Part shown: positions 1 to 64,000 of the stretch, in pieces
How positions within the stretch are numbered: the stretch's first letter is position 1
Layout of the letters: each line of letters begins with the position of its first letter
Assembly (NCBI GenBank): GCA_034226945.1
Contig: CP120463.1
Coordinates: forward strand, 124,001 to 188,000
Direction of reading: 5' to 3'
DNA length: 64,000 bases
Source of the DNA: Picochlorum sp. SENEW3
Taxonomy: Eukaryota
Made by a program: the position numbers and the translations under genes
Notes under the pieces: model-generated
Told to the model about the DNA's origin: nothing
Database searches by the model: none
The model's input: the letters and a program-made list of their open reading frames with translations, nothing else

Positions 1-145
1 TTGTCATAGGGTTGTCTTGTTTAGAATGTGGAGGAGCATCTTCTCGCTAGTTGATTTCAATATTTGTGAGACATTTGAGACACTGCGTTGATCAATTTAT
101 ATGAAATTTGATGCACTAGTTTGAAGAATGACTGCCTTGGTTTAA

Positions 146-1768
146 ATGGCAGGGTTTCGTCTCGGGTTTCTTCAGTGCGCGATGACGTATCCGGTCATCC
201 CACGGTGTCTGTCTGATACTTTTGGATGTATCGTGATCATATTGGCATTGATTGGATGCAGCAGCATGCTGCAGGTCACGGGTGCAGAACTCGAATCTGA
301 GGTTTTCGAACAAATTCTGGCGAGAGAGCTCAATGCTCACGTGAATATACTAGGGAAGATAAGTGATTCAAAACTGCACTTGAAGCGATCATATCTAGAT
401 CCAGCGCACAAGCGAGCAGCCCTGACGTTGCAGCGTTGGATGAAAGAAGCTTGTTTGACGACTTGGATAGATAGTGTTGGAAATGTTAGAGGGCGCGTTG
501 CAGGTGCAAATAAAGGGCCTGCCCTTCTTATAGGATCACACTACGACACTGTGATTGATGGAGGAATATACGATGGGGCCTTGGGTGTATTGGTTGGGAT
601 TGCTGCAGTCAAAGCTGCAGTTTTGGAATCTGCTGTGCAAGATGACATCATCAGCGGTGAGGCTCTGTCCGCCATGGTCGGCGAAGATGATATAGACTGT
701 GACAATATTTACTCGAGATTTGGAAACGGGAAAGTTCCCCTTCTTTCCCGACCAATTGAAGTGGTCGCTTTCTGCGATGAGGAAGGAGTGCGGTTCCAGT
801 CAACCTTTCTTGGGAGTAAGGCTCTATCTGGAACATTGACTGAGGATGTATTGACTGGAACATTTGATAAAGATGGAATTAGTATACTTGAGGCGATTCT
901 TGGTGATGCATTGGCAACTAGTGCGGAGGATATTATTCGCCGACCTGGCAGGGATGAATACTCTGGGTACCTTGAGGTGCATTTGGAGCAAGGACCCATC
1001 TTAGAGTTGGAGGGGAAGCCTCTTGGTGTTGTAAGTGGCATATCAGGACAATCAAGATATCAATTGAGCATCTGGGGAGAGCAAGGACATGCAGGAACAG
1101 TGCCAATGAAATTGAGGAAGGATCCAATGCCTGCATCGGCTACCCTGATCCATTCTCTTGAGACTCTGTGCCGTGGTGTTGCGATAAACATGAGCTATCT
1201 GAAAACTTTAGATGCATCTATTATACCGAGGGAAGACATATTGAGGCTTGAGGAAGACGGCTCTCTTGTATGCACAGTGGGTTCTTTGCAGACTTGGCCA
1301 GGAGCTTCAAATGTTATTCCCCAGAACGTCAATTTCACATTGGACATTCGATCACTTTCAGATTCATCACGAAACAATATAGTTAGGATTATTGAATCGA
1401 TTATGGAGGGAGAATGTGCAAAAAGAGAATTGATGTGTAGACTCAAAAAGAAGCATGAGGCATCAAGTGTGACGATGGATGAGATACTCACAGAAAAACT
1501 CATAAACTCTGTGAAAATGGCAGAATATGGTGGCAAAAAAGAAGCATCGACTAATACTTGCTCGAGTATTGAGGTCGTAAGAATTGCATCAGGAGCAGGT
1601 CACGATGCACTTGCTGTTTCGAGCATAATGCCTGTGTCTATGCTTTTCGTCCGTTCCAGGAACGGTATCAGCCATTCTCCAGACGAATGGGTTGATCCTA
1701 AGGATATTCGAGCTAGCTCAATTACCACATTTTACTTTATTCGGGACTGGGAGAAGGGCCCTTGGTGA
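146..1768 (+). CDS. AAH: Allantoate amidohydrolase (allantoate deiminase), M20 family
   Basis: Motifs GSHYDTV-DGG-YDGALG, DEEGVRF, EVHLEQGP, GHAGTVPM, SGAGHDA and GISHSPDE. Hydrophobic N-terminus as in plant AAH. Start may be 182. Confidence 0.9.
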   Translation: MAGFRLGFLQCAMTYPVIPRCLSDTFGCIVIILALIGCSSMLQVTGAELESEVFEQILARELNAHVNILGKISDSKLHLKRSYLDPAHKRAALTLQRWMKEACLTTWIDSVGNVRGRVAGANKGPALLIGSHYDTVIDGGIYDGALGVLVGIAAVKAAVLESAVQDDIISGEALSAMVGEDDIDCDNIYSRFGNGKVPLLSRPIEVVAFCDEEGVRFQSTFLGSKALSGTLTEDVLTGTFDKDGISILEAILGDALATSAEDIIRRPGRDEYSGYLEVHLEQGPILELEGKPLGVVSGISGQSRYQLSIWGEQGHAGTVPMKLRKDPMPASATLIHSLETLCRGVAINMSYLKTLDASIIPREDILRLEEDGSLVCTVGSLQTWPGASNVIPQNVNFTLDIRSLSDSSRNNIVRIIESIMEGECAKRELMCRLKKKHEASSVTMDEILTEKLINSVKMAEYGGKKEASTNTCSSIEVVRIASGAGHDALAVSSIMPVSMLFVRSRNGISHSPDEWVDPKDIRASSITTFYFIRDWEKGPW

Positions 1769-1909
1769 AAGATCTTGACCACATTCTCCAACAGATTACA
1801 GTTGAGCAAATCAGTAATGTGTTGTTAAAGCCAGACAGAAATTTCATACATGCCTTGTTTTAATATTGTTATCGTATCAATTATATATATTTGTTCATTA
1901 AATTGAAGT

Positions 1910-3845
1910 TCAGACTCCAAAAAGCATCATATTCCAAGCTGGGCCAACAAAATAGATCCACTCGCTAATGCGGCTCCTCAAATTTTCCTCTGCCTCAGGC
2001 GATCGTATCAAACCAAGTGTACGAAGCCTTCCAAAATCCAGCACTCTTCCTCCTTTTATGTAAAGTCGATCTATCGTACCAGGGTAAGGTATCATCAATT
2101 TGACATGATCAACCAAATCATCTGAACCTTTGTAATTATTTGCCACCTCAAGACACTTTTCTCCCGTTCCTTCCTCGTCCGGCAAATTATTTCCCTCCGA
2201 TTCAAATTCAGAAAAATCCCAAGGAGGCTGGTTGGCATCCAATAAGTGAACCACCTTTGTAATGGGTACCCACTTGTATGTTGTAGGACACAGGAGTTCG
2301 CTGGGAGCAAATGATGCTTTGTAATTCATTCGGTGGCAGTCGTGCAAGTAATAACCTAAATAGTAATAGTGAAAGTCCTTCGCATGCTTTGACTGCTCTG
2401 ATATCCAGTCAATCTCCAGCAAAGAGGCCAAGGTGCCCAGCGACAGTTTTGCCATGCTCGGGTCCCAGAAGAAATACTTGGATGAAAGGCATTTTGGTAA
2501 TATGTCGACTACTCCTACCGCGATAAGCTCATTGTCTACCCAATATTGCTGATGAAAGGAACCGTATCCACAAGATGGGCCCTGTGGGCACTCACTGGGG
2601 GGCACATGGATCAATGGGGAGTCACATAGAAATCGCCTAAATGATTCGACTGTCACCGACATTGGATCATCATCGTGATGTTTTGTCTGATATTTCTTGA
2701 ACAGATCAAATTCAATCTCTGGGATTGAGGGATCAGAGGATGCCAGAGTAACAATTCTAAAACTATGCCCACAGGAACGCTTTGCTTTCTGCTTTGAGAT
2801 TCTTGGGTGAGATTCGACCTTTTGCTCATCGCAGTCGCCTTTACCTAAGATATTTAGATGACCACCCGCACAGTGAACAGACAATTCGCCAAAATCAAGT
2901 TGGACATGCTTGGCAAGAATCTTTGAGATATCCTCTGCAGTTAGCCCTGTGGTCTCAGGTACCGACTTTGCCTTTGCTGCCAATGAAAAGGATATTCCAG
3001 ATGTGTAAAGGATATCTCTTCCATGCAGTCTTCGGACTTTATCCGAAGCCTCCTTCACAGTCACGGGTGGAAGATGAATTCCTGGAGGGATCTCTCCAGT
3101 ATCCACTGCTTTCCTGATTGCCACCTCCAAGGCACGTGTGATCATTCCAGTAAAATCTCCACTAGCACCTTTCTGCTTTGTATCTAAAGCTTCACAGCTA
3201 CCAACTCTGAGTTTCTCAGAAAATGGAGCTGATGGTGATCCTAAACATTCATCAGAAAATACATCCAACGACTTGAGATTCAGATTGCTTCTCTGTCTTT
3301 TGCTTTGACCCAGCCCTCGAATATCGAACTCTTCTTCTCTTGAAATGTTGGCTACCATTTCTAAATCATTCTCACGAGGGCGCTTTGGAGAAGATCCCCC
3401 AATGTGATTTTCCTCGGGACCTTGGGTTGGTTTGCTGTTCGTGAACACGTCTATTTTCCCTTCAAGAAACGATTTCCACCTTCTTTTGACACGCTTCTGA
3501 GACTTACTGATCTTAAATTTATGCGTGTCCAAACGTATAGTCAAAAGTTGACAGCACGTTTTACAGTGCAATGGTCTGTAAAGCCATCTACCAGATCTCC
3601 TCCAGCCTCTGCATCAATCAATGCCCTAAAATTAGTAAACAAATCCATATGGTTTATTCACCAAGCATAATATACCTGTCTATCAGCTTTTGATACGCGT
3701 ATACGGTCAGATATTCCGCATGCATGCCATAGCTCACCGAAGTCTCCTCTGTGCTGCCACAATATCCACAGTGGGTGGTGCTTTCACCCATCACCGCGAC
3801 AACAGTGGGCAGAGAACCCGCCATTGCCAAACGTGAATCGTTCAT
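1910..3845 (-). CDS. ATE1: Arginyl-tRNA--protein transferase
   Basis: N-terminal CGYC. Intron 3609-3675 restores LIDRGWRRSGRWLYRP followed by TCCQLLTIRL. C-domain has GYGSFHQQY, AVGVVDILP and YYYLGYYLH-C-MNYK. Start is 3845 or 3824. Confidence 0.93.
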
Positions 3846-4448
3846 AGTATATTCCAGATCATTAAACACTCTGATTTCTGTTCCACTCACTCTCGGACAC
3901 GTCCTCGACTTCCCGGAGAGTGTATCAGAGGCAAATCTGCCTCCACATACAACCACCCATCACGAATCGGTCTGAAATTATACTAAAATACCTTTATTAA
4001 ATAATATACGAGACACAGACACTATTGAATAGGGTCACCCCAGAAGACTCGGATATTTATCCTCGCCCAGATGACTAGGCCGTCTCTTCCTTTTCGCCAA
4101 AGTAAGAAAAGGATTCGCTCTGAAGGAATAGAAATTGGTGTATATATTTCTTCTGATGCTAGAAAGATGTGCTACCGCCTCAAAAGGGACGGGCTTCCTG
4201 ATCATGAGCTCATGCTCGATCGAGCATGGAGTGTATCTAGATCAGGGCCGTGTATCCTGCCCATGCATGGGCAATATATATGGCTGCGCCACGATCCCCA
4301 TCACAATCGCACAATCGTGAGTGATATGCGACAAAATGACTGCGGAAAACCTGTGTTTGTAAGGGCAAAATTGCTCTGCCTCCTGCCACGGCAGGTTTGT
4401 AATTTTGCAGAATGTACAATATTACACTGTTTGAACCACCGTCATCGA

Positions 4449-5778
4449 TTATACCAATGACATCTTTCTAAGGAGATCAGTCAATGTTATAACTCCGCAA
4501 GGTATCATATCGTCTGAACATACGTATATCCTATGAAGCCTATTGTGCACAATAGTGCTCATGATTTCAGACAAGGGAGAATTTGGAGAGCAGGTTATCA
4601 AATTTTGCCCCACCTCAGAGCCAGGGGAGCTTATTTTCCTTTGACGCATTTCCCTATCATGTGCGAACTTGAATGCGGCTCCTGATGGACGAGATCCCGG
4701 AGAGGTACCCAGAAGTAGCTCATCCGAGGAGGATTCTTTAGTTGCGGCATATCCAGCATATTCGGTTCCGTGCTCAAGAGCAAGAAATTCCCCAACGGGC
4801 AGAGCGAGTGACCCAAAATGCTCAGACATGATGTTCCTGAGTTCAGAAATTGAAAAGTTTCCAATAATTCCTCCAACTGCATTGACAACCGCCACAGCAC
4901 TGATATCCTTTTCTTCCATCAGCATCATTGCATCAATTGCAGGGCAGTCAGGTGACACTTTGACCACATTCTCTTCTCCTCGCACAAAACCTAAACTTTC
5001 AGCAGTCTCGTCCGCCAAACATCCGCCAAATTCGTCCAAATGATCAAATATAAATTTGACAACATCACTCTGTGAAACTACGTGGCTCAATTTGCCCTGG
5101 GCATCAACCAGTGCTAGCCTATGAACAACATGCCTTTTCCTCGTCCCTCCAAAAGTCTCTTGGTCCTTCTCTTCTGTGCTCAAAAAGCCATCGATTATAA
5201 TCTCCAGCATTGAAGAGTGTTTCGCTTCATCCAACTTGTAGAACCTCCCATCGCTCCCGACAGACTTGAGCTCCTTCACAGACTTGACTGCAAACTCCTG
5301 TCCCTTTTCTTCGAGTATCCTCATTCTCTTGAGCATTTTTGCATCTTTCAGTCCATCCAAATCTAGCTCCTTCAGAAAAGATGATAAAACATCCCTGATA
5401 TCGATGAAACCAGCAATCTCTTCTCTATTATGATCCGCGCTCAGCTCGGTCTCGGGAGCAGAGTTTGCCACATTCACAACTGGAGCGGATAAAATGCGAT
5501 GTGATGCCAATAACTGGATCATGGAAACACGAGAATGTCAGAATAGAGGAGCACGTTGCATTTCGTCGTTGATGGGGCTTGGCCTCTTCCACAGAGTCCG
5601 GAAGTGAACCTAGCCGTGCAAATGGTACCATTCAATATCGTTATACTATTCATCAACGCACCCGTAATGTCTGATCAACTGACGCACTCAAGCGGACCGT
5701 GACGATCTTTTGCTGTCGCAACAAATCCGACAGTTGTCTGCTCGACAATGCATCTCGGCACGTCGATGAATCAACCAT
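4449..5778 (-). CDS. CBS-domain protein (SNF4/KING-gamma-like)
   Basis: Exon 5662-5778 (MVDSSTCRDAL..DQTLR) joins 4449-5513 (LLASHRILSAPV). CBS motifs VHRLALVD, ISAVAVV-GNFS-SEL and LHRIYV-GVITLTDLL. Confidence 0.85.
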
Positions 5779-5982
5779 GATGATGATGGTGAATAATTAA
5801 TTAATCTAATTGTCTTTGAAACTGCCCAGCTTGCGGTGAGGCTACCACTCTTAAAAAGAAAAATCCTCCTAATGTTTGTCCTCGGGATGACGACGAGATT
5901 GATTGCTTCAATTCTCTGCAGTTTGAATATATATGAATGCGACAGTTCTTTTTTCTGAGGAGGCTACCTATTGGATTGTGCC

Positions 5983-7044
5983 ATGAATGAACCTGGGTGC
6001 CTCGATGACTCTAGTCAGACTCAAATAGCAGACACTCTCGAGGACGAGAGCGTGCCAAACCTTGTCAAACTGGCCTCAAATAGTCCATTTATAGATTTAG
6101 ATCATCCAGTGACGAGATACGAGGCCATCAAATTGGTAGTATTGTTCCCTTTGGCCTGTCTAAGAAGCATTCTTCTTGTGGTTGTTTTGTTGATAACTTG
6201 GGGGTTTTGTCGACTGGCGGTCCTAGGGCACCACCACAAGGAAGGAAATCCGCTGAATAATGTCAGGTTTTTAGTTGTTGATCAGGCTGTGCGCTTTGGG
6301 TCCAGAGCATTCGTGTTCCTGGCTGGTTTTCTGTGGATCTCTGTGAAAGGAAAGGAGAATTTACGCAAGGCTAAAAAAGCACGATCGATACTGGTCTTCA
6401 ACCACATATCATACGTTGATCCTGCAATGCTATTGACACAGATTCGGTCGAGCGGTGTTTCGAAGTCAGGGGTTGCTGACCTTCCATTTGTTGGAGCCAT
6501 CGCTGTTGCTCTACAATTTCTGTTCATTGCACGGAAGGGCACTTTGGACCACGTGAATCAGTACACAGTGAGATCGGATCCTCAAACAGCGGTCATGACG
6601 AGATCGCGTGATACTGGCTATCCATTGCTTGCACTAGCGCCAGAGGCCACTACAAAGCCAAAAGAGTGCCTGTTGAAATTCCGCAAGGGTGCATTTGTGC
6701 CTGGGAAGCCAGTCTCTCCGATTTTATTTAGATACCCTTGCAGGCACTTTCATCCTGGGTGGGGGTCTGTGAACACTTTGTTCCATATATGGAGACTGCT
6801 ATCGCAGTTTGTAAACTATGTCGAAGTTGAAATTCTGCCTCCGTATCATCCCTCTGAAGAGGAAGAGAGAGATCCAGTACTGTATGCTGAGAATGTTCGT
6901 CGCCTAATGGCGTCAAAACTGGGTATTCCAATGGTGAATAAAGATTTGAAAGAAGAGCTATTGTTTAAAAAATACTGCATTCAAACTGACCTTTGGGGCC
7001 GCAAAGTAGTTGCATTTGGTGGACAGAAGAAGAAGTCTGATTAA
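5983..7044 (+). CDS. Lysophospholipid acyltransferase (LPEAT/LPCAT-like, PlsC family)
   Basis: NHISYVD (HX4D), APEATT, FRKGAFVPG-PV-P and YAENVRRLMA, with an N-terminal TM segment. Confidence 0.9.
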   Translation: MNEPGCLDDSSQTQIADTLEDESVPNLVKLASNSPFIDLDHPVTRYEAIKLVVLFPLACLRSILLVVVLLITWGFCRLAVLGHHHKEGNPLNNVRFLVVDQAVRFGSRAFVFLAGFLWISVKGKENLRKAKKARSILVFNHISYVDPAMLLTQIRSSGVSKSGVADLPFVGAIAVALQFLFIARKGTLDHVNQYTVRSDPQTAVMTRSRDTGYPLLALAPEATTKPKECLLKFRKGAFVPGKPVSPILFRYPCRHFHPGWGSVNTLFHIWRLLSQFVNYVEVEILPPYHPSEEEERDPVLYAENVRRLMASKLGIPMVNKDLKEELLFKKYCIQTDLWGRKVVAFGGQKKKSD

Positions 7045-7106
7045 ATCGATAGATGTTTATCACCTGCATGCCGACTCTTTCGTACTTGATTTTGTTTAAA
7101 TTTAAA

Positions 7107-9245
7107 TCAGCTCATTGATCTAATATCCAATAGAGCCACAAGCTCCAACAATTTCCGCCGCGAGAGGGAAGCATTCTGCCCCTCAGATGCATTGATGTAT
7201 TCCATGAACAGAATCAGGTCCTCTCTGTCTAAATACCCTGGCTCCAATGCAAATACACTAGTCATCAAATACCGCGCACATTGTATTCCCAGTCGTCTAT
7301 CAACCCTTCGAATTGTGGATATCGCAAGTTCAAAACTACCCTTGGTTTTCTTATTTGCACAGATTTTTGTCGTAATGAGTGCAAAGTTCGACGCATACTC
7401 AAGGTCCGCGGGAACTATTAGAGATCTAATACACTGCTCTATTGAATGCAATTGATTTTCTGAGGTGCCTTTCGTGAGTCGGTGATCATCTCCTGCGTCG
7501 AATACTATTCCGCCAAGGGAGACATCCATGCTGTAGATATCATCTGCGCGAGAAAACCATTGGGCTCCAAGGCCATACAAACCATTCTGCCAACACAGAG
7601 CACCTTGCCTCTTATATACTGAATATTTTAGATGCTCGATGTTATATGTCTCAGCCAAAATTACGGCTCTGTGGGCCAGCTTTCCATCAGTTGTTAAGGG
7701 TAGTTTATCAAGCAGCTGTTCAAATGCGTGCTTCCCGTGAGACTTGCAAAAGCCGAAATATTTTGCAGCCAATTCCCACGTCAACGGACTAGGAGACAAT
7801 GAACTGGCATAGTCGAGCCTGTAAAACTCTGACTGATCACCTCCAGCATGTAAAAGCTCATGTTTGAGGGGGCCTGGCCCACTTGGATGTGCTTCAAGGA
7901 TAGTTGTAATATGCCCCAGGAACCAGTCTGATACACTGAAGGAGCAAGCTCTTATTATACCTTGATGATTCATCTCGCAACTGCTACTGATCACCAAAGC
8001 AACTGAGTCTTGCAATTCATTGATGGAGTGCATCTGGACAAGGCAAGTCTGGAGCATGTGTTTTAGTTCCGATAAATTGTCCAGATCCGGATATTTGTGG
8101 GCTAGCTTTGCGATTAAAAGCTCACACCATGACATGACTGATCTCTTCATCGCATTTTCTTCGCCCAATACAATTTCCAGGCATTCCAGGCATGCCTTGC
8201 TGGTCTCTGGAGCTGTCTGATCACATCTATTCCACATTTCTGAGTCATTTTTCAAATCCAAGCATTTCTTCAACCAAGCTTGCCTACATATAGGGATCGA
8301 TAGTCAAATATTCAAAAAAAATTAACGAATTATCTTTCCACCATACCTGAAAGACATCATCTCCCCCAGCACATCAAATTGCCGAGTCATGCTGAGGCCA
8401 GCAGCTCCTCTATCTCGCAGAGTTGGAAATCTTCGCAAAATTGAACTGATATTTTCCAGAACAATTATCTCAGGTGGTGTATTACTCCCTTTAACAGATA
8501 ACCCCTGCTCGAAATTGGACGAGTCCCACTGAAGCCAGGCAGTGTGCAAGCCAAGAAAGTCTAACGCATCAGAGATCCAACCCAAAGACACAAGCCTCAG
8601 AAATGTCGCCCAATATCTATCCTCTAACTCTGGAACATCAACATGCTGCATGAATTCTATCAATTCAGTCGAGATGGGAGTCTGGTCAACACCTCCCTGT
8701 AATGCAGTGGCATTGGCCTTGTACCAACTCGAAATGTCTGGAATTGCACCAGACGGCTGCTCTCCGACCAATGAATCGAATACAAAAGAGCAAATAAGCT
8801 CCCATAATGCCTTTTCCTCTAGGATTTGAAGCGTCTCATCCGATTCGTCAGTGGAGTACAGCGTGTTCGCCCCTAGTATATCACTGACACTCTGAGCAAA
8901 CACCAAGGCTCCCTGTGAGGCCCCAGTGTCCGTGAGGCTGTGACGTGTCCCCCCTTTTTTCCTTTCCATTTGCTTCATCGACGCATACTCCATGTATTTT
9001 GAGCAAGTGTCATACGCGATTCGACGATGTATCGCACCGAGATGACCCCAACGTATGCACGTTGATGTCGACACCTGGTCGCTCTCCATTCCAACAGATA
9101 TGGTAGATTGTACATCTTTATTCAAAGTACTGCAGCAAAATATCTCATTCCCAAGCCCCCAATGGAAATGAAGTCTGTTGCCTGTTGATTCCACTTCTGC
9201 AAGCAGCGTGGTTGCCTGTTGGGGCCCCACGGGCTCTTCCGTCAT
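7107..9245 (-). CDS. NUP85: Nucleoporin Nup85
   Basis: Two ORFs joined by intron 8284-8346. YWATFLRLVSLGWISDALDFLGLH, SWCELLIAKL and LDYASSL..WELAAKYF resemble Nup85. Confidence 0.75.
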
Positions 9246-9575
9246 TGCAGATTTCTAACAAAGTTTCTATAGTTACAATGAGACCTCACCAATGATTTCC
9301 TTTGGATAAGAAAGTTGCATCCATCATCTCATCGTTGCCAATATTGGCTTCAAGCCATCTAATTAGAACATTAAAAATTTAACTTTTTAAGGAACGTTCC
9401 TTTTTTTCCTAAAGTAGGAACAAATATCGGATTAAATTGTTTTATTGCAGCACACGGGTCGAATGAGTCAATGCACCTGTTTTCAATTAAAGCTAAGTTG
9501 ATCAGATTGATTAAATTCCCCTTTGAGAGCGAGAAGTTGACAAGTAGAGAGATTTTCAAGAAGAACTACTGTACC

Positions 9576-10865
9576 ATGTCACAGCAACAGGGAGACAAGG
9601 TCGGTGAGACTGCATCGCAGGTATGTAAATTCTCTTTGCTAGTTAATATTTCATGCTGGCGGTTGCAGTATACGGGTTGGAAATCTCAGAGTTCGAGAAA
9701 CTGGAAGCCCTACAGTGTCGAAAGTCTGTTCTTTTTGCACGGCGGATGCGATTCATTTGATCAAGTGTCCGTAGGCGTTTATCTTTCTTATTCATTTCTG
9801 TTTGGTGTGTGTGCAGACAGATCCTTTCACGCTATCTGCTTGGATTTTGAATCAGCAGCACAAAAACCCTCAGGCCAGGGGTAACCTAACCATTTTACTC
9901 AATTCCATCTGCGTTGGTTGCAAATTTGTGTCGACAGCTGTCAGAAGGGTACGTTTATACAGTTTTTTTAGTTTTGTGGATCCTTTGATTGATGCTTTCC
10001 GTTTTTCTCTCAGGCTGGAGTAGCTGGGAACGATGTTCTAGGCAAGGCAGGCAGTGAAAATGTCCAGGGGGAGGATCAGAAAAAACTGGATGTGGTTGCG
10101 AACGATGTATTCAAAAATGTGCTGAGAAAGAGTGGTCAGTGCGCTGTTCTGGTCACCGAGGAGGAAGAAGATGCCATCATTATTGATCAGGAACATAGGG
10201 GTGATTATTGTGTTGTATTTGATCCTTTGGATGGATCTTCAAATATCGAGTGCGGCGTCTCCATTGGAACGATCTTTGGTATTTATAGAGTCAAAAGTGG
10301 ATCGAATGGCCAATTATCAGATGTCACAAGACCTGGTGTAGATATGGTGGCAGCAGGTTATTGCATGTATGGATCCATGACATACCTCATGTTGACAACT
10401 GGTGATGGAGTGGCTGGATTCACTTTGGACGATTTCATAGGTGAATTCGTCCTAACTCATCAGAATGTCAAGCTTCCTGAGTATGGGTCGATATACTCTA
10501 TTAATGAGGGAAATTCAGCAAATTGGGATGTTGCGACAAGATCATACGTTGATGAGCAGAAGCAATCTGGCAAGTGCTCGTTGAGGTATGTTGGTTCCAT
10601 GGTTGCTGACGTACACAGAACGCTGCTCTACGGAGGTATCTTTATGTACCCGTCCGATAAGAAAAACACCAAAGGAAAGCTTCGTATGCTGTATGAATGT
10701 TACCCTATGGCAATGCTAATGGAACAAGCAGGAGGACTGGCAGTTGATGGAGAGGGTAAGAGAATCATGGAAAAGCCACCTATTGGGGGTATTCATGACA
10801 GGAGTCCAATTTATCTTGGCAGCAAAGATAATGTTGAAAGAATAATAGAACTCTTAAAGAGATGA
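9576..10865 (+). CDS. FBP: Fructose-1,6-bisphosphatase, cytosolic
   Basis: Exons 9576-9620, 9817-9948 and 10014-10865. Motifs NVQGEDQKKLDV, FDPLDGSSNI, RYVGSMVADVHRTL and GKLRMLYE. No transit peptide. Confidence 0.96.
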
Positions 10866-10899
10866 GAGAATAAATTTATTGTCATGTAATTGTACAAAA

Positions 10900-12751
10900 T
10901 CAGGCCAAAAGGGTTGGTTCCATGTGAGGGGGTGCTTCATAGCCCATCAAATTGAGTGCAGTAGAAGCGACATTCGCAAGTCCTGCCTTCTCAAAATCAC
11001 TCTTAAACTTGACGTCATCTGGGAGGCCTGATCCTCCGATAGAAATTGGCACGGGTGCAAGCGTATGAGATGTCAGTGGGATTGGTTTTCCATCCTCATA
11101 CAGGGGTTCCAGGGTCTTCTTGTTTCGTTGAACCATATCATCAGCATTACCATGATCAGAAGTGACGATAAAACGCCCTTTTACTTCGTCCACAACATCC
11201 AACAACTCCTTGAGGCATTGATCGACCAGTCCACAGCAGTGTATTGTAGCCTGCAGATCACCTGTGTGGCCAACCATGTCTGGATTTGCAAAGTTCAATC
11301 GGACCTGATCAAATTTGCCGGATCGCAAAGCTTCTTTTCCTGCTGCTGCAATCTCTCTCGCCTTCATGTCAGGCTTTTCGTTGAAGGGAACAGTGTCAGA
11401 TGGGATTTCCAGATATGTCTCAAGATTCTCATCAAAATACCCACTCCTGTTTCCATTCCAGAAGAAAGTGACATGACCAAACTTCTGTGTCTCGGAGCAG
11501 ACAAAAGTTCTCAGACCATTTTTCACCAAAAATTCCCCAGAAACTCCAGAAATTGCAGGTGGTGGCACCAAAAACTTTGTTGGGAGCTTGAGGTCTCCAT
11601 CATACTGCATCATTCCAGCGAACTTAATCTGTGGCACACGAACACGATCAAAGGCGGTGAAATCCTTATATTCCAATGCTTTGCTTAGTTCAATCACACG
11701 ATCAGCTCTGAAGTTGAATATTACAACAGCATCTCCGTCCTCAACTGTTCCAACAGGGGCACCTGCATCATCCACAATCACAAATGGCTCAAGCCACTGG
11801 TCACTCACTGGCTTCTCTGAATCCTCTTTCCTGAGAGTTTTGACCGCAGTGTAAGCATCGGTGAACTTATTCGGGGCCTCTCCCAGGACATGGGCATCCC
11901 ACCCCCTTTTGACAATGTTCCAGTCAGCTTCGTATCTGTCCATTGTCACATACATTCTCCCTCCTCCTGACGCAATCTTTGCATCACACTGCCCGGATAC
12001 TTCTTTAAATACTCCTTCAAGCTCCTCCACAAATTTGAGAGAAGATCCATCAGCTACATCCCTTCCATCAGTAAGGATATGTAGCCGAATCCTCTTGGTC
12101 CCTCTCTCCACGGCTCCTCTGATGAGACCAAACAACTGATCGGTCCTGCTGTGAACCCCTCCATCGGACAAAAGCCCAATAAGATGCAGTGTTCCATTTG
12201 GTAAATTTTCTGACACGTATTGCCATCCTTCACCTTCAAACATTGACCCACTTTCAAGTGCCTTATCCACAAGACTGGCACCCTGGTCAATGACTTGGCC
12301 TGCACCGAGGGCATTGTGTCCAACTTCAGAGTTTCCCATATCTGCATCACTAGGGAGCCCTACTGCAGTTCCATGAGCAAGAATGCTTCTCCAACGCCCT
12401 GGTACGTCACGGAGAGCGTCAGAGCATGGAGTGTTGGCGCTGAACACACCATTGAACTTGTCCTTACTCACATTCTCTCCCTGCATGTATAATACGATGA
12501 TTCATATCCGTCATGTTCAACCTCGATGGCAGTATCTTGTTGAAAGCAGGAGTGCACGCTGCCGGTCGGCACAAGGCGATCAAGGGTACATGCATCGACT
12601 CCAACCTAGAGAGGGAATTGTATACCTCTTGCCATATTTCTACATAGTATTTAATATTATATGCTTCACGTACCCATCCATCCAGAATGCACACCAAAAC
12701 TGGTCCTTCAGGCTTCGCGAGGGTTGGGTGTTGCTTCAGGGTAAAATCCAT
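10900..12751 (-). CDS. 2,3-bisphosphoglycerate-independent phosphoglycerate mutase (plant-type)
   Basis: Exon 12674-12751 (..VCILDGW) plus 10900-12480. Motifs MGNSEVGH, LSDGGVHS, DGRD, NPDMVGHTG and SDHGNA. Confidence 0.96.
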
Positions 12752-13058
12752 AGTGTTTCGTACTTTCAAATGATCAAACTATTCAATTGTAATTATGAAT
12801 TGTAATGGATAATGGATGCATGGGAACCAAGGCCTTTGTGCCCAGAGTTTCATCTGACCCTGAGGGTGCACGAGAGTGAGATCCCTTCAAAGTGAAGTCT
12901 CATGTGCTAGCCTAGAGCTGCAACCAGACTAAAGATTTATAGTACCGGTATGTGACTTTTCAACAACAACAACGAAAATTCGCCATTAGATAAGAAGGGA
13001 GAAACTGCTGAAGAGTTCATTTGAAGGTTTCTCGAGTGCAGGGCAGTGCACTTGACAC

Positions 13059-14019
13059 ATGTCAAGCAAGTGCCCTGAGCGCTCCGCCTTTGCACAAGAT
13101 GATTCGGATATAGTTCAGTGTACAGTCCAGATTCTTTTACGGAAAAAATCTCATTCCGAGTATTTGTCAGTGCTGGGTAATGCAGTCAGGAGCGTTCAAC
13201 CTGTCTTTGAAGGAGGGACACCATTACAGAAAGGATTATTGAAAAGGATCTTCCTCAAATATCCTGATCAGTTCATCATCAAGGAAAGGTAATTAATTGC
13301 TCTATATTGAACGAAATGTTGGATCATTCTGAGGCATCATGTGGTATATGTCCAGGGATGATGGGACATGCATTGTGCAGCTGGCTCGGCCAGAGGAATG
13401 GTTTAAGGATTTGGCCTTCCCAGGGTATTTTGACTATGGTCAGCTGGAAAGGAACATCGTAGAATTCATGTTGGAGCATGAGAGGAAATCCAAGGAGCCC
13501 ATGAGCCTGCCAACTTTAGGGGAGTATTGCAGGCATGCACTGAAAACTCCAATGAAGGGGAGACTGACACAATTCCTGTCTGATCGCAAACACATTTTTA
13601 TGGTCCCTGATACTGGGCGTCAGCATGTGTTTTTGACGAAAGGAGCATGCAAGGCAGTGGGAATAGACTGCGGCAGCAGACTACCAAAATTTCCTGACAA
13701 GATCCCAGAGTTTGATGGATGCCCAGGTGAATATTTAGATTTAGACAATGTTGCCAAGGAAGTATACATTTTACTACGAAGTTCGAAAGGCATATTATCA
13801 ATTGAAGACATTGAAGAAGAAATCCGAAGAAGTAAGCCAGAGGATGAGCGTCATGGTGCCAACGTTGGGGATGGATGGCATGTTGGATCCACTGTGTACA
13901 AGTACCCACATGTGTTTCGTCGCTTAAATCAATATATAACACTGGTTGACCGTATTAAACCTGGCACCAAAGGCTCAGCAGTCCTGAAAGAGGAGGAATT
14001 TCCTCCTCTAGGATCTTAG
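13059..14019 (+). CDS. Uncharacterised protein with three LOTUS/OST-HTH-like winged-helix repeats
   Basis: Exons 13059-13288 and 13356-14019 join in frame (KER-DDG). Three units follow the pattern helix..LSxLG..R..G.L..FL..YP..F..V.L. Confidence 0.6.
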
Positions 14020-14164
14020 TGTGTATCGGGAGCTGATATATCATATCAGTGATGTGTCGGTGACAATTGTGCCTCTTTTAGCATGGATCGTTGGTCAAGG
14101 AATCACCGCTATTCACTACAAACCCAAATAGAAATAAATACTAAACTCGCATTTTTATTGAGAA

Positions 14165-14903
14165 ATGAGTCGAATAGGATTCAGAGGGACCTCCCAGGTG
14201 ACGGCTCGGTGTCGTCTTCGCGTGTCAGCGGCGCTCAAACGGAAAGCCCCCAAGCAAGTTGCATGCAGCAAAACTCTCACTTCAGCACCCGGAAGAAATA
14301 AACAACTAGAACAGATGTGTAATTCGATATACAGTTACTCTACAGAGTGTCGTAAAGACCCAAAGTCTGGTATTGTTGCTTTCGAGTTTTTCAAGGTACA
14401 TACACGGGCTGTGGGTATAAGCTCCTCTTATTTATATTAATCCCCATAATTGCATCATATTTTTACCGTAGGATCCTCATGAAGAAGGAACATTTCACTT
14501 CTGGGAGGTATATGAGACTGATCATGCTTTCAGTCAACATACCACCTCAACAGAAATGAAAGCATTTCTGGAGAAAAGCTCGGCCATTGTAAAAGATAGT
14601 ATTGGAATCAGCTTATATGAAATCAAAGATGGGAAAATTGGCGTCTCATCCATTGCCGAAGGCCCCAAAGGCGAGGGGGGATTAGAAGATGCGACTGGAG
14701 CAGGCTCTGTTGGTGGAGCAGGATATACCCAAACCAGTCCTGTGGTGAATTTAAGTACGTTCCCGTTTCAACAACAGGCTCAACATTCAATTTTATTTGA
14801 TATAATTGCAATATGTGCAGTTCGCGATGAAGAAGAAAAGAAGAAAGATAAACTTTGGGGAATAGAATTCAATTTCCCATGGTTCAAGAAGAAGAAAGAG
14901 TGA
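14165..14903 (+). CDS. ABM-like dimeric alpha/beta-barrel protein, probably plastid-targeted
   Basis: Intron 14396-14471 joins FEFFK-DPHEEGTFHFWEVY..FSQH. Probable in-frame intron at 14755-14820. R/S-rich N-terminus. Confidence 0.65.
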
Positions 14904-14908
14904 GCTAT

Positions 14909-15367
14909 TTACATCATGTGAAACTTCAAAGTCTGCTCTGTTGCTTTCCGTACTCTACAGAGGATAGTTTCTTTTCCAAGCTCTTGGTGCGCCTGATAGC
15001 GATGGCAGCCAGAAAAACCGTAATACTCACCGTTTACTAGGAGGACATCAATAGGCTCCAGCAGCCCAATTTTTTCGATACTCGACTTCAAAGCATCGAC
15101 CTTTGCTTGATCATTTGAGCGTGACCCTTGTAATGGGCGACGAATCTTCCTAACTGGCAGTTCTACAACCTGCGGGTCCTCTGTATCGTACTTTTTTTCA
15201 CTGAGATCCCAACCATACCTTCCTTCCACCATGGCCTGTTCTCGATGATTTCCTTGCGCAAGAGTTTGCACTCTATTTCTATTTGTGATGTAAATAAGAT
15301 CTGTTCTGTTCTTCATTGTACGCCTGTTTGAACATCGTCCAAGGGCAGGGAACGCTCTTGTAGGCAT
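14909..15367 (-). CDS. SRX: Sulfiredoxin
   Basis: IRRPL, GLLEPIDV and YYGFSGCHRYQAH. Probable transit peptide from MPTRAF. Confidence 0.92.
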   Translation of the reverse strand: MPTRAFPALGRCSNRRTMKNRTDLIYITNRNRVQTLAQGNHREQAMVEGRYGWDLSEKKYDTEDPQVVELPVRKIRRPLQGSRSNDQAKVDALKSSIEKIGLLEPIDVLLVNGEYYGFSGCHRYQAHQELGKETILCRVRKATEQTLKFHMM

Positions 15368-15689
15368 TTCAAACTCAAATTTGAAAAGAGTCTTTCCAAA
15401 AACCATTAGTGCTTCATTATCAACATAAACAATGGAAATAATGTCACATCGTGGTACAATGTTGATTTTGCAGTGACCCACACGGGTGCATGTGCGTTGC
15501 AACATGGAGAGGTCTCTGAAGATGAAATTAAAACATCGATCAGCATGCTGGTGCGCATCTAGTCGTGACATGACCGGGCCTCTCTCCGCTCGAAATCATG
15601 CAAGTGATGTCCTGTACTTCGGGGCATAGAGCTTCAACAAGGATGAGGTTTCACAATGCAGAATAAAAGTAAATGTTTTTCGAGGTGAA

Positions 15690-16747
15690 TCAGACAGCAA
15701 CAGTCCTCTTCTGGATTGAATTCTTGGTTTTCCGGGTAGCATGTGTACTAGGAGATTTACTTTTCTTCGTGGTGGATCTTCTCCGTTTCGGCGAGAGTCC
15801 AAGTTTTGAGGACAGAGCTTTCTCAAACTGCCGGTAACCCCTCTCAAATGAAGAGATGAATCCTGTCACCAACTTGTCCATTTGAGTTCCTACTTCACCA
15901 TTAGTCATTTTTTCGAAGATCCCTTCCATGTCAACAAAAAGATTATTTCCAGATACGCTTCTTTTAAGTCCTGCGGCTACTTTTCTTCTGCTGGCCTTCA
16001 TGCTCTCCCCAATCTGCTTCATGGTTGCTTCTGCCTTAATCCTTTGTGCCTTCAGAAGACTGACCCCAAGCTCTTCTCTACTATATCCACGACTCAGATT
16101 TCTCAAAACATATTCATTGTAATCCTTGATGATGCGAAGTATCAAATCAGACGTAGAAACACCGTCTGTTCGCTTTGTCTCAGCAAACCTGCCAGCTTTT
16201 TTGACTTCAGCATAGACATCATCGTGATCCCCACTCACGTAGGGTATAGCATCGTGAGCAACATAATCGATATTGTGCTTATCAAGAAATTCAATTGTTG
16301 GGATCCAAGGAATATCATCGAGCACTTCGTCAACCCATCTGCACGACAAAGTATACCTTCAGCACAATTGCTACATACCCTTGTCCTCTAAGCAACATAA
16401 CCTACTTGCAATGTCGAACAGACTCAAGCCTCTCTTTCTGATTCATCACCGTCTTTCCCTTGTAAAATTTCGTGTCTTCGTCCGTGCAAACTCCAACAGT
16501 CAGGTGGGCGTAAGGATACAACTTCTTCGCCTGTTCAAGAGCTTTGGCGTGGCCAAAGTGGAACAGATCAAACACCCCTGCGACACTTATTTCTATCTCA
16601 GTACAGATACTCGAACAACCCGTGCAGAATTGATATGCGTTTCGTACCATCAGCATAAATTCGGACTGGGAAATTAGGGTCATAGCCCTTCTTCTCGCCA
16701 CCCCTCTTGCCGTTTGCGCTGTTGTTTCTTTGCTTCTTTCCACTCAT
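15690..16747 (-). CDS. CCT: Choline-phosphate cytidylyltransferase
   Basis: Exons 16648-16747, 16406-16577 and 15690-16338. Motifs VRIYADGVFDLFHFGH, HCKWVDEV, DYVAHD and RTDGVSTSDLI. Confidence 0.94.
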
Positions 16748-17238
16748 AGCGGGTCAAGCAGATGACGCTGTTTCCCTGGAGTCGAAGTCGAAGATATCTG
16801 TGCAATGACCGTCGTTTGTTCCGAGTGTTCTTCGCAAACAGATATCAAATTTCAGAAACTTTCTTTTTCATATTAAAAACAAATTTTTAGACGGAGATAT
16901 CGTCGATGTAATCACCCGATGGGAAGGAAAGGAGTGAACATCATTAGACCCTCAAGTCTGTTGGACAATTCTCCCAGGTACCTGAATCAATTCAATATGC
17001 AAGACAAACCAGCAGCATTCGCGTATTGATACAATGATGAATGCTTGTGCAAATCATTCTTTAGACGGGTGTGTTCAACCCTGAAGAGTGTGTGTTCCAG
17101 AATCTCCAGCCATTTCTTTTTGCCAACCTAGGGGGCTCAACAATGTCAGCAACTTGATGTGCTATTTTGATGAACATGGCTGCATCTGTCATTGTGTATC
17201 CAAGTACGCGACCTCTTCTCTTCAATCATAGGTATGAA

Positions 17239-17257
17239 TGTGTGTGTGTGTGTGTGT
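17239..17257. repeat. (TG)9 microsatellite
   Basis: Seen directly in the sequence. Confidence 0.9.
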
Positions 17258-17527
17258 TGGAGATATCTGACATCCAATGTCTCATATGGTGAAGAAAATG
17301 GTAATTGCATGAGACCATGTGCACAGGCTCCAACAGATTAATATATATGCGGTAACAAGGAAGACTAATATTTGTTGACTCAAAAGATTGATCATTTCAT
17401 GAGCATACTCCACAAGAAAGAGAGAGGGGAGCATTCCCAACAACAGAATTGAGTGCATTTGAAAAGATGTTTGAGAAGCAAATGCCATTGTATACCAACC
17501 CAATGAAAAGCCTGTTAAAAACAATGA

Positions 17528-18187
17528 CTACAATGATCGAGACATTGCAAATGAGGATATGCGTATCATAGCTTCGGCATTGACCTTGAAAACCTCCCTA
17601 TCCATGCTACCATAGGTGAGTGCAAGCAGGGTTACATAGCCCAGAGCCAAGCCAGCAATGACATCCGTGAGATAATGCCGGCCCATCATACACCTTGATA
17701 TTGCTACAGTTAAAGCCCAGGCTATGATCAATCCATGTGCCAAATATTTGTGACCTAGTAAGATCGCAAATTGAGCCAAGAAGGAAACTCTCGAGGAATG
17801 ACCTGATGGAAATGAGAAGGCATCCACCGAAACAATGACATTCATGTCATTTGAGATGCTGTTATAGACTGGCCTAGGCCTCTTTGCAATCCACTTCAAC
17901 AGGCCTACTTCGCATAAATCTATAACGAGTCCAAGAAGAAGATTCACGCCAACGATAACTGCATCTTTTCCAAGCTCTGAGGAAAGCTTAAGAGTCTGAA
18001 CTCCATCATCGAGACTGCTGTTTAATCCAAGTATCAATACAACGATTGAAACTGCTATCCAAACTATCCCATCGCCGCTATACTCGAATATTTTCCAAAT
18101 AAATCTCGGAACATGTCTCCCAAAAGTAAAAAGCTGAGATGAAACAGAACGGTCCAGTCTACCCACCTTTGTGAGGATCATTCGCAT
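17528..18187 (-). CDS. PAP2 lipid phosphate phosphatase (LPP-beta/PLPP6-like)
   Basis: K-x4-RPRP, SFPSGH and SRCMMGRHYLTDV, with multiple TM segments. Confidence 0.9.
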   Translation of the reverse strand: MRMILTKVGRLDRSVSSQLFTFGRHVPRFIWKIFEYSGDGIVWIAVSIVVLILGLNSSLDDGVQTLKLSSELGKDAVIVGVNLLLGLVIDLCEVGLLKWIAKRPRPVYNSISNDMNVIVSVDAFSFPSGHSSRVSFLAQFAILLGHKYLAHGLIIAWALTVAISRCMMGRHYLTDVIAGLALGYVTLLALTYGSMDREVFKVNAEAMIRISSFAMSRSL

Positions 18188-18461
18188 CAAATCGCACTAT
18201 GTAGAAGCTTTTGATGATATATATTTCCATCGGTCGGAGCATCTTGTAAATTTGTTCCGACATGGTTTCTTGAAAAAAGCTCGCGGCATCGATCTCGATA
18301 TCGAGACCATCGATATCGATGGTGATCCGGTCGCGCGCGCGACCGGTCCGGCCGGAACTGTCGATGTTCCAATTTTCTACTGGTGCAGTGGTTAACTGCC
18401 ATTGAATGCTCGTAACCTTCCTTCTCGCAGTATTTCAATTGTTCATGCATGAGCGGATACA

Positions 18462-19566
18462 ATGGCCCTAGAAGATAGCTTCGAAAATGCGTATGAGACC
18501 TTGGGACTCAGGGACGGTGGGCCTTCCACAAGCGAGTCAGATATTAAAAAGGTATGTTCCTGACACGCAAGCGGTTGATGTTTTCACGTGCCTCCAGGAG
18601 GGGCTCACAAAGTACACAAGATGTGCGTGGAGACAAAAATGACGATAGTTTGTTGTATTGTTCGTAGGCATACAGGAGGTTGGCATTGCAGAAGCACCCA
18701 GACAAAAATCCAGATAATCCAGATGCAGCGCAGGAGTTCTCCAGGATTCAGAAAGCATACGATATTTTATGTGATTCTGAGGCTCGTGCGGCCCTAGATG
18801 AGTGGCTAAGGTGTGTGAGGAGTAGTCTCCTTTTTTTGAAAGTGCCAAACATGAGTTGAAATTATCTTGAAGCCATGCTGTGTTTAGGGTCCAATCTTTC
18901 AGGCAACAGAAGACAGCTTTCAGAGATCAAAAAAGAAGGAAAATGGCAGAAGAGCTAGAGAGAAGAGAGAAAATGTCTGATTTTAGCACTGCAGAAAATG
19001 CTGCAAAAGTGAAATTGCAACAGCAGATTGAGAGATTGCGGCAAATGGCTGCCCAAAAGGAGGAGGACGCTTACGTTGAACGACAAAAAGATGTTGATAG
19101 AGGAAATAAGGTAGATGAACGGATGTTTAGAACGTTCAAAGTAAATTGGAAGAAGGACTTGGGCTCTAGTCCTGACTTGGTGGACATCTTCTCCAAATTT
19201 GGTAGAGTTGAGGATGTTGTTGTTCGGGAGTCGAAGAAAGGCAAAAATAGCGCGTTGATTGTTATGGAGACTCAAGACTCGCATAATCAGATTTTGAGGG
19301 CTAATGCAGAATGCAAGTTGGGTGACCTGAAAGTCACGCCATTAGTCACAGGGCAGATGTATCCGATGAAAGGGGATGCTCAAACGCAGGAGCATGTTAC
19401 TTTAGGTGAATACCGCTTCCCTCCAAACAAAAGAGATACATCGGTTAGACTTTTCCCCGCGGCAAAATCTGCCGCCCCCTTTGATGTTGTAGACAAGGAG
19501 ACAAGATTAGGGGACTTTGAAGCTCAAGTTTTGGGCAAACTGCAAAGAAAGAGAGTAGCGGATTGA
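18462..19566 (+). CDS. DNAJC17: J-domain plus RRM protein (DNAJC17/Cwf23-like)
   Basis: Exons 18462-18551, 18668-18810 and 18888-19566. IKKAYRRLALQKHPDKNPDNP, a coiled coil, an RRM (FKVNW..IFSKFGRV) and C-terminal DFEAQVLGKL. Confidence 0.85.
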
Positions 19567-19598
19567 TCGGTGAAAAGATTAACACTGTATTGAATAAT

Positions 19599-21347
19599 TT
19601 ATAGAAAATATGGCACTTGTCTATGCTTCAAAACAAGACCAATTATGGTTATCAATGCAAGGAGAAAAATGTTGCGTATCAGCAATGCCTTCCATTGAAT
19701 TGGCTTGGGTTCTATCGTATCATTACTATTTTTCACCCTGATCTCGTTGCTTTTGATTTCAAGGCCTACTTGACAGAGATTGTCAATCTCACGGAGATGA
19801 GAATCAAGTCTCTTCTGTAGATCCTCCCTTCTTGATTCATCCTTTGAGACTGCTGCTTTGACATCTTTCACCAGCGCAAGATCGAGCATCAAACTCTTTT
19901 CACCCAACGATTTTAGATCCCCATGCAAAGATTGCAATTTTTTGAGGACGCTGCCAATTCTTGGCTGGGATGAGTAATATTCGTATTGCGACGTGTCTTG
20001 TCGCAAAAGCTCTACAGTCTTGCGTATCTCTGGGTCTTGCATATCTTCCTGAAAATCTTTGTCACTTCGAATATGAGCGTATGCATTGTGAATTTTGATC
20101 ATTGTATCCATCTTTCTGGCTTTTTCCAGCACAATCTTAATTTCACTTGCCTTCTGAAAATCATTGATGGCTTTTAACAGTCCTGGATCCTGTGGGTGCA
20201 TCATCATCCATCTCTTCACCTTGGTTTTCTTCTCGCCAGGCGATAAACGATGGAACACAATCTCAGGGAGCGAGTCATGACCATCTTGCTGGGCAGCTCC
20301 GCGATTCCTCTGATGCCCTCTTGTTTCCAGCAACTCTCTGATTTCAACATAATCATTGCATCCTCTTGGGACACAATCTGATGGCATGCTATCCTGAATA
20401 TCTTTCAGTTCTCTTAGTTTTACACCGCCGTGGTGCAGAATCTTGCGAATAATCTCGATATTTCCGGAGAATGCCGCACAATGGAGTGGCGTTGACTGTG
20501 TAGGATTGCTATTATTTGATATCGACATCCCATTGGATTCCTTGAAGACGGTATCAAAGACATCAGATTTTCCGCACAAACATGCTACATGTAAAGGAGT
20601 ATAAGCTGTCTTTTTTCCTTCAGCAGGAATTGGCACATGACTCGGCTGCAACATCTTCACACAATCCAATTGACCAGACATCATCGCAATCCCCAGTGGG
20701 TTCAGGCCTACATCATTGACCGATCCAACATTTGCGTTATAATGTAATAATACTCTAACCACTTCATCCTGCCCTCGACAAGCTGCCATATGCAATGCGG
20801 TCGAAAAAGATCCGTCTATACTGTCAATCAGTGCTCCCTTTTTGATCAAGAATTCAACAATGTCAGCATGCCCGTTCGCGGATGCAAGATGCAAGGGTGT
20901 TTTTCCATCTACTTGAAAATACGGCACTGTTAGACTTTAATAGTATTACGGGTGCTAACGAGGTTCACATACCTTTGTCCTCGTTTTCCAGGTCTAGAGC
21001 CTTTGACCACAGGTATTGGACAACTTCCATCCTTCCCCTTGCAGCCGCTAGATGCAATGCAGATCTACCTGAAGAATCTTTAGCATTTATATCTGCCCCT
21101 CTGTGTATCAATTCTTTCACCTGCAGCGCAGTTAAGCCCTCAAACGTAGCTTGACTACACGCCAACCTCCGAAACGAAACACGTACGTCGTCAAAAAGCC
21201 CTCTCTCGCATGCAACTAGAAACAAACTATTAAACTTTTTCCTTTCCTTCACCTGTATGGAACAACACAGTGGTGAAGATTGACGAACTCAAACATGTAC
21301 CCAACAGTGACGAAAGCCCATCGCACCTCATCTACTTTTGCGTCCAT
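19599..21347 (-). CDS. Ankyrin-repeat protein with STI1/DP-like domain and C-terminal TM anchor
   Basis: Repeated GxTPLHxA units and a DP-like segment FQEDMQDPEIR. Hydrophobic tail. The 5' exons (about 21327-21347, 21187-21252, 20973-21120) are tentative. Confidence 0.75.
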
Positions 21348-21606
21348 CCTGTTGTTTTCAACAAAATGTTGTCGATGAGAGCGAATTTGCTCCTCAGATA
21401 CGTTTTTCACCTTGCGTGCAAATAATCCAGGGGCATTGACAGTCAGTCATGGCATGATATCCCATCAAAAGCCTTGTCAATAGGACTCTTTCAAAAAGAA
21501 AGGCTTTCAACATCTTCGAGGTCGTTAGGCCTCGTTGGTTGGCATTTATTTATTGCATCGCATGACTAGGCGCTGTGCGTGCTATATATCGAAAAAGAAA
21601 ATCGCA

Positions 21607-22583
21607 ATGAATCAGGAAGAGGAAATCCTCGGCAACGTGTCGAGAGAATCTGATGTTCTTCATAGAAGACGAAATGTTCGCCGACAAAGTACGGCTATAT
21701 TCAATGCCTTTGAAGACATAACCAACCATAATAGAGGCCTTCTTGATGAGCAAGAGCTTGCAGTTGGCGATGAAGACATTGTCATACCCATTGGTGGAAG
21801 GGTCACAAACCTGTTGGGGAGTGAGTCTTCCTCTTGGGAAGCCAAGGTGGAGCCAAAATACGAAGGCGATTTGCCTAATCTGCCGAATCCAGATCTGGAA
21901 GATCAGTACAATCATCTTGGCAGTTTGAGGAATCGAATTCCCTCAGAAGAGGACTCTTTGCTCATGTCCTCAATATCATCCTTGGATGATGACACCTGGC
22001 TTCTTCCTGTCCCAGAAGTTAACGGGGAGAGGAGCTCACGAGTGGAGAAGAAAACTGCAATCGAAGCAAGAGGAAGAGATGTCCGAGGAATTTACCTGAG
22101 AAAACCTTCAAGACTACAGCCACCATCGACTGGGAGGCTGAGAGGCGACAGGAAGCAAGCAGCAGAGAGAGTAGTATCCTCAAGGTATGGTTGGTTGACT
22201 TGCACTTGAATCAATACGTTTACATATTTTAGACAAAAAGAGCTGTATCCATCTGCGTATATGTATCACAGGGTGCAGCAAGAGCAAACTAAAGAAGACC
22301 CGTCTGAGAAAGAGAGTCCCTTTACGAGGCATTTGAAATTCTTGGAGGAACATCCAGAAATAGCCTTCTCTGCTTCCCAAAATCTACCAGAAGACCGATC
22401 ATTGGCGGTAGGTTGCATATGTGGCGATTAAAGCATCTATTTTGCGTTGGTTTCGACATGTACGTGTCTCTACATTTACATGTTACAAGTGTGCAGGAAA
22501 TCAAAAGGAAAACGTCCTTGGAAAGGCATTTGGAGTTGTGGGGTATATCCCGGTTACCGTCTCTGGATGAGAAAAAATTATAA
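21607..22583 (+). CDS. Hypothetical protein
   Basis: ORF from MNQEEE, extended in frame by two GT-AG introns (about 22185-22271 and 22408-22496) to TAA at 22583. No family recognised. Confidence 0.6.
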
Positions 22584-22655
22584 TTTTATTCTATCATAAT
22601 AAATATTGTGATGAGCATGATGATATCGAACACTGACATCCGGTTTTGAGGAAAG

Positions 22656-24368
22656 ATGTTCGACAAATGGAATCCAATGGGAACGGTAAGCGACGTCGGC
22701 TTTATCGACGTGGAATGGAGGAATACATCGCATTCTAAGCCGAGCGATACTCTAAGACCTGTAAATTATCTCCATGGGAGGATTTATTACCCCACACCCA
22801 AGCGTAGACGCCTGTTTTCCAGATCTGGTGTCTGCTGGCTTCCAGGTTTTTGGTATGCATATGGTATGTTGTGAGCAGTTTGTTTCCTGTCTCTTCTCAG
22901 TCAACGCTGCCTTGGGAATTCATTGTATTTCAAAATATGAATCGTAGGATTGGGGAAGTTTTTATTCTTTCGGCGTGCAAAGAGCATATTGAACTTTTTA
23001 CTGCAACACACATTGATCTTGCTCATTTATGCTCTTGGAAGCCTGCAAAAGATTCGAATGTACCATGGCGCTGAAATTCTAAAGCCAAAAGATACAAAAC
23101 TTCCTCTGGTAGTGTTTAGTCACGGGCTTGCTGGGCATCGTTCAATGTATGCCATCATTTGTGCCGAATTGGCTAGCCATGGATATTTGGTATTTGCTAT
23201 AGAACATACCGATGGAACAGCAAGTGCTGCAAAACTACCCGGGAGTAACAAATTTTTGTTCTACACAGGATTAGGAGGTCAAGAAGGCCAGGAAAATAAG
23301 ACGAGGTATCGCATGTCAGAGATGAAAATGGCACGTTTGGTCCTAAAGAATTTGAACAGCTTTGATGGACTCTCTGGGATATCGCTGTCCAAGAAACGTG
23401 ACCCCAGAGAATTCTTCAGACATACCATGGACACGAGGTGTTTGGCCGCGGTAGGACATTCGTATGGGGGTGCGACGGTTGCAGGCATCTGTTCGTCAGA
23501 TCCATCATACAGATGTGCAGTTAGCCTCGATCCGTGGTGGCCTGCCCTTGCATCATCTTCACCTGCGTTGAATTCATGGGAGACCAAAAGTCCTTTGCTC
23601 GTTCTCGGTTCTCATGACTGGAATGTTTCTAATGAAACTGGTCAACTGCCATGTGATGGGTATAGGCAACAATCTGTCTTGGATGCATGTCGAATTAGAA
23701 AAGAGGGAAAGGACCCGATGGGCGCAGGTGCCCTTTTCCTAGCGATATCAGGGTCCTCTCACAATACGTTTGCAGACCCTTTGCCTCTATTTTCCGAGAA
23801 CTTTGATTGTATTTTTCGTCTTCTTGGTCTCACAGCACGCCTGGACGCTATGGTAGGGATACATCTTGTGAACCTGGCCATCCTGAACTTTTTGAGCACC
23901 CACTTGCCTCTGAATTGTAACCAGAGACAACTTCAGAGTTGGTCACCTAGCAGCTCACACGAAGCTTTATCGTTCATATGGCGTCGTCATCATGATGACA
24001 CATCTGAATCTCCCAGGGGGCTTTTCTGGTTTATGCACAAGGGAAAGGGGATTTTGAATGCATGGTCAGATAAATTGCTGGATCAAATCATAAGGTCAGA
24101 GCCACAGCCTGCGATGAATGATGCTGTCACAAAGAATGAACTTTTAGAGACAATGCTTCCAAGCTCTACAGACCACCAAGCTCCAAGTTCCCCGACATGG
24201 ATCAGGAGCCAGGTTGCACATGACATCCTCGAGGACCCAGGGAAAAGGCTTGTCACGCGAAATAATGTGGGACGAGTATACTCTGACGAAGTTCAATCTT
24301 GTCATGTCCACCAAATGATTTCCTTGTTGGGGGAGGAAAATGTCTTCAGCTGCCAAGCCTACATCTGA
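22656..24368 (+). CDS. PAF-acetylhydrolase-family alpha/beta hydrolase
   Basis: Intron 22864-22947. Motifs PLVVFSHGLAG, ELASHGY, EHTDGTA, GHSYGG nucleophile elbow, LDPW and HNTFAD. Confidence 0.9.
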
Positions 24369-24627
24369 ATCCTCCACAAAATGAATACTTGATTGAGGTC
24401 TGTCTGACACTTAGATGCCACGTGGCGCCACTACGAGCGATCGCGCGAAGCAAGCGCGGTCAGACACAAACGCGGTTTGTGTAGAGGGTATCAGACAGAA
24501 TGAATTCAATGCCTCATAATTTTTTATTTCTTCTCATTCGTTCAGTAACGTTACTGTTAACAGGGAAAAAAGAAAAGTCGGTCTTTTCGCAGGCATTGTC
24601 GTGATCAACGTTTGTGTGTGTGACAGC

Positions 24628-25245
24628 ATGAAGAAAGTCTCAAGCGGTTCTCAGTTGTCTGATATGGTGAAAACCCATCACAACAGAGTATCTCATGTAC
24701 CACAAAGTAAAATACCAAAATCAAGTTCGGATGATTCCCTCCGAACAAGAGCGTTTGTCTCAGAGGTTAGCCCACCCCCTGAGGCGTCCTCCAAGGCTTC
24801 AGATATCATGTATGCCGTGGTGTCGAAGGGCTTGGCGTCTTCCCAGTGTCTGGCAGATATTTCCGAGTTGGAAACTGCTCCAGATATTCGCGTCAGCGAG
24901 ACGGACATAACTGGCAACCTAGCATCGTGTCTGGCAACAGAAGTGATCCCTGACGTGGGAAATGGCGAATTAATCACAACCAGGGCTGCTGAATTGGAAT
25001 CTGAGAGCGCGAAAAATGTAACAAGGAGATATGCCAAGGAGATCACCAGTGCAGCCGCGGAAGGGACGAGAAGACTCAGTAGAAAAAGAAGTCTGGATGG
25101 GTCACAAGAGCTTCCGTGTGAGGATGTCGTTGATCGGCAAGTGTCTCAGAAGATGAATGATTTGCCACCCGGAGGAAAGGAACTCTTATCAGTGAATTTG
25201 CAGGAATGTTCTGCGAAAAACACGTTGGATGTTGATGATGATTGA
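24628..25245 (+). CDS. Hypothetical Ser/Glu-rich protein
   Basis: ORF of about 205 codons in gene-dense context. No family recognised. Confidence 0.55.
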   Translation: MKKVSSGSQLSDMVKTHHNRVSHVPQSKIPKSSSDDSLRTRAFVSEVSPPPEASSKASDIMYAVVSKGLASSQCLADISELETAPDIRVSETDITGNLASCLATEVIPDVGNGELITTRAAELESESAKNVTRRYAKEITSAAAEGTRRLSRKRSLDGSQELPCEDVVDRQVSQKMNDLPPGGKELLSVNLQECSAKNTLDVDDD

Positions 25246-25352
25246 TAAAGGCTCATGAGCCCTGTTCCATTTCAAGAGCTCTTCTTCAAGAATGATATTT
25301 CGTTCAAGATGGACAAATGATATACGTATTTGATTGTAAAAATTGATATTTC

Positions 25353-25901
25353 ATGATCAGGCGCTTCCTTACTTCCAGGGCTGTCACGAATTTTCGCATC
25401 TATCGGGCTGTGACTACAGAAGCTGCGAAGAGTCAGAGAACCCCACGAGATGCCATATTTGCTAGAATAATAGCGGGATTGTTTTTGCTCGGTGCAGGCG
25501 TTAAAGTCGCCCCATTCGCTGCCGGAGCGTTGGTCGAGCACACGGTTAAACTTATGCAGACAGATGTTCCTTTTCTGCAAGCAGCGGGCCTTGAAAGGCT
25601 TTATTATCTTCTCTACTTCGATGCAGCGCGCGATAAAGCACTTGAAACGGGTGCTGTCGAGGCCATGACAAATATTTGTCTGGAGCTGACTCCTCCACAG
25701 CAACACAGGTATCTGGTGATCCTGAATATATTGTCTCATTGTGAGGACTTTCGAGGGCACCTGAATTGCCCAATGCTACGGAATCTTTTATTCTCATTAG
25801 AGGAACAGCAGCTGGATGTGTCTCCAGCGGGACGGAATGTCGAACTAGCTTCAACGTACCACCTGGCTCGAACTTTGTTCAAACAGCATTGCCGAGGATG
25901 A
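25353..25901 (+). CDS. Hypothetical protein with mitochondrial-like presequence, TM segment and ARM-like helices
   Basis: Arg-rich N-terminus, a hydrophobic segment and ARM-like ALETGAVEAM. Confidence 0.55.
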   Translation: MIRRFLTSRAVTNFRIYRAVTTEAAKSQRTPRDAIFARIIAGLFLLGAGVKVAPFAAGALVEHTVKLMQTDVPFLQAAGLERLYYLLYFDAARDKALETGAVEAMTNICLELTPPQQHRYLVILNILSHCEDFRGHLNCPMLRNLLFSLEEQQLDVSPAGRNVELASTYHLARTLFKQHCRG

Positions 25902-26042
25902 CAAAATAGCATTTCTTTCTTTCTTTCTTTCTTCTAGATGGTATCATGATATTATTCTTTCATATATATATATATATGACATTGAAAAAGATGTATATAG
26001 AACACCGAAAAAAAAACATACATATCATCATCATCATCATCA

Positions 26043-27365
26043 TCATTTCTTGATAGCCACCAGAAGAAAGTATTGTTTCTTCTCTGGCATGTACCGATAC
26101 AAGAATGGTATCGCCTCAATATCGCACTGATCATCAAAGTACACTCTATTCTTCATGACTGTTCGATTATGAAAGCCAGTCTTCTTCCTTGGCCTGGATA
26201 CTGACTTGAGACCCAGTTTTTTCATCATCTCGCCAATCATCAGATTGCGAGGATTGTCTTTAGGGTTCTCTGATCCTTTCGATGGGTACGTGAGATCCAC
26301 CCAATCACCACTACCCTCATTGACAACCTGCAAGCCTGGTACAGCCTCACCGCCTTTGAGCTTGTGCAAGAGAAACATGTTCAGATCATTCTCCAAATTC
26401 TTCCTTTCTTCTTCCATACGAAACATGCGAGAATGTTTGAGCAGATATGCACGAGCCCTAAAGGCAACATTCCCTTCCGAGTTCATGGCTCTTTTCATGG
26501 CATTCTCCAAAAGAGCCTGGGTAAAAACATGGCGACACCAAGGAACATCCTGACCCAGTGGAGACTGATAGTACAAGGCCCGTTTCTGCATGAGCTCAAT
26601 CTTTCTATCAGCATCAGAGACTCCACAAGCACTCAAGTACCCAGCAAATGATTTTTGGTGACCAGAGTAGCCAACAAACCCCAGACATGCATATTCTGTT
26701 TTGAACAAACTGTTCTGAATCTGAGATACGGTGGTAATAATACCTTTCGACCCCTTATTCAAGAGATTCCCATCAATGAAATCTGCATTGTCCATTACGA
26801 AACCTGGCAAGGTATATGAGATGGACTTGGCCAGGCTTTCTGCCTGTGGCAGAATGAAAGCTTCCGACATCTTCACAATGACATACAAGGAACAAAATGC
26901 TGCAGACCTCATAACCTTTTTATAGCTGAGAGACACGTCCATGAACGAATCACTTTCCAGTGGCCCGTTATTCGCTATAAGATCCATTTTCAGAGAAGAC
27001 ACCTTTGTATACTTGATATGAAAACCCAAGTTTCTGAATGCAAGATGAGCGGCAGCATGTATGCTCCTGAATGACTTTTCTTCTGATGATACAGAAATCC
27101 CCCCACCAGTCTTTGGCGTGTACTTGAGGATTGGTCCATCCATCTTCTTTGTTCCATCATCATCATCATCATCATCTTCTTCTTCTTCTTCTTTTGCTAT
27201 GGGCTGCTGTATGTCGCATATACCAAGACGCTTGAGATTCTCATGAATTCCAGTTGAACCATGAGCCTCAGAAAGCCATGAATATACCGTGCCAATTCGA
27301 AAAACCCCAATGCCTTGATCCAAAAGCATTTGATTGACTTGGATGGACATGGATGGGACATCCAT
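26043..27365 (-). CDS. Orphan intronless 440-aa protein
   Basis: Long ORF with a poly-E/D tract. No motif recognised. Confidence 0.6.
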   Translation of the reverse strand: MDVPSMSIQVNQMLLDQGIGVFRIGTVYSWLSEAHGSTGIHENLKRLGICDIQQPIAKEEEEEDDDDDDDGTKKMDGPILKYTPKTGGGISVSSEEKSFRSIHAAAHLAFRNLGFHIKYTKVSSLKMDLIANNGPLESDSFMDVSLSYKKVMRSAAFCSLYVIVKMSEAFILPQAESLAKSISYTLPGFVMDNADFIDGNLLNKGSKGIITTVSQIQNSLFKTEYACLGFVGYSGHQKSFAGYLSACGVSDADRKIELMQKRALYYQSPLGQDVPWCRHVFTQALLENAMKRAMNSEGNVAFRARAYLLKHSRMFRMEEERKNLENDLNMFLLHKLKGGEAVPGLQVVNEGSGDWVDLTYPSKGSENPKDNPRNLMIGEMMKKLGLKSVSRPRKKTGFHNRTVMKNRVYFDDQCDIEAIPFLYRYMPEKKQYFLLVAIKK

Positions 27366-28610
27366 CTTCCACCCCTTCCTTCACCCAAAATACCTCTGAT
27401 TATCTATATACTCGAATTATTTATATTGCATCCATGCGTTCAATTCGGACTCTCTTTCTGTATGTAGGTTTTTAAAAAAAGTACATGTCTTCCTCTCATT
27501 CAGATGCTAACACCATTCATGAGTACCTCTCAGATGTCTCTCGAGTACGAAGAATACCTGTTGTCCTGTAATGATGAGGATGATGATCTGACGAAAGGCT
27601 TTTCAAAGTAGTCAGCAAGGCAGGAAGAGCTTGTGGATATCAAAACCATCCTCCTGGTGTAGCAAGGCAAGGCATTGCTGCCAGATCTGCAAACGGCCCC
27701 GTCTGCACAGAATCGTACTAGAAATGATAGCCAGAAAAAATAGGAACACGACAGGATACAGAAACATACCGTCATCATCATATTTCCGGCGTAAATAGTT
27801 TCTTCAAGTGTATCGATGTGGTCTATATGAAACATTGCCACATGACTAACCATGCCAGCGACATGGTCGCCGCAGCCTCTTGGCCACGAAAAGACCGTGG
27901 CAATCCTATGTGATACCTCACATCTTGAATTAAAGATGCTCAAAGAACAACATTACATTATACGCGCGTGGGACTTCCTGATACCCTTTGTTGACCGCAG
28001 GGGCGTCTCCCTCTCGTTACAGAACCAGAGCCAGAAAGCTCCCATTAAGCTTTCTGTATCGGGTGTAAGTTTGAATTTTAGTGGTTGCAGATTAGATCTA
28101 ATTCCAGAATGAATCGCAAAAGCATCGAGGAATTGACGGGACAAGAGGAACAAATGTGTGAGAAGATTGTCATCATCCAAACTTCTTGTGAGATATGATG
28201 ATACCCATACATACACCCACAATCAAAACCGTGATTGCCACAGACACTGGAAGTCATTCTGAAAGACAAGGTGAAGGAGAAGAATGACAAGGAATCATCT
28301 ATTCATGAGGTATGTTGAATTAAATTAAATAACATATTGGTTATGTATCTAGAAGAAGGATGAAGAACAGTCCCATGCATGTGAGTAGGTGAGGCTTTAT
28401 GGGAAAGGCTATTTGCCTCTCAGAAAGAGATCTGGGTACCCTATAGAGTGCTGCACGATATACAGCCAGATGGAAATGGGAGATTGCCAAGCCTGTGTAC
28501 TTTCAAAAGGATCCCCGAACCAACGGCAACACTCCTGATTGATTCTCGAATAGTCAATAAGTTCCTTAAAAATTAATTAAAATTAAAACAAGTTCCTTAA
28601 TAAAAAAAAC

Positions 28611-28683
28611 CACCGAATCAGGGGCTCGAACCCTGGACCACCAGGTTAAGAGCCTGGCGCTCTACCGACTGAGCTAATTCGGC
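28611..28683 (-). tRNA. tRNA-Lys(CTT)
   Basis: GCCGAATTAGCTCAGTCGGTAGAGC-G-CCAGG CT CTT AA CCTGG-TGGTC-CAGGGTTCGAGCCCCTG-ATTCGGTG, followed by a T8 Pol III terminator. Confidence 0.97.
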
Positions 28684-29017
28684 ATGAGAGACGAGAATCT
28701 CTCACGAGAGGTGTGACCCTCCACAAGTGATGCTGCGAGTGCGATTTTTTGGTCTTATAAATACCCGAATAATATTTAATGTTCTTTTTAAGGAACTTCA
28801 CACAAACATTTGTGTGTTGTGTATTATTATTAGACCTGCGTCATCCTCATCCTTTGACACACACACAAGAAAGGAAAATATACATTTATTTATGTATATA
28901 TAGCAGTAGCAATAGCAGTAACAATTCAAAATCAAAACAAAAGCTTGGAGCGCATGCAACACCATGCGCTCTTGACACGAAGACCATAGTAGTGATATTA
29001 TACGTATAACAACAATA

Positions 29018-32000
29018 ATGATAATAATGGAAGAAGATACATGGATGCTTGACTTGGTGGCAGCACCGGAAAAGCAGTGCGCTGAGTTGTCAAGAGAGGT
29101 CTCTGACGCTCTTGAACGTGCGAAAAAGAACAAGGACGTGGCCATCAAATTGCTGCAAGCGTATAATATTGTTCCATCTCTCCTCGAAGAACAAATAACC
29201 TTGTTCTTTGGCTATTTCCCTGCACCATCTCGATGGTTGCTGGAGGATGAAGAGGAGGATTCTGCAGCAGTTGAATGTGCCAAGAGCATGCTGTTGGGTT
29301 TGTACGAATCGACAGACTTTTTGGCTTCTCGTTGGCAATGGGATGATGTACTTCTTTTGTGTGAGCATCGTGATAGAAGAGTTCGGTGGTATGGGAGGCA
29401 ATGCCTGGGGCGCATTCTAGGTATTCCATGCTGCCCCTCCACTGATACTGATGATGATGATGATGACATCATGCAAATGCAGTGGAAAGAGACTCTTGCA
29501 ATGATTCAGTTGTTGAGGAAAATGCTTTATCAATATGCTGCTGCACAGAGAGGAGAAGAATCGCAAGACACGTTTGAAATGGCATTATCGATTGAAGGAA
29601 ACTCAATCCTTCTCGAGGGACCTCCGAGTTCAGGCAAATCAACACTCATTCAGTCGTATCACCTTAAATATGGAAAGAAATGCATACGAATTCATCTGGA
29701 TGACCAAATGGATGCAAAAAGTCTTCTGGGTGGATATGTCTGTACTTCAAAACCTGGAGAATTTTCCTGGTCACCAGGTCCAGTTGTGAGGGCAATGCAA
29801 AATGGTTGCTGGTTGGTGCTAGAGAATCTCAATCTAGCATCCACAGAAGTGATCACATTGATTCAATCCTTGTCCAAGACCAATAAAATTCACATTGCGT
29901 CGCGTGGACAAGTCATCAAGGCGCAGCATGGGTTCCGGTTAATAGCAACATGCACCACCACATCATCTTCTCCTAGTACAAGAAATCTTCTTCCCACTGG
30001 TGTTCGCATCCGGATGAACGAGTTGACATTCGAAGAGCAAAAGCACATTGTTGGACAATCATGCCATGTCATGTCTCAGCTGTTGGTGCATCAGGCTTTG
30101 GTGGCAGGAGACGTTTTGAAAAGGGAGCTTGGCGCTGATAGGATCTTTACCTTTCGAGATATGATCAAATGGGCCAGGCGAATGACAGCGTTTCATTCAA
30201 AGACGCTGACCGACGGGATGCCTGCAGAGCCATCCTCTGACATAGGAATCATCCCAATGCCAGCCCGAGAAGCAGCTTGCATTGAATTAGTAGACTGTGC
30301 GTGTATGTCTATTCCAAAAGATTCAGCGAGAATACAGGCTGCCAGCGTGATTGCCAGCCATTTTGCGATTCCTACTTCTTGGATAGAGCAGTACCTGTGT
30401 TACACAAAGCCATCTCTAGAGATCGATAACAAATCTTGTCATATAGGAAGAGCACGTTTGACGATAGCAGAAAGAGGAAAGGGTCTTTCTCCATCATTTG
30501 CCAAAACGGGCGAGGCGATGAGAATCATGGAGAAGATTTGTGCAGCCATATGCATGGATGAGCCTGTCCTTGTGGTGGGAGAGACCGGGGTCGGTAAAAC
30601 GACCGTCATTCAGGAAGTTGCTCGCATGGTTGATAAGAAATTTGCAGTTGTGAATCTGAGTCAGCAATCGGATTCGTCCGACTTGATTGGAGGCTTTCGG
30701 CCCAAATCTCCAGGGGAAGACGTCATTGACATGTTGCCTACATTTTTATGTCTAGTTAAGAAAACTTGGACGAGGGGCAACAACGAAGAATTCCTGTCTA
30801 GAGTGGTTCGCCTGGGAAAGAAAAAGAAATGGACGCAGCTGCTAAAAGCATACAAAGCAGCTGCAAATAAATGGTTGATGGGTAAGGAGACCCGAGGAGT
30901 CAAGAGAAAAAGACCAGAGGACCCTGACAGCATAGACCAGGAGTCGTTAGATTCTGAATGGAGAAGATTTCACACAGAACTAGAGAAGATGGAGGCTGCT
31001 TCGTCGCTCATGGAAAGGGGTTTTGCTTTTGGGTTTACAGAAGGAATTCTAGTAAAGGCATTCAAGGAGGGGTGGTGGCTGTTGTTGGATGAGATTAATT
31101 TGGCTCCGACAGAGGTACGTATTCTGTCGAGACTGATGGATGAACCGGTATCATTACAAATATTACCCTAGAGACTATGTTGTGCAGGTGCTGGAAAAGA
31201 TTGCTGGGCTCCTTGACAGTACGTCAGATGGATGGATACTTTCTGAGCGTGGAGACGAAGAAGAAATACCGAGGCATCCAGAGTTTCGGATCTTTGGCGC
31301 CATGAATCCAGCAACAGATTCTGGCAAGAAAAATTTGCCTCCGCTTGTTAGGAATAGATTCACAGAGTTTTGGGTTGACGAGCCCAGCAACAGAGAGGAC
31401 CTCCTCATCATTGTAGGACAGCATCTCGGTCCTATAGCACTGCAATCCCCGGTGTCTGATATTGTGGATCTCTATATACGGATAAAAGAAGAATCGGTGC
31501 GTTCCCAGTCTCTTGTATGCCCAAAAATAATCTTATAACGACAACAATCACCCTGTCTTGCAGATGAATACGCTCCAGGATGGAGCGGGAGTTCGACCTG
31601 TTTACAACCTAAGAACACTAACAAGGGCATTAGAATACAGCAGGGTCAATTCTAGTACGTATGGTATCAGAAGGGCATTGGTAGATGGATTTGCCATGTC
31701 TTTCCAGACGCAGCTTGATGCAGAGAGCTCTGCTAGGCTTGATAGACTATTCGAAAGCCACTTGTTACCTCCAGGAGCGACTTTGCAGGTATGTGTCGTG
31801 TATAAGCTAGCATCACGTTCATCACATGTATCAATATCGTGTTGCATATTATTACTGCAGGGCATCACGAAAGTGGTTCCTGAACCACCATCCCCAAAAC
31901 ACATTCTTTTTGGAGACTACTGGATCCAAGGTGGGACCAATATGACCGAAAACCCTGAGAAATTTATCACCACCCCCACAGTACAGTTACACTTGAAAAA

Positions 32001-35000
32001 CCTGGCGAGGGCAGTGTTGCTCAGAAAATACCCAATCCTACTCCAGGGACCAACTTCTAGTGGAAAGACATCACTGATAACACATCTAGCATCGGTGACT
32101 GGCCATAAATGTATCAGAATAAACAACCACGAGCATACTGATATTCAAGAATACATAGGTTTTTATATCAGCGACTCTGAGGGAAGACTCGTATTCAACG
32201 AAGGACCGCTTGTTCAAGCACTCCGACAAGGACACTGGGTGATTTTGGACGAATTAAACTTGGCACCTTCGGAAGTCCTTGAAGCTTTGAATCGGTTGTT
32301 AGACGACAACAGAGAACTTTTTGTCCCAGAACTGCAAGAGGTCGTTAAGCCAGATAAAAACTTTATGCTATTTGCTACACAGAATCCGCCGGGAATCTAT
32401 GCAGGAAGGAAGAGCCTTAGTCGAGCATTTCGCTCCAGATTCCTTGAACTGCATGTAGATGATATTCCTGACGTCGAACTTCACGAAATCATCGAAAAGC
32501 GCTGCAGTATTGCACCTTCGTATGCAAAGAGGATGATCGCTGTTATGCGGGAACTTCAACGCCGTCGATCGGCAGGTAATCTTTTCGCTGGTCGCCACGG
32601 CTACATCACGCCTCGCGATCTTTTTCGATGGGCAAACAGGCCTGCCACGAGCTACAGTCAATTAGCCTTCAACGGCTTCTTTGTCCTCGGAGAGAGGCTT
32701 CGGTCTGATGTTGAACGACAGGTGGTTCTCCAAACGCTGCAGAGAGAGCTAAAAACAAAAGTAAGTTTGAATTGGATTTTCACTGTGGAACAACGTACAA
32801 TTACGAGATATGTACTGCAGATCTGTCCGGAAGAGATGTATCTTCAATCGAATATCCCGTCAACGGCGTCGACTCTTGAAAACATTGGTGAGATCGTCTG
32901 GACGCCTAGCTTCAAGAGAATGTGTGTGAACCTTTTCAAGACACAATTGTACGTGCACTCGAGTCTGAACAAACAAACTGTACCATGCAGGTATTACTTG
33001 CTCGAAAAATGTCTGGAGAACGGCGAGCCAGCACTCCTGGTAGGAGAAACTGGAATTGGAAAGACAACTGCCTGCCAGCTTATCGCCGAATCAATGGGCC
33101 AACGCCTTCGAATTTTGAATTGCAACCAGCACACCGAAACATCGGACTTCTTGGGCGGCTACAGACCAAATCGCGCCAGAAAATCGATTGTTTCTCGCCT
33201 TCGAGATACAATGGCAAGATTCGATGTTCAAATTTCGGATTCCGAACCGGACTCCAAAGTTATACAAAGGATCAAAGACTTTCTGCAAACCGAATCCAAT
33301 GTATTACCAGATAATATACGGCATATCGTATTACAAGACATTGCGTCTTTTTATGCGCCATTTGAGTGGATAGATGGACCTTTGATCGACGCGATGAAGA
33401 ATGGCGATATTCTTTTACTGGATGAATTGAATCTTGCCGAGGATGCAGTTTTAGAGAGATTGAATAGGTGCGAGCGATCTTTTAGATCAGAAGACCGAAT
33501 TTTTTATTCTGTCCCACACGTTATGAAATTGATATCTGTATTTACTTTTTTGTTCTTTTGTGGTCCAGTGTTCTGGAGTCCGGGAAAACAATCACGCTGG
33601 CTGAAAAGGGGGGCATAGCCACTGAAGTTATAGAAGGCCACGAGAAGTTTCAGATTATCGCCACGATGAACCCTGGGGGTGACTTTGGCAAGAAAGAGCT
33701 CTCCCCCGCATTAATGAATCGATTCACAAGTATTTGGGTGCCTCGAATCCATGATCGTGGCGAACTTTTGTCAATCTTGCGGGCAAAACTTCGCAAAACT
33801 CCCGAAGATGTTGCTAGTATGATGTTGGAATTTTGCTCGTATTTCGATGAATCCATTTCAATCCATTGTCGACAGAGTCTGTCAGTCCGAGACATTCTAT
33901 CGTGGGTGCAATTTGCCAATGAAATGTTTGATAATGGCATGGGTGTTGTTGAGAGTTTTAGACATGGCGCCGAACTCGTCATTATCGATGGACTTGGATT
34001 AGGATCTGGCGTAGATGACCAGGTGCGGGGTTGTTTCTGTTCTTATCATTGTAAAGGGTGATCCCTTCAAGCGAATATTATCTGATTTGCGTTAAGATGA
34101 GTATGCAGAGAATTTATTCGCTACAAGTAGAATTGCGCCAAGTGTTGTCGAAGATATGCGAAGATCACTGTGGAGCATTTGACTCCCCTGGAAATTTTTC
34201 CATACATGCCGAAGAAGATCGATGGGGTATTCCCCCGTTCTTCATCGAATGTAAGTCCTCGGCGAAGATAGAGCATTTCAACTTTGATGCAGGAACCACG
34301 AAGGAAAACTTGTTTCGATTATTTAGAGCCATGCAATTGAAAAAACCTATTTTACTTGAGGGTAGTCCAGGTGTTGGGAAAACTACTTTAGTCGAAGCCA
34401 TGAGTGTAGCTGTTGGCAGAAACTTTGTGCGCATAAATCTCAGTGACCAGACCGACATGATGGATCTTCTTGGTGCTAACCTTCCATCGCCGAATGGCGG
34501 TATAGGAGACTTTTCCTGGTATGTTCTTTGTGGTCATTTGTTCTTTTGGTGCATAGTCTGACTTTTTGGATTGTTTGAACCCCGTTTAGGTCTGATGGAC
34601 CATTGCTTCGAGCTATGAAATCTGGTTCCTGGGTCCTCCTGGATGAACTCAATCTCGCCTGTCAGAGCGTTCTGGAGGGTTTGAATGCTCTTCTAGATCA
34701 CAGAGGTGAAATTTTTGTACCAGAACTGAATGCAATCGTGAAGTGCTCACCTGGATTCAGATTGTTTGGAGCACAGAATCCGATCCAGGAGGGTGGTGGT
34801 AGGAAAGGTCTTCCAAGATCTTTCCTAAACAGGTTCATCAGAGTTCGGATACGCGGATTTTCGCGAGCTGATTTGATAGAAATTACATGTACGTGAATAT
34901 ACTATACAGTTGTTGATTTTTTTCGGTGGCGCTGGTAACTATCAAGTATCCATTCAAAATAATGCAGCATCTCTACATTCTCGGATCCCTGAGCCTGTTG

Positions 35001-38000
35001 TGGAAAGCATGACGGACTGCTTGCTAGAATGCTCTGGGCACTTGATCAAATCTTCTTTTGATTTCAATCTGCGGGATTTACTTCGGTGGTGCAAACTTGT
35101 AGATGCTAAAATGGGTGTGGGGCCAATGACAGGTCACGCAGCTGTTGTGGAATGGACTAGGTTCTATGGCACTATGCTCCTGACCAATCGGATGCGCTCA
35201 GTGGACGACAGGGACTGGGTGGAGACAGTATTGAGTTTACGTTTCAAGGATCAGGCTCCATGCTCAGAGTCCAGTTTTGCAATTCTGCCTGAGGCAATCC
35301 GATATGGATCAGTGGAGTTGTGCAAGGACCACTTAGGGAAGGCCATGACTAACTCATCGTTAGAAAACGCTACACATGATCACATATTAATTCCCAGTGT
35401 TTATAGGATACAAGAAATATTGTCCCAGTGCATCGAGTTAAATTGGCTTGGGATACTCGTGGGTCCCAGTGGATGCGGCAGATCAGCATGCATCACTAAT
35501 ATTGCCACATCCATGGGGAAGAAAGTTGTGGAAATCCAACTGCACCAAGGGACCGACATCTCAGACCTGCTTGGAGGATTTGAACAGGTTGATTTGGAAC
35601 GAGAAGGCTTCAACGTGATCGTGAAAATCAAGACATTTCTGCAGAGTCTGGCCTTCCATCTCGTTTGGAATGGGCAGTCCTTGAAACCCTTGCAGTTTTT
35701 GGGGAAGACCCTTTTCAATTCTACATTGTCTCCCGGTGAACTTTCTTCAGTGGCCTCCCAAACGATTGTAGACAGCATCGAATCCTTTCGTGCCCTGATT
35801 GATGGCATGGATATAAAACCTATGGAGTCTAGAGAGTGTCTGGCAATTGATCTAGAGAAATTGGCTGCCACTGCCTGGGAGTACTTACAAAGGAGAAATA
35901 CAGAGAGAGCCGGAAAGTTTGAGTGGATCGACGGAACTTTGACTCGTTGCATTCTGGATGGATCATGGGTCATCCTCCGAGATGCTAATCTGTGTGATCC
36001 GAGTATATTGGATAGATTGAATCCGCTGTTTGAACCTGACGGTGTGATGTCCCTGAACGAATGTGGATCAACAACCAATGGTCCAAGAGTAGTAGTCCCG
36101 CATAAAGACTTCAGGATGTTTATAATCTATGATCCCACTGACGGGGAAATATCTCGAGCAATGAGAAACAGAGGGATCGAAATATTCTTCTCTGGCATTG
36201 ACCAAAATGCTTTCGCAGCTGACACTGTAGTTGCAGATGTGTCTGCCATCATCGCTGCCAAAGGCTTGCCGACGGCTCTTTCGGACCAGATTGCTAAAAA
36301 GTGGTTGATGTCCTCTGATAGACCTAACTTGCAGACACTGACAAAACAATCTAAACTAATGCATGCCTTGATTTCCAGGGGGAATTCATTGGATACAGCA
36401 CTTAGACTGGCATTTGAAGATTTTGATGGGTTTGAATTGGATCGGCTTCTTGTATTCCCGGATATAAATGCATTTTTATACCCAAAAATAGATCAGCTTT
36501 ATGCTGCAGGGACCATGGACAAGTTTTTTGCTGACTGGGAGTTTGTCCTGAAGATGACAAGAGGTATGGACAGCAGAAACCCATCTGATCTTTCATCAGA
36601 TGTCAGATCACTTGTACACAACAAGCAGACTGTATTCGCCCTCATGAATCAGTCTGGATATTTTGCATCCGATTCCACTCCAAGAAGCTGTCAAAACATG
36701 GAGATGAAAGAAGGTACTGTGAACGCTGTCATGACAATTTTCCTAGATGAGGACCGTGACAAGATGGCAATGCGGTGTAATTTTTTCTTGGATATGACAA
36801 AGCATAGAATTTATCCGACTAGCGGAAGCGAAGAGTTAGGTCTCGAGCTTTGCTCGGAATTGCAGATTATACAAGATTTGTTACAGGAACTAGTATCGAA
36901 TCCAGGCACAACAACAGCCTTGAACCGGAAAGATATCAGAATTTTCTTGGAAAAGCATCGCCTTAAAAGACTATTTGAAAAAGTTTCTGAGATAAATAGT
37001 CCAGAGGAGTGCTGTAATGCGTTGGAACTGGCAATTTGGTCTCACAAGAACCCATTTTATGCTGAGAGGGTTCCAAACAAGGGGATGATCCAATGGATAT
37101 GGCCCACGCTCGAGAATTTATACGACCTTTGTATTAGAAACGACTCAGATGCGTTTTATGACGACCTCTCTCTGTTTAGAAGTCGACTATTAACAGAGCC
37201 TGCTGTGTTCGATACAGAGAGGTTAGCTCACTCATGGCACGCCTTGTTTGTATCATTGCAGCAAGTTCAGGATAAACTTCCACCTGATATTGCTAAATTA
37301 GTTCAGAACTTATGTTGTGCATTGCTTGGCAACGAGGAAAGCGCAAGGAGTGCAGAGTGGTTTTTAAAAATGCTAGGAAGGCCTCTGGTTGCATTAAACC
37401 TTGAATTGCACGAGTTACTTTCTCATGGGATTGATGTTGTGAAGGGTTTCCGACTTTGCAATAATCTTCTCGATTTATATGACGAGAATTTTCAGAAATA
37501 TCAGGGAAGGCTATTGGTTGCAACAGAGCCAGATTTACGCAAAGAGGTGTTGGATGCTTTAGAGATTGCTTTTGCTGGGTCGATTCTGGATATAAGTTCT
37601 ATTACTCGTGTGGCAAATATCTTATCCCACCTTGAGAATTTTGACCAAAGTGAAAAGGTCAAGAAGAGAATCAGTAAAGCTGGTTCCAAATGCAATGCAG
37701 ATTCCTTGATGGGGCTTCAAGGCCATGCAAATTGGGTAAGACTTGCAAGTTTAGATGATATAATTGCACGGAGGATGGAGTTTGATCTCGTATTCCGATT
37801 GAATTGGACTGGTGACAGATTAAATGACAAACAACTGGCTATAGTTGAGGTAATTGATAGCATTGTGCGAGCACCTACTCGTTCTGTTGCTGATGCACTG
37901 CCATACAGGGCAATACTGAATTTTGACGAGTCCCAGAGCAGCCCACACAACGATAATAGGATGGAACTTGAGAGGCGAATGGCCATGATGGCCTGGCTGC

Positions 38001-41000
38001 AAATGCACAGGGACCTGCGATTGGATTTGCCTGGAAAGACTATTGCAGCAGACAGAGGCCCAGTCATTTTGCACACATGCTCGGGTTTATTGGCACTGTG
38101 TTCAGTCATGGATGGAGCAGATGACATATCTGTGAGTCAAATTGCATACAAGTCGCATCAAATTTATCGTTGCACGTCCAACCTTTGTCGGATGAGTAAA
38201 CATGATTTGACGGTGGATGTCCACTTGAAGGAATGGAGGACTGCAGTTGATATGCTGATTGTCGTTGCTACATCCTTTGCACCAAAAGGAAGAGTTGGTT
38301 TTCCGAGTGTACAAGATCTTGTAGGCCCTACTGGAACTATTATACCTAATCGAGATGCATTGAGAGCGCTGCATCATGAAATATTATTGCTGTTACAAGC
38401 ATCGCTGTCAAACCAGAGTGAGCTGCTTGACCATCTGGAACAGTCTCTGAATATTCTGTTGCTCGACATTGCGAGCACATTAAATACTCCAAGAGGTGCG
38501 GACTGGATACCGTTTGATTTTCATCTGCAGTATATGTGGACAGAATGAAATTTTCGATGATCTGCATGCTGGGAATTTATCATTTTTTTATTTTTACAAT
38601 GCAGGAATGCAACTTAGAGGGAAATCCCTTGCTCTGTTATCATTAGTCTACATCAGTCTCTCACGACCCTACCAAGCGTTTGATCCTGTCTTAGCAAAAA
38701 TGATGGAGAAAGAAGATTTACAGAAGAAAATTGATCATTTGTACGAGCCAGAAATTGTGTGCAGGCGTGCATTTTCGGCGTTGCCTTTATCCTCTCCTCA
38801 GAGCGTGAAAGTCTCAAGGCTTCTCGAAGGCATTGAACTCTTTAGTCGCAGGCAAGGTGAGATCCTTCAATCAAAATCCGCAAGGCCAAAAATCTCTCAG
38901 TACCTTGAACTCCGAGATTATATAACAGAGTTCATTCAGCATTTTATTGAAGAGAGGATGAAAAATCTTATAGCTGCAATGGAGGCTTCGAAAATAGAGG
39001 ACATTTTGTTTTCTCAGGCTGAAAGTTGGAATGGAAGTGTTGATACTTTTGTTGAAAGCCTTGAAGGTAAATATCCTTGCTATAAAGACATATACGGTCC
39101 AGTGGAATTGAGTCTCAGGATGATGCAATATGGAATAGATTTGATGCGGATCTCGAAGGAAATGGATGGGAACAGTGATTTGCCTATGCTAGTGCAGAAT
39201 CTAGTAGAAAACCTCCTATCTATCAATCCAAAGGGATTAGACATGTTGTCTGACGAGGAAAATACAGCGAGGGTGCTTGAAGCCATCCATGGTCAGGGCG
39301 AAGAGGCTAGGCCTGAGAAAGTCATATCAGAATTGCTCAAGTTGTATGGGTTCAATCTCCAAATCTTACAACAACAACTGACCAAAGTCGTACCACCTGA
39401 GCAAAGGTATCAAATCTTAAAAAAGTTTGAAATCTTAGCTATGCGTGTGCATAAACTTTGGAAAAGATTAGTTGAGGAGGAAAGATCTCGAATCATCGAA
39501 GAAGCAAGATCATTTGAAATCAAGGGCAGGCAGCTTGAAATGTTAGAGCAAGACGAGCAAGAAGAGAGAGCGTTCCGTTCCCTTTTCCTAGGCTCCTTGT
39601 CTATCTTTGAAGATATCGATCTTGATGAAGGGGATGATGGTGAGAAAATAAAAGAACCAGACTCGTTTAAGAATGACCAGTGTCTCTTGGAGAGGAAGGA
39701 AGTGTCTGACATGCTTTTGTCCAGACTTTTCGAGATCTTTACATTAATCTCGAGCCCGGATCTTTCTGAAATGATAAATAGACAGGAGACAATGGCAATA
39801 GAAATGAATTCCAGACTACTGTCAGGGATGGAAATGATTCAAGGATTTGGAGGATCTTTACCCAGCAGCCTAGACCAGTTCTGTATCCCGGGATTCTTGT
39901 ATACTCTCTCACACGAGTGGAATTACTTATCCGGTAATGTCGAAGAAGCAGTGTTCAGTATATACTCGAGAAACATCAAAGAAGCTTCCAGAGCACTGGA
40001 ACCAGTTACAAATGTTTTAGTGAAAGTGGATGAACTCCTTAGTGAATGGCCAGAGCACCCAATCCTGGATCAATTGAAAAAAATCGGCACAAGAATTTTA
40101 TCATTACCGTTGAAATCCACCCTTAAATACTATTCGACAGGTATTGAACTGCTTTTGAGCCGTGCTCAGCTTTGGGAGGAGACAGCTGCCAAGCATGTAT
40201 CGCTTTCAGACCTTCTGAAACCTCTGATCTCAATCGCCAATTCTTGGCGAGAATTGGAACTCAAAAGCTGGAAAGATAGTCTTAATAAGGTGCGAAGAGA
40301 GATGATAAAGGAAGCAAGAGAGTCCTGGTTTTTTATGTTTGGTATCATCACAGAGGATCTGGACTCCTTTGTCAACTTTGTCAACACGATGGACTCATTC
40401 ATCCAGAGCTCAACAATAGGGCAATTTGGAGAAAGAATCGATATTCTTCAAAAGTTTGGCAGATATCTCGAGCAATGGTGCCCTGAACATGTTTTGATTG
40501 ATCAGAAAAACCTCATGGCCAATTCCTTGAAGAATATGGCTGCGTACTATGCCGAATATGCCCCAGCGGTTGAGAAATATATCACTGAAGGAATGAAACC
40601 ACTAGAAAAAGAGCTATCTGACTTTATTTCACTGGCAAAATGGGAAGATCGAGGTTTCTATGCCATGAAAGGTTCCAAAGAAAAAGCATATAAGCAGTTG
40701 CATAAAATTACGAAAAAGGCCAAAGACTTGTTGTCAACATCTTGCAGCGTCTGTTTACGATCTGAAGCTCACTCTATTGGAATCGAAAAGATATCAAACA
40801 ATGGAATCTCATCTGGGACAGAGTCCTTGTTGGCTGTATTCCAATGTCATATCTCAAGCCTGCCTGTCACTGATCAGAAACTTACAGAGATTCCCAAACA
40901 TGCGGAGATCGGGAAATACTCTGGACAGATCGATCGACTCTCCAAAAAATTTAGAATCATTACACGTGACTCATCGTTGCTGGAGAAACTTTATGATATA

Positions 41001-44000
41001 TCACAAAGAATGCACGAAATATCTGTGGTGGCTCTGAAGCAATCAGCGCTGTTGAAGACTGATATCTCCAAAGGAGCAAAATCACGCAAGAAGAAAGCAT
41101 TATCGGACTACTTTAAATATCTAGAGGGATGTGGAATCAGCAAATTACAAAGTTCCATACCACATGACGCCAGAGATGCTCATTATTGGACAAGATTGGT
41201 ATGCAGAAATTCATTACTTTGAAAACATATGCAATCAGCAACCGTGACGAAGTTTTTGACCTGCAGAATACCCCATGCGTTGAAGAGATTTGGAGAGACA
41301 TACCATCCACTTTTGAAAAAGACAAATATTGGAATGTTGCGAATTCTTACTACTTCAAATGCATTGCTTGTGCCATGCAGCTGGCTGAGGTACGGAATCA
41401 ATCATGCCAGTTAGTAAAATGAGTTGCTATGCGTTTCTTAATGCTCACTTGAGATTTTTGTTTGCAAATATTGCAGGTATCTCAACAACCACATGAAGAT
41501 ATTCAGCCGCGAGAAGTTCAGATATCAAACAATCTAGGGTTGCATCTATTATTTATGATGCATGAAACTAGAAGTTTGATTGGGGAATCAACCAAGTATC
41601 TCAGATTCTTCAAAAAAGCTACCTCTGTTGTGAGCAAAATGCATGGCAGCTGCAAGATCTCGCATTTGGACTATATCGAAATTCAAGAACATATGTCTTC
41701 TTGCATACATCACAGTGCAGTCTTTGCAGACTACCTGCGGACCCTGACTGGCAGCAGTCACGACAGTTTGCCATTGGAAAAGATGTCAGGATTGCTCAGC
41801 TTATTGGAGTCAAGCAGCCCTCTTCTTTTGTCACTAAGTAAGCAGATGATCGAAGAAAGAGATAATTCCGTGGAATTGGGTGATGGTAAATTCTACATCA
41901 CTGCTGCTATGGAAACTCTGGTCATGAAAAAGTGTCTGCCATTGAGAACCCTAGCAATCTCAATTCATCAGAATTGCGCAGGCGATATACCAGGTGTAAG
42001 CGACCTTCGTGTCTGTTACAAGTCATTTGTTGAGTCAATTGATAGAATTTGCGCAGCAGAGCAGCAGGAGCATTCCTTCAACAGCTCTGCATTTTACACA
42101 GCATTCGAAGACATGGTCACATCTTGCCTTATCTGGGCACAAAGTGGCACGCCGAGAGAATTAAATTTCAACCTAGATAGCATACCAGTATTGATAAACG
42201 AGATTGGAGGATCTTTGGCGATGCCAAATTTGACCAGGGTGCAAAACAGTACGATGTCTTGTCTCCAGATGCTAGCTGGTAGTGCCAGACACAGGGAAGA
42301 AGATATGATGTCTAATGCTCTGCCAATGTTAGCAAGTATCAAGGAAAAGCTCCAAAACACAATTTTATACCTTCTGGTGGCGCATAGGTGTCTCGCAAAA
42401 TTGAGTTTCATCTCTCTGAACATCTTCTGCAACCTGATCAGAGATGGATTCTGCATTCCAAAACCTGAGGGAGAAGAGAACGAAATCGAACAAACCAAAG
42501 AAGGAACCGGACTTGGTGAAGGCGATGCTACTGGTGCAAATGACATAAGCAATCAATTGGAGGATGAAGATCAGATTTTGGGTGCAGAGAAAAGAGAGCA
42601 TAAGGACGATGAAAAGGAGACAGAAGACAAGGGAAACAGCGAGGCTCAAGGAATAGAGATGGAAGATGATTTTGAAGGTCAGATTGAAGATATTCCAGAA
42701 GAAGATGACGAGCACGAGAGTCAGAAAAGTGAGGATGAAATGGAAACTGAGCAGCTTGAACAGCAGATGGGTGATGCCAAGGATGCTGAAGAAGTCGACC
42801 AGAAATTGTGGGATCACGAGGACGAAGACGAAGTACGCAGGATTTTTTTTTTACATATTGTTAGATTTTGTGGAGTCGTCTCGGCTAACAATGTACTGAT
42901 CTCTTGATGTAGGACAAAGTGGCTGAAGATAACAATACTGGTGTTGTGGACAATGCTGAATCCCTAGATTATGCACAAGGCGACGAAGATGCCGCTAATG
43001 TACAAGAAGAAGAAAAGGATGCACGGGAAGACAAGAAGGATGAGCCACAAAAGGACGGGTACAGTGAAGAGGAAGAGCTTCCTGGGGACTATGAAGAGAA
43101 TGTAGATACTGGTTTCTTAGAGCCAGAGCAGCCAGAAGAGACTACAGAATTTCCGGATCAAATGAACCTTGATGATATAGGTGAGGATGACGAGAAATAC
43201 GAGGAAAACGAATCTATTGAAAATGAGGGAGAGGAGGAGGAGAAAGCACAAAATGAGGAGGAGGCTAGGAGCGATAGTAATCGTGATGAAAGCGAAGAAG
43301 AGAACAGGAGTGGAAGCGATCAAGAGAATGAAGAGTTGGCAGATATGCAAATAGATGAGACTGAGATGGAAAATCCAGCAAATGACGATGAAGCCATAGA
43401 TGATATGGTTGCCCCTCAGGCAGATGGCGTGACAGAGGAACAAGAGCAGGGCACAGGTCCTCAGCAAGCTAACATGGGGAATTCAGAGCAGGATGAGGCT
43501 AAAGGAAACGAAATCAATGGGGGGACAAAGAGAGAAGGAGAAGATGCCCATGGTATTGAAGGGCAGACTACTGTGGACAACACCTCTGATGCTCATGACA
43601 GGCGGGATGACAAGCAGACAAAACTAGATACAAATCCATTTCGCAGTATTAGCGCAGCTGCAGAGAGCTGGGAAAAGAAACACATCGTCAATGAAGAACT
43701 CGATGACGAGCACAAGGAAACTGCACCACAGCAAGGAGATTCAGAGCCAGGCTATCAAGAGCACAGGTTTGTAAGAGAGGATGAAAATCAACTCCACGTG
43801 GACGAGAATGTAATGGCAGATGCAACAGAGGAGCAGGCTCAGCATGCTGTTCAAGACCATGACCATGAAATAGAGGATTTAGACAAGGATAGAGTGGAAG
43901 AGGAAACAGCAGATGCAAGAGATAAGGCAGGTTTTGCTGGCGAAAGGAAAGAAGGCAATTCCCTGCAGAATTTGACGTCTGAAGAGAAAGGTGAAAAAGA

Positions 44001-45057
44001 AAAAAGTATCGACGAGACTAGAGACCTGACGTCTGAATTTAGCAAGGGCACCTTGCTCAACATAGATAGATTGAAGTTGAATGATGACCCAGAAATGAAC
44101 CAAAATACCCAAGATATGGATTCTTTGCAAAAAGAATTGGAGCTCCGAATATCTCAAATCAAAGAAAAAGAAGTTTCAGAAGACATTGCCGACCTTGAAT
44201 ATGGAAGAGAAATCTGGAGCAAATGTGAAGCGTTGACATCCCATCTGTCGGGAAGGCTGGCAGAGGAACTTAGATTGATTCTGGAGCCAACTCTTGCAAG
44301 CAAGCTTGGAGGGGAATATCGATCTGGAAAACGCATCAATATGAAAAGAGTTATTGGCTACATTGCTAGTCACTTCAGAAAAGACAAAATTTGGATGCGC
44401 AGAACTATGCCAGATAAGCGACGATATCAAGTGCTTCTTGCTATTGATGATTCTCGATCAATGGCAGAGACATCTTCTGGTGCATTTGCGCTCGAGTCGA
44501 TAACTGTTATTTGCAATGCAATGTCGAGAATCGGCATAGGTGACTTGGGTATCTTTCGTTTTGGGGGGTCAATTGGTGCTGAACTTCTCCATCCACTCGA
44601 CAGGGCATTCTTGCCAGCAGATGGGGCACGAGTGATGTCACAGATGAAATTCAACGCTGACAACACTATCGATGACAAGCCGATGGTTGATTTAATGACA
44701 TCTGTTGATATGATTCTGGAAAAGGAGGGTCATCATACCTCACAAGTCCTCCAGCAGCTTGTTATAATCCTTGCTGATGGACGATTCCATGAAAAAACTG
44801 GTCTACAAAAGGCGGTGATGGATGCAACTTCGCGCCCAGGTGTGATGTATGCATATATAATACTAGACAATACAGAAAATTCAATACTGGATATGCAGTC
44901 AGTATCTTTTGGACCAGATGGAAAGCCGAGTTTCTCAAGGTATATTGACTCCTTCCCATTCCCCCTGTACACTGTATTACAAGATATTCAGCATCTACCG
45001 ATAGCTATGGCTGATTTACTGAGGCAATGGATTGAATACAATGCAACGAATTCATAA
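29018..45057 (+). CDS. MDN1: Midasin (Rea1) AAA+ ATPase, multi-exon
   Basis: Six P-loops (GPPSSGKS, GETGVGKT, GPTSSGKT, GETGIGKT, GSPGVGKT, degenerate GPSGCGRS), a long linker, a D/E-rich tail and a MIDAS domain (IDDSRSM, YIDSFPFP). About 13 short introns. Exact start uncertain. Confidence 0.96.
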
Positions 45058-45381
45058 TGATTGATGATTTAATTATTAATTTATTTCTATTGTGATGCAA
45101 TAGACCTGTCCTTGGGTTTTCTTTCCCTGCGATTATAGAGGAACAGTAGCCTAGTACTCCCACTCCACCACAAAGCATTTTTATTGTGCAGGGTGGTGAC
45201 AGGGTCGCTTATGACTATGAACCAACCAAGAGTGGTTCCTGTCATGCAAATTCCTTAAATAAAAAAAGGGTATAGTACTTTTATTTGAACATGCAACAAT
45301 TCGAGCGGGAACCGCCTGGAATGCAGATATAGTCGGCCCTACCTAGCGGTAACCCGTCGTAGGCCTGCTTCCGCCGGCTCA

Positions 45382-45453
45382 GGGCGTATAGTCTAGTGGT
45401 ATGATACTTGCTTAGGGTGCAAGAGGTCTCGAGTTCGATTCTCGATTCGCCCC
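45382..45453 (+). tRNA. tRNA-Pro(AGG)
   Basis: GGGCGTATAGTCTAGTGGTATGATA-CTTGC TT AGG GT GCAAG-AGGTC-TCGAGTTCGATTCTCGA-TTCGCCCC. Confidence 0.95.
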
Positions 45454-45474
45454 AGTTTGGTTTATTTTATTTTA

Positions 45475-46084
45475 GGCCGCTCTTAATTGATTCCGTGGTT
45501 CCCGTCCCCGAGCGAATGGATTTCGCGATGGTATGCCCAAAAAATTAGAATGGCGTCTATCTCATCATTCGTGAAGAATTTGCACTTTTCGAGGTCACCA
45601 TGCGATAGAGCTCGTCAAAAGGAGTTGATTGACGGGCTTTTGGGGCCAAACTCGATCATGGACCATCGTTGATGGCCGTGGACTGGATCCAGCCATGACT
45701 CCCCAGTCGGCCAAATTCAAATTGTGCAATTGACCTCATAGACTCTATAAGGCTCCAAAAGAGAAGAAAGAGCTATGAAGAGCCACTGTATCTATACATT
45801 CTCGAATAGATCGCGGTTGGCAGAGGTCTGACTGTGATGTTGACCAGACCAGCCTTGGGGAGATGCCCCACACGGAGCCATACGGTGATTTTTGACTTCA
45901 AACTCCACAAACGGTGTCTAAATTACATCTATATTGCAGAACTATTACAAATCTAGAGATTTGAAGGCATTTGGACGCCCTATTGACGATTTTATTTTTC
46001 GAGCTTTTCTCATTTTTCGAGCGCCTACCGACTGGATTCTGAGAACCACCTAGACGGGAACCACGGAATCAATTAAGAGCGGCC
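45475..46084. mobile_element. Non-autonomous TIR transposon (PIF/Harbinger, Tourist-like MITE)
   Basis: Perfect 32-bp TIRs GGCCGCTCTTAATTGATTCCGTGGTTCCCGTC at 45475-45506 and 46053-46084. TTA target duplication on both sides. No transposase ORF. Confidence 0.88.
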
Positions 46085-46307
46085 TTATTAAATTAAATTA
46101 AACAAATGGAGGTCAGATTTTGCCAATGTCTTCTGGAGTCGTTGACAATCCTGCTGTTTAAAATACTCATTCGGTTATACCAGAACATGCAGCCGTTTTA
46201 TGCATCTCCTTCTGTGATGAACATGCACTTGTAAGTCTTCAACATCAACATGCCATAATCTTGATGTATGTTGCATCAGGTAAAAATAAATAACATTTCT
46301 TCAGCGT

Positions 46308-47893
46308 TCAGTGAGATATCAGGATCACTCCTTTGCAATCAGAGACTCTTGCAGACCATGAAAAGTACACGAATGTGCCAAGTAGAATTGCTGCAAACGA
46401 ACCCCAGACAAGCACTGAATAGAACGATTCAAGAGGAACTGACAACGAGGCTCCCACACCTAGCATGAAAATCTCAGAAAAACTACAGAGAGCCATTTCG
46501 GTTGAGGCAGTCGCAGCAGTCTCAGATTCGTCAACATTTTGTTGGAACAATTGCGCATTCACCATGTCAAAACTCCACAGGCCAATTCTAGAAGATACAA
46601 TGCCACCTGTGAAAAGAATCAATGGCCACGCACCACTTGACAAATTGCTGAATACAAATATAGCCAAAGATGTACCAAGAGAAGCTAGAAGCATAAGCAG
46701 TGCATATCGTCCTGACTGTATCAAGCCAAAGTTTCTAATCAAAAACTTCCCACACCATGACCCAACAAACCCCATAATGGCACACGATCCTCGAAATATT
46801 GCAAGAGAAGATCCATTCATCCCTTGGGATGTCAGAAAAGCCGTAAGGATTCCTCCTGGGGACAGAGCTACGTTAAAGAACAAAAGGACAAACACCAGGC
46901 TGGACGGAAGAATTGGTTGCCGAAAATATGCTCTCCAACTCCCCTGGCGACTCTGGCGGGGATTCTTTTGCACTGTTTTCTTTCTATTCATTGATTCAGG
47001 AGCAATGCTCTTGATTTTGTAGACCAGATTGTAAAGAATGGGTGTGCTTGCCACTGCAATCAGTGTTGTGTACACCACTGAACCTAGTGGGCCAGCTGCA
47101 TCATACATCCATCCGAACGATACTGTTCCTGCAAAATCACAAGCTAAGTCCATCTTACGAAGCATAGAGTTACTATTCGCCAAGGCCAAGTTATTCTCCT
47201 TCCCGCACAGCTGGGTCACCCAGTCACGCTCGATAGCAACTTCAGAAGTGACTGCTGCAAGTTTCTCCATCATGGAGAGGAGAAGAACAATATGAAATAT
47301 TGGGGCTACTGTGATAGACAAAGAATAATGAAATGCCAATAATAGTATAAGACCCGATGCGATTATGGAAAAACATTGTAAACCTAGGAGTGAAGCAACA
47401 CCAAGTGCCCTGTCAACCGAGTCCAACAATCTCCCTACACGAGGAGCGAACAACGAGCACGCCAAAGGAGATACAAAGCATAACATGGCCACAGCTTTGT
47501 AACCACCTGCATACCAGTATCACTACGCTTTTGGCCCATCTCAATGAACATGTACGGAGATGTCAACATACCTTCAAGGTTTGCAAGAATGAGAGGCAGA
47601 GCAAATCTCCAAGTTCTCTCCATCAAACATGCACAAAAGTACAGCTGATACAAGTAATGTATTCCATCATTGCTATCTGAAACATCATTCACATAAGAAG
47701 ATGCGTTCGTGATTAACACGCAAGGGGTCTGTGGAAGTGTGTTATTTCTCCCTAATGTGTTCCTATACCGACGTAGGGTTGAGAAGGAAGAGCAACACCT
47801 CGCAATGGATGTACCATTGCTATAGTTGGAAGTATATACGCCATTCTTGAGATGAAATGCTCTTTGCGGTATCCCAACAGCAGAGATGAACAT
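46308..47893 (-). CDS. Ferroportin family transporter (IREG3/MAR1-like, probably plastid)
   Basis: Intron 47507-47571. Motifs ERTWRFALPL, VAIERDWV, NSMLRKMDL, FNVALSPG and SRIGLWSFD. Transit-like N-terminus. Confidence 0.9.
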
Positions 47894-47977
47894 GTCTCGT
47901 TCACCAAACTACGCGGGCGATATAAATAGCATCAGATGGTGTTCATTTCCACATATCGAGAAAGTAATAAAATATTT

Positions 47978-48746
47978 TCACACAGTCTTGCAGAGAATAT
48001 CATTCTCATGCAAGACAATGTACTTTTCACCATTTGAGGTCTCCATGGCATCCCCAGCATACTTGAAGTATACAACCTGATCGCCCTCAGACACCTTGAG
48101 AGGCTTTCTTTTGCCACTCTCATCGATCTTCCCTGCTCCACATCGCACAACAGTCCCACTCAGAGGCTTTTCCTTTGCAGCGTCTGGTAAAATGACGCCT
48201 CCCATGGTGACATCACGTTGCTCTGAAATTTTCAACAACACCCTGTCTCCAACTGGCCTGAGCTCTGGAATATCATCAGCTGTAGCACCGGAGCGAGGCA
48301 TAATACCGATGACATCATCCTCCCTGATCAAAATGTGTTCCTCACCCTGGAGCAGTAGATCCGTAGCTCCAAGGCCAAATTTGCTATACAGAATAGTGTC
48401 ACCCTCCTTCAAGGTGAACTCATAATCGCCGGTGGGCAACTTGCCATCTCCAACTGCAATAACATCACCCGAAGTTGGACGCTTCTGGGCTTGGTTAGGA
48501 AGCAGAATGCCACCGGTTGTCTTCTCCTCCAACTCTGCCACCTTGGCAAGGAGCAGCTTTCCCTTGGGCATCACCTGAGAGACACATACGGCGATGATGA
48601 TGCTCGTTATCACAATAAAAAACAATATGAAATATCAATCTGCGTACCTTTGTCACCGTCGGAGGCAATTCCATAGTGGAGGCCCTCACCGACACGGCTC
48701 TTGCTCTAGAAGCAGGGAGAGAACGACAGGAACTGAACGACTTCAT
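47978..48746 (-). CDS. CPN20: Chloroplast co-chaperonin Cpn20 (tandem GroES)
   Basis: Exons 48648-48746 and 47978-48574. Two GroES units (EEKTTGGILLP and PVGDRVL..TMGGVILP). Transit peptide. Confidence 0.95.
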
Positions 48747-48959
48747 GACCACAATGTGCTATTTTAATTATCAAACTATGTAATAATATGGCAGTACAGG
48801 GGATCAGTTCCAGATTTTATGGTCTTTTATTGAAGAATCATCCGGATGGCAATGCACTACAACATGAGAGAATTCCCAGCAGCATATTCGATCTTCACCG
48901 ATGGGTATGGCGATGCATTGAATTAAATCTTACTATAGATACTGAGAGTATTTGAAATC

Positions 48960-49724
48960 ATGCATCGATTCGCTAGCATTGTATGCAGCAGTATGAAGGG
49001 AAAGAAGTTTGTGCTATACGATGTGCCAGTCAGTAATAATGGTGCAAGGATCAGAAATCTGATCTACAAGAAGAAGCTGGATCAGTTTATCGATATCAAG
49101 AGTCCTATGGAGATTGGGGGCCTCAGGAGTGAGACATACAGGCAGTTGAACCCGTATGGGAAGATGCCTGTTCTTGAGATGCCAGATGGTTCAGGGCTTC
49201 CCGAATCTCAGGTTATAGAGAGTTATATTCTTGACAAGTTCAGAGATAATGGACCTAGTTTGATTCCGGATACTGCAGAGAAGAGGGCTTTGGCTGCCCT
49301 GGTGGTACGGATCCATGACTTGTATATTGCACCGATCCAAGGGTGCTTGTACAAGCCTATGGATTCTGCAGAGGAGAGAGCAGAAGGGATCGCACAGATC
49401 GCGATGCAACTGGATACTATCGAGCGGTATTGTACTGGACCATTTATATGTGGATCTGAAATGAGTTATGCGGACACGGCGATCATGCCGACATTTGTGT
49501 TTTTGAATTACATTCTCCCTCGTTTCTTTGGCTGGAAGGACGGAATTTTCCTTGGAAGACCAAAACTTGGAACATGGTGGGATTGTATGAACAAGGATGA
49601 CGATACTGCACGTGTGATCCGAGAAGTTGAATCAGGCTTGGAATCATGGAATGCATCAAATAGATGGGAAGAGAAGGGCATACTGAAAGATGTCTCTGAC
49701 ACAAGGTTCTGTTGGAATCCATGA
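48960..49724 (+). CDS. Glutathione S-transferase
   Basis: LNPYGKMPVL, LPESQVI and GPFICGSEMSYAD. Confidence 0.9.
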   Translation: MHRFASIVCSSMKGKKFVLYDVPVSNNGARIRNLIYKKKLDQFIDIKSPMEIGGLRSETYRQLNPYGKMPVLEMPDGSGLPESQVIESYILDKFRDNGPSLIPDTAEKRALAALVVRIHDLYIAPIQGCLYKPMDSAEERAEGIAQIAMQLDTIERYCTGPFICGSEMSYADTAIMPTFVFLNYILPRFFGWKDGIFLGRPKLGTWWDCMNKDDDTARVIREVESGLESWNASNRWEEKGILKDVSDTRFCWNP

Positions 49725-49746
49725 ATGCAGCTAGGACACATGTGTC

Positions 49747-52370
49747 TTAGGCACTCAATTCCTCCTCGATGATTCTGGCTGCCGATACAGCTGCCTCGAG
49801 ATTATTCTTCGCCTGATTTTTTGCATTTCTAATTTTCTCAAGTTCTCGGAGGAGAGGGGCCTCCTCCTCTGACAAGACAGCATTCACTTTTGTGTAAATT
49901 TGTCTTGCTCTTTCTATTTCTGCCGAGCACGCATCTTTTGCAACATGAGAGGCGAGCTTCTTTGCCGCTTTAGACACAAGGAAGCCACAACCAGCATTAT
50001 TAACGTCCTCATCTGAAATATTCCCTACCCGAGCAAGATATGCTTTGTTCGCTGCCATCCTTGCTTTCCTTGCCAGTTCCAGTGCAGTGTATGACTTCAA
50101 ATCAATGTTTTCTGAGCTGATCCGATTGCAGATAGTATCTGACATTGTATTCTCCTCAATTTCCTGTATGATCTTATTGAGTTTTGTATAAAGATGTGGG
50201 TTGCCTTGTCTTCTCTTCTTCGAAGATGGTATCTGTACTTCAGATTTCTTGGGGCATTTCACATCTGGTACAATTCCATCAAATGTCTTGTACTCCGGGT
50301 CAAAAACATCGTCCTCATCTCTGGCCACGTAATGCCCCCCAATGTATTCCATTCGCGTTAGTGGAGTCGCACACGTGGACTGGATGCCTCCTTTACTCAA
50401 CATTGAGCAATCCCATTGGTCATTTCCACTCGACAGATCAACCACTGTGGAATGTGGCACAATTCTCCACTTTGCGCATAAATTGCATTTCACCCAATGA
50501 TCTCTGTGATAATTTCCTACAAAATCGCTCAAGCGATCCAGCAAAGCCCAGAATTCATCAGTTTGAACGAGTGACTTGTCGACTGGTATATTTGGTTCAC
50601 CATGCTCTTCAAATGCTGAATAAAACTTTGGATACAGACTTTCTCGATTAGCCTTTGCAAGGCAAAAGATTGATATACCGAATCCTATCGGAGTGCTAGA
50701 GTAATCTTTAAACAAAACGGCCATTCGTTTAAGATGCACCCGTGGATAAGGCCTGAGTCTTTGATAAAAGGCGGTGTCAGTTGAATTTCTACAAATGAGA
50801 ATAATTGCAGGAACTGACCCGTTCTCCACTTCATCAATCGCTCTGTTGACGAATCTCCACTGAATTTGAGAGCTAACTGAATAAAATATGGAACTGTTAG
50901 TTATCACCTGACCAAAAGAATGCATGGATCAACACAAAAAGCCATCGTACAATCTGGGTTCAAAATCACATAATATCCAGCCCAAGAATTGGTCAACTTC
51001 AAGCCATTATCCATTCTATCATACAACTTTTCCGCTGGAATATTTGGAGCAACTTTGGAATTTGTACAGGGGTCCAAAAGTTTCAGGATTGACGGATTTG
51101 AAACAGTTGGGCGCTGTAATCCAAACACATCAAATGCAGCTTTAGATATTATCCAATCAGGAGTTAAGCCCATTCTCTCCGTGTTCTCTTCGTTCATATC
51201 CTCAGCATGATCAGAATCATTGTACTCGTTATTCAGATCACAGCAAGGGCATCGCCACATTCTATCTGGCAAATACTGATCAGTTAACGCTGGACAGATT
51301 AGACAGAGAGTATGGAATTTTCTGTCACATCCAGGGCATTTTAGAGGAGCTCCAGGAGCAGAACATTCCTGGCAGATATCCTTATATCGTTTATTTGCAA
51401 CAGTATGCATATCATATAATGATGCTACCCGCTGTAGTTCAGTTCCTCGGTCCTTTTCAGCAGACTGTAGCTCCATAATTGCTAATTTCACAAGCCTGGC
51501 CCTGAAACACCCTCTCTACTGTTGAACGAAAATATTTTGACCTAGTCATGCACAGAAGATACACGTACTTTTTATGTCGCTTTCCCCATAGAGACAGAGA
51601 CTCTTTCATATCAGGATCTGTCTGATCATTAGCAATCCTTACTTGCTTCTGTGAAAACCATCCAAAACTATGTTCACCTGCACCAAAAGAGCGTCAATGT
51701 CAGATATCCGTCAAATCGGCGCTTGGGAAGATGCCCCCCAATGGATGATATCATGAGACGACGACGTGGTTCTGATGCTCACCATAGAACTTAACAAGAT
51801 ATGCACCGGATCTTCTCGTCATCAAGACGTCAGCTAGATCGTCTTTTCGACAGTGTTTGATAGACCAAATTATAGCAGGCCAGTTTCCATGTGGGCCAAG
51901 ATTCACCCAACAGCGTGTGCCAGGCTTGTTTCTCATCTTTTGGCATTCAGACTCAACTTTTTGGATGTGGTCACGTAATGCAGGCCCTTGAAGCGGCATT
52001 GATGGAGGAGGTGTGGGTCTTTTCCAGGATGAATACTGTGTTTCTGCTCGCTGCCGCTTGGTTCGACGTTCAGAGCCTTTTGTTTCAAGGATGTACTCAC
52101 GAACCTGTGTAACAGGCAGGGTGACTCGGATAGACTTGAAATCCGTCATTCGAATTTGAGCCACCATTTGATCGCCATTTGTTTCTACCTTAACCACTGA
52201 ACCCTACATATTTCAGGAGCACGCGCCTTGTATAAGATGGTTGATGTACGTTAACATGTAGATATAGGGTTCCGTACGTGGTGCCTGCCCGGATAGTTTC
52301 CGGAACCGAATTTCTCAAGGATCTCCCCTGGAATCAACACTTCTTTTCTTAAAACACCTGTCCTCCTCAT
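49747..52370 (-). CDS. PWWP-PHD-N6-adenine (phage Dam-like) methyltransferase-zf-CW fusion protein
   Basis: Exons 52278-52370, 51783-52203, 51569-51677, 50951-51501 and 49747-50876 join in frame. PWWP (GNWPAII..YLVKFYGEHSFGW), C4HC3 PHD, MTase (LTPDWI, LDPC, DNGL..W, ILNPDF, STDTAFYQ) and zf-CW (WVKCNLCAKWR..WDC..TC). Confidence 0.8.
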
Positions 52371-52554
52371 TTTAAAATGAATATTAAACTGCGAGGATGC
52401 TGCGACTCCCAGACAGCCTTCAATCGCGTGTGTCGGCAGATTTCCAAACTGGATGTAGACGTTTTGTTTTACCGCATTATTATTACCCACGCCGTGTGAC
52501 ATCCAACTCGGCCGCGGCACAAAAGAGCCTTCTGAATGAATTATAGATGGCTTA

Positions 52555-54547
52555 TTACATATGCGTAGGAAGTTTGTTATAATTCTGGTCAAACACAAAT
52601 GTTTCAAGACTAATCTCAACAGCTGACACAGGATAGGGGATATCAAATGACTGCAGGACTTCTGGGTGCACAACCCCAAATTCACCGACCTTTTGACCCA
52701 TAGCATAAATCGAAGCATGTCTTCCCTTGAAATATGTTTCGCTATCATCCGCTTCCCAAGAGTAAGAAATTCCTTTTTGCACTTTCATCAGGTCTTTCGG
52801 GGATGAGGAAAACTTTTCATGAGGCACTCCCAACACCTGCATCACGCGATTCAACAGTCCATGAACAACTTCAAATCCACTAGTTTTATCGCAATTAATA
52901 GCCACAAGCCTTCGCTCATTCCTCGCACCCACGTCTGTGGTATCATCGATCAAAATCACATCAGAGACCTCGAAGAGTTTCATTGGGAGAGGGGTGTCCT
53001 TATTTGCTCCTGCATCACATTCACACCGTTATCGCGTCTCTAGTCATTAATGTTATTCAAATAGATACAAAGGCGTACCAATCGTTTTGAGCATTCCAGG
53101 GAGCAAAGTAGTCCTACAGACTTCGAATTCTGATGTAGCAGGATTTCCAATTGACACAGCAGCTGTAGGGTCGTCCTCTTTCCTTATATCAGTGAAATTC
53201 TCTTTACGAGAGCACAAGGCCCAAGTCAACACTTCGGTAAAACCAGAGGTAGCACACTCAATCCTCAACAATTCACAAAGTTGTGAAAGTGGATTCTCTT
53301 TTCCTGTTGTCGCAATCATCGGTGGCTCGATGGGGAGGTTGTCATACCCATATGCGATGGCCACATCCTCCATTACATCACAACTATGAAGAACATCACT
53401 GCGAGTGATTGGAGCGAGGACATGTAACGCCTTGCCTTCTGCAGTAGCATCCAGTTGCATTTTCTTCAGCAAAGATGCAGCATCTGATGACCGGATATCT
53501 AGACCAGTGCAGGAATTGACATAATCCATGTCCACATTGAACCGTTTTGGAGACACGTCGGGATAATATGCAGTCTTTCCAGTGGCATCTACCACTTCCA
53601 CTGGCTCAATCTCAAACGGTGTTGAGCAATATTCTGAGAACATTGCACAGACTGTGTTCAGCACTATTTTGGCCTTTGTCAGATCAGTTGCAGTGCATTC
53701 AATAAAAACATCCTTTGTATTCATAGTAATAGCTGATCTTGCACCATTAATCACTGGTGGAAGAGAAAGCACATGTCTATCCGCATCCATGATGACAGGG
53801 TACACCACAGATGACTGAATGATTGGCACATACCGTTTCAGCTTCTGATCATTCGCTGCATAGTACTCCAATAGATCTTTGGCATTGAACTCCCTTGTTT
53901 GCTTTAAAGGAACAAACTTGATGTCTTCTGGTGGAAGGGCTTCGTATGTAAATGGCCCTTTGACAGTAGACAAGTCATGTGTTCCAATGGCCACCAAGGT
54001 CCTCTGTCTGCACAAATTCTGATGAAGCTTGTCTTGCAGATCAATGAAGCTGTTATATCGGGTCGCATCAAACGTAATACCTCGAAGAACAGCACAGACA
54101 ACGAATGGTCGCACGAGAGATGTCTCTGGCTTTACAACCAAGCGTTGCAACTCCTTTCCACTCATGTCTGCTAGTGAGTACTTGGGAGGATCCATTTTCC
54201 CACGAAACACATTGAGGGCTCTGGCAATACCCTCGAGACATAACATATCATATCTATTGGCAGGAATATCAATCTTATAGATAACTTCATCGCTGATATC
54301 TTCCAAGCCTTTCTGGGTAGCCGACGACTGCAGTTCCTTGCGCACAAGCTCCCGCTCTGATGTCACATCGTCAAGCTCAATCCCATATTCGAAACAAAGA
54401 GATTCAAATTCCTCCTCACCTACAAGTGTTCAAACACCATGAGTATTCTCGCCTGAGATCAGTCGCATGGTAGTCAGCCAGAGACGCACTAAATTTCTCC
54501 CCTAAAGCTTCGAAGAGTTTATCTCTGTTCAAACCAACAATCGGCAT
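52555..54547 (-). CDS. FARSB: Phenylalanyl-tRNA synthetase beta subunit, cytosolic
   Basis: Exons 54490-54547, 53079-54419 and 52555-53009. Motifs FEYGIELDD, IPANRYDMLCLEG, QDKLHQN, TRSDVLHSCD and GVVHPEVL. Confidence 0.96.
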
Positions 54548-54742
54548 TTCGACAAAATAATGTAGATGTAAATAAATAATGAAGTCTCTCCCCTCTGCAT
54601 CGCCCTAATTTGGGATTCAATCCTTCTTCCAAGATGGAAGGACGCCCTCCTAAATAAGATACATCTGACATCGATATACGATGGCGACGGAGGGACATTT
54701 TCAATTGAAGATTAGATAATGTAGTCGATATATGCTGTGCAT

Positions 54743-56052
54743 ATGAGTGCTCTAGATGATACAATAGTTGCCATTCTTGATTGGGCGAATGTCTTTTTCG
54801 AGTTTGTCTGTGTCACCTTGACCCTTTCCTTCTTTCTCTTCTGCTGCGTTCCATACCTTCATACGCGAGCGAGGAATTTGTTGAGACCTTGGGTGATTTA
54901 TCACGTGGAGAATGGGCTGTATTGGGTGGCCCTGTTGCAAAAATATCGGACTCCGTCCTTGACAACAGTTTTTGAGCAGTCTTCCCACAGTGTTAGCGTG
55001 GGATTTTATGTACGCTGATGAGTAGCACATGTCACCAGAGGAGCGATGTGATGTTTCGTATTATATTGCAGGGGTCGTTCCTTCCCTTGTTGATTTGGGA
55101 GGGGTTTCCTGGGTTGGGAACTGAGTTGTGCATGTTGATGGCATCAACACTCTATGTTGGCAATGCCATGAAGGATTTGGTGTCGGCTCCACGGCCTCTA
55201 GGACTGAAATATGAGAAAGTGCGACTCTCTCACATATCAACAGGTTCAGAGGAGACGAAGAAAAATGCTGAAGAGTATGGTTTGCCTTCCTCTCACACAA
55301 TGAACTCTTTGTGTCTCAATTTTTACATTTGTCACTATCTCCATAAAAATGATTTCCTCTCGAATGATATGGCCATTTTCTGGTACAGTGCAGTATTTAT
55401 ATGGGTTGTTTGGATTGCAATCTCGAGACTCTACCTTGGGCTCCATACCCCAATTGACATACTGGCTGGAGCTATTGCAGGTCTGACTGTGCTGACAGCT
55501 TTCATCAGCGTACAGGAGAGGGTACATCAGTTCATGTTCTCCATCAACTCTTGGATTTCGATGATTATACTGTCACTGATACTACTGCGCCTTCATCCCA
55601 TGCCGGAAAAACCGACACCGACATATGAATTCACAACGAGCTTTGTTGGAGTAGCTTTTGGTGTGATTGTTGCAATTCATCTGTATCCTGCATACTATGA
55701 GGAGGATATCACGCTACAAAAGATATTATCTCTCCCCATTCTGATCCATATAGCGCGAGTGGCGACTGGGTTTGGCATTGTTCTCCTGTCCAAAAGCGTA
55801 ATGAAACGAGTGTGTACAGCAATTTTGCCTCTGGCATATTATGGATTCCCTCTTGCGATACGAAGATTGTGGCAGCCTCCAGTCCACGGAAAAGTAGATC
55901 CAAATACATCACTGAAGCGAACCATGGATGATCGCCAATGGGTAGATGTTGATGCAACTGTGAGATTCTTCTCCTATGCATCGATTGGGTTCAGCGCCTG
56001 TTACCTGGTACCAAAAGCTTTCGATGCCATACACTATTTATTCGGATATTGA
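54743..56052 (+). CDS. Sphingoid-base phosphate phosphatase (PAP2, LPP-delta/SPP-like)
   Basis: Intron 55010-55071. Motifs KDLVSAPRP, EYGLPSSH and SRLYLGLH. Confidence 0.92.
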
Positions 56053-56062
56053 ATTATACACT

Positions 56063-56455
56063 TTACTTTTGATCCTGTACAGTCTTTTGCCTTTTCCTTT
56101 TGATACCCTTCAAACTTTGTTTATCCAAATTCCAGGCCTGCTTTGTTTTACTGGGCAAGTATGGTCGCAACGTGTCGCCTGGATTTCCTGGCAACAGTTT
56201 CTTTATAGCTTTATGAATATCTAGGCTCGTTAATTCTCTTGTCTCGCCGTTCAGTGACTTGGCCTCCTCCAATACCTTGACCATGATGGTGTCCAAGTAT
56301 GCTGTCAACATTTGAAGAGATTCCTCACTGACTTCCAATCCAATATCCATGCTTTCAAGCGCTTTCATCATCCATTCAGAGATCTCTGACGAGTATGTAT
56401 CACGGCCTGAGCCCGGATCTTCAGAGATGGATGGAAAACTGTCGGTCTCATCCAT
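56063..56455 (-). CDS. Divergent histone H2B-like histone-fold protein
   Basis: WMMKALESM..EVSEESLQMLTAYLDTIMVKVLEEAKSL..RELTSLDIHKAIKKLLPG aligns by eye to the H2B core. Confidence 0.65.
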   Translation of the reverse strand: MDETDSFPSISEDPGSGRDTYSSEISEWMMKALESMDIGLEVSEESLQMLTAYLDTIMVKVLEEAKSLNGETRELTSLDIHKAIKKLLPGNPGDTLRPYLPSKTKQAWNLDKQSLKGIKRKRQKTVQDQK

Positions 56456-56615
56456 ACTTGACAGTTGGTCGGTGGTACAACAACACTTGACAATAGCAAC
56501 GGTCAACCAGAGAGACTTCACATAGAAACAATCAATCAGAATTTAGTACTACTCCAATACTGCATAGTTTTTTCCATCACTTTCCGCACCGAATTCAAAA
56601 TCTGCTTGGATTTCT

Positions 56616-57076
56616 TCAATAGAACAAACAATCTCCTTTCCACGGCTCTCTTCGACTGGTCCCGTCAAACTGATCTTTGTCGACCGAGAGCCATCTGTCA
56701 GACACAAAAGCACATTCGCAGGGCCCCACCTATGAGTGAGATGGTATTTTAATGAAAGAATACTGTGAGATATCAGTCTGTTGGGTAGATTCAACAGGGT
56801 TCGGGTCGCTTGTACCTCTTCGAGAGCTGCATCTATACCAACTGCCAGGGAACGTGCTCGTGAGCGTGTTCGGAGCTACATAGCGTGAGGGTAATTCGTA
56901 AGCATTCTGGATGGATCACATGAACATTTCATGGAGAATGATTTTTGAAGGAATTTCACAGGAGAAGTCATGCTGACAAGTTTCGTCGAGGAGAGGCCTG
57001 TGAAGCGGTTGAAGGGCCAACCCGAGGTGTACGATGACAGCTCGGGAAACGTACGTTTACGGACATGGATTACCAT
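56616..57076 (-). CDS. Possible small spliced protein (about 58 aa)
   Basis: ATG|GTAAT followed by exons 56816-56875 and 56616-56729 gives MLRTRSRARSLAVGIDAALEEVGPCECAFVSDRWL..CLFY. Confidence 0.35.
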
Positions 57077-57261
57077 CTCGTTTTTAGCATTCTAATATGG
57101 CGAATCGATGTTGTCATGCAGACCTCTTGTAAGACAAGTCCCGAACAGGGCGTCTTTGACGACGAGTTGGCTGGGATATTGCCGGCAAAGACACCGGGTA
57201 CGTGTGGATTGCTGTTGTGAACGTTCGGTCTTACTCATGGATGCCGTGTGTGTGAGGGATA

Positions 57262-58464
57262 ATGGTGGTTCTTTCTGCAGCACTCAATCTGGTGAATGAT
57301 AGTTTTGCACCGGGAGGTCTGCAGAGTGGTACAGATGCAAGCTTGCTTGCATCTAGTCAGCTAAAAAGTCTGCAGCGGAGATTCACCACGCAGCAGGTGC
57401 TCGAGACTCCCAAAAATTTTGTAGCTGAGAGAGTTGAGAAGGAAGATGTTGTGGAGAACGTTGCGGGAAATGATGCTGAAGGGTTTTTTATCTTTAGCCA
57501 GCCTGGCTACGAGCGAGGTGCCTCACAGCATGTGATTGAGGATGTCGATGAAGCGTCGACGCCGTGCAAAAGTTCGGATGAGCTTGACAGAAATGATTCT
57601 GGAATTGATCTAGCCCTGTTGAATAGTGGTTTCTCGACAAAGTCGTGCGGGGAGGAAGGAGATTTGGGGAGCCAGCCAACTGCAAAGAAATCAGAGGATC
57701 CAAAAACTGATGATCCCAATTCGCGCTTAACTCCCGCTGTACACTCTGCTGATAGAGTGCAATTGAATCAGGCTGGACCAAGCTATTTTCCAATCTTTCG
57801 ATCGAAGAAAGACTGCAAAGTTGTGTATATCATTCGCCATGGGGAATCAGAATTCAATGCCGCATGCTCTGCTCGGGGATCTTCCTGGGAAGATCCTTTA
57901 TTGTTCGATGCAAGGCTTACATTGCAAGGTAGAAAACAAGCATTATCACTTAGAAATGAAGTTTTAAAGTGGGACCTCCCAAAAGATGCATTGTGGATAA
58001 CATCACCATTGACCAGGGCAATTGAGACCATGTTGCATGTGCACCCAGCTGTGAAGCATGGTGATTTCTCATGTGCAAGGTCAACAATATTGAAAAATGT
58101 CATGGTATTGCCTGAGGTTACAGAACGATTGCATACATCAGGGGATATTGGTCGAAGTCCGGCCGATTTGGCCAGTGACTTCCCAATGCTCCACAGTCAA
58201 CTGAAAAATCTATCAGACACCTGGTGGTACTCCAAGAAGGAGAAACCGAATTGTCCATATAGAAGACTATTCCAATCTCACGAGCCAAAAGATAGCATAA
58301 CTAGGAGGATTCGTCAGTTTAGAAAATGGATCATTGATCGCCCTGAAAAGGCCTTTGTCGCTGTCGGTCATAGCATGTTTTGGAAGGACTTTGCCACAGC
58401 ATGTCACAATGGTATTAAGCAGGAGACATTGCGTAATTGCGAATGGAAGATAATCCATGTTTGA
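57262..58464 (+). CDS. Histidine phosphatase superfamily (phosphoglycerate-mutase-like) protein
   Basis: IRHGESEFN, DARLT-G, TSPLTRAIET, VGHS and LRNCE. Confidence 0.9.
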   Translation: MVVLSAALNLVNDSFAPGGLQSGTDASLLASSQLKSLQRRFTTQQVLETPKNFVAERVEKEDVVENVAGNDAEGFFIFSQPGYERGASQHVIEDVDEASTPCKSSDELDRNDSGIDLALLNSGFSTKSCGEEGDLGSQPTAKKSEDPKTDDPNSRLTPAVHSADRVQLNQAGPSYFPIFRSKKDCKVVYIIRHGESEFNAACSARGSSWEDPLLFDARLTLQGRKQALSLRNEVLKWDLPKDALWITSPLTRAIETMLHVHPAVKHGDFSCARSTILKNVMVLPEVTERLHTSGDIGRSPADLASDFPMLHSQLKNLSDTWWYSKKEKPNCPYRRLFQSHEPKDSITRRIRQFRKWIIDRPEKAFVAVGHSMFWKDFATACHNGIKQETLRNCEWKIIHV

Positions 58465-58561
58465 TACTTTCAAATCAAGATAATAATTCAATCATCATTT
58501 GGCTCGTGGAGTGTAAATAGACGACGCATTCTTGCTCAAAGTTGTTTCAGTAGTCTAGACA

Positions 58562-60392
58562 ATGAGAGTCGGAACTCGATGGCCCCACTTATGCAGTCGT
58601 ATTGAGCATCGGTCCCCATCGAAACATTTAAGAACCATTAAGCGTCAATACAGGCCCCCTAAATCAAGAATATGTGCCCTCGATACGAATGCTCTCATCG
58701 GCACGGGGATCTTTTTCGCTCCGGGAGCGGCGATTCTCGGCTATGCCTTCGTCAAGGGGAAAGGAAATGTCAAGGATGGTCTCAGTAGGTTGTTGACAGA
58801 AGTAAGCCAAGGATACTTTCAGCCCTCCGTCGGCGGGTTGAACATACCGGTTGCCGAGGGAGAGCTGTCAGACCTGGCAGGAGATGAACCACTATTCAAA
58901 GCCCTTTACAAGTGGTTCATCGAGAGCGGTGGTGTTTTCAAACTCTCCTTTGGTCCTAAAGCATTCATAGTTGTTTCAGACCCCCAAGTTGTGAAGCATT
59001 TGCTGAAAGATAATGCATACAACTACGATAAAGGAGTCCTGGCAGAGATCTTAGAACCAATCATGGGGAAAGGTTTGATTCCTGCTGATTTGGAGACGTG
59101 GAAAACAAGGCGCAGACAGATTGTTCCGGCCTTCCATAAGGCGTACTTGGAGAATTGCATTGCAATGTTTGGGTCGTGCGCAGAGAAGGTTGTTGAAAGG
59201 CTCGAGAAGGCTGCTGAGAGTTCCAAGTCACTCAACATGGAGGAAGAGTTTTTGAATTTAGGTTTGGATATTATTGGTATTGGTGTATTCAATTATGACT
59301 TTGGAAGTATTAATAACCAAAGCCCAGTGATACAGGCAGTCTATGGGGTTTTGAAGGAAGCAGAGCACAGGTCAACGTTTTACATTCCTTACTGGAACAT
59401 TCCAATATCCAAATATATTGTGCCAAGACAAATTAAGTTTCAGAAAGATATCAGGGTCATCAATGACTGTCTTGATGATTTGATTGACAGGGCAAAGTCC
59501 TCTAGATGTGTAGATGATATTGAGGCTCTTCAAGCAAGGGACTACTCTAAAGTGCAGGATGCGTCATTATTGAGATTTTTAGTCGATATGAGGGATGCGG
59601 ATTTGGACCAAAAGCAGCTACGAGATGATTTGATGACAATGTTGATTGCTGGCCATGAGACCACCGCAGCTGTCCTCACATGGACGCTCTACCTCCTAGC
59701 CACACACCCAGAGGTACAAGATAAGATTGTTAAAGAAATCAGCGGCATTGGTCCTAAACCAGGTGAGTTTTCTCGTTCATGTGCATATCAGCTCTCCCTG
59801 AAATTCTAATATACAGCATTCTGGGTTGACTGCAGGTCTGGAAGACATTGCAAAAGTCCCATACCTACGAAATGTGGTGGCAGAGTCTCTCCGTCTGTAC
59901 CCACAGCCTCCTATTCTGATTCGAAGAGCCCTTGACGATGATGTGCTTCCGTCAGGCTTGAACGGAGACCCAAATGGATATCCGATAGGGAAAGGTGCTG
60001 ATTTGTTCATTTCTGTGTGGAATCTCCACCGATCCCCATACCTGTGGAAAGATCCTGACGCATTTCGGCCAGAGAGATTTACTGAAAGATACACAAACCC
60101 AGATTTTACAGAGTGGGAAGGGTATGATCCCGAGAAACAAGGGTCATCTCTGTACCCAAATGAAGTGGCCTCAGACTTTGCCTTTCTTCCGTTCGGTGGT
60201 GGAATTCGCAAGTGCGTGGGAGATCAGTTTGCACTCACAGAGGCTACCGTGACGCTCATCATGATACTCTCTAGGTTCTCATTTGAACTCGCAACAAGCC
60301 CAAATGAGGTTGGCATGGCCACTGGTGCCACCATTCACACAGCAAATGGTTTACATTGTTTTGTTAAGAAAAGAAACACAGCAAACATCTAA
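58562..60392 (+). CDS. CYP97B: Cytochrome P450 CYP97B
   Basis: Intron 59763-59835. [40 protein letters not shown] and heme motif [10 protein letters not shown]. Confidence 0.93.
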
Positions 60393-60395
60393 TTC

Positions 60396-60854
60396 TCAAA
60401 GTCCCTTGTAAAAAGCCTCTAAAAATGGGCTCATACCCGTCTCTTTGTGTACTGTATCCTTGGCAGGATTCTTCACATACTGAGACACCAAATGATGCCG
60501 TTGCTTGTGGTTCATCAAGATCATTTCTAACTCCTCTCGCCCCTTGTATATCAAAATGTCTATCGCCGATGGATCTCTTACCTGAGAGTTCTTCCTGATC
60601 ATATCAGATACATTCCTTCTCATCTCAGCCATCGTTGTCAACTCCTCTAGCTTGTACTGTCTCATGATTGTTGGAAGGCAACGGCCAACCTGCAACACAC
60701 AACCATGCCAATCGAACCGCACCCAACAAAATCATCCACTTCAAGATACACCTACCTCCCTGAAGAATTCAAGGCTCTTTACAGACGCTCCCTGACTCAC
60801 AGCGTGAGCCACCCGAGAACCGAGTTCAACATTCTTCTTTGCCAGCGCTGACAT
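60396..60854 (-). CDS. NDUFA6: Complex I subunit B14/NDUFA6 (LYR family)
   Basis: Exons 60756-60854 and 60396-60689. FFREVGRCLP..YKL, DPSAIDILIYKG, HKQRHH and SPFLEAFY. Confidence 0.88.
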
Positions 60855-61178
60855 GATATTATTACAACAATATCATTTAAATTGCACGACTGCATAGTGA
60901 ATTGAACGTGGTTGGACTGAGGAATGAAATCCCTAGCACGTCAGCCTTAATTAAGGCGCGAGAGCTCTCGAATCCAGGCTCTTGCCACTTGGCCCCGGAT
61001 CCGGGAATGGGCATTGCAAAAACTCTCTTTGCAATGGATATTCCCTATCGATAGCAATTATGAAAAACATGTGATTAATATATTGGGGATTGAAGGTGTG
61101 TTTTGAACTTGATGTGCTCGATTCTTTTTTTCTGCATGCCGCTTTTTGAATGCGGCCCAGCGAAGGGCCCCTGTATAT

Positions 61179-61248
61179 CCCGATGATGGTACACATTAAT
61201 CTTTGAGAACGGAATACACAATGTTGATATTATAGCATATCCTGAGGG
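61179..61248 (+). ncRNA. Box C/D snoRNA guiding 18S Cm38 (snoR66-like)
   Basis: CCC/GGG stem, C box ATGATGG, guide TTAATCTTTGAGA (61196-61208) antisense to 18S UCUCAAAGAUUAA, D' CGGA, C' ATGTTGA, D CTGA. The D+5 rule gives C38. Confidence 0.85.
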
Positions 61249-61584
61249 TTTGGGTAGAAGGCCATACGTCAGTATATTCTCCGTGCGGATCCCTGTTTTC
61301 CAATGAGGGAAAAACCGTCCCAAACCAGCTGACAAGATGAACGATTGCCGTGTATCGCTTCTGTATACGTTTGGTATACAGTAGATGCGCTGCAATTATA
61401 TATTGTAACGCCTATACGCCTTCTGACTGACGTTTTGAATGTGGGTCTGTAGGGCTCTTTGAGGCTGCTGCTGTAGGAGTGAGTCAGAGGTATCCTCGAG
61501 ACGAAAGGAGGTTTACTCTTGTTGGCAGCATTCTGATCATGTTCAGGGTGAGTAGTATTGATACGTGTAGTTCTGTCGCTTTGT

Positions 61585-61665
61585 GAGAGGATGAAGATTG
61601 GATAGTTTCACACATCCTGATGTTCAAGATGATGAAACCATATCGCTGCGTTCTTTCTGACTCTC
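61585..61665 (+). ncRNA. Box C/D snoRNA guiding 5.8S Am43 (plant snoR9-like)
   Basis: GAGAG/CTCTC stem, C ATGAAGA, D' CTGA, C' ATGATGA, guide TCGCTGCGTTCTT antisense to 5.8S AAGAACGCAGCGA, D CTGA. D+5 gives A43 (yeast numbering). Confidence 0.9.
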
Positions 61666-61793
61666 GCAAATGACAGTGTTGTTGTATGCGAGCATATGAA
61701 GAAGAAATCAAAAACAAAATCTTAGGACACCTTCAGAGGCATGAATACAATGCCAATGAGACGACAATTTCTGCTGATGCTGGCTGTTTGTGG

Positions 61794-61886
61794 GAAACTC
61801 ACTGATGTGAAAAAATAACTTTCGTTCTACTGAAGTCGACACGACGCTGTAGAAGAAATTATTTGGAGACCTGAACTGAGAGTTTC
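61794..61886 (+). ncRNA. Box C/D snoRNA guiding 18S Am974 (snR54/U59-like) with a second LSU guide
   Basis: GAAACTC/GAGTTTC stem and variant C box CTGATGT. Guide AACTTTCGTTCT before D' CTGA. Second guide TTGGAGACCTGA before D CTGA. Confidence 0.85.
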
Positions 61887-62038
61887 ATTGGTCACAGCGA
61901 ATTCTAGCGTGCTATGTCTAAACTTTTTTTGAATGCGGTGCAGGGGCATTCATTTTTTTTGTTTTGGATACGTGCTGCTGCATGTACAGCAAGTGGGTAC
62001 GTAAGCAGACATCTATCTGATTATACAAAAAAGACAAG

Positions 62039-62116
62039 GCCGGTGAAGATATTCCATCCATAATTGAATCACCTGATCACGGGATGAATCTTTAACATGC
62101 ACCACTATCTGATGGC
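62039..62116 (+). ncRNA. Box C/D snoRNA guiding 18S Um1269 (U33/snR55-like)
   Basis: GCC/GGC stem, C GTGAAGA, D' CTGA, C' GGATGA, guide CATGCACCACTA before D CTGA. D+5 gives U1269 (yeast numbering). Confidence 0.88.
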
Positions 62117-62197
62117 TTTGTGCTAGTATTGCACGTTCGTTCATAACCTGTGGCTGAGTGCAGGCTCTTTTCAACGAATGAATATATTGCAAGGTAA

Positions 62198-62442
62198 GGG
62201 CGCAGTGCGAAGGGCCACTTCGGCGTATCCTTAATTGTTATGATTAGGGTGAGAATGCTGGGTGAAAGTCCCCGGGCGACCAGGCAGAGAGTGCCATCCC
62301 GAGAGGGAAAGACCCACTCCTGCCGATCACATGTGATCGGCGGTGTGGCAGTTCGCCATAGTTACAGTTATGTGGCCAGCAATATTATGCCATTGGTATA
62401 ATATTGTGAACAGAACGGGGCTTATTCTTGCACTGACGTCCC
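62198..62442 (+). ncRNA. RNase MRP RNA
   Basis: P4 halves GAAAGTCCCC (62264-62273) and AGAACGGGGCTTA (62412-62424). MRP-diagnostic P8 GGCA-GAGAG-TGCC with GARAR loop, P9 TCCC-GAGA-GGGA, and P1 GGGCGCAGTGCGA/TTGCACTGACGTCC. Confidence 0.93.
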
Positions 62443-62552
62443 CCCTCTTTTTTATGTACAGGTTCCTGGGACCATGACATATCATGCAACAAATAAATGG
62501 TGCGCTCTTTTGTAGTTTGTGTGCACGAGATGCTATTTTGGTAGGGACATTA

Positions 62553-62631
62553 CGGTATGATGATAGAACATTACCACAGACCTGTTCTGAGATATGTAAT
62601 GCTGAAATGGTTTCATGCACCACTCTGACCG
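62553..62631 (+). ncRNA. Dual-guide box C/D snoRNA for 18S Gm1428 (U25/snR56-like) and Gm1271 (U32/snR40-like)
   Basis: CGG/CCG stem and C box ATGATGA. Guide CACAGACCTGTT with D' CTGA, C' ATGCTGA, guide CATGCACCAC with D CTGA. Confidence 0.92.
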
Positions 62632-62821
62632 ATTCGAGTCCACAAATATCAACAGGTCTCTCGTAGTTTGACAGAGTTGATGCATTTTGTCATCATACAA
62701 CATGCTACTGCAGATTGAATGAAGCAAGCGATAATAACAATAATTACTGTTATTCCCATATACTGTATTGATTATATATTTTTTACATTCACAACAAATA
62801 GTTGTCTACTCTAATACATAG

Positions 62822-63760
62822 TTACTCTTCTTCAGCGACATCTCCAACGATTGGCTCAGCTGGTCTCTCAATCACTTCGCTAACCTCGGCGGAATAATCA
62901 CCGTGTACTTCCATGAGCTTGTTGAGATCAAACTTTGGAGCTCTCAGGAGCTTCACCTTGCGGACAAAGACATTCTGAAGAGGATAAATTCCTTGGCAAG
63001 CCTTCTCAATTTCTTTACCAATAGCTTCTGGGATAAACTTTCCTACCAATTCCTTAAGATCACAAGAAGTGGCTTCTCTAGTCATGATTTCAACCATCTT
63101 GGCACGGATCTGACGGATCTGAGAACTGCGGGCATACGCAGTCTTCTTTACCTGACCCTGGCGCTTCTTTGTGAAGCCAATGCAGAACATGCGAAGATAA
63201 TAGTTATCGGTGGTCTTAACATCGACGTGAGCCTCGATCAAAGTCTGCCACTTGCGGACAAGAGAGCGGAGCTTGTCTGTGGTGAGGTCCATTCCATAGA
63301 AGTGAGTCAGGCAGTTGCGGCCCTGCACGTCTTCTACACGAAGCTTGACATTACGGTAGGCATCAGCCTCATTCTTCTGCAAATCTGCAAGGGATACATT
63401 GATGACTCTTCCCTTGAGCCCATCGGAGGCAATCTTAGTACCCTGAGTACGAGTCACCAAGGTCTTTCCGATGTTCTTCACGTTGAAGATTGTTGGTGCC
63501 TTAATATCATACCAATCCTTCTTAGCGAATGGATCCTGACTGCATACGTATTCAATAGAGTACAAGTCAGATGATGGTTCGAAAACGTCAATGGCGGATT
63601 CCGCCGACGCCCAGACTGGCGACAACGAATATCCCCCAAACTCCGATTTGGATCACACCAATCCATCGTTCATTGTTCAATCATTCTAAAAAGAAACGTA
63701 CGCCTTCTTCTTTCCTCCCTTCTTTCCCTTGGACAAACGTTTATTCTTTCCCACAGCCAT
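62822..63760 (-). CDS. RPS3A: 40S ribosomal protein S3a (eS1)
   Basis: Exon 63702-63760 ([19 protein letters not shown]) plus 62822-63539 ([22 protein letters not shown]). Confidence 0.98.
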
Positions 63761-64000
63761 GGTGAATACGTCTACAATGAAACAAAATATGACCAGTCAG
63801 CCACTATACTACTCCAATATATCTCATAGGAGAGAAACCATGTCCTATTCATTGGGAAAAGAGCACACATTCGCGGGAGAGTGCGGCCGTCGACGTCCTC
63901 CCTCACTCCGTTCCCATCAACAGTACTCTTTGATGGTGCAAATCTGAGAGACGCCAGCCGTCACCGTCACTCTCTATTCCCCATACTGCTCGATATATGA

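Follow-up and report, generated by a model that had tools for sequence, protein, structure and literature searches.

Gene structure and transcripts of the locus

The window, i.e., the whole stretch of 64,000 nucleotides of Picochlorum sp. SENEW3 that was analyzed, contains on its reverse strand a gene with a coding region at 49747..52370, which extends from an ATG at 52370 to a TAA at 49749-49747. Five exons form a coding sequence of 2304 nt, which encodes 767 amino acids and has no internal stop codon. Exon 1 (52278..52370) comprises 31 codons and was assigned on the basis of the reading frame, a contig of the sequencing run X2, and the alignment with homologs, while exon 2 (51783..52203) and exon 3 (51569..51677) are based on the reading frame and the X2 contig. 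Exon 4 (50951..51501) encodes a PHD finger and the N-terminal half of a methyltransferase, and exon 5 (49747..50876) encodes the C-terminal half of the methyltransferase, a zf-CW domain, and the C-terminal helices, up to the stop codon. The four introns have sizes of 74 nt (intron 1, 52204..52277), 105 nt (intron 2, 51678..51782), 67 nt (intron 3, 51502..51568), and 74 nt (intron 4, 50877..50950), and GT..AG borders are present in all four cases. The upstream neighbor encodes PheRS beta, and a convergent GST gene is located downstream, with a Cpn10 gene beyond, so that all neighbors are housekeeping genes. No mobile-element or virus-like features were seen in the immediate flanks, and a search of IMG/VR with the exon-5 piece alone yielded four pattern matches, none of which was confirmed as a relative.

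Contigs of run X2, which are about 99% alike to the gene, lack all four introns and extend to position 52377, i.e., 7 nt before the ATG; the label "RNA?" of this run is a guess. Intron 4 has been excised exactly (50876 joined to 50951) in an X2 contig with a depth of 196, so that this junction, which had been proposed to split the catalytic motif of the enzyme, is present at the transcript level as claimed. For introns 1 to 3 the gaps in X2 fall on the boundaries of the gene model via the alternative cuts of the aligner (+1, +4, and +1, respectively). Run X7, a declared metatranscriptome of a relative that is 95-99% alike, contains a low-depth contig with a net skip of 105 nt at intron 2 and a retained intron 3. 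The introns are kept in the runs X1 ("probably DNA") and X15 (identical over the whole stretch, and possibly the assembly from which it stems).

The idea of exons from separate genes, or of an artefactual gene model, could draw on the guessed label of X2 and on the fact that no single contig spans all five exons; the two X2 contigs cover exons 1-4 and exons 4-5, respectively. However, the ends of both contigs lie within 17 nt of each other in exon 4, which is one continuous open exon, all junctions are of the GT..AG type, the frame is open, and many algal homologs contain these domains in one protein, in the same order and without indels at the junctions, which makes this idea extremely improbable. 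In addition, the N-terminus of the 767 aa protein aligns with the N-termini of the homologs P0014, P0016, and P0030. The five exons thus form one gene, as had been proposed in the initial annotation, and it is an ordinary nuclear, intron-bearing, and transcribed green-algal gene.

Domain architecture of the encoded protein

From the N-terminus to the C-terminus, the protein contains a small beta domain, a PWWP domain, a PHD finger, an amino-methyltransferase domain, a zf-CW domain, a conserved basic helix, and a long C-terminal helix. The modules listed in the initial annotation were thus all recovered, except that the predicted coiled coil was seen solely as a long helix in a structural model. 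The AlphaFold model used for the full-length architecture is that of the homolog P0016, and the model used for the methyltransferase domain is that of the homolog P0001, rather than models of the spliced 767 aa protein itself.

The small beta domain (aa 10-68; 52093..52343 on the reverse strand, including intron 1) was mapped from residues 11-66 of the P0016 model, which have a pLDDT of about 90. Its look-alikes in a protein atlas are Tudor/Spin/PWWP-like domains. It might be a fourth reader-like module of the Tudor/SH3-like type, but this is a lead only, because every feature score was below 0.9. The PWWP domain (aa 122-244; 51393..51933, including introns 2 and 3) is indicated by Pfam, by the homologs, and by its predicted fold. 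The Pfam score is weak with exon 2 alone (E 0.11), because introns 2 and 3 split the domain, while it is above the cut-off in the homolog P0016 (30.9 bits). When the P0016 model was compared to the PDB, this region matched the PWWP domains of BRPF1, NSD2/3, and DNMT3 with a probability of 1.00, and the sequence of the gene is colinear. The first position of the aromatic cage, judged by eye against the DNMT3A pattern, is inconsistently aromatic across the homologs.

The PHD-type zinc finger (aa 247-304; 51213..51386) has a complete set of C4HC3 ligands (aa 251-295), and its Pfam score of 20.2 bits is below the cut-off of 24, as is the score of 21.3 bits for the alternative zf-HC5HC2H model. The zf-CW domain (PF07496; aa 516-563; 50362..50505) was clearly recognized (E 2.3e-9, 37.5 bits versus a cut-off of 27.5), and its cysteines and tryptophan are invariant in the aligned family sequences. 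It is followed by the conserved basic helix TALELARKARMAANKAYL (50035..50088), which is a helix in the P0016 model and contains an invariant R-x2-R-x3-N pattern; R269, R272, and N276 (exon-5 numbering) were found in all of 22 sequences. The last element is the coiled-coil candidate (aa 691-767; 49750..49980), which is a single helix of 79 residues in the P0016 model (pLDDT 70-92). A complex prediction for a dimer of the last 121 residues yielded a median of 0.40, compared to 0.27 for the best control, a result that speaks neither for nor against a pairing of the long helix.

Fold, kinship, and motifs of the methyltransferase domain

The methyltransferase domain (aa 318-514; 50509..51173, including intron 4) was delimited by profile, fold, and homolog mapping. 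The homolog P0001 has identities of 85% and 82% with the two halves encoded by the gene, and the AlphaFold model of its methyltransferase domain has a pLDDT of 86.2 and a pTM of 0.84. In a comparison of this model with VIA-align the highest value was obtained for the cap methyltransferase PCIF1 (6irx_A, Z 10.8, rmsd 2.9, 145 aligned), which is only modestly higher than the Z of 7-8 that the program gives as usual when a model has no clear match. PCIF1 was followed by EcoDam (2ore_D, Z 9.3), T4 Dam (1q0s_A, Z 9.2), and M.TaqI (1aqi_A, Z 8.6), the matches also included Mtq2 (Z 7.6), and no MT-A70 chain was present among the 50 matches listed. A Foldseek search of the PDB yielded no match at E <= 1e-3, the best being again PCIF1 (6is0_A, E 1.6e-3, TMq 0.56, probability 1.00). 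The RNA enzymes RlmJ, METTL16, KsgA/DIMT1, and METTL5 were also among the structural matches. In BFVD, 22 matches were found at E <= 1e-3, of which the best were models of phage Dam proteins with E-values down to 2.5e-9; among the first 15 rows, five of the ten named proteins are phage "N-6-adenine-methyltransferases". These results argue for a SAM-dependent Rossmann fold of the amino-methyltransferase type, and specifically the N6-adenine type, so that the fold expected from the initial annotation was indeed predicted by structural modeling.

The relationship to phage enzymes was also visible at the level of profiles. A tblastn search against 50,697 phage records yielded ten records, all with E-values of 0.6-0.8, of which five under terminase or hypothetical genes were set aside. 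Four are annotated as methyltransferases, and two of these (H1 and H4, E about 0.7-0.8) were followed up. Both proteins belong to the Pfam family Dam (PF05869; E 1.4e-38 and 5.3e-15). The alignment of the algal family profile with them by hhalign resulted in values of 94.3% (E 1e-7) and 94.9% (E 4.3e-8), whereas reversed and 20 shuffled versions of each phage protein reached at most 5.1%. In these alignments LLDPC is paired with (L)DP(A/C) and NPDF with NPPY. By profile comparison (94-95%), the algal domain and the Dam proteins of Pectobacterium phage Taid and Bacteroides phage LoVEphage (loci L001 and L002) have a homologous catalytic core, which comprises (L)DP(A/C), NPx[YF], the following Trp, and an R/N-x-(S/C)-D stretch. 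In contrast, the phage enzymes are standalone proteins of 163-215 aa, while the algal domain is part of a eukaryotic multi-domain protein of 767 aa, and the algal gene has an Asp at the position of the second Pro of phage Dam and thus lacks the canonical NPP[YF].

The Pfam model for Dam was absent at E <= 1 from four exon translations and at E <= 10 from the full-length homologs P0001, P0004, P0015, P0016, and P0032. A profile search of PDB sequences led to only two chance rows (E about 1.4), and neither the exons nor five full-length homologs contained a match to WW, PCIF1-type, MT-A70 (PF05063), DNA_methylase, or RNA-binding Pfam families. At the level of profile and fold, the catalytic domain derives from the lineage of phage Dam (PF05869). 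The term "phage-Dam-like" of the initial annotation is appropriate at these two levels and has to be limited to them, because the Pfam model misses the domain.

The motif-I-like sequence LLDPCTN is encoded at 51060..51080. In 45 family sequences L401 and the D, P, C, and N are invariant, and L402 and the T are conserved in 90% or more. Motif IV, NPDF (aa 389-392; 50875..50960), is distributed over two exons, because intron 4 lies within its last codon: the codons at 50960-50952 are followed by the T at 50951 and, after the intron, by the TT at 50876-50875. Without splicing, translation would reach a stop codon 18 codons past NPD, while splicing leads to NPDF followed by SSQIQWRFVNRAIDE, and homologs carry matching sequence across this junction without any indel.

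The unusual NPDF had been regarded as a special variant of this gene, a view that could not be maintained. NPx[YF] is present in 92 of 93 family sequences, with D, E, P, S, or A at the third position, and the canonical NPP[YF] occurs in 21 of the 93, in otherwise nearly identical surroundings. On a quick family tree the third position has undergone at least 13 state changes. Therefore, the Asp seems to be located at a position that is tolerant and evolutionarily labile, and its presence gives no sign of inactivation. We know of no tested enzyme in which an Asp replaces the second Pro of (D/N)PP(Y/F/W). Apart from the third position of motif IV, constraint is high: an alignment of 45 full-length sequences has its invariant columns mainly in the catalytic domain, which is better conserved than any other part of the protein. 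These columns include the P, N, P, and A of PNIPA, the N and P of motif IV, the W, R, F, and R of WRFxNR, the R, S, T, and D of RNSTD, and the F, K, and Y of FKDY.

Family membership and possible function

At E <= 1e-3, 66 homologs were found among 284 candidates, and every named one is from a chlorophyte, including Chlorella, Micractinium, Coccomyxa, Trebouxia, Volvox, Gonium, and Bryopsis; Tetraselmis striata carries the member P0089. An exhaustive profile search retrieved 2058 representatives at E <= 1e-3, of which 90 remained at E <= 1e-30, and the best 150 of the 2058 all have E-values of 8.7e-20 or lower. The family is conserved in members of four or more chlorophyte classes. As noted in the initial annotation, such fusions have been predicted computationally before: family 1 of the "chlorophyte-type Dam" clade, which is usually encoded by a single gene per genome, was described to be fused to BMB/PWWP and ZfCW/PHD modules, and histone-guided DNA methylation was already inferred for it (Iyer, Zhang & Aravind, 2016; PMC4738411). 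The clade was placed, together with PCIF1, into the M.EcoKI/M.TaqI-like group 2, which is characterized by an N-terminal helix and by the lack of helices between the first strands (PMC4738411). The P0001 model has these features, i.e., a helix at residues 6-16 and strands at 29-34, 47-50, and 68-71 with no helix in between, and the gene has the PWWP fusion, the ZfCW/PHD-X fusion, and the chlorophyte distribution of family 1. Thus it is almost certainly an ortholog within this family. The DAMT enzymes of Phytophthora (PMC6211444) belong to another family, and PF05869 was solely a search term in the respective part of that study.

The family itself is therefore not new, it was predicted computationally between 2011 and 2016, and the gene described here adds one ortholog. 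New are the transcript-level proof of a splice site within motif IV, the NPx[YF] census, and the failure of the Pfam Dam model, as well as the conserved N-terminal beta domain and the conserved basic C-terminal helix. In agreement with the earlier statement that the system has not been tested so far, no biochemical or genetic evidence for any family member was found in the literature searched.

The overall design has a counterpart in the DNA methyltransferases DNMT3A and DNMT3B, in which a PWWP domain, a PHD-like zinc finger, and a Rossmann methyltransferase follow one another in the same order. With the full-length P0016 model the top Foldseek matches in the PDB were full-length DNMT3A2/3B3 chains (E 2.2e-6), followed by PCIF1 and PWWP domains. 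The superposition with DNMT3 is poor (TM 0.13-0.16, rmsd 21 A), so that the domain order alone matches. Moreover, the algal protein has an amino-type (N6-adenine) catalytic domain, where DNMT3 has one of the C5-cytosine type, and it contains the zf-CW, the N-domain, and the C-terminal helices in addition. The likeness can thus be regarded as an analogy, not as orthology.

These features led to the following working model, in which a histone-guided Dam-like enzyme methylates adenine in DNA, and to which as a whole we assign a probability of roughly one half. The usual ligands of the reader families are H3K4 and H3K36 methylation states. The PWWP, PHD, and zf-CW domains, perhaps together with the Tudor-like N-domain, would dock the protein on nucleosomes with particular states of the H3 tail. 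The catalytic domain would then reach the neighboring nucleic acid, most likely linker DNA, where an adenine would be flipped into the pocket of the invariant Asn-Pro-x-aromatic loop and a methyl group would be transferred from SAM to N6. This logic would be akin to that of DNMT3 with its PWWP, PHD-like ADD, and methyltransferase domains, with the difference of an adenine-type catalytic domain. As to the parts of the model, the protein is probably an active methyltransferase, while the chance that DNA adenine is its substrate falls slightly short of even.

An RNA substrate stays a candidate, because the closest solved structure is that of the RNA cap methyltransferase PCIF1, both with Foldseek and with VIA-align. 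The protein might be a chromatin-recruited RNA adenine methyltransferase that generates m6A in nascent RNA or cap-adjacent m6Am, and the matches to four further RNA enzymes, the common group 2 of PCIF1 and the clade (PMC4738411), and the fact that the reported ApT 6mA is already explained by AMT1 (PMC12695648) would be in line with this. Like the algal protein, PCIF1, a cap-specific mRNA adenosine N6-methyltransferase (CAPAM), has an accessory module, namely a WW domain that recruits it to the transcription machinery via the Pol II tail. However, the identity to PCIF1 is only 10-14%, the algal protein has neither a WW nor the PCIF1 helical domain, NPDF stands against the NPPF of PCIF1, and no RNA-binding domain was found by Pfam. 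In addition, EcoDam and T4 Dam are within about 1.5 Z of PCIF1, and the profile kinship as well as the best BFVD matches point to phage DNA methyltransferases, so that we regard RNA as an unlikely target.

Some amino-methyltransferase paralogs, such as METTL14, are inactive, and the algal protein could similarly be a catalytically dead fold that would serve as a scaffold or would read nucleic acid or SAM, in which case the loss of the second Pro would be a sign of inactivation. Motif IV indeed departs from (D/N)PP(Y/F/W), and the related methyltransferase domains of DIRS1 have been judged inactive (Iyer et al., 2016; PMC4738411). Against this stand the conservation of the catalytic domain, including the (nearly) invariant residues of motif IV (Asn, Pro, and the aromatic one) and of LLDPC (D, P, and C), and the pattern of a tolerated third position, with frequent changes and with canonical members in the same surroundings; a dead enzyme is therefore quite unlikely. 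The enzyme could also be active on another target, i.e., the N4 of cytosine in DNA or a glutamine or lysine of a chromatin protein. The NPPY-type fold is common to N4-cytosine and protein glutamine methyltransferases, among which Mtq2 was matched, and an acidic third loop residue might alter the chemistry of the pocket. Yet the closest enzymes by profile and by fold are of the adenine-N6 type and nothing specific to cytosine or protein was found, which renders another target very unlikely. The histone-guided methylation of DNA adenine remains our preferred reading.

Research on eukaryotic 6mA is now centered on the MT-A70 enzyme AMT1. In a recent study, robust 6mA was reported only in AMT1-encoding species, and ApT, with the highest levels at C or G flanks, is its main context in all of them (PMC12695648). 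AMT1 also co-occurs in chlorophytes (PMC12695648), and the crediting of algal ApT 6mA to an MT-A70 enzyme in the initial annotation agrees with that study. In the literature searched, there is at present no unexplained DNA 6mA signal that calls for a second writer. A de novo 6mA writer has been reported for the ciliate Tetrahymena, while the literature searched contained neither an identified de novo writer of green algae nor an explanation of how 6mA is directed to the linkers of H3K4me3-marked 5' nucleosomes in these organisms. The family is missing from the accessible text of a 2026 survey for which the DAM domain of Pfam was the starting point, and this omission fits the finding that the Pfam model misses it.

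The comparison with AMT1 (MTA1c), the established eukaryotic DNA 6mA writer, concerns the proposed product, 6mA near active genes, which would be common to both. AMT1 belongs to a different methyltransferase lineage and works with partner proteins, while the algal protein has fused histone readers; the motif of MT-A70 enzymes is DPPW. The conservation in at least four chlorophyte classes, the constrained catalytic motifs, and the fused readers of histone tails make the family an obvious candidate writer. A more far-reaching and rather doubtful proposal is that it represents a second writer of nucleic-acid adenine methylation in green algae, which would be independent of AMT1, derived from phage Dam, guided by histone marks for de novo methylation in a DNMT3-like manner, relaxed in its loop from NPP[YF] to NPx[YF], and missed by Pfam-based surveys of Dam domains in eukaryotes.

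If the protein were inactive or directed to RNA, a standing hypothesis would be removed from the 6mA literature. If it is active, its NPx[YF] loop would mean that the catalytic signature accepted for amino-methyltransferases has to be broadened. And if the proposal of a second writer is true, this enzyme could lay down the 6mA that AMT1 maintains, or it could generate a distinct mark, which might be non-ApT, stage-specific, or located on RNA.

Gene structure and genomic surroundings

Reading of the minus strand and scripted assembly yielded five exons of the methyltransferase gene, i.e., 52370-52278, 52203-51783, 51677-51569, 51501-50951 and 50876-49747, which join to an open coding sequence of 2304 nt for 767 amino acids and a TAA stop codon. 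The introns are 74, 105, 67 and 74 nt long, and all four have GT..AG borders. If the fourth intron is kept, a stop codon follows 18 codons after Asn-Pro-Asp; its removal joins T 50951 to TT 50876-50875, which generates a Phe codon and completes motif IV, the catalytic loop, as NPDF (aa 389-392).

The splicing is settled by contigs from public sequencing runs. Run X2, which is labelled 'RNA?' and is about 99% alike to the window, contains one contig that joins exons 1-2-3-4 and extends to 52377, 7 nt upstream of the ATG, and a second contig that joins exons 4-5 and skips exactly from 50876 to 50951. The ends of the two contigs are 17 nt apart, both within the continuous exon 4. The two contigs bear out the initial annotation, which had proposed a five-exon gene with intron 50877-50950 splitting the catalytic motif. 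The introns are kept in run X1 ('probably DNA') and in run X15, which matches the entire stretch without a difference and is possibly the source assembly. In the alignment, the peptide encoded by exon 1 matches the N-terminal ends of three named algal homologs. Because of this alignment and the X2 junctions, the five exons are one gene and the original observation is real. A declared metatranscriptome, run X7, contains a relative that is 95-99% alike. One of its contigs (51438-51952, depth 2.81) lacks intron 2 (105 nt net; 6 letters differ where the flanks meet), and the same low-depth contig retains the 67-nt intron 3. As this would shift the frame, it represents either intron retention or pre-mRNA.

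The flanking genes are ordinary nuclear genes. Upstream on the same strand lies the gene for the phenylalanyl-tRNA synthetase beta subunit, with its last coding exon at 52558-53028, ending near 52555; the gap to the ATG at 52370 is about 185 nt (52371-52557). The genome is compact, and the introns are short (67-105 nt). Downstream, a GST-like gene (48939-49724, plus strand) is convergent, and its end at 49724 and the methyltransferase stop at 49747-49749 place the two stop codons 22 nt apart. The X2 contigs are unbroken over the whole junction (49602-49953), and therefore the 3' UTRs of the two genes probably overlap. Beyond the GST-like gene, a minus-strand gene (47981-48634) contains two Cpn10 (GroES) domains in a single open frame (Pfam E 3.9e-49, two stretches), which we take to be a plastid Cpn20-type co-chaperonin, as in plants and algae. 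The G+C content is even along the window (0.41-0.46), no signs of a transposon or viral insert were found in the immediate flanks of the methyltransferase gene, and a scan of IMG/VR with the exon 5 piece retrieved no relative.

Reader domains and architecture

In the exon translations, zf-CW passes its Pfam cut-off (E 2.3e-9), PHD and a PHD-like model score slightly under theirs, and PWWP, being divided by introns 2 and 3, is weak (E 0.11). The C4HC3 ligand set of the PHD is complete, and the Cys and Trp pattern of the CW is present. In the homolog P0016, PWWP and CW pass the cut-offs and PHD is exactly at its own (24.0 bits). Full-length P0016 was modelled with AlphaFold on an alignment of 45 sequences (mean pLDDT 80.5), and the model has the order beta domain, disordered linker, PWWP, PHD, methyltransferase, CW, short helix, and a single helix of 79 residues. 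Mapped from this model, the window protein comprises the N-terminal beta domain at aa 10-68, PWWP at 122-244, PHD at 247-304, the methyltransferase at 318-514, CW at 516-563 and the long C-terminal helix at 691-767. The proposed fusion with PWWP, PHD and zf-CW is thus upheld by the Pfam zf-CW match, the PHD ligand set, and the PWWP score and model of P0016.

The N-terminal domain of P0016 is modelled as four beta strands (residues 11-66, pLDDT about 90), and its look-alikes in the protein atlas are Tudor/Spin/PWWP-like, all with scores below 0.9, and serve as leads only. A short helix near the C-terminus, 50035-50088 (minus strand), contains R-x2-R-x3-N invariantly in 22 sequences, and may be a nucleic-acid or domain-contact element; Arg, Arg and Asn at i, i+3 and i+7 form a single helical face. 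In the PDB, the full-length P0016 model is best matched by DNMT3A2/3B3 chains, likewise of full length (E 2.2e-6), at TM values of 0.13-0.16; all that these share with the window family is the succession of a PWWP domain, a zinc finger and a Rossmann methyltransferase.

The catalytic domain and its variable motif IV

The methyltransferase domain was modelled for the homolog P0001, whose identity to the two halves of the window domain in the family alignment A1 amounts to 85% and 82%, and the model is confident (pLDDT 86.2, pTM 0.84). Foldseek found no PDB match at E <= 1e-3; the best matches were PCIF1/CAPAM (E 1.6e-3, probability 1.00, TMq 0.56), followed by RlmJ, KsgA and METTL16. An exhaustive VIA-align search returned PCIF1 (Z 10.8), EcoDam (9.3), T4 Dam (9.2), M.TaqI (8.6) and type I M subunits (about 8.4), with 17 chains at Z >= 8; models without a match commonly peak at Z 7-8. 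Among viral models 22 matches had E <= 1e-3 (best 2.5e-9), many of them named phage DNA N-6-adenine-methyltransferase, and giant-virus PCIF1-like proteins ranked below, so structure prediction supports the likeness to phage Dam.

At the sequence level, the Pfam Dam model did not detect the family in exon translations or full-length homologs, a profile search gave no significant match among PDB sequences, and tblastn against phages reached E 0.6-0.8 at best. The two phage methyltransferase hits that were checked, H1 and H4, are clear PF05869 members (1.4e-38 and 5.3e-15). With hhalign, the family profile matched them with 94.3% and 94.9% probability (E 1e-7 and 4.3e-8), aligning LLDPC with (L)DP(A/C), NPDF with NPPY, and a subsequent Trp; reversed sequences and 20 shuffles per protein gave a maximum of 5.1%. 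Therefore, the designation 'phage-Dam-like' is right for remote homology and fold, but not for the curated Pfam family.

The initial annotation had regarded NPDF as a special variant, which did not hold. Motif IV is covered by 93 of the 194 family proteins available at that stage: NPDY (19), NPEY (15), NPPY (14), NPDF (13), NPSY (11), NPPF (7), NPEF (7), NPAY (4), NPAF (2) and NHCH (1), the last of which apparently stems from an erroneous gene model. Across the family, Asn, Pro and the aromatic residue do not vary (NPx[YF]), and the third position can be D, E, P, S or A. A maximum-likelihood tree was quickly inferred from 73 domain sequences after masking of this residue and removal of fragments below 190 aa, of the NHCH row and of all ids beyond P0194. 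On it the third position changed state at least 13 times, and between P and non-P at least 5 times; the tree is rough, with 29 of 69 inner branches unsupported and long-branch warnings. Even within the Chlorella family, Auxenochlorella and Helicosporidium have NPPF (P0020, P0044), and Chlorella and Micractinium NPDY (P0014, P0015). Census, tree and within-family differences thus indicate that NPDF is one tolerated state of a position that changes readily, and does not set the window gene apart. Two abundant marine clusters carry NPPY (P0056, 199 members) and NPSY (P0058, 91 members).

A new member of a known family

The results show one transcribed gene with reader modules and an amino-methyltransferase domain whose fold is modelled with confidence, whose motifs are conserved and which is remotely homologous to phage DNA Dam. 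The reader modules would dock the protein on nucleosomes, and the catalytic domain would methylate N6 of adenines in the DNA close by. A possible role of the basic C-terminal helix is contact with nucleic acid, and of the long helix, pairing. The strongest alternative is that the enzyme acts on RNA instead of DNA, since the nearest solved fold, PCIF1/CAPAM, is an RNA enzyme, and the known DNA 6mA signal is already explained by AMT1: a 2025 study reports robust 6mA in no species other than those that encode AMT1, mainly at ApT and most strongly where C or G flank the site (PMC12695648). A catalytically dead enzyme is less likely because of the conservation of the catalytic domain; in 45 full-length sequences the invariant columns are concentrated in this domain and in the CW finger, which speaks for a functional active site.

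Chlorophyte Dam-like fusions had indeed been predicted computationally. Iyer, Zhang and Aravind described a 'chlorophyte-type Dam' clade in the M.EcoKI/M.TaqI-like group 2, adjoining PCIF1, and histone-guided DNA methylation, the inference of the initial annotation, was already proposed there (PMC4738411). Both hallmarks given for group 2, an N-terminal helix and coils replacing helices around strand 3 (PMC4738411), are visible in the P0001 domain model. The term 'chlorophyte-type Dam' was found in this article alone in the literature searched, and searches with Dam-like, 6mA, PWWP, AMT1, Chlamydomonas and PF05869 brought up no study that put the family to an experimental test. In a 2026 preprint, eukaryotes were screened for DAM domains (Pfam/InterPro model); the section consulted names retrotransposon and viral clades as well as three small clades acquired by horizontal transfer. 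The PWWP-PHD-CW family is absent from these, which fits the failure of the Pfam model on the family.

Taken together, the initial observation is confirmed, and its interpretation holds in part and had been put forward before. The gene adds a new member to a family known from computational descriptions and untouched by experiment. The present analysis makes small additions to what was described: proof from transcripts of the splice that interrupts motif IV, NPx[YF] as the rule for this motif, the finding that the Pfam model misses the family, a conserved N-terminal beta domain, and a basic C-terminal helix.

Follow-up and report, generated by a model that had tools for sequence, protein, structure and literature searches.

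How is RNase MRP RNA produced in the green alga Picochlorum sp. SENEW3, and what kind of transcription unit lies in the gap between its NDUFA6-like gene and its gene for ribosomal protein S3a (RPS3a)? The usual view of MRP RNA is that it has a gene of its own, mostly one of RNA polymerase III (Pol III), and to our knowledge the one well-studied switch to intronic production is that of its sister RNA, RNase P RNA. As shown in Table 1, whose coordinates are positions in the window (the whole 64,000-nt stretch of contig CP120463.1 that was analysed), the gap holds six box C/D snoRNAs, one putative H/ACA snoRNA and the RNase MRP RNA. An initial annotation had proposed a hidden, spliced non-coding host gene, and such a host is found on the plus strand: introns 1–4 are each seen as a GT-AG joint in RNA contigs, and none of these joints appears in the DNA-like run X1. 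The host is a spliced non-coding gene that carries snoRNAs in its introns; we consider it likely that it is transcribed by Pol II and that MRP RNA, too, is released from it through splicing and debranching, with very little trimming.

Table 1. Features of the MRP/snoRNA host gene and its flanks (positions in the window).
Feature	Positions	Strand	Evidence or remark
LYR-family gene, NDUFA6-like, divergent, one 66-nt intron	60396..60858	-	Pfam Complex1_LYR; joint in X7 and X12
Host exon 1	61038..61095	+	spliced contig in X12; 5' end at or upstream of ~61038
Intron 1, GTGTGT...TAG, 357 nt	61096..61452	+	GT..AG joint in X12, depth 15.6
C/D snoRNA 1, snoR66/SNORD96-like, predicted D' guide to 18S C38	61177..61250	+	Rfam below cut-off
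Putative H/ACA snoRNA, two-hairpin fold	about 61268..61405	+	fold and conservation
Host exon 2, 95 nt, non-coding	61453..61547	+	RNA contigs
Intron 2, GTGAGT...CAG, 396 nt, three C/D snoRNAs inside	61548..61943	+	joint in X7
C/D snoRNA 2, snoR32/R81/Z41-like, predicted D guide to 5.8S A43	61583..61667	+	weak Rfam match
C/D snoRNA 3, snoR31/Z110/Z27-like, predicted D' guide to an LSU rRNA U	61688..61784	+	44 bits, cut-off 45
C/D snoRNA 4, Z159/U59	61795..61885	+	53.9 bits, cut-off 39
Host exon 3, 53 nt	61944..61996	+	RNA contigs
Intron 3, GTACGT...CAG, 167 nt, C/D snoRNA 5 inside	61997..62163	+	GT..AG joint, X7 and X12
C/D snoRNA 5, SNORD33/Z195-like, predicted D guide to 18S U1269	62036..62118	+	Rfam E 0.00023, below cut-off
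Host exon 4, 30 nt	62164..62193	+	RNA contigs
Intron 4, GTAAGG...CAG, 268 nt, essentially MRP RNA	62194..62461	+	GT..AG joint, X7 and X12
RNase MRP RNA (RF00030)	62200..62438	+	104.6 bits, cut-off 50; model 1-266 of 266
Predicted branch site CTGAC, 3' strand of helix P1	62433..62437	+	A62436 bulged in fold
Host exon 5, 38 nt assuming splicing of intron 5	62462..62499	+	start from RNA contigs, end predicted
Predicted intron 5, GTGCGC...CAG, 214 nt, C/D snoRNA 6 inside	62500..62713	+	only retained form seen
C/D snoRNA 6, snR56/snR40-like, predicted double guide	62553..62630	+	Rfam below cut-off
Predicted last exon	62714..62798	+	X12 record 21
Ribosomal protein S3a gene, convergent	62822..63760	-	Pfam Ribosomal_S3Ae; intron joint in X7

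The splicing evidence comes from four of 19 runs (X1, X7, X10 and X12) that were mapped; it consists of assembled contigs, hence without strand, ends or lariat reads, and the classing of X7 as RNA is a guess. Introns 3 and 4, two of the four, have joints in both joint-bearing runs, X7 and X12, with X12 sides of 21–22 letters for two joints, under the tool's 30-letter warning level. The joint 62193/62462, which excises the MRP intron, comes from two different studies, at depth 3.7 in X7 and 15.4 in X12. The intron 2 joint is recorded in X7 as 61548>61947 with six letters between, and is read as joint 61547/61944 in a strain whose T tract is longer; the start of exon 1 is inferred from bin depths and a 56-letter joint side in X12. 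X1 is also without the joints of both flanking protein genes, and no intron-less DNA copy of the host was seen in it; X10, an oligo-dT run, has no joints, but its cover is sparse. No single contig covers the whole host gene in the runs examined; the snoRNA introns are connected to the MRP intron by a chain of joints through the shared 53- and 30-nt exons. One of the two joint-bearing runs is an oligo-dT library, and since spliceosomal joints occur in it, the evidence fits and points to Pol II. In X12, RNA cover stops near 62798, directly next to where the convergent RPS3a mRNA has its 3' end. The transcript would be a single capped Pol II product with one start near 61040, divergent from the neighbouring NDUFA6-like gene, whose Pfam match is Complex1_LYR.

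The earlier proposal placed each snoRNA between donor motifs and acceptors, and this holds at the four joints, but not with one RNA per intron, as intron 1 contains two RNAs (C/D snoRNA 1 and the H/ACA RNA, with a branch-like CTGAC at -27/-23) and intron 2 three. Its donor list lacked the GTAAGG of the MRP intron and included the GTGCGC intron at 62500, which is unspliced in the contigs; of its four motifs said to be used elsewhere in the window, two are confirmed, GTACGT in RPS3a and GTGAGT in a P450 gene, and the T runs that it named at 61125 (7), 61924 (7) and 61953 (8) are present. For intron 5, an acceptor at 62655 was given up in favour of 62713, which has a match in L006; the donor-like motif stands at the same place in four relatives.

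The exons of the host appear to be disposable. The fully spliced exons offer a longest ATG frame of 35 codons, and exon 2 is 29–38% identical to its counterparts in relatives, with 1-, 2- and 3-nt indels in other strains; with such short frames, low identity and frameshifting indels, the exons hold no conserved reading frame, and a small peptide was ruled out by the 35-codon maximum and the low exon identity. Synteny in relatives agrees with the host gene proposed at the outset: the same order and flanks are kept in four other lineages, namely L006, L047, L030 and the covered part of L009, although the NDUFA6-like protein of L030 is only 63% identical. In two more distant full-length relatives, the exons show 17–53% identity versus 60–87% for the RNAs, and zero-length exons occur in L030 and L009.

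All five C/D snoRNAs of the initial annotation are present, and a sixth (61688–61784) had been overlooked; among those five, only 61795–61885 passes the Rfam gathering score. The named 18S and 5.8S sites satisfy the D+5 rule with 10–13 Watson–Crick (WC) pairs, which 0 of 60 shuffles reached in each case, the targets being scored on heterologous eukaryotic rRNA and not on that of this alga. In the numbering of the rRNA used, these sites are 18S C38, A972, U1266, G1268 and G1424 and 5.8S A42, differing by 0–4 nt from the yeast-style numbers given earlier, which are kept here. The guide of snoRNA 1 forms 13 WC pairs (the RNA is 75–94% identical in three relatives), that of snoRNA 2 forms 13 WC and 1 GU, and that of snoRNA 5 forms 11 WC and 2 GU; snoRNA 4 pairs through D' with 18S A974 and through D with a G of LSU rRNA (12 WC and 1 GU each), and snoRNA 6 through D' with 18S G1428 (12 WC) and through D with 18S G1271 (10 WC and 2 GU), again with 0 of 60 shuffles throughout. 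For the U59-like snoRNA 4, the 18S guide had thus been named correctly and the LSU guide missed. The guide of snoRNA 3 forms 14 WC pairs in three of four LSU pieces and 12 in the remaining one, and for each piece 0 of 30 shuffles scored as high. Altogether, 8 of the 12 box-adjacent segments beat all shuffles on heterologous rRNA, at least one in each of the six RNAs, while the other four (snoRNA 1 D, 2 D', 3 D and 5 D') have no target above shuffles. In Arabidopsis, methylation occurs at 5.8S Am47 and 25S Um2651, and the snoRNAs assigned to these sites bear the same family names, Um2651 being listed for SnoR31.1/SnoR10 (PMC8053127 supplement). Judged by base pairing, 2'-O-methylation would be expected at the predicted sites.

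In addition, the earlier inventory lacked the putative H/ACA snoRNA at about 61268–61405, which has no Rfam match. Box H lies at 61335–61340 and box ACA is replaced by an ATA variant near 61400. Its first hairpin is conserved with compensatory changes among four sequences, the pocket being kept in all four and a canonical H box in three; the second hairpin aligns poorly and the 3' side of the pocket has only 3 bp. The 5' pocket pairs with the 18S rRNA of L067 and probably guides a pseudouridine near U360. The hallmark of snR30/U17 is a pair of motifs, m1 and m2, in the 3' hairpin, with m2 seven nt before box ACA; this identity was rejected here, as the motifs sit in the wrong, 5' hairpin and are not conserved, L047 and L030 having other letters at the m2-like position.

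The most unusual part of the locus is that the MRP RNA fills its intron almost end to end and overlaps the predicted branch site. The presence of MRP RNA in the gap had been recognised correctly, while this close fit and the overlap had been understated. It is a full-length covariance-model match with the P4 regions and the GARAR loop. RNase MRP assembles with Pop1 and partners and cleaves ITS1 of pre-rRNA (PMC7277114), and by family membership the RNA may be presumed to act likewise. The RNA occupies 239 of the 268 nt of intron 4 (fold z = -4.5), with the donor 6 nt 5' of it. A62436 lies 26 nt from the intron end, and the next 17 nt are without any other A; it is predicted to serve as the branch point, being the only plausible branch adenosine. 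The pairing of P1 would compete with U2 snRNA for this site, which is a cost to any model in which it is used.

The same arrangement is seen in metagenomic MRP sequences of green algae and of haptophyte type. Of the 21 groups that include a 5' flank, 20 have a splice donor where the MRP RNA begins; this count does not represent independent events, since the set was retrieved with a motif from this MRP RNA and the groups are related. The donors stand 15–19 nt before the first conserved MRP region and read AG/GT in 17 groups and AG/GC in 3, against backgrounds of 2.0% and 4.5% per five-position window. Meanwhile, CTGAC with the bulged A is invariant in 14 of 16 green-type groups, with variable adjoining P1 pairs; in the other two, CTGAC lies just downstream, 25–40 nt beyond P1. 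Among 83 ORFs, no convincing protein-coding host whose frame is restored by removal of the MRP intron was found; 10 have a Pfam match, none spanning a junction. At the haptophyte locus L003, a database protein begins at the first codon past the predicted acceptor and has the spliced C-terminus; this is a weak hint of splicing there, as it could equally arise from the choice of start codon or from the edge of a contig.

In the reading that we favour, a Pol II non-coding host would start just upstream of 61040 and be spliced, its products being intronic: six C/D and one H/ACA guide RNAs for rRNA modification, plus the RNase MRP RNA. The spliceosome would set the MRP 5' end, 4–8 nt before helix P1, and branching would take place at the adenosine within the 3' strand of P1; after debranching, P1 would close with that A bulged, MRP proteins would shield the RNA, and exonucleases would have only a few 5'-terminal and about 20 3'-terminal nt to remove. 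The MRP RNA of intron 4 is thus probably a product of splicing, unlike that of most studied organisms, which has a promoter to itself; a single full-length precursor would be spliced, debranched and trimmed, and the host transcript would be the cell's source of mature MRP RNA. A parallel is the insect intronic RNase P RNA, which requires debranching and exonucleases (PMC6797745).

An alternative, which we regard as unlikely, keeps the Pol II host but has the MRP RNA and some snoRNAs cut mainly from the unspliced precursor by endonucleases, with splicing as a side route. X7 has one unspliced contig across the MRP donor, and in both X7 and X12 contigs read unspliced through the intron 5 donor; since three snoRNAs share intron 2, endonucleolytic separation must exist, and Drosophila RNase P RNA reporters showed a splicing-independent path (PMC6797745). 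However, both runs also contain contigs in which the MRP intron is gone while intron 5 is still in place, from which it follows that the MRP intron is spliced efficiently or early, and cutting by endonucleases gives no account of a donor and a branch motif at the two ends of the RNA in both green algae and haptophyte-type loci. The end of the unspliced X7 contig, at 62431, falls 5 nt short of the predicted branch A, and X1 continues past this point; as a sign of the branch site this end was dismissed, being one contig from one study.

It is also quite unlikely that MRP RNA is a nested type 3 Pol III gene with its own promoter and terminator, the spliced-out copy being degraded. This is the usual mode: Pol III signals were found in all 26 insects surveyed (PMC4287351), MRP in animals is described as still under Pol III in the work on intronic RNase P RNA (PMC4287351, PMC6797745), and Ostreococcus tauri, also a green alga with intronic and polycistronic snoRNAs, intronic clusters included, differs from Picochlorum in having an intergenic, uncapped MRP RNA with a T stretch behind it, which is interpreted as a Pol III gene (PMC7671301). 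In the window, TATAT at -17 and a T6 run at 62448–62453, 10 nt past the RNA and usable as a terminator, can be set beside these, and T7 follows the RNA in L006, L047 and L025. However, a T run of at least 5 follows P1 in only 5 of 22 loci with a 3' flank, 17 having fewer than 5, and because most relatives are without it, the run in the window may be read as a polypyrimidine tract of AT-rich genomes. The USE consensus CCCAYAA, which may not be that of this alga, is not found on the plus strand of the region, and even a loose match within 110 nt upstream occurs in only 2 of 23 loci and not in the window. The 100 nt upstream are an unconserved 30-nt exon and the tail of another snoRNA intron, and a donor fixed at the RNA 5' end would be left unexplained.

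It is very unlikely that the excised intron escapes debranching, so that MRP RNA would act, or be kept in store, as a 2'-5' lariat circle with P1 closed at its junction: the loop 62194–62436 (243 nt) holds all but the last 2–7 nt of P1, the two nucleotides that would be joined are both at one end of P1, and vertebrates have stable snoRNA-carrying lariats, but those are inactive as guides and the stable ones often C-branched (PMC8609340), whereas here the predicted branch is an A. A tight circle is not required either, because of the two green-type groups with CTGAC beyond P1. The widest version, that MRP RNA became a spliceosomal intron in many green algae and separately in haptophytes, with both ends defined by the spliceosome, P1 as the branch site and a lariat that accumulates or works, is a long shot; if true, a catalytic RNA would exist as a covalently closed molecule, and its supply would depend on splicing and be coupled to that of the rRNA guide RNAs made from one transcript with it.

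Splicing from the Pol II host, the reading we prefer, has partial precedents. Chen et al. are said to have described, in 2008, intronic snoRNA clusters in Chlamydomonas with several snoRNAs per intron. The polycistronic snoRNA hosts of Candida are likewise non-coding and spliced, with intronic snoRNAs, tiny and even zero-length exons, but no MRP RNA is described among them in the available text (PMC5033589), whereas here one intron is MRP RNA. In insects and crustaceans, an RNA of the P/MRP family is likewise freed from a Pol II intron, by splicing, debranching and trimming, but there the RNA is that of RNase P, the hosts are protein genes and the flanks within the intron are long (353 of 701 nt are the RNA; PMC4287351, PMC6797745); here it is MRP, with 239 of 268 nt, an overlap with the branch site and a non-coding snoRNA host. 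MRP RNA is likewise annotated inside a spliceosomal intron of an alga in Cyanidioschyzon merolae, a red alga, in the single sentence given there with details deferred (bioRxiv 10.1101/2025.12.01.691491, 2025).

An essential catalytic RNA thus appears to be an intron in a snoRNA host and to carry a splice signal within the helix that closes it, a layout that is found repeatedly among green algae and at haptophyte-type loci. In culturable algae this opens testable questions about control of the MRP level by splicing, access of U2 to a branch site sequestered in P1, the existence of a lariat form, and the number of times that members of the P/MRP family left Pol III for an intronic life. A further gain is a practical annotation rule for MRP RNA and hidden host genes in algal genomes.

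The host gene lies on the + strand of the window, which is from a compact chlorophyte genome (about 44% G+C), and its features are collected in the table. Among named sequences the adjoining P450 gene is closest to CYP97B1 of Parachlorella kessleri (73%); unnamed ones are closer. Rfam places two tRNA genes elsewhere in the window, at 28611-28683 (-) and 45382-45453 (+). About 170 nt (60870-61037) separate the RNA cover of the NDUFA6-like gene from host exon 1; this interval is a candidate bidirectional promoter, and a stretch near 60927 within it may be telo-box-like.

Features of the host locus and its flanks, in window coordinates
Feature	Position	Strand	Basis
LYR-family gene (NDUFA6-like)		-	flanks locus
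Intron 1	61096-61452	+	GT..AG joint, X12
C/D-type RNA	61177-61250	+	Rfam match below cut-off
H/ACA-type small RNA, seventh	about 61268-61405	+	two-hairpin fold around H box
Intron 2	61548-61943	+	X7 joint; position by interpretation, strain difference in following T tract
C/D-type RNA	61583-61667	+	Rfam match below cut-off
C/D-type RNA	61688-61784	+	Rfam match below cut-off
snoZ159/U59 C/D snoRNA	61795-61885	+	Rfam match above cut-off
Intron 3	61997-62163	+	GT..AG joint, X7 and X12
C/D-type RNA	62036-62118	+	Rfam match below cut-off
Intron 4	62194-62461	+	GT..AG joint, X7 and X12
RNase MRP RNA	62200-62438	+	full-length Rfam match, 104.6 bits
Intron 5, predicted	62500-62713	+	retained in X7 and X12
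C/D-type RNA	62553-62630	+	Rfam match below cut-off
RPS3a		-	flanks locus on other side

Four of 19 listed sequencing runs were compared with the window, all as assembled contigs, from which neither the strand nor the ends of a transcript nor a full-length molecule can be read. X1 has no joints in the gap, continues uninterrupted across the introns of the two flanking genes and behaves as DNA; X10 is sparse in cover and has no joints; in X7 and the oligo-dT run X12 the flanking genes are spliced and joints are present in the gap. At two of the X12 joints the sides are just 21-22 letters long, but exon 4 itself measures 30 nt and the same joints occur in X7. The joint positions place one C/D and the H/ACA RNA in intron 1, three C/D RNAs in intron 2, one in intron 3 and the MRP RNA in intron 4. 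X7 also includes a contig that spans the MRP donor unspliced, and intron 5 is retained in contigs of both runs from which intron 4 has already been removed. Exon 2 differs in other strains by indels of 1, 2 and 3 nt, and the host exons are non-coding; the spliced non-coding host transcript proposed in the initial annotation is supported by the GT..AG joints of X7 and X12 and by a longest ATG frame of 35 codons after full splicing.

The initial annotation had named five C/D snoRNAs and RNase MRP RNA in this gap; all of these are present, the MRP RNA as a full-length match, while a sixth C/D RNA (61688-61784) and the H/ACA RNA had been overlooked. Twelve segments beside D or D' boxes were compared with heterologous eukaryotic rRNA pieces from public collections, where eight form 10-14 Watson-Crick pairs with the D+5 nucleotide (the predicted methylation site) paired, and the other four show no pairing above chance. 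For seven of these guides 0/60 shuffles each reached the observed score, and for the eighth 0/30 in each of four rRNA pieces. Six of the eight correspond to the rRNA sites predicted initially, which hold against this heterologous rRNA, and the other two target large-subunit rRNA; an Arabidopsis RiboMeth-seq table in PMC8053127 lists 25S Um2651 for a family sharing the name of the 61688-61784 RNA. In the H/ACA-type RNA, the first hairpin is kept with compensatory changes in four sequences, and a U at about position 360 of 18S matches the pocket; snR30/U17 was considered as its identity and rejected.

The MRP RNA nearly fills its intron (268 nt versus a 239-nt match), with the donor 6 nt upstream of the match. 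CTGAC lies in the 3' strand of the terminal helix P1, where A62436 is bulged in the fold and, as predicted branch nucleotide, stands 26 nt from the intron end. Since intron 1, RPS3a and the P450 gene have CTGAC or CTAAT at a similar distance (23-28 nt), and the next A downstream in the MRP intron is just 8 nt from the end, we infer that the branch point is almost bound to fall within the MRP RNA.

A motif taken from the window's MRP RNA picked out 58 loci in one metagenome scan, and these clustered with the window into 22 groups; because a single motif retrieved the groups and they are related to one another, their counts show conservation and not independent origins. The complete order of NDUFA6-like gene, seven guides and MRP RNA in the same place, and RPS3a recurs in L006, L047 and L030 (NDUFA6-like protein identity 99%, 78% and 63%), and the covered part of L009 shows the same order. 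Against L047 and L030 the RNAs are 60-87% identical and the exons 17-53%. Of the 21 groups with 5' flank, 20 have a donor motif that starts 15-19 nt before the first conserved MRP region, AG|GT in 17 and AG|GC in three (random five-position windows, 2.0% and 4.5%), L039 being the sole exception; for one group the first member, L002, was set aside for an adapter-like 5' flank and other members were used. In the L012, L016, L057, L032, L004 group GC replaces GT at this position 5' of MRP, and the context is otherwise donor-like. Sixteen groups resemble the window, and in 14 of them CTGAC and the bulged A are invariant while neighbouring P1 pairs differ; in the remaining two CTGAC is shifted just downstream of P1. 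One of these two, L058, adjoins an SMC4 gene for which Cymbomonas supplies the best named relative (55%), and the layout therefore reaches distant green algae. Five groups follow another design, in which the donor is the start of P1, YAG|GT stands 18-23 nt past the last conserved region and CTRAY is absent. Among these, the MRP intron of L003 is predicted from splice-site motifs and precedes a gene for endonuclease V, the named relatives of which come from haptophytes.

The locus is probably a Pol II host gene; its introns, once spliced out, would be debranched and then trimmed to give the guides and the MRP RNA, as shown for the intronic RNase P RNA of Drosophila (PMC6797745). Cutting of the MRP RNA from unspliced precursor, a route that must operate for intron 2, is unlikely here, as it leaves the fixed splice signals unexplained. 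A nested Pol III gene is quite improbable: Pol III is the usual mode for MRP RNA (PMC4287351, PMC7671301, PMC8287931), and a T6 run follows the RNA by 10 nt in the window, but at least five T follow P1 in just 5 of 22 loci, and the + strand of the region holds no motif like the Pol III upstream element (USE), although the alga's own USE may differ. A stable lariat fits the geometry and has a snoRNA precedent (PMC8609340), but it is very unlikely.

Spliced non-coding hosts of snoRNAs are established, as are intronic clusters and RNase P RNA in introns, and a single sentence of a preprint (bioRxiv 10.1101/2025.12.01.691491) gives intronic MRP RNA for Cyanidioschyzon merolae. A literature search that did not extend to two comparative MRP surveys, a Chlamydomonas snoRNA paper and the promoter table of PMC8287931, all of which could bear on novelty, found no paper in which MRP RNA fills an intron, whether in a green alga, a haptophyte or a snoRNA host, or overlaps a branch site. 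The initial observation is confirmed and extended, and its interpretation is supported.

Tandem MRP intron units, up to three and 460-580 nt apart, occur in one locus of haptophyte type and one of green type (L043, L056 at about 2840-4030 and L038, and L025:2868-4334). At about 2200 in L030 and 420 in L009, an acceptor AG directly meets the GT donor of a SNORD33-like intron, giving a zero-length exon like the recursive splicing of fungal snoRNA hosts. Forty prokaryote genome records (L061-L105) contain 5.8S rDNA motifs of eukaryotes, and several of them also contain 18S or 28S rRNA, which is contamination of those assemblies. In L003:81-1226 and L058:2901-4300 a protein frame on the same strand, for endonuclease V and a glycosyltransferase respectively, comes immediately after the MRP intron, which suggests that MRP is hosted in these lineages by 5' UTR introns of protein genes. 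L039 (2941-3210) is the one MRP locus without splice signals; it lies beside an intron-less V-ATPase B gene, and some 15 nt beyond the 3' end of its MRP RNA begins a C/D-like RNA with the 18S U1269/G1271 guide. In many green-type loci, as in L039, this guide is encoded on the same strand as MRP and within 800 nt of it; the opposite strand has no such motif. The association of MRP with the U1269/G1271 guide may predate the intron layout.

Follow-up and report, generated by a model that had tools for sequence, protein, structure and literature searches.

An RNase MRP RNA that nearly fills a spliced intron of a non-coding snoRNA host gene in the green alga Picochlorum sp. SENEW3

Introduction

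A described precedent for an intronic RNA of the RNase P/MRP family is insect and crustacean RNase P RNA, which lies in introns of Pol II genes without Pol III signals (PMC4287351; PMC6797745). The Drosophila RNase P RNA requires splicing, Ldbr, Rat1/Xrn2 and the exosome. An initial annotation of the locus studied here had cited insect RNase P RNA as a precedent for intronic release, and PMC6797745 bears this out, since splicing, debranching, Rat1/Xrn2 and the exosome are each shown there. In PMC4287351, the switch to a Pol II intron is presented as unique to arthropod RNase P; Pol III signals were found in all 26 insect MRP genes surveyed, and MRP RNA is given as a Pol III product in all animals examined. 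Land-plant MRP genes are Pol III genes as well (PMC8287931).

The MRP RNA of the green alga Ostreococcus tauri is uncapped and has a T-stretch, and its authors assigned it to Pol III; the snoRNA genes of this alga are intronic or polycistronic (PMC7671301). In the red alga Cyanidioschyzon merolae, an MRP-annotated RNA is listed among 23 stable RNAs in spliceosomal introns (bioRxiv 10.1101/2025.12.01.691491). The initial annotation knew of no intronic MRP RNA described in green algae, and no description of an intron-derived MRP in this group was found in the literature, the mention in that 2025 preprint being of a red alga. Nor did the literature yield any account of MRP RNA carried by a snoRNA host gene.

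Several other systems are relevant by analogy. Vertebrate UHG and GAS5 are non-coding snoRNA host genes, mirtrons are pre-miRNA hairpins with ends set by splicing, and in S. cerevisiae the gene NME1 adjoins SNR66. Here, we describe an MRP RNA locus in a window of 64,000 nucleotides of Picochlorum sp. SENEW3 (contig CP120463.1, positions 124,001 to 188,000 of the forward strand); all coordinates below are positions within this window.

Results

Identity and fold of the MRP RNA

The initial annotation had recognised an RNase MRP RNA and proposed a search with Infernal and the Rfam model, which returned a full-length match to RF00030 (model positions 1-266 of 266) at 62200-62438 on the plus strand, with a score of 104.6 bits against a gathering threshold of 50 (E 3e-28, cmscan). 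Folding extended helix P1 to 62198 and 62441, beyond the Rfam start at 62200. The conserved single-stranded regions of MRP, under the names in general use or those of PMC4287351, were present in the cmscan alignment: a CR-I type GAAAGUCCCCGG, the 3' GGGGCUUAY and the GARAR loop of P8. Their columns had high posterior probability and were invariant across 14 lineages, and a GAGAG loop falls within 62283-62295. RNAalifold analysis of the 14 lineage sequences gave 42 consensus pairs, 26 of which show compensatory change, including pairs in P1 and P2, and two differences between strains in the P3 stem (62231 T>C and 62233 A>G) keep the pairing. By covariance score, conserved regions and compensatory pairs, the intron RNA is RNase MRP RNA, with a putative role in Pop/Rpp assembly and pre-rRNA cleavage. 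A longer helix pairing the donor region with the C/T block was also considered and rejected, as the minimum-energy fold held just three extra P1 pairs and a 3-bp AGG/CCU contact, with little variation among sequences.

The MRP intron and its splice signals

The RNA occupies an intron, numbered 4 in the host gene described below, with the following features.

62194..62461, plus strand: intron 4, the MRP intron, GT..AG, 268 nt (joint in RNA contigs)
62200..62438, plus strand: RNase MRP RNA (limits as in Rfam; P1 probably reaching 62198 and 62441)
62433..62437, plus strand: candidate branch point CTGAC with A62436, 25 nt before the AG (motif in the 3' strand of P1)
62439..62453, plus strand: conserved 3' block of GT, C6, T, C and a T-run (pyrimidine tract, possibly also a Pol III-type T-run)

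The donor reads CAAG/GTAAGG, with its GT at 62194-62195, and the gap from donor to P1 is 4-6 nt, a range that arises because the Rfam match starts at 62200 while folding brings P1 to 62198. MRP thus takes up 239-244 of the 268 nt of the intron (89-91%). A62436 is a bulged base in the cmscan alignment, and CTGAC, the candidate branch point, stands at the same place of MRP in 10 of the 14 aligned lineages. A C6-T-C-T6 tract at 62440-62453 is followed by the acceptor TACAG/G, its AG at 62460-62461. These features agree with the initial annotation, which had placed a consensus donor at 62194 about 4 nt before P1, CTGAC inside the 3' strand of P1, a pyrimidine tract with TACAG/G behind it, and MRP almost filling the predicted intron. 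It had also noted same-strand C/D snoRNAs on either side, and these lie 82 nt upstream (62036-62118) and 115 nt downstream (62553-62630).

Splicing of the MRP intron in RNA

The junction joining 62193 to 62462 across a GT..AG intron, which the initial annotation had proposed as a check, was present in assembled contigs of two of the four sequencing runs, X3 and X12, from two studies. The joint was recorded as 62191>62460 (skip 268, cut +2) at a depth of 280 in X3 and 15.4 in X12; its sides measured 22-26 letters with likeness set to 90, and short joints of this kind in metagenomes carry a caution from the program. The shortness follows from the length of exon 4, which is 30 nt. Additionally, an X12 contig with its loose end at 62195 resumes with the sequence found from 62464 on. 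Joints in these runs also support three further introns, and loose ends support another. X12 is on record as an oligo-dT metatranscriptome; X3 was classed as RNA by program guess, and its GT..AG joints argue that it is RNA. No splice joint was seen in X1, which was rated probably DNA by the program and has contigs over all 30 bins of the locus, nor in X10, a recorded RNA run with just three low-depth contigs, over intronic parts.

One X3 contig (62166-62489) keeps intron 4 between exons 4 and 5, showing that the sample includes either unspliced RNA or DNA contamination. The X3 depths of 280 (spliced) and 272.5 (unspliced) are one figure per contig and no measure of abundance, and as assembled contigs the RNA data are blind to the ends, strand, amount and 5' chemistry of mature MRP. 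Altogether, intron 4 is a spliceosomal GT-AG intron of the U2 type, with its junction in RNA and absent from the DNA-like X1.

The host gene

The RNA contigs define a plus-strand host gene at about 61035-62800 with six short exons and five introns. MRP is in intron 4, and the other four introns carry six C/D snoRNAs. The remaining features of the gene are as follows.

61035..61095, plus strand: exon 1, 5' end approximate (X12 record 12 covers 61038-61093, then joins 61453; X3 depth in bin 61034-61100)
61096..61452, plus strand: intron 1, GT..AG, 357 nt, one C/D snoRNA (joint 61093>61451, cut +2, X12)
61177..61250, plus strand: C/D snoRNA, SNORD96/snoR66-like, in intron 1 (Rfam 29.3 and 27.4 bits, below gathering, E ~0.015)
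61453..61547, plus strand: exon 2 (joints and loose ends; 29% identity to L006)
61548..61943, plus strand: intron 2, GT..AG, 396 nt, three C/D snoRNAs (loose ends only)
61583..61668, plus strand: C/D snoRNA, the first of the three in intron 2 (C, D', C' and D boxes plus a terminal stem; limits set by eye)
61688..61784, plus strand: C/D snoRNA, snoR31/Z110/Z27-like, in intron 2 (Rfam 44.0 bits, gathering score 45; E 2.7e-4)
61795..61885, plus strand: C/D snoRNA snoZ159/U59, in intron 2 (Rfam 53.9 bits against gathering 39)
61944..61996, plus strand: exon 3 (loose ends and joint; 34% identity to L006)
61997..62163, plus strand: intron 3, GT..AG, 167 nt, one C/D snoRNA (joint 61995>62163, cut +1, X3 and X12)
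62036..62118, plus strand: C/D snoRNA, SNORD33/Z195-like, in intron 3 (Rfam 36.4 bits, E 6.1e-4; guide with AUGCACCAC beside the D box)
62164..62193, plus strand: exon 4, 30 nt (between two joints; 51% identity to L006, 17-column gap)
62462..62499, plus strand: exon 5 (bounded by joints)
62500..62713, plus strand: intron 5, GT..AG, 214 nt, one C/D snoRNA (joint 62498>62713, cut +1, X3 only)
62553..62630, plus strand: C/D snoRNA, snR56-like, in intron 5 (Rfam 37 bits, E 0.015; second guide with AUGCACCAC)
62714..62798, plus strand: exon 6, 3' end approximate (X12 record 17 extends to 62798)

The intron 1 junction was also found in X3, with a strain variant, and for intron 2 the X3 and X12 contigs that end at 61548 carry on with the letters from 61944. 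Intron 5 is retained in one X12 contig (record 17).

The snoRNAs recur in the closest relative, L006, and in other related contigs. The SNORD96/snoR66-like RNA has 95% identity in L006, a snoR66 match occupies the corresponding position in L056, and the snoR31/Z110/Z27-like RNA has 97% identity in L006. The 3' part of the first snoRNA of intron 2 (from 61630) was matched by blastn in nine relatives, its Rfam match being weak, and snoZ159/U59 keeps its place in L006, L009, L036, L039, L019, L037 and L056. The SNORD33/Z195-like RNA (98% identity in L006) occurs with the same guide on the same side of MRP in other lineages, and the snR56-like RNA (93% in L006) keeps its position in relatives.

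The spliced host RNA is about 364 nt long and its longest ATG-initiated open reading frame is 35 aa. With snoRNA-bearing introns, no meaningful open reading frame and exons less conserved than introns, the host is a non-coding snoRNA host gene. The initial annotation was right to place MRP in an intron; its picture widens in that this intron is not isolated but is the fourth of a multi-intron non-coding snoRNA host gene.

An element that had been considered as a signal, TTTTGAATGYGG, occurs in three copies, all within the host gene, yet is not conserved in L006, and it was set aside as a trace of duplication. Convergent to the host gene, an open frame on the minus strand from 62822 is eS1-like, the name coming from a reading of its C-terminus. 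A neighbouring gene is CYP97B, for which a homology search gave green algae as the best named matches, in keeping with a core chlorophyte-like green alga; a protein-atlas comparison returned generic P450 clusters.

Conservation in close relatives

Compared with L006, introns are 74-94% identical and exons 29-67%, with snoRNAs at 93-98% and MRP at 95%; the MRP intron as a whole is 94% identical. Metagenome relatives keep the order snoRNA-MRP-snoRNA with diverged exons. The donor AG/GTA[AC]GG adjoins P1 in all 11 aligned sequences, which represent five lineages, and CTGAC with the GT-C6-T block is invariant in the 10 relatives whose sequence reaches it (10/10), the sequence beyond being unalignable. 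The 80 nt upstream of MRP cannot be aligned among relatives except for the donor, and no TATA or USE is shared there. A T-run of at least four letters after MRP is kept in the clade of the Picochlorum locus. The initial annotation had proposed looking for conserved GT, branch and AG sites around MRP in related lineages, and GT, CTGAC with pyrimidine tract, and AG are indeed kept in five, between flanking exons that are otherwise unalignable.

Breadth across MRP lineages

Among representatives of 28 MRP lineages, 17 carry an AGGT[AG] whose GT precedes MRP by 3-6 nt, where chance would give 0.023 per locus (binomial P = 3e-21, a value that ignores the relatedness of the lineages). P1 starts at intron base 1 in 8 of the 15 lineages examined, and the pair formed by intron base 3 differs between L032 and L069 by an exchange of G-C to A-U. 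No T4 run lies within 40 nt downstream in 10 of the 17 donor-flanked lineages. In the hosts of other lineages, stop-free frames cross the putative junctions, those of L069 saying little because its DNA is GC-rich, and eight flank translations from L032, L022 and L017 matched no family in Pfam. The intronic MRP proposed initially for this alga is supported, and the arrangement is not peculiar to it, being seen in many MRP lineages from metagenomes. Since the junction is present in RNA from two of four runs, the splice signals are invariant and a donor occurs in 17 of 28 lineages, the arrangement of intron and MRP is more than chance.

Promoter and polymerase signals

A USE core motif is established for land plants and was included in the promoter search. 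Neither this core nor three green-algal USE motifs (PMC8287931), which may not be the host's own, had a match on the plus strand of 61900-62200, and TATAWAW likewise gave 0 matches there, in line with the initial annotation, which had seen no recognisable USE or TATA. The 64-kb window holds no snRNA gene that would give Picochlorum's own USE. An A/T-rich ATATATT lies at 62183-62189 (-17 to -11) and is not conserved in L006; plant type-3 promoters have their TATA box at about -30. None of the 28 MRP loci, whether with or without a donor, had TATA[AT]A at -45 to -15, and this test is for that reason not discriminating.

The T6 run at 62448-62453, 10 nt after P1, would fit a Pol III terminator and equally the pyrimidine tract of a 3' splice site. 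In introns 2 and 1, whose only RNA products are snoRNAs, a T-run (T7 and T4, respectively) likewise stands before the acceptor. Of the hallmarks of a type-3 Pol III gene, then, USE and TATA were not seen among the motifs tried, and the T-run is present with an ambiguous meaning.

Discussion

Proposed maturation pathway

We consider it quite probable that a spliced, Pol II-type host transcript supplies both the snoRNAs and MRP, with MRP coming from excised intron 4. Because MRP nearly fills an intron that is spliced as predicted, it is most likely spliced out rather than transcribed from a gene of its own. The splice sites kept at P1 and the absence of a conserved promoter upstream lend this indirect support. 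By analogy with Drosophila, mature MRP would be derived from the excised intron through the same kinds of enzymes. The spliceosome would excise intron 4 (62194-62461), a debranching enzyme would open the lariat, and 5'-3' and 3'-5' exonucleases would trim the 5' overhang of 4-6 nt and the 3' tail of about 20 nt, halting at helix P1 and its bound Pop-type proteins. The product would be an uncapped MRP RNA with a 5' monophosphate, produced together with the snoRNAs that share its transcript. The folding of P1 may compete with the use of the splice signals.

Alternative explanations

A different route would be endonucleolytic release of MRP from the unspliced host transcript followed by exonuclease trimming, with the splicing of intron 4 as a parallel fate that yields no MRP. 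Plant polycistronic snoRNA clusters are processed in this manner, by endonucleolytic cuts and then trimming. Of the three snoRNAs in intron 2, two are separated by just 10 nt (61784/61795), so the organism must be able to cut between RNAs inside a precursor. The unspliced X3 contig, whether RNA or contaminating DNA, would also fit. A tight match between P1 and the splice sites is expected if splicing sets the ends, however, and endonucleolytic release needs none; the fixed, very short distance of donor and acceptor from P1 in every relative, and P1 beginning at the first intron base in about half of the lineages examined, therefore count against it. Moreover, only splice signals flank MRP, with no conserved stem or cleavage motif, and we regard this route as unlikely. 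The probability drops somewhat further for a nested, independent Pol III (or snRNA-type Pol II) unit that would start near 62198 and stop at the T6 run. The position of that run and its retention in the clade agree with such a unit, as do the A/T-rich ATATATT upstream and the Pol III origin of MRP in land plants (PMC8287931) and in animals (PMC4287351), as suggested also for O. tauri (PMC7671301). However, no USE-like motif or TATAWAW occurs within 300 nt upstream, ATATATT is nearer to P1 than a type-3 TATA box and is absent from L006, and the 80 nt before MRP align among relatives in the donor alone; a promoter would need to fit into a 30-nt exon together with the intron before it. T-runs, for their part, are lacking behind MRP in most donor-flanked lineages and precede the acceptors of introns holding snoRNAs only.

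It could also be supposed that the intronic MRP is a conserved paralogue or relic and that the working MRP comes from another locus, the search for MRP having covered the window and related contigs rather than the whole genome. The full-model RF00030 score, the 95% identity to L006 of MRP against 29-67% for the exons, and the maintained P3 pairing and covarying helices all speak against this, and the MRP of each related contig is of the same locus type. We give this explanation hardly any weight.

Comparison with described systems

Maturation from the excised intron would place the Picochlorum locus beside arthropod RNase P RNA, where an RNA of the P/MRP family without Pol III signals is likewise embedded in a Pol II gene, within an intron. 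The arthropod RNA is RNase P in a protein-coding host, unlike the MRP in a non-coding snoRNA host seen here, and in the Drosophila reporter RPR makes up 353 nt of a 701-nt intron and has long flanks, in contrast to the close fit in Picochlorum. The C. merolae MRP is also intronic, within a set of intron-encoded RNAs that includes 11 C/D snoRNAs (bioRxiv 10.1101/2025.12.01.691491); this red alga belongs to another phylum, though, and its intronic MRP is known from a one-line mention there. The presence of three snoRNAs in one host intron resembles algal intronic clusters (PMC7671301), and the O. tauri MRP of the same study is followed by a T-run, its supplementary sequence ending in ...CTGAC. 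The Pol III inference for O. tauri rested on the lack of a cap and on a T-stretch, both equally expected of an intron-derived RNA.

Unlike type-3 Pol III MRP genes, the Picochlorum locus has no recognisable USE or TATA and is flanked by splice sites that are used in RNA. Its short, poorly conserved exons without open reading frames and the functional RNAs in better-conserved introns are as in hosts of the UHG/GAS5 type. MRP is linked to a snoRNA in S. cerevisiae too, where NME1 lies beside SNR66 but not within an intron. As in mirtrons, a structured RNA occupies nearly the whole intron, with the terminal helix reaching intron base 1 in 8/15 MRP lineages; unlike mirtrons, it is a ribozyme RNA of 240 nt rather than a 60-nt hairpin, has a pyrimidine tail of 6-40 nt to trim, and has no link to the miRNA pathway.

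Implications

A more far-reaching reading, which we put forward tentatively and at slightly less than even chances, is that in much of the green-algal lineage MRP is an entire spliceosomal intron (an 'MRP-tron') with no promoter of its own. On this reading, cleavage at the 5' splice site and debranching would make the first base of P1, the branch adenosine would be the bulged A of P1 or lie in the conserved CUUAY just before it, and trimming would be needed only for the short pyrimidine tail. P1 would close only once the spliceosome lets go, and some lineages would carry tandem MRP introns in one host. If this were true, MRP assembly would depend on splicing and the debranching enzyme and be coupled to the snoRNA output of the host, and the published Pol III reading in Ostreococcus would need re-examination.

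For annotation, candidate MRP or P RNAs that lack Pol III signals should be kept, and in small algae the inference of Pol III from a missing cap and a T-stretch is worth re-reading. If maturation of the Picochlorum MRP from its intron is true, the locus would be a natural case of splicing setting the ends of a 240-nt ribozyme RNA, and the supply of MRP and snoRNAs would be tied together in a single ribosome-biogenesis transcript. The P/MRP family would then have made the switch from Pol III to a Pol II intron more than once.

An MRP RNA that nearly fills a spliced intron

The Rfam RNase_MRP model (RF00030) matched positions 62200-62438 of the forward strand over its full length at 104.6 bits (gathering score 50; E 3e-28), which bore out the identity proposed from sequence in the initial annotation. 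Folding added three pairs to the terminal helix P1 (62198-62200 with 62439-62441), so that of the 268 nt from GT to AG, 239-244 belong to MRP RNA. The donor, CTGAC, pyrimidine tract and acceptor described in that annotation were all found in the sequence.

Features of the MRP intron (intron 4, 62194-62461; a slash marks the splice point)
62194-62195, forward: GT of the donor CAAG/GTAAGG, from sequence
62433-62437, forward: CTGAC, candidate branch point, from sequence; its A is a bulged base in the 3' strand of P1 in the Rfam alignment
62440-62453, forward: C6-T-C-T6 tract, from sequence
62460-62461, forward: AG of the acceptor TACAG/G, from sequence

Nineteen public sequencing runs held 61000-62800, three of them recorded as RNA, and four (X1, X3, X10 and X12) were compared with 60900-62900 at 90% likeness, all as contigs, which carry no RNA-end, strand or abundance information. 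One contig each of X12, listed as an oligo-dT metatranscriptome, and of X3, which the tool guesses to be RNA, skipped 268 nt with GT..AG ends; after cut correction, 62193 is joined to 62462, precisely the predicted junction, and with the full-model match this confirmed that MRP nearly fills an intron. Additionally, a loose end at 62195 in X12 continues with letters starting at 62464. On its short sides the 62193-62462 joint measured 22-26 letters, since exon 4 has only 30 nt and ends at a further joint. One unspliced contig of X3 spans 62166-62489. No joint was observed in 60900-62900 in X1, rated probably DNA, whose eight collinear contigs covered all 30 bins, or in X10, whose three low-depth contigs lay over intronic parts.

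A non-coding host gene for snoRNAs

The MRP intron is the fourth of a six-exon gene (~61035-62800) whose joined exons total ~364 nt, with a longest ATG ORF of 35 aa. Introns 1, 3 and 5 carry one snoRNA each and intron 2 carries three, and the expected C/D snoRNAs on either side of MRP were recovered on its strand as snoRNA-like matches.

Features of the host gene and its surroundings
61096-61452, forward: intron 1; joint in X12, same junction with a strain variant in X3
61548-61943, forward: intron 2; loose ends only, in X3 and X12
61997-62163, forward: intron 3; joints in X3 and X12
62500-62713, forward: intron 5; X3 only, the X12 contig retaining the intron
61177-61250, forward: C/D snoRNA-like match (Rfam)
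61688-61784, forward: C/D snoRNA-like match (Rfam)
61795-61885, forward: snoZ159, above gathering score (Rfam)
62036-62118, forward: C/D snoRNA-like match upstream of MRP (Rfam)
62553-62630, forward: C/D snoRNA-like match downstream of MRP (Rfam)
60396-60860, reverse: divergently transcribed gene, ATG near 60856, sharing a ~180-bp upstream region with the host gene (our reading of the sequence)
58559-60392, forward: CYP97B-type P450, the next gene beyond the divergent neighbour (homology search)
62822-63652, reverse: convergent gene, putative ribosomal protein eS1 (our reading of the sequence)
28611-28683, reverse: tRNA gene (Rfam)
45382-45453, forward: tRNA gene (Rfam)

The best named relatives of the CYP97B-type protein were from green algae (e.g., Parachlorella, 69% identity), followed by land plants, which places the organism among the green algae. 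Two of the three snoRNAs sharing intron 2 lie 10 nt apart (61784/61795), so their release needs cuts within the intron besides splicing. The sequence TTTTGAATGYGG occurs three times in the window (0.03 expected), always on the forward strand and within the host gene (61144-61155, 61433-61444 and 61927-61938), with two copies 8-9 nt upstream of the acceptors of introns 1 and 2. These repeats, which were not kept in the aligned host gene of the closest relative (L006), are probably the trace of an internal duplication.

Conservation in close relatives

Metagenome contigs were scanned once for a pattern built on two conserved stretches of MRP; this gave 72 loci (handles beginning with L), of which ten were collinear with the window by blastn. 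L006 was 79.5% identical over 61000-62716; L056, L009, L039 and a group of six loci nearly identical to one another matched only at the snoRNAs and MRP, with their order kept. Between the window and L006, identity was 74-94% in introns (94% in the MRP intron), 93-98% in snoRNAs and 95% in MRP, as against 29-67% in exons. Of the ten splice sites, nine retained GT or AG in the alignment, and the tenth, poorly aligned, still showed a GT. This inversion, with introns better conserved than exons, is characteristic of non-coding genes that host snoRNAs.

MAFFT was used to align the MRP region of the window with that of the ten loci, five lineages in all. Upstream of the donor the sequences could not be aligned, yet AG/GTA[AC]GG immediately 5' of P1 was invariant in all 11. 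CTGAC, with GT-C6-T and a T-run after it, did not vary in the 10 sequences that reach it, and a YAG came after 7-20 variable bases. The splice signals around MRP are thus kept across the five lineages, as the initial annotation had suggested looking for. Two lineages have A at position 62200, which replaces a G-U pair with 62439 by A-U.

The 14-nt block 3' of P1 (62439-62453; GT, C6, T, C/T, Ts) is invariant in five lineages within unalignable surroundings. This would seem to exceed the apparent need of a pyrimidine tract, and the block may have a second role, e.g., at the 3' end, in protein binding or as a Pol III-like stop.

The C/D snoRNAs flanking MRP in the window are different snoRNAs that have the guide AUGCACCAC in common, and the same pair surrounds MRP in L006, L056, L009, L036, L039, L043, L038 and others. 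Among 29 loci examined, C/D snoRNAs with AUGCACCAC beside the D box were on the MRP strand in 13 and on the opposite strand in none. SNORD33-like matches were located upstream of MRP in L001 and L043, as in the window.

MRP loci beyond the close clade

Fifty-seven MRP copies with adequate flanks formed 28 groups at ≥96% identity. Rfam checks of representatives found MRP in 20/20 and 10/11 loci; L061 had no MRP match and was removed. The flank test set comprised the window and 27 representatives, with the MRP start of L030, L038 and L052 shifted upstream to the visible 5' strand of P1. AGGT[AG], with GT 3-6 nt upstream of the MRP start, was present in 17 of 28, against a background of 224 in 113,842 positions (0.023 per locus); the binomial P of 3e-21 overstates independence, as the lineages are related. 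Predicted intron length was 255-291 nt in 13 of the 14 lineages with an acceptor set (355 nt in L072). P1 pairing began at intron base 1 in 8 of 15 lineages examined with RNAduplex, L032 and L069 differ at intron base 3, where a G-C pair is exchanged for A-U, and RNAalifold of 14 of these introns gave 42 pairs, 26 with compensatory change.

AG/GT 3-6 nt before P1, with a pyrimidine tract and AG 7-66 nt after it, was seen in mostly GC-rich lineages known from sequence alone (L032, L022, L066, L069, L031, L043, L017, L062, L072, L001, L030 and L052). In L032, L022, L066 and L069 the predicted 3' splice site lies only 9-11 nt beyond P1, which pairs from intron base 1. No splice-like MRP flanks were seen in L070, L015, L029, L011, L040, L065, L021 or L068, and none of eight translations of flanks from other lineages matched a Pfam family.

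Two or three same-strand MRP copies occur in tandem in L030 (1372-2840), L069 (1347-2528), L051 and L045, every copy being bracketed by GT..AG-like sequences of its own; conservation is lower in the ~200-nt spacers (82% between those of L069) than in the MRP units. This arrangement suggests hosts with several MRP introns.

Transcription and maturation of MRP RNA

On the forward strand of 61900-62200 there was no match to the green-algal USE motifs listed in PMC8287931, to the land-plant USE core or to TATAWAW, in line with the initial annotation, with the qualification that this alga's own USE may differ, the window holding no snRNA gene. ATATATT is present at -17 to -11 of MRP and is not conserved. 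The T6 downstream of MRP is ambiguous: it is compatible with a Pol III terminator, but introns 1 and 2, which carry snoRNAs only, also have T-runs ahead of their acceptors. No T4 run was found within 40 nt downstream in 10 of the 17 donor-flanked lineages. For Ostreococcus tauri, MRP is reported as intergenic, and as uncapped and ending in a T-stretch, hence called Pol III (PMC7671301). Both the missing cap and the T-stretch would equally fit an RNA derived from an intron; the O. tauri sequence as printed in the supplement reaches ...CTGAC, as does MRP here.

On the best-supported reading, MRP is made like the neighboring intronic snoRNAs: the host gene would be transcribed, intron 4 spliced out and debranched, and exonucleases would trim it up to the protein-bound P1. 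Production by splicing and trimming, as initially proposed, is supported. The identity of MRP, the spliced junction, the kept splice signals and the non-coding host are demonstrated; that the excised intron is the precursor of MRP, and that CTGAC is its branch point, we infer. Competition between P1 folding and splice-signal recognition is plausible, given that P1 contains the candidate branch point; in other lineages P1 includes the donor as well. The same pathway was demonstrated for the intronic RNase P RNA of Drosophila, which according to PMC6797745 needs Ldbr, Rat1/Xrn2 and the exosome and is protected by Pop1, Rpp20, Rpp25 and Pop4; comparable enzymes may act here.

For MRP itself, Manivannan et al. 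reported Pol III signals in 26/26 insect genes surveyed and stated the intron switch to be unique to RNase P (PMC4287351). A December 2025 preprint lists one of 23 stable intronic RNAs of Cyanidioschyzon merolae as annotated RNase MRP RNA, its discussion being deferred (bioRxiv 10.1101/2025.12.01.691491). Full-text searches on MRP RNA in relation to introns, algae (Chlamydomonas among them), Pol II and lariats yielded no description of a green-algal intronic MRP. Altogether, these observations support an intron-derived P/MRP RNA in a snoRNA host gene, a variant on a known theme. Intron-borne MRP is probably widely distributed, and its breadth merits a dedicated survey.
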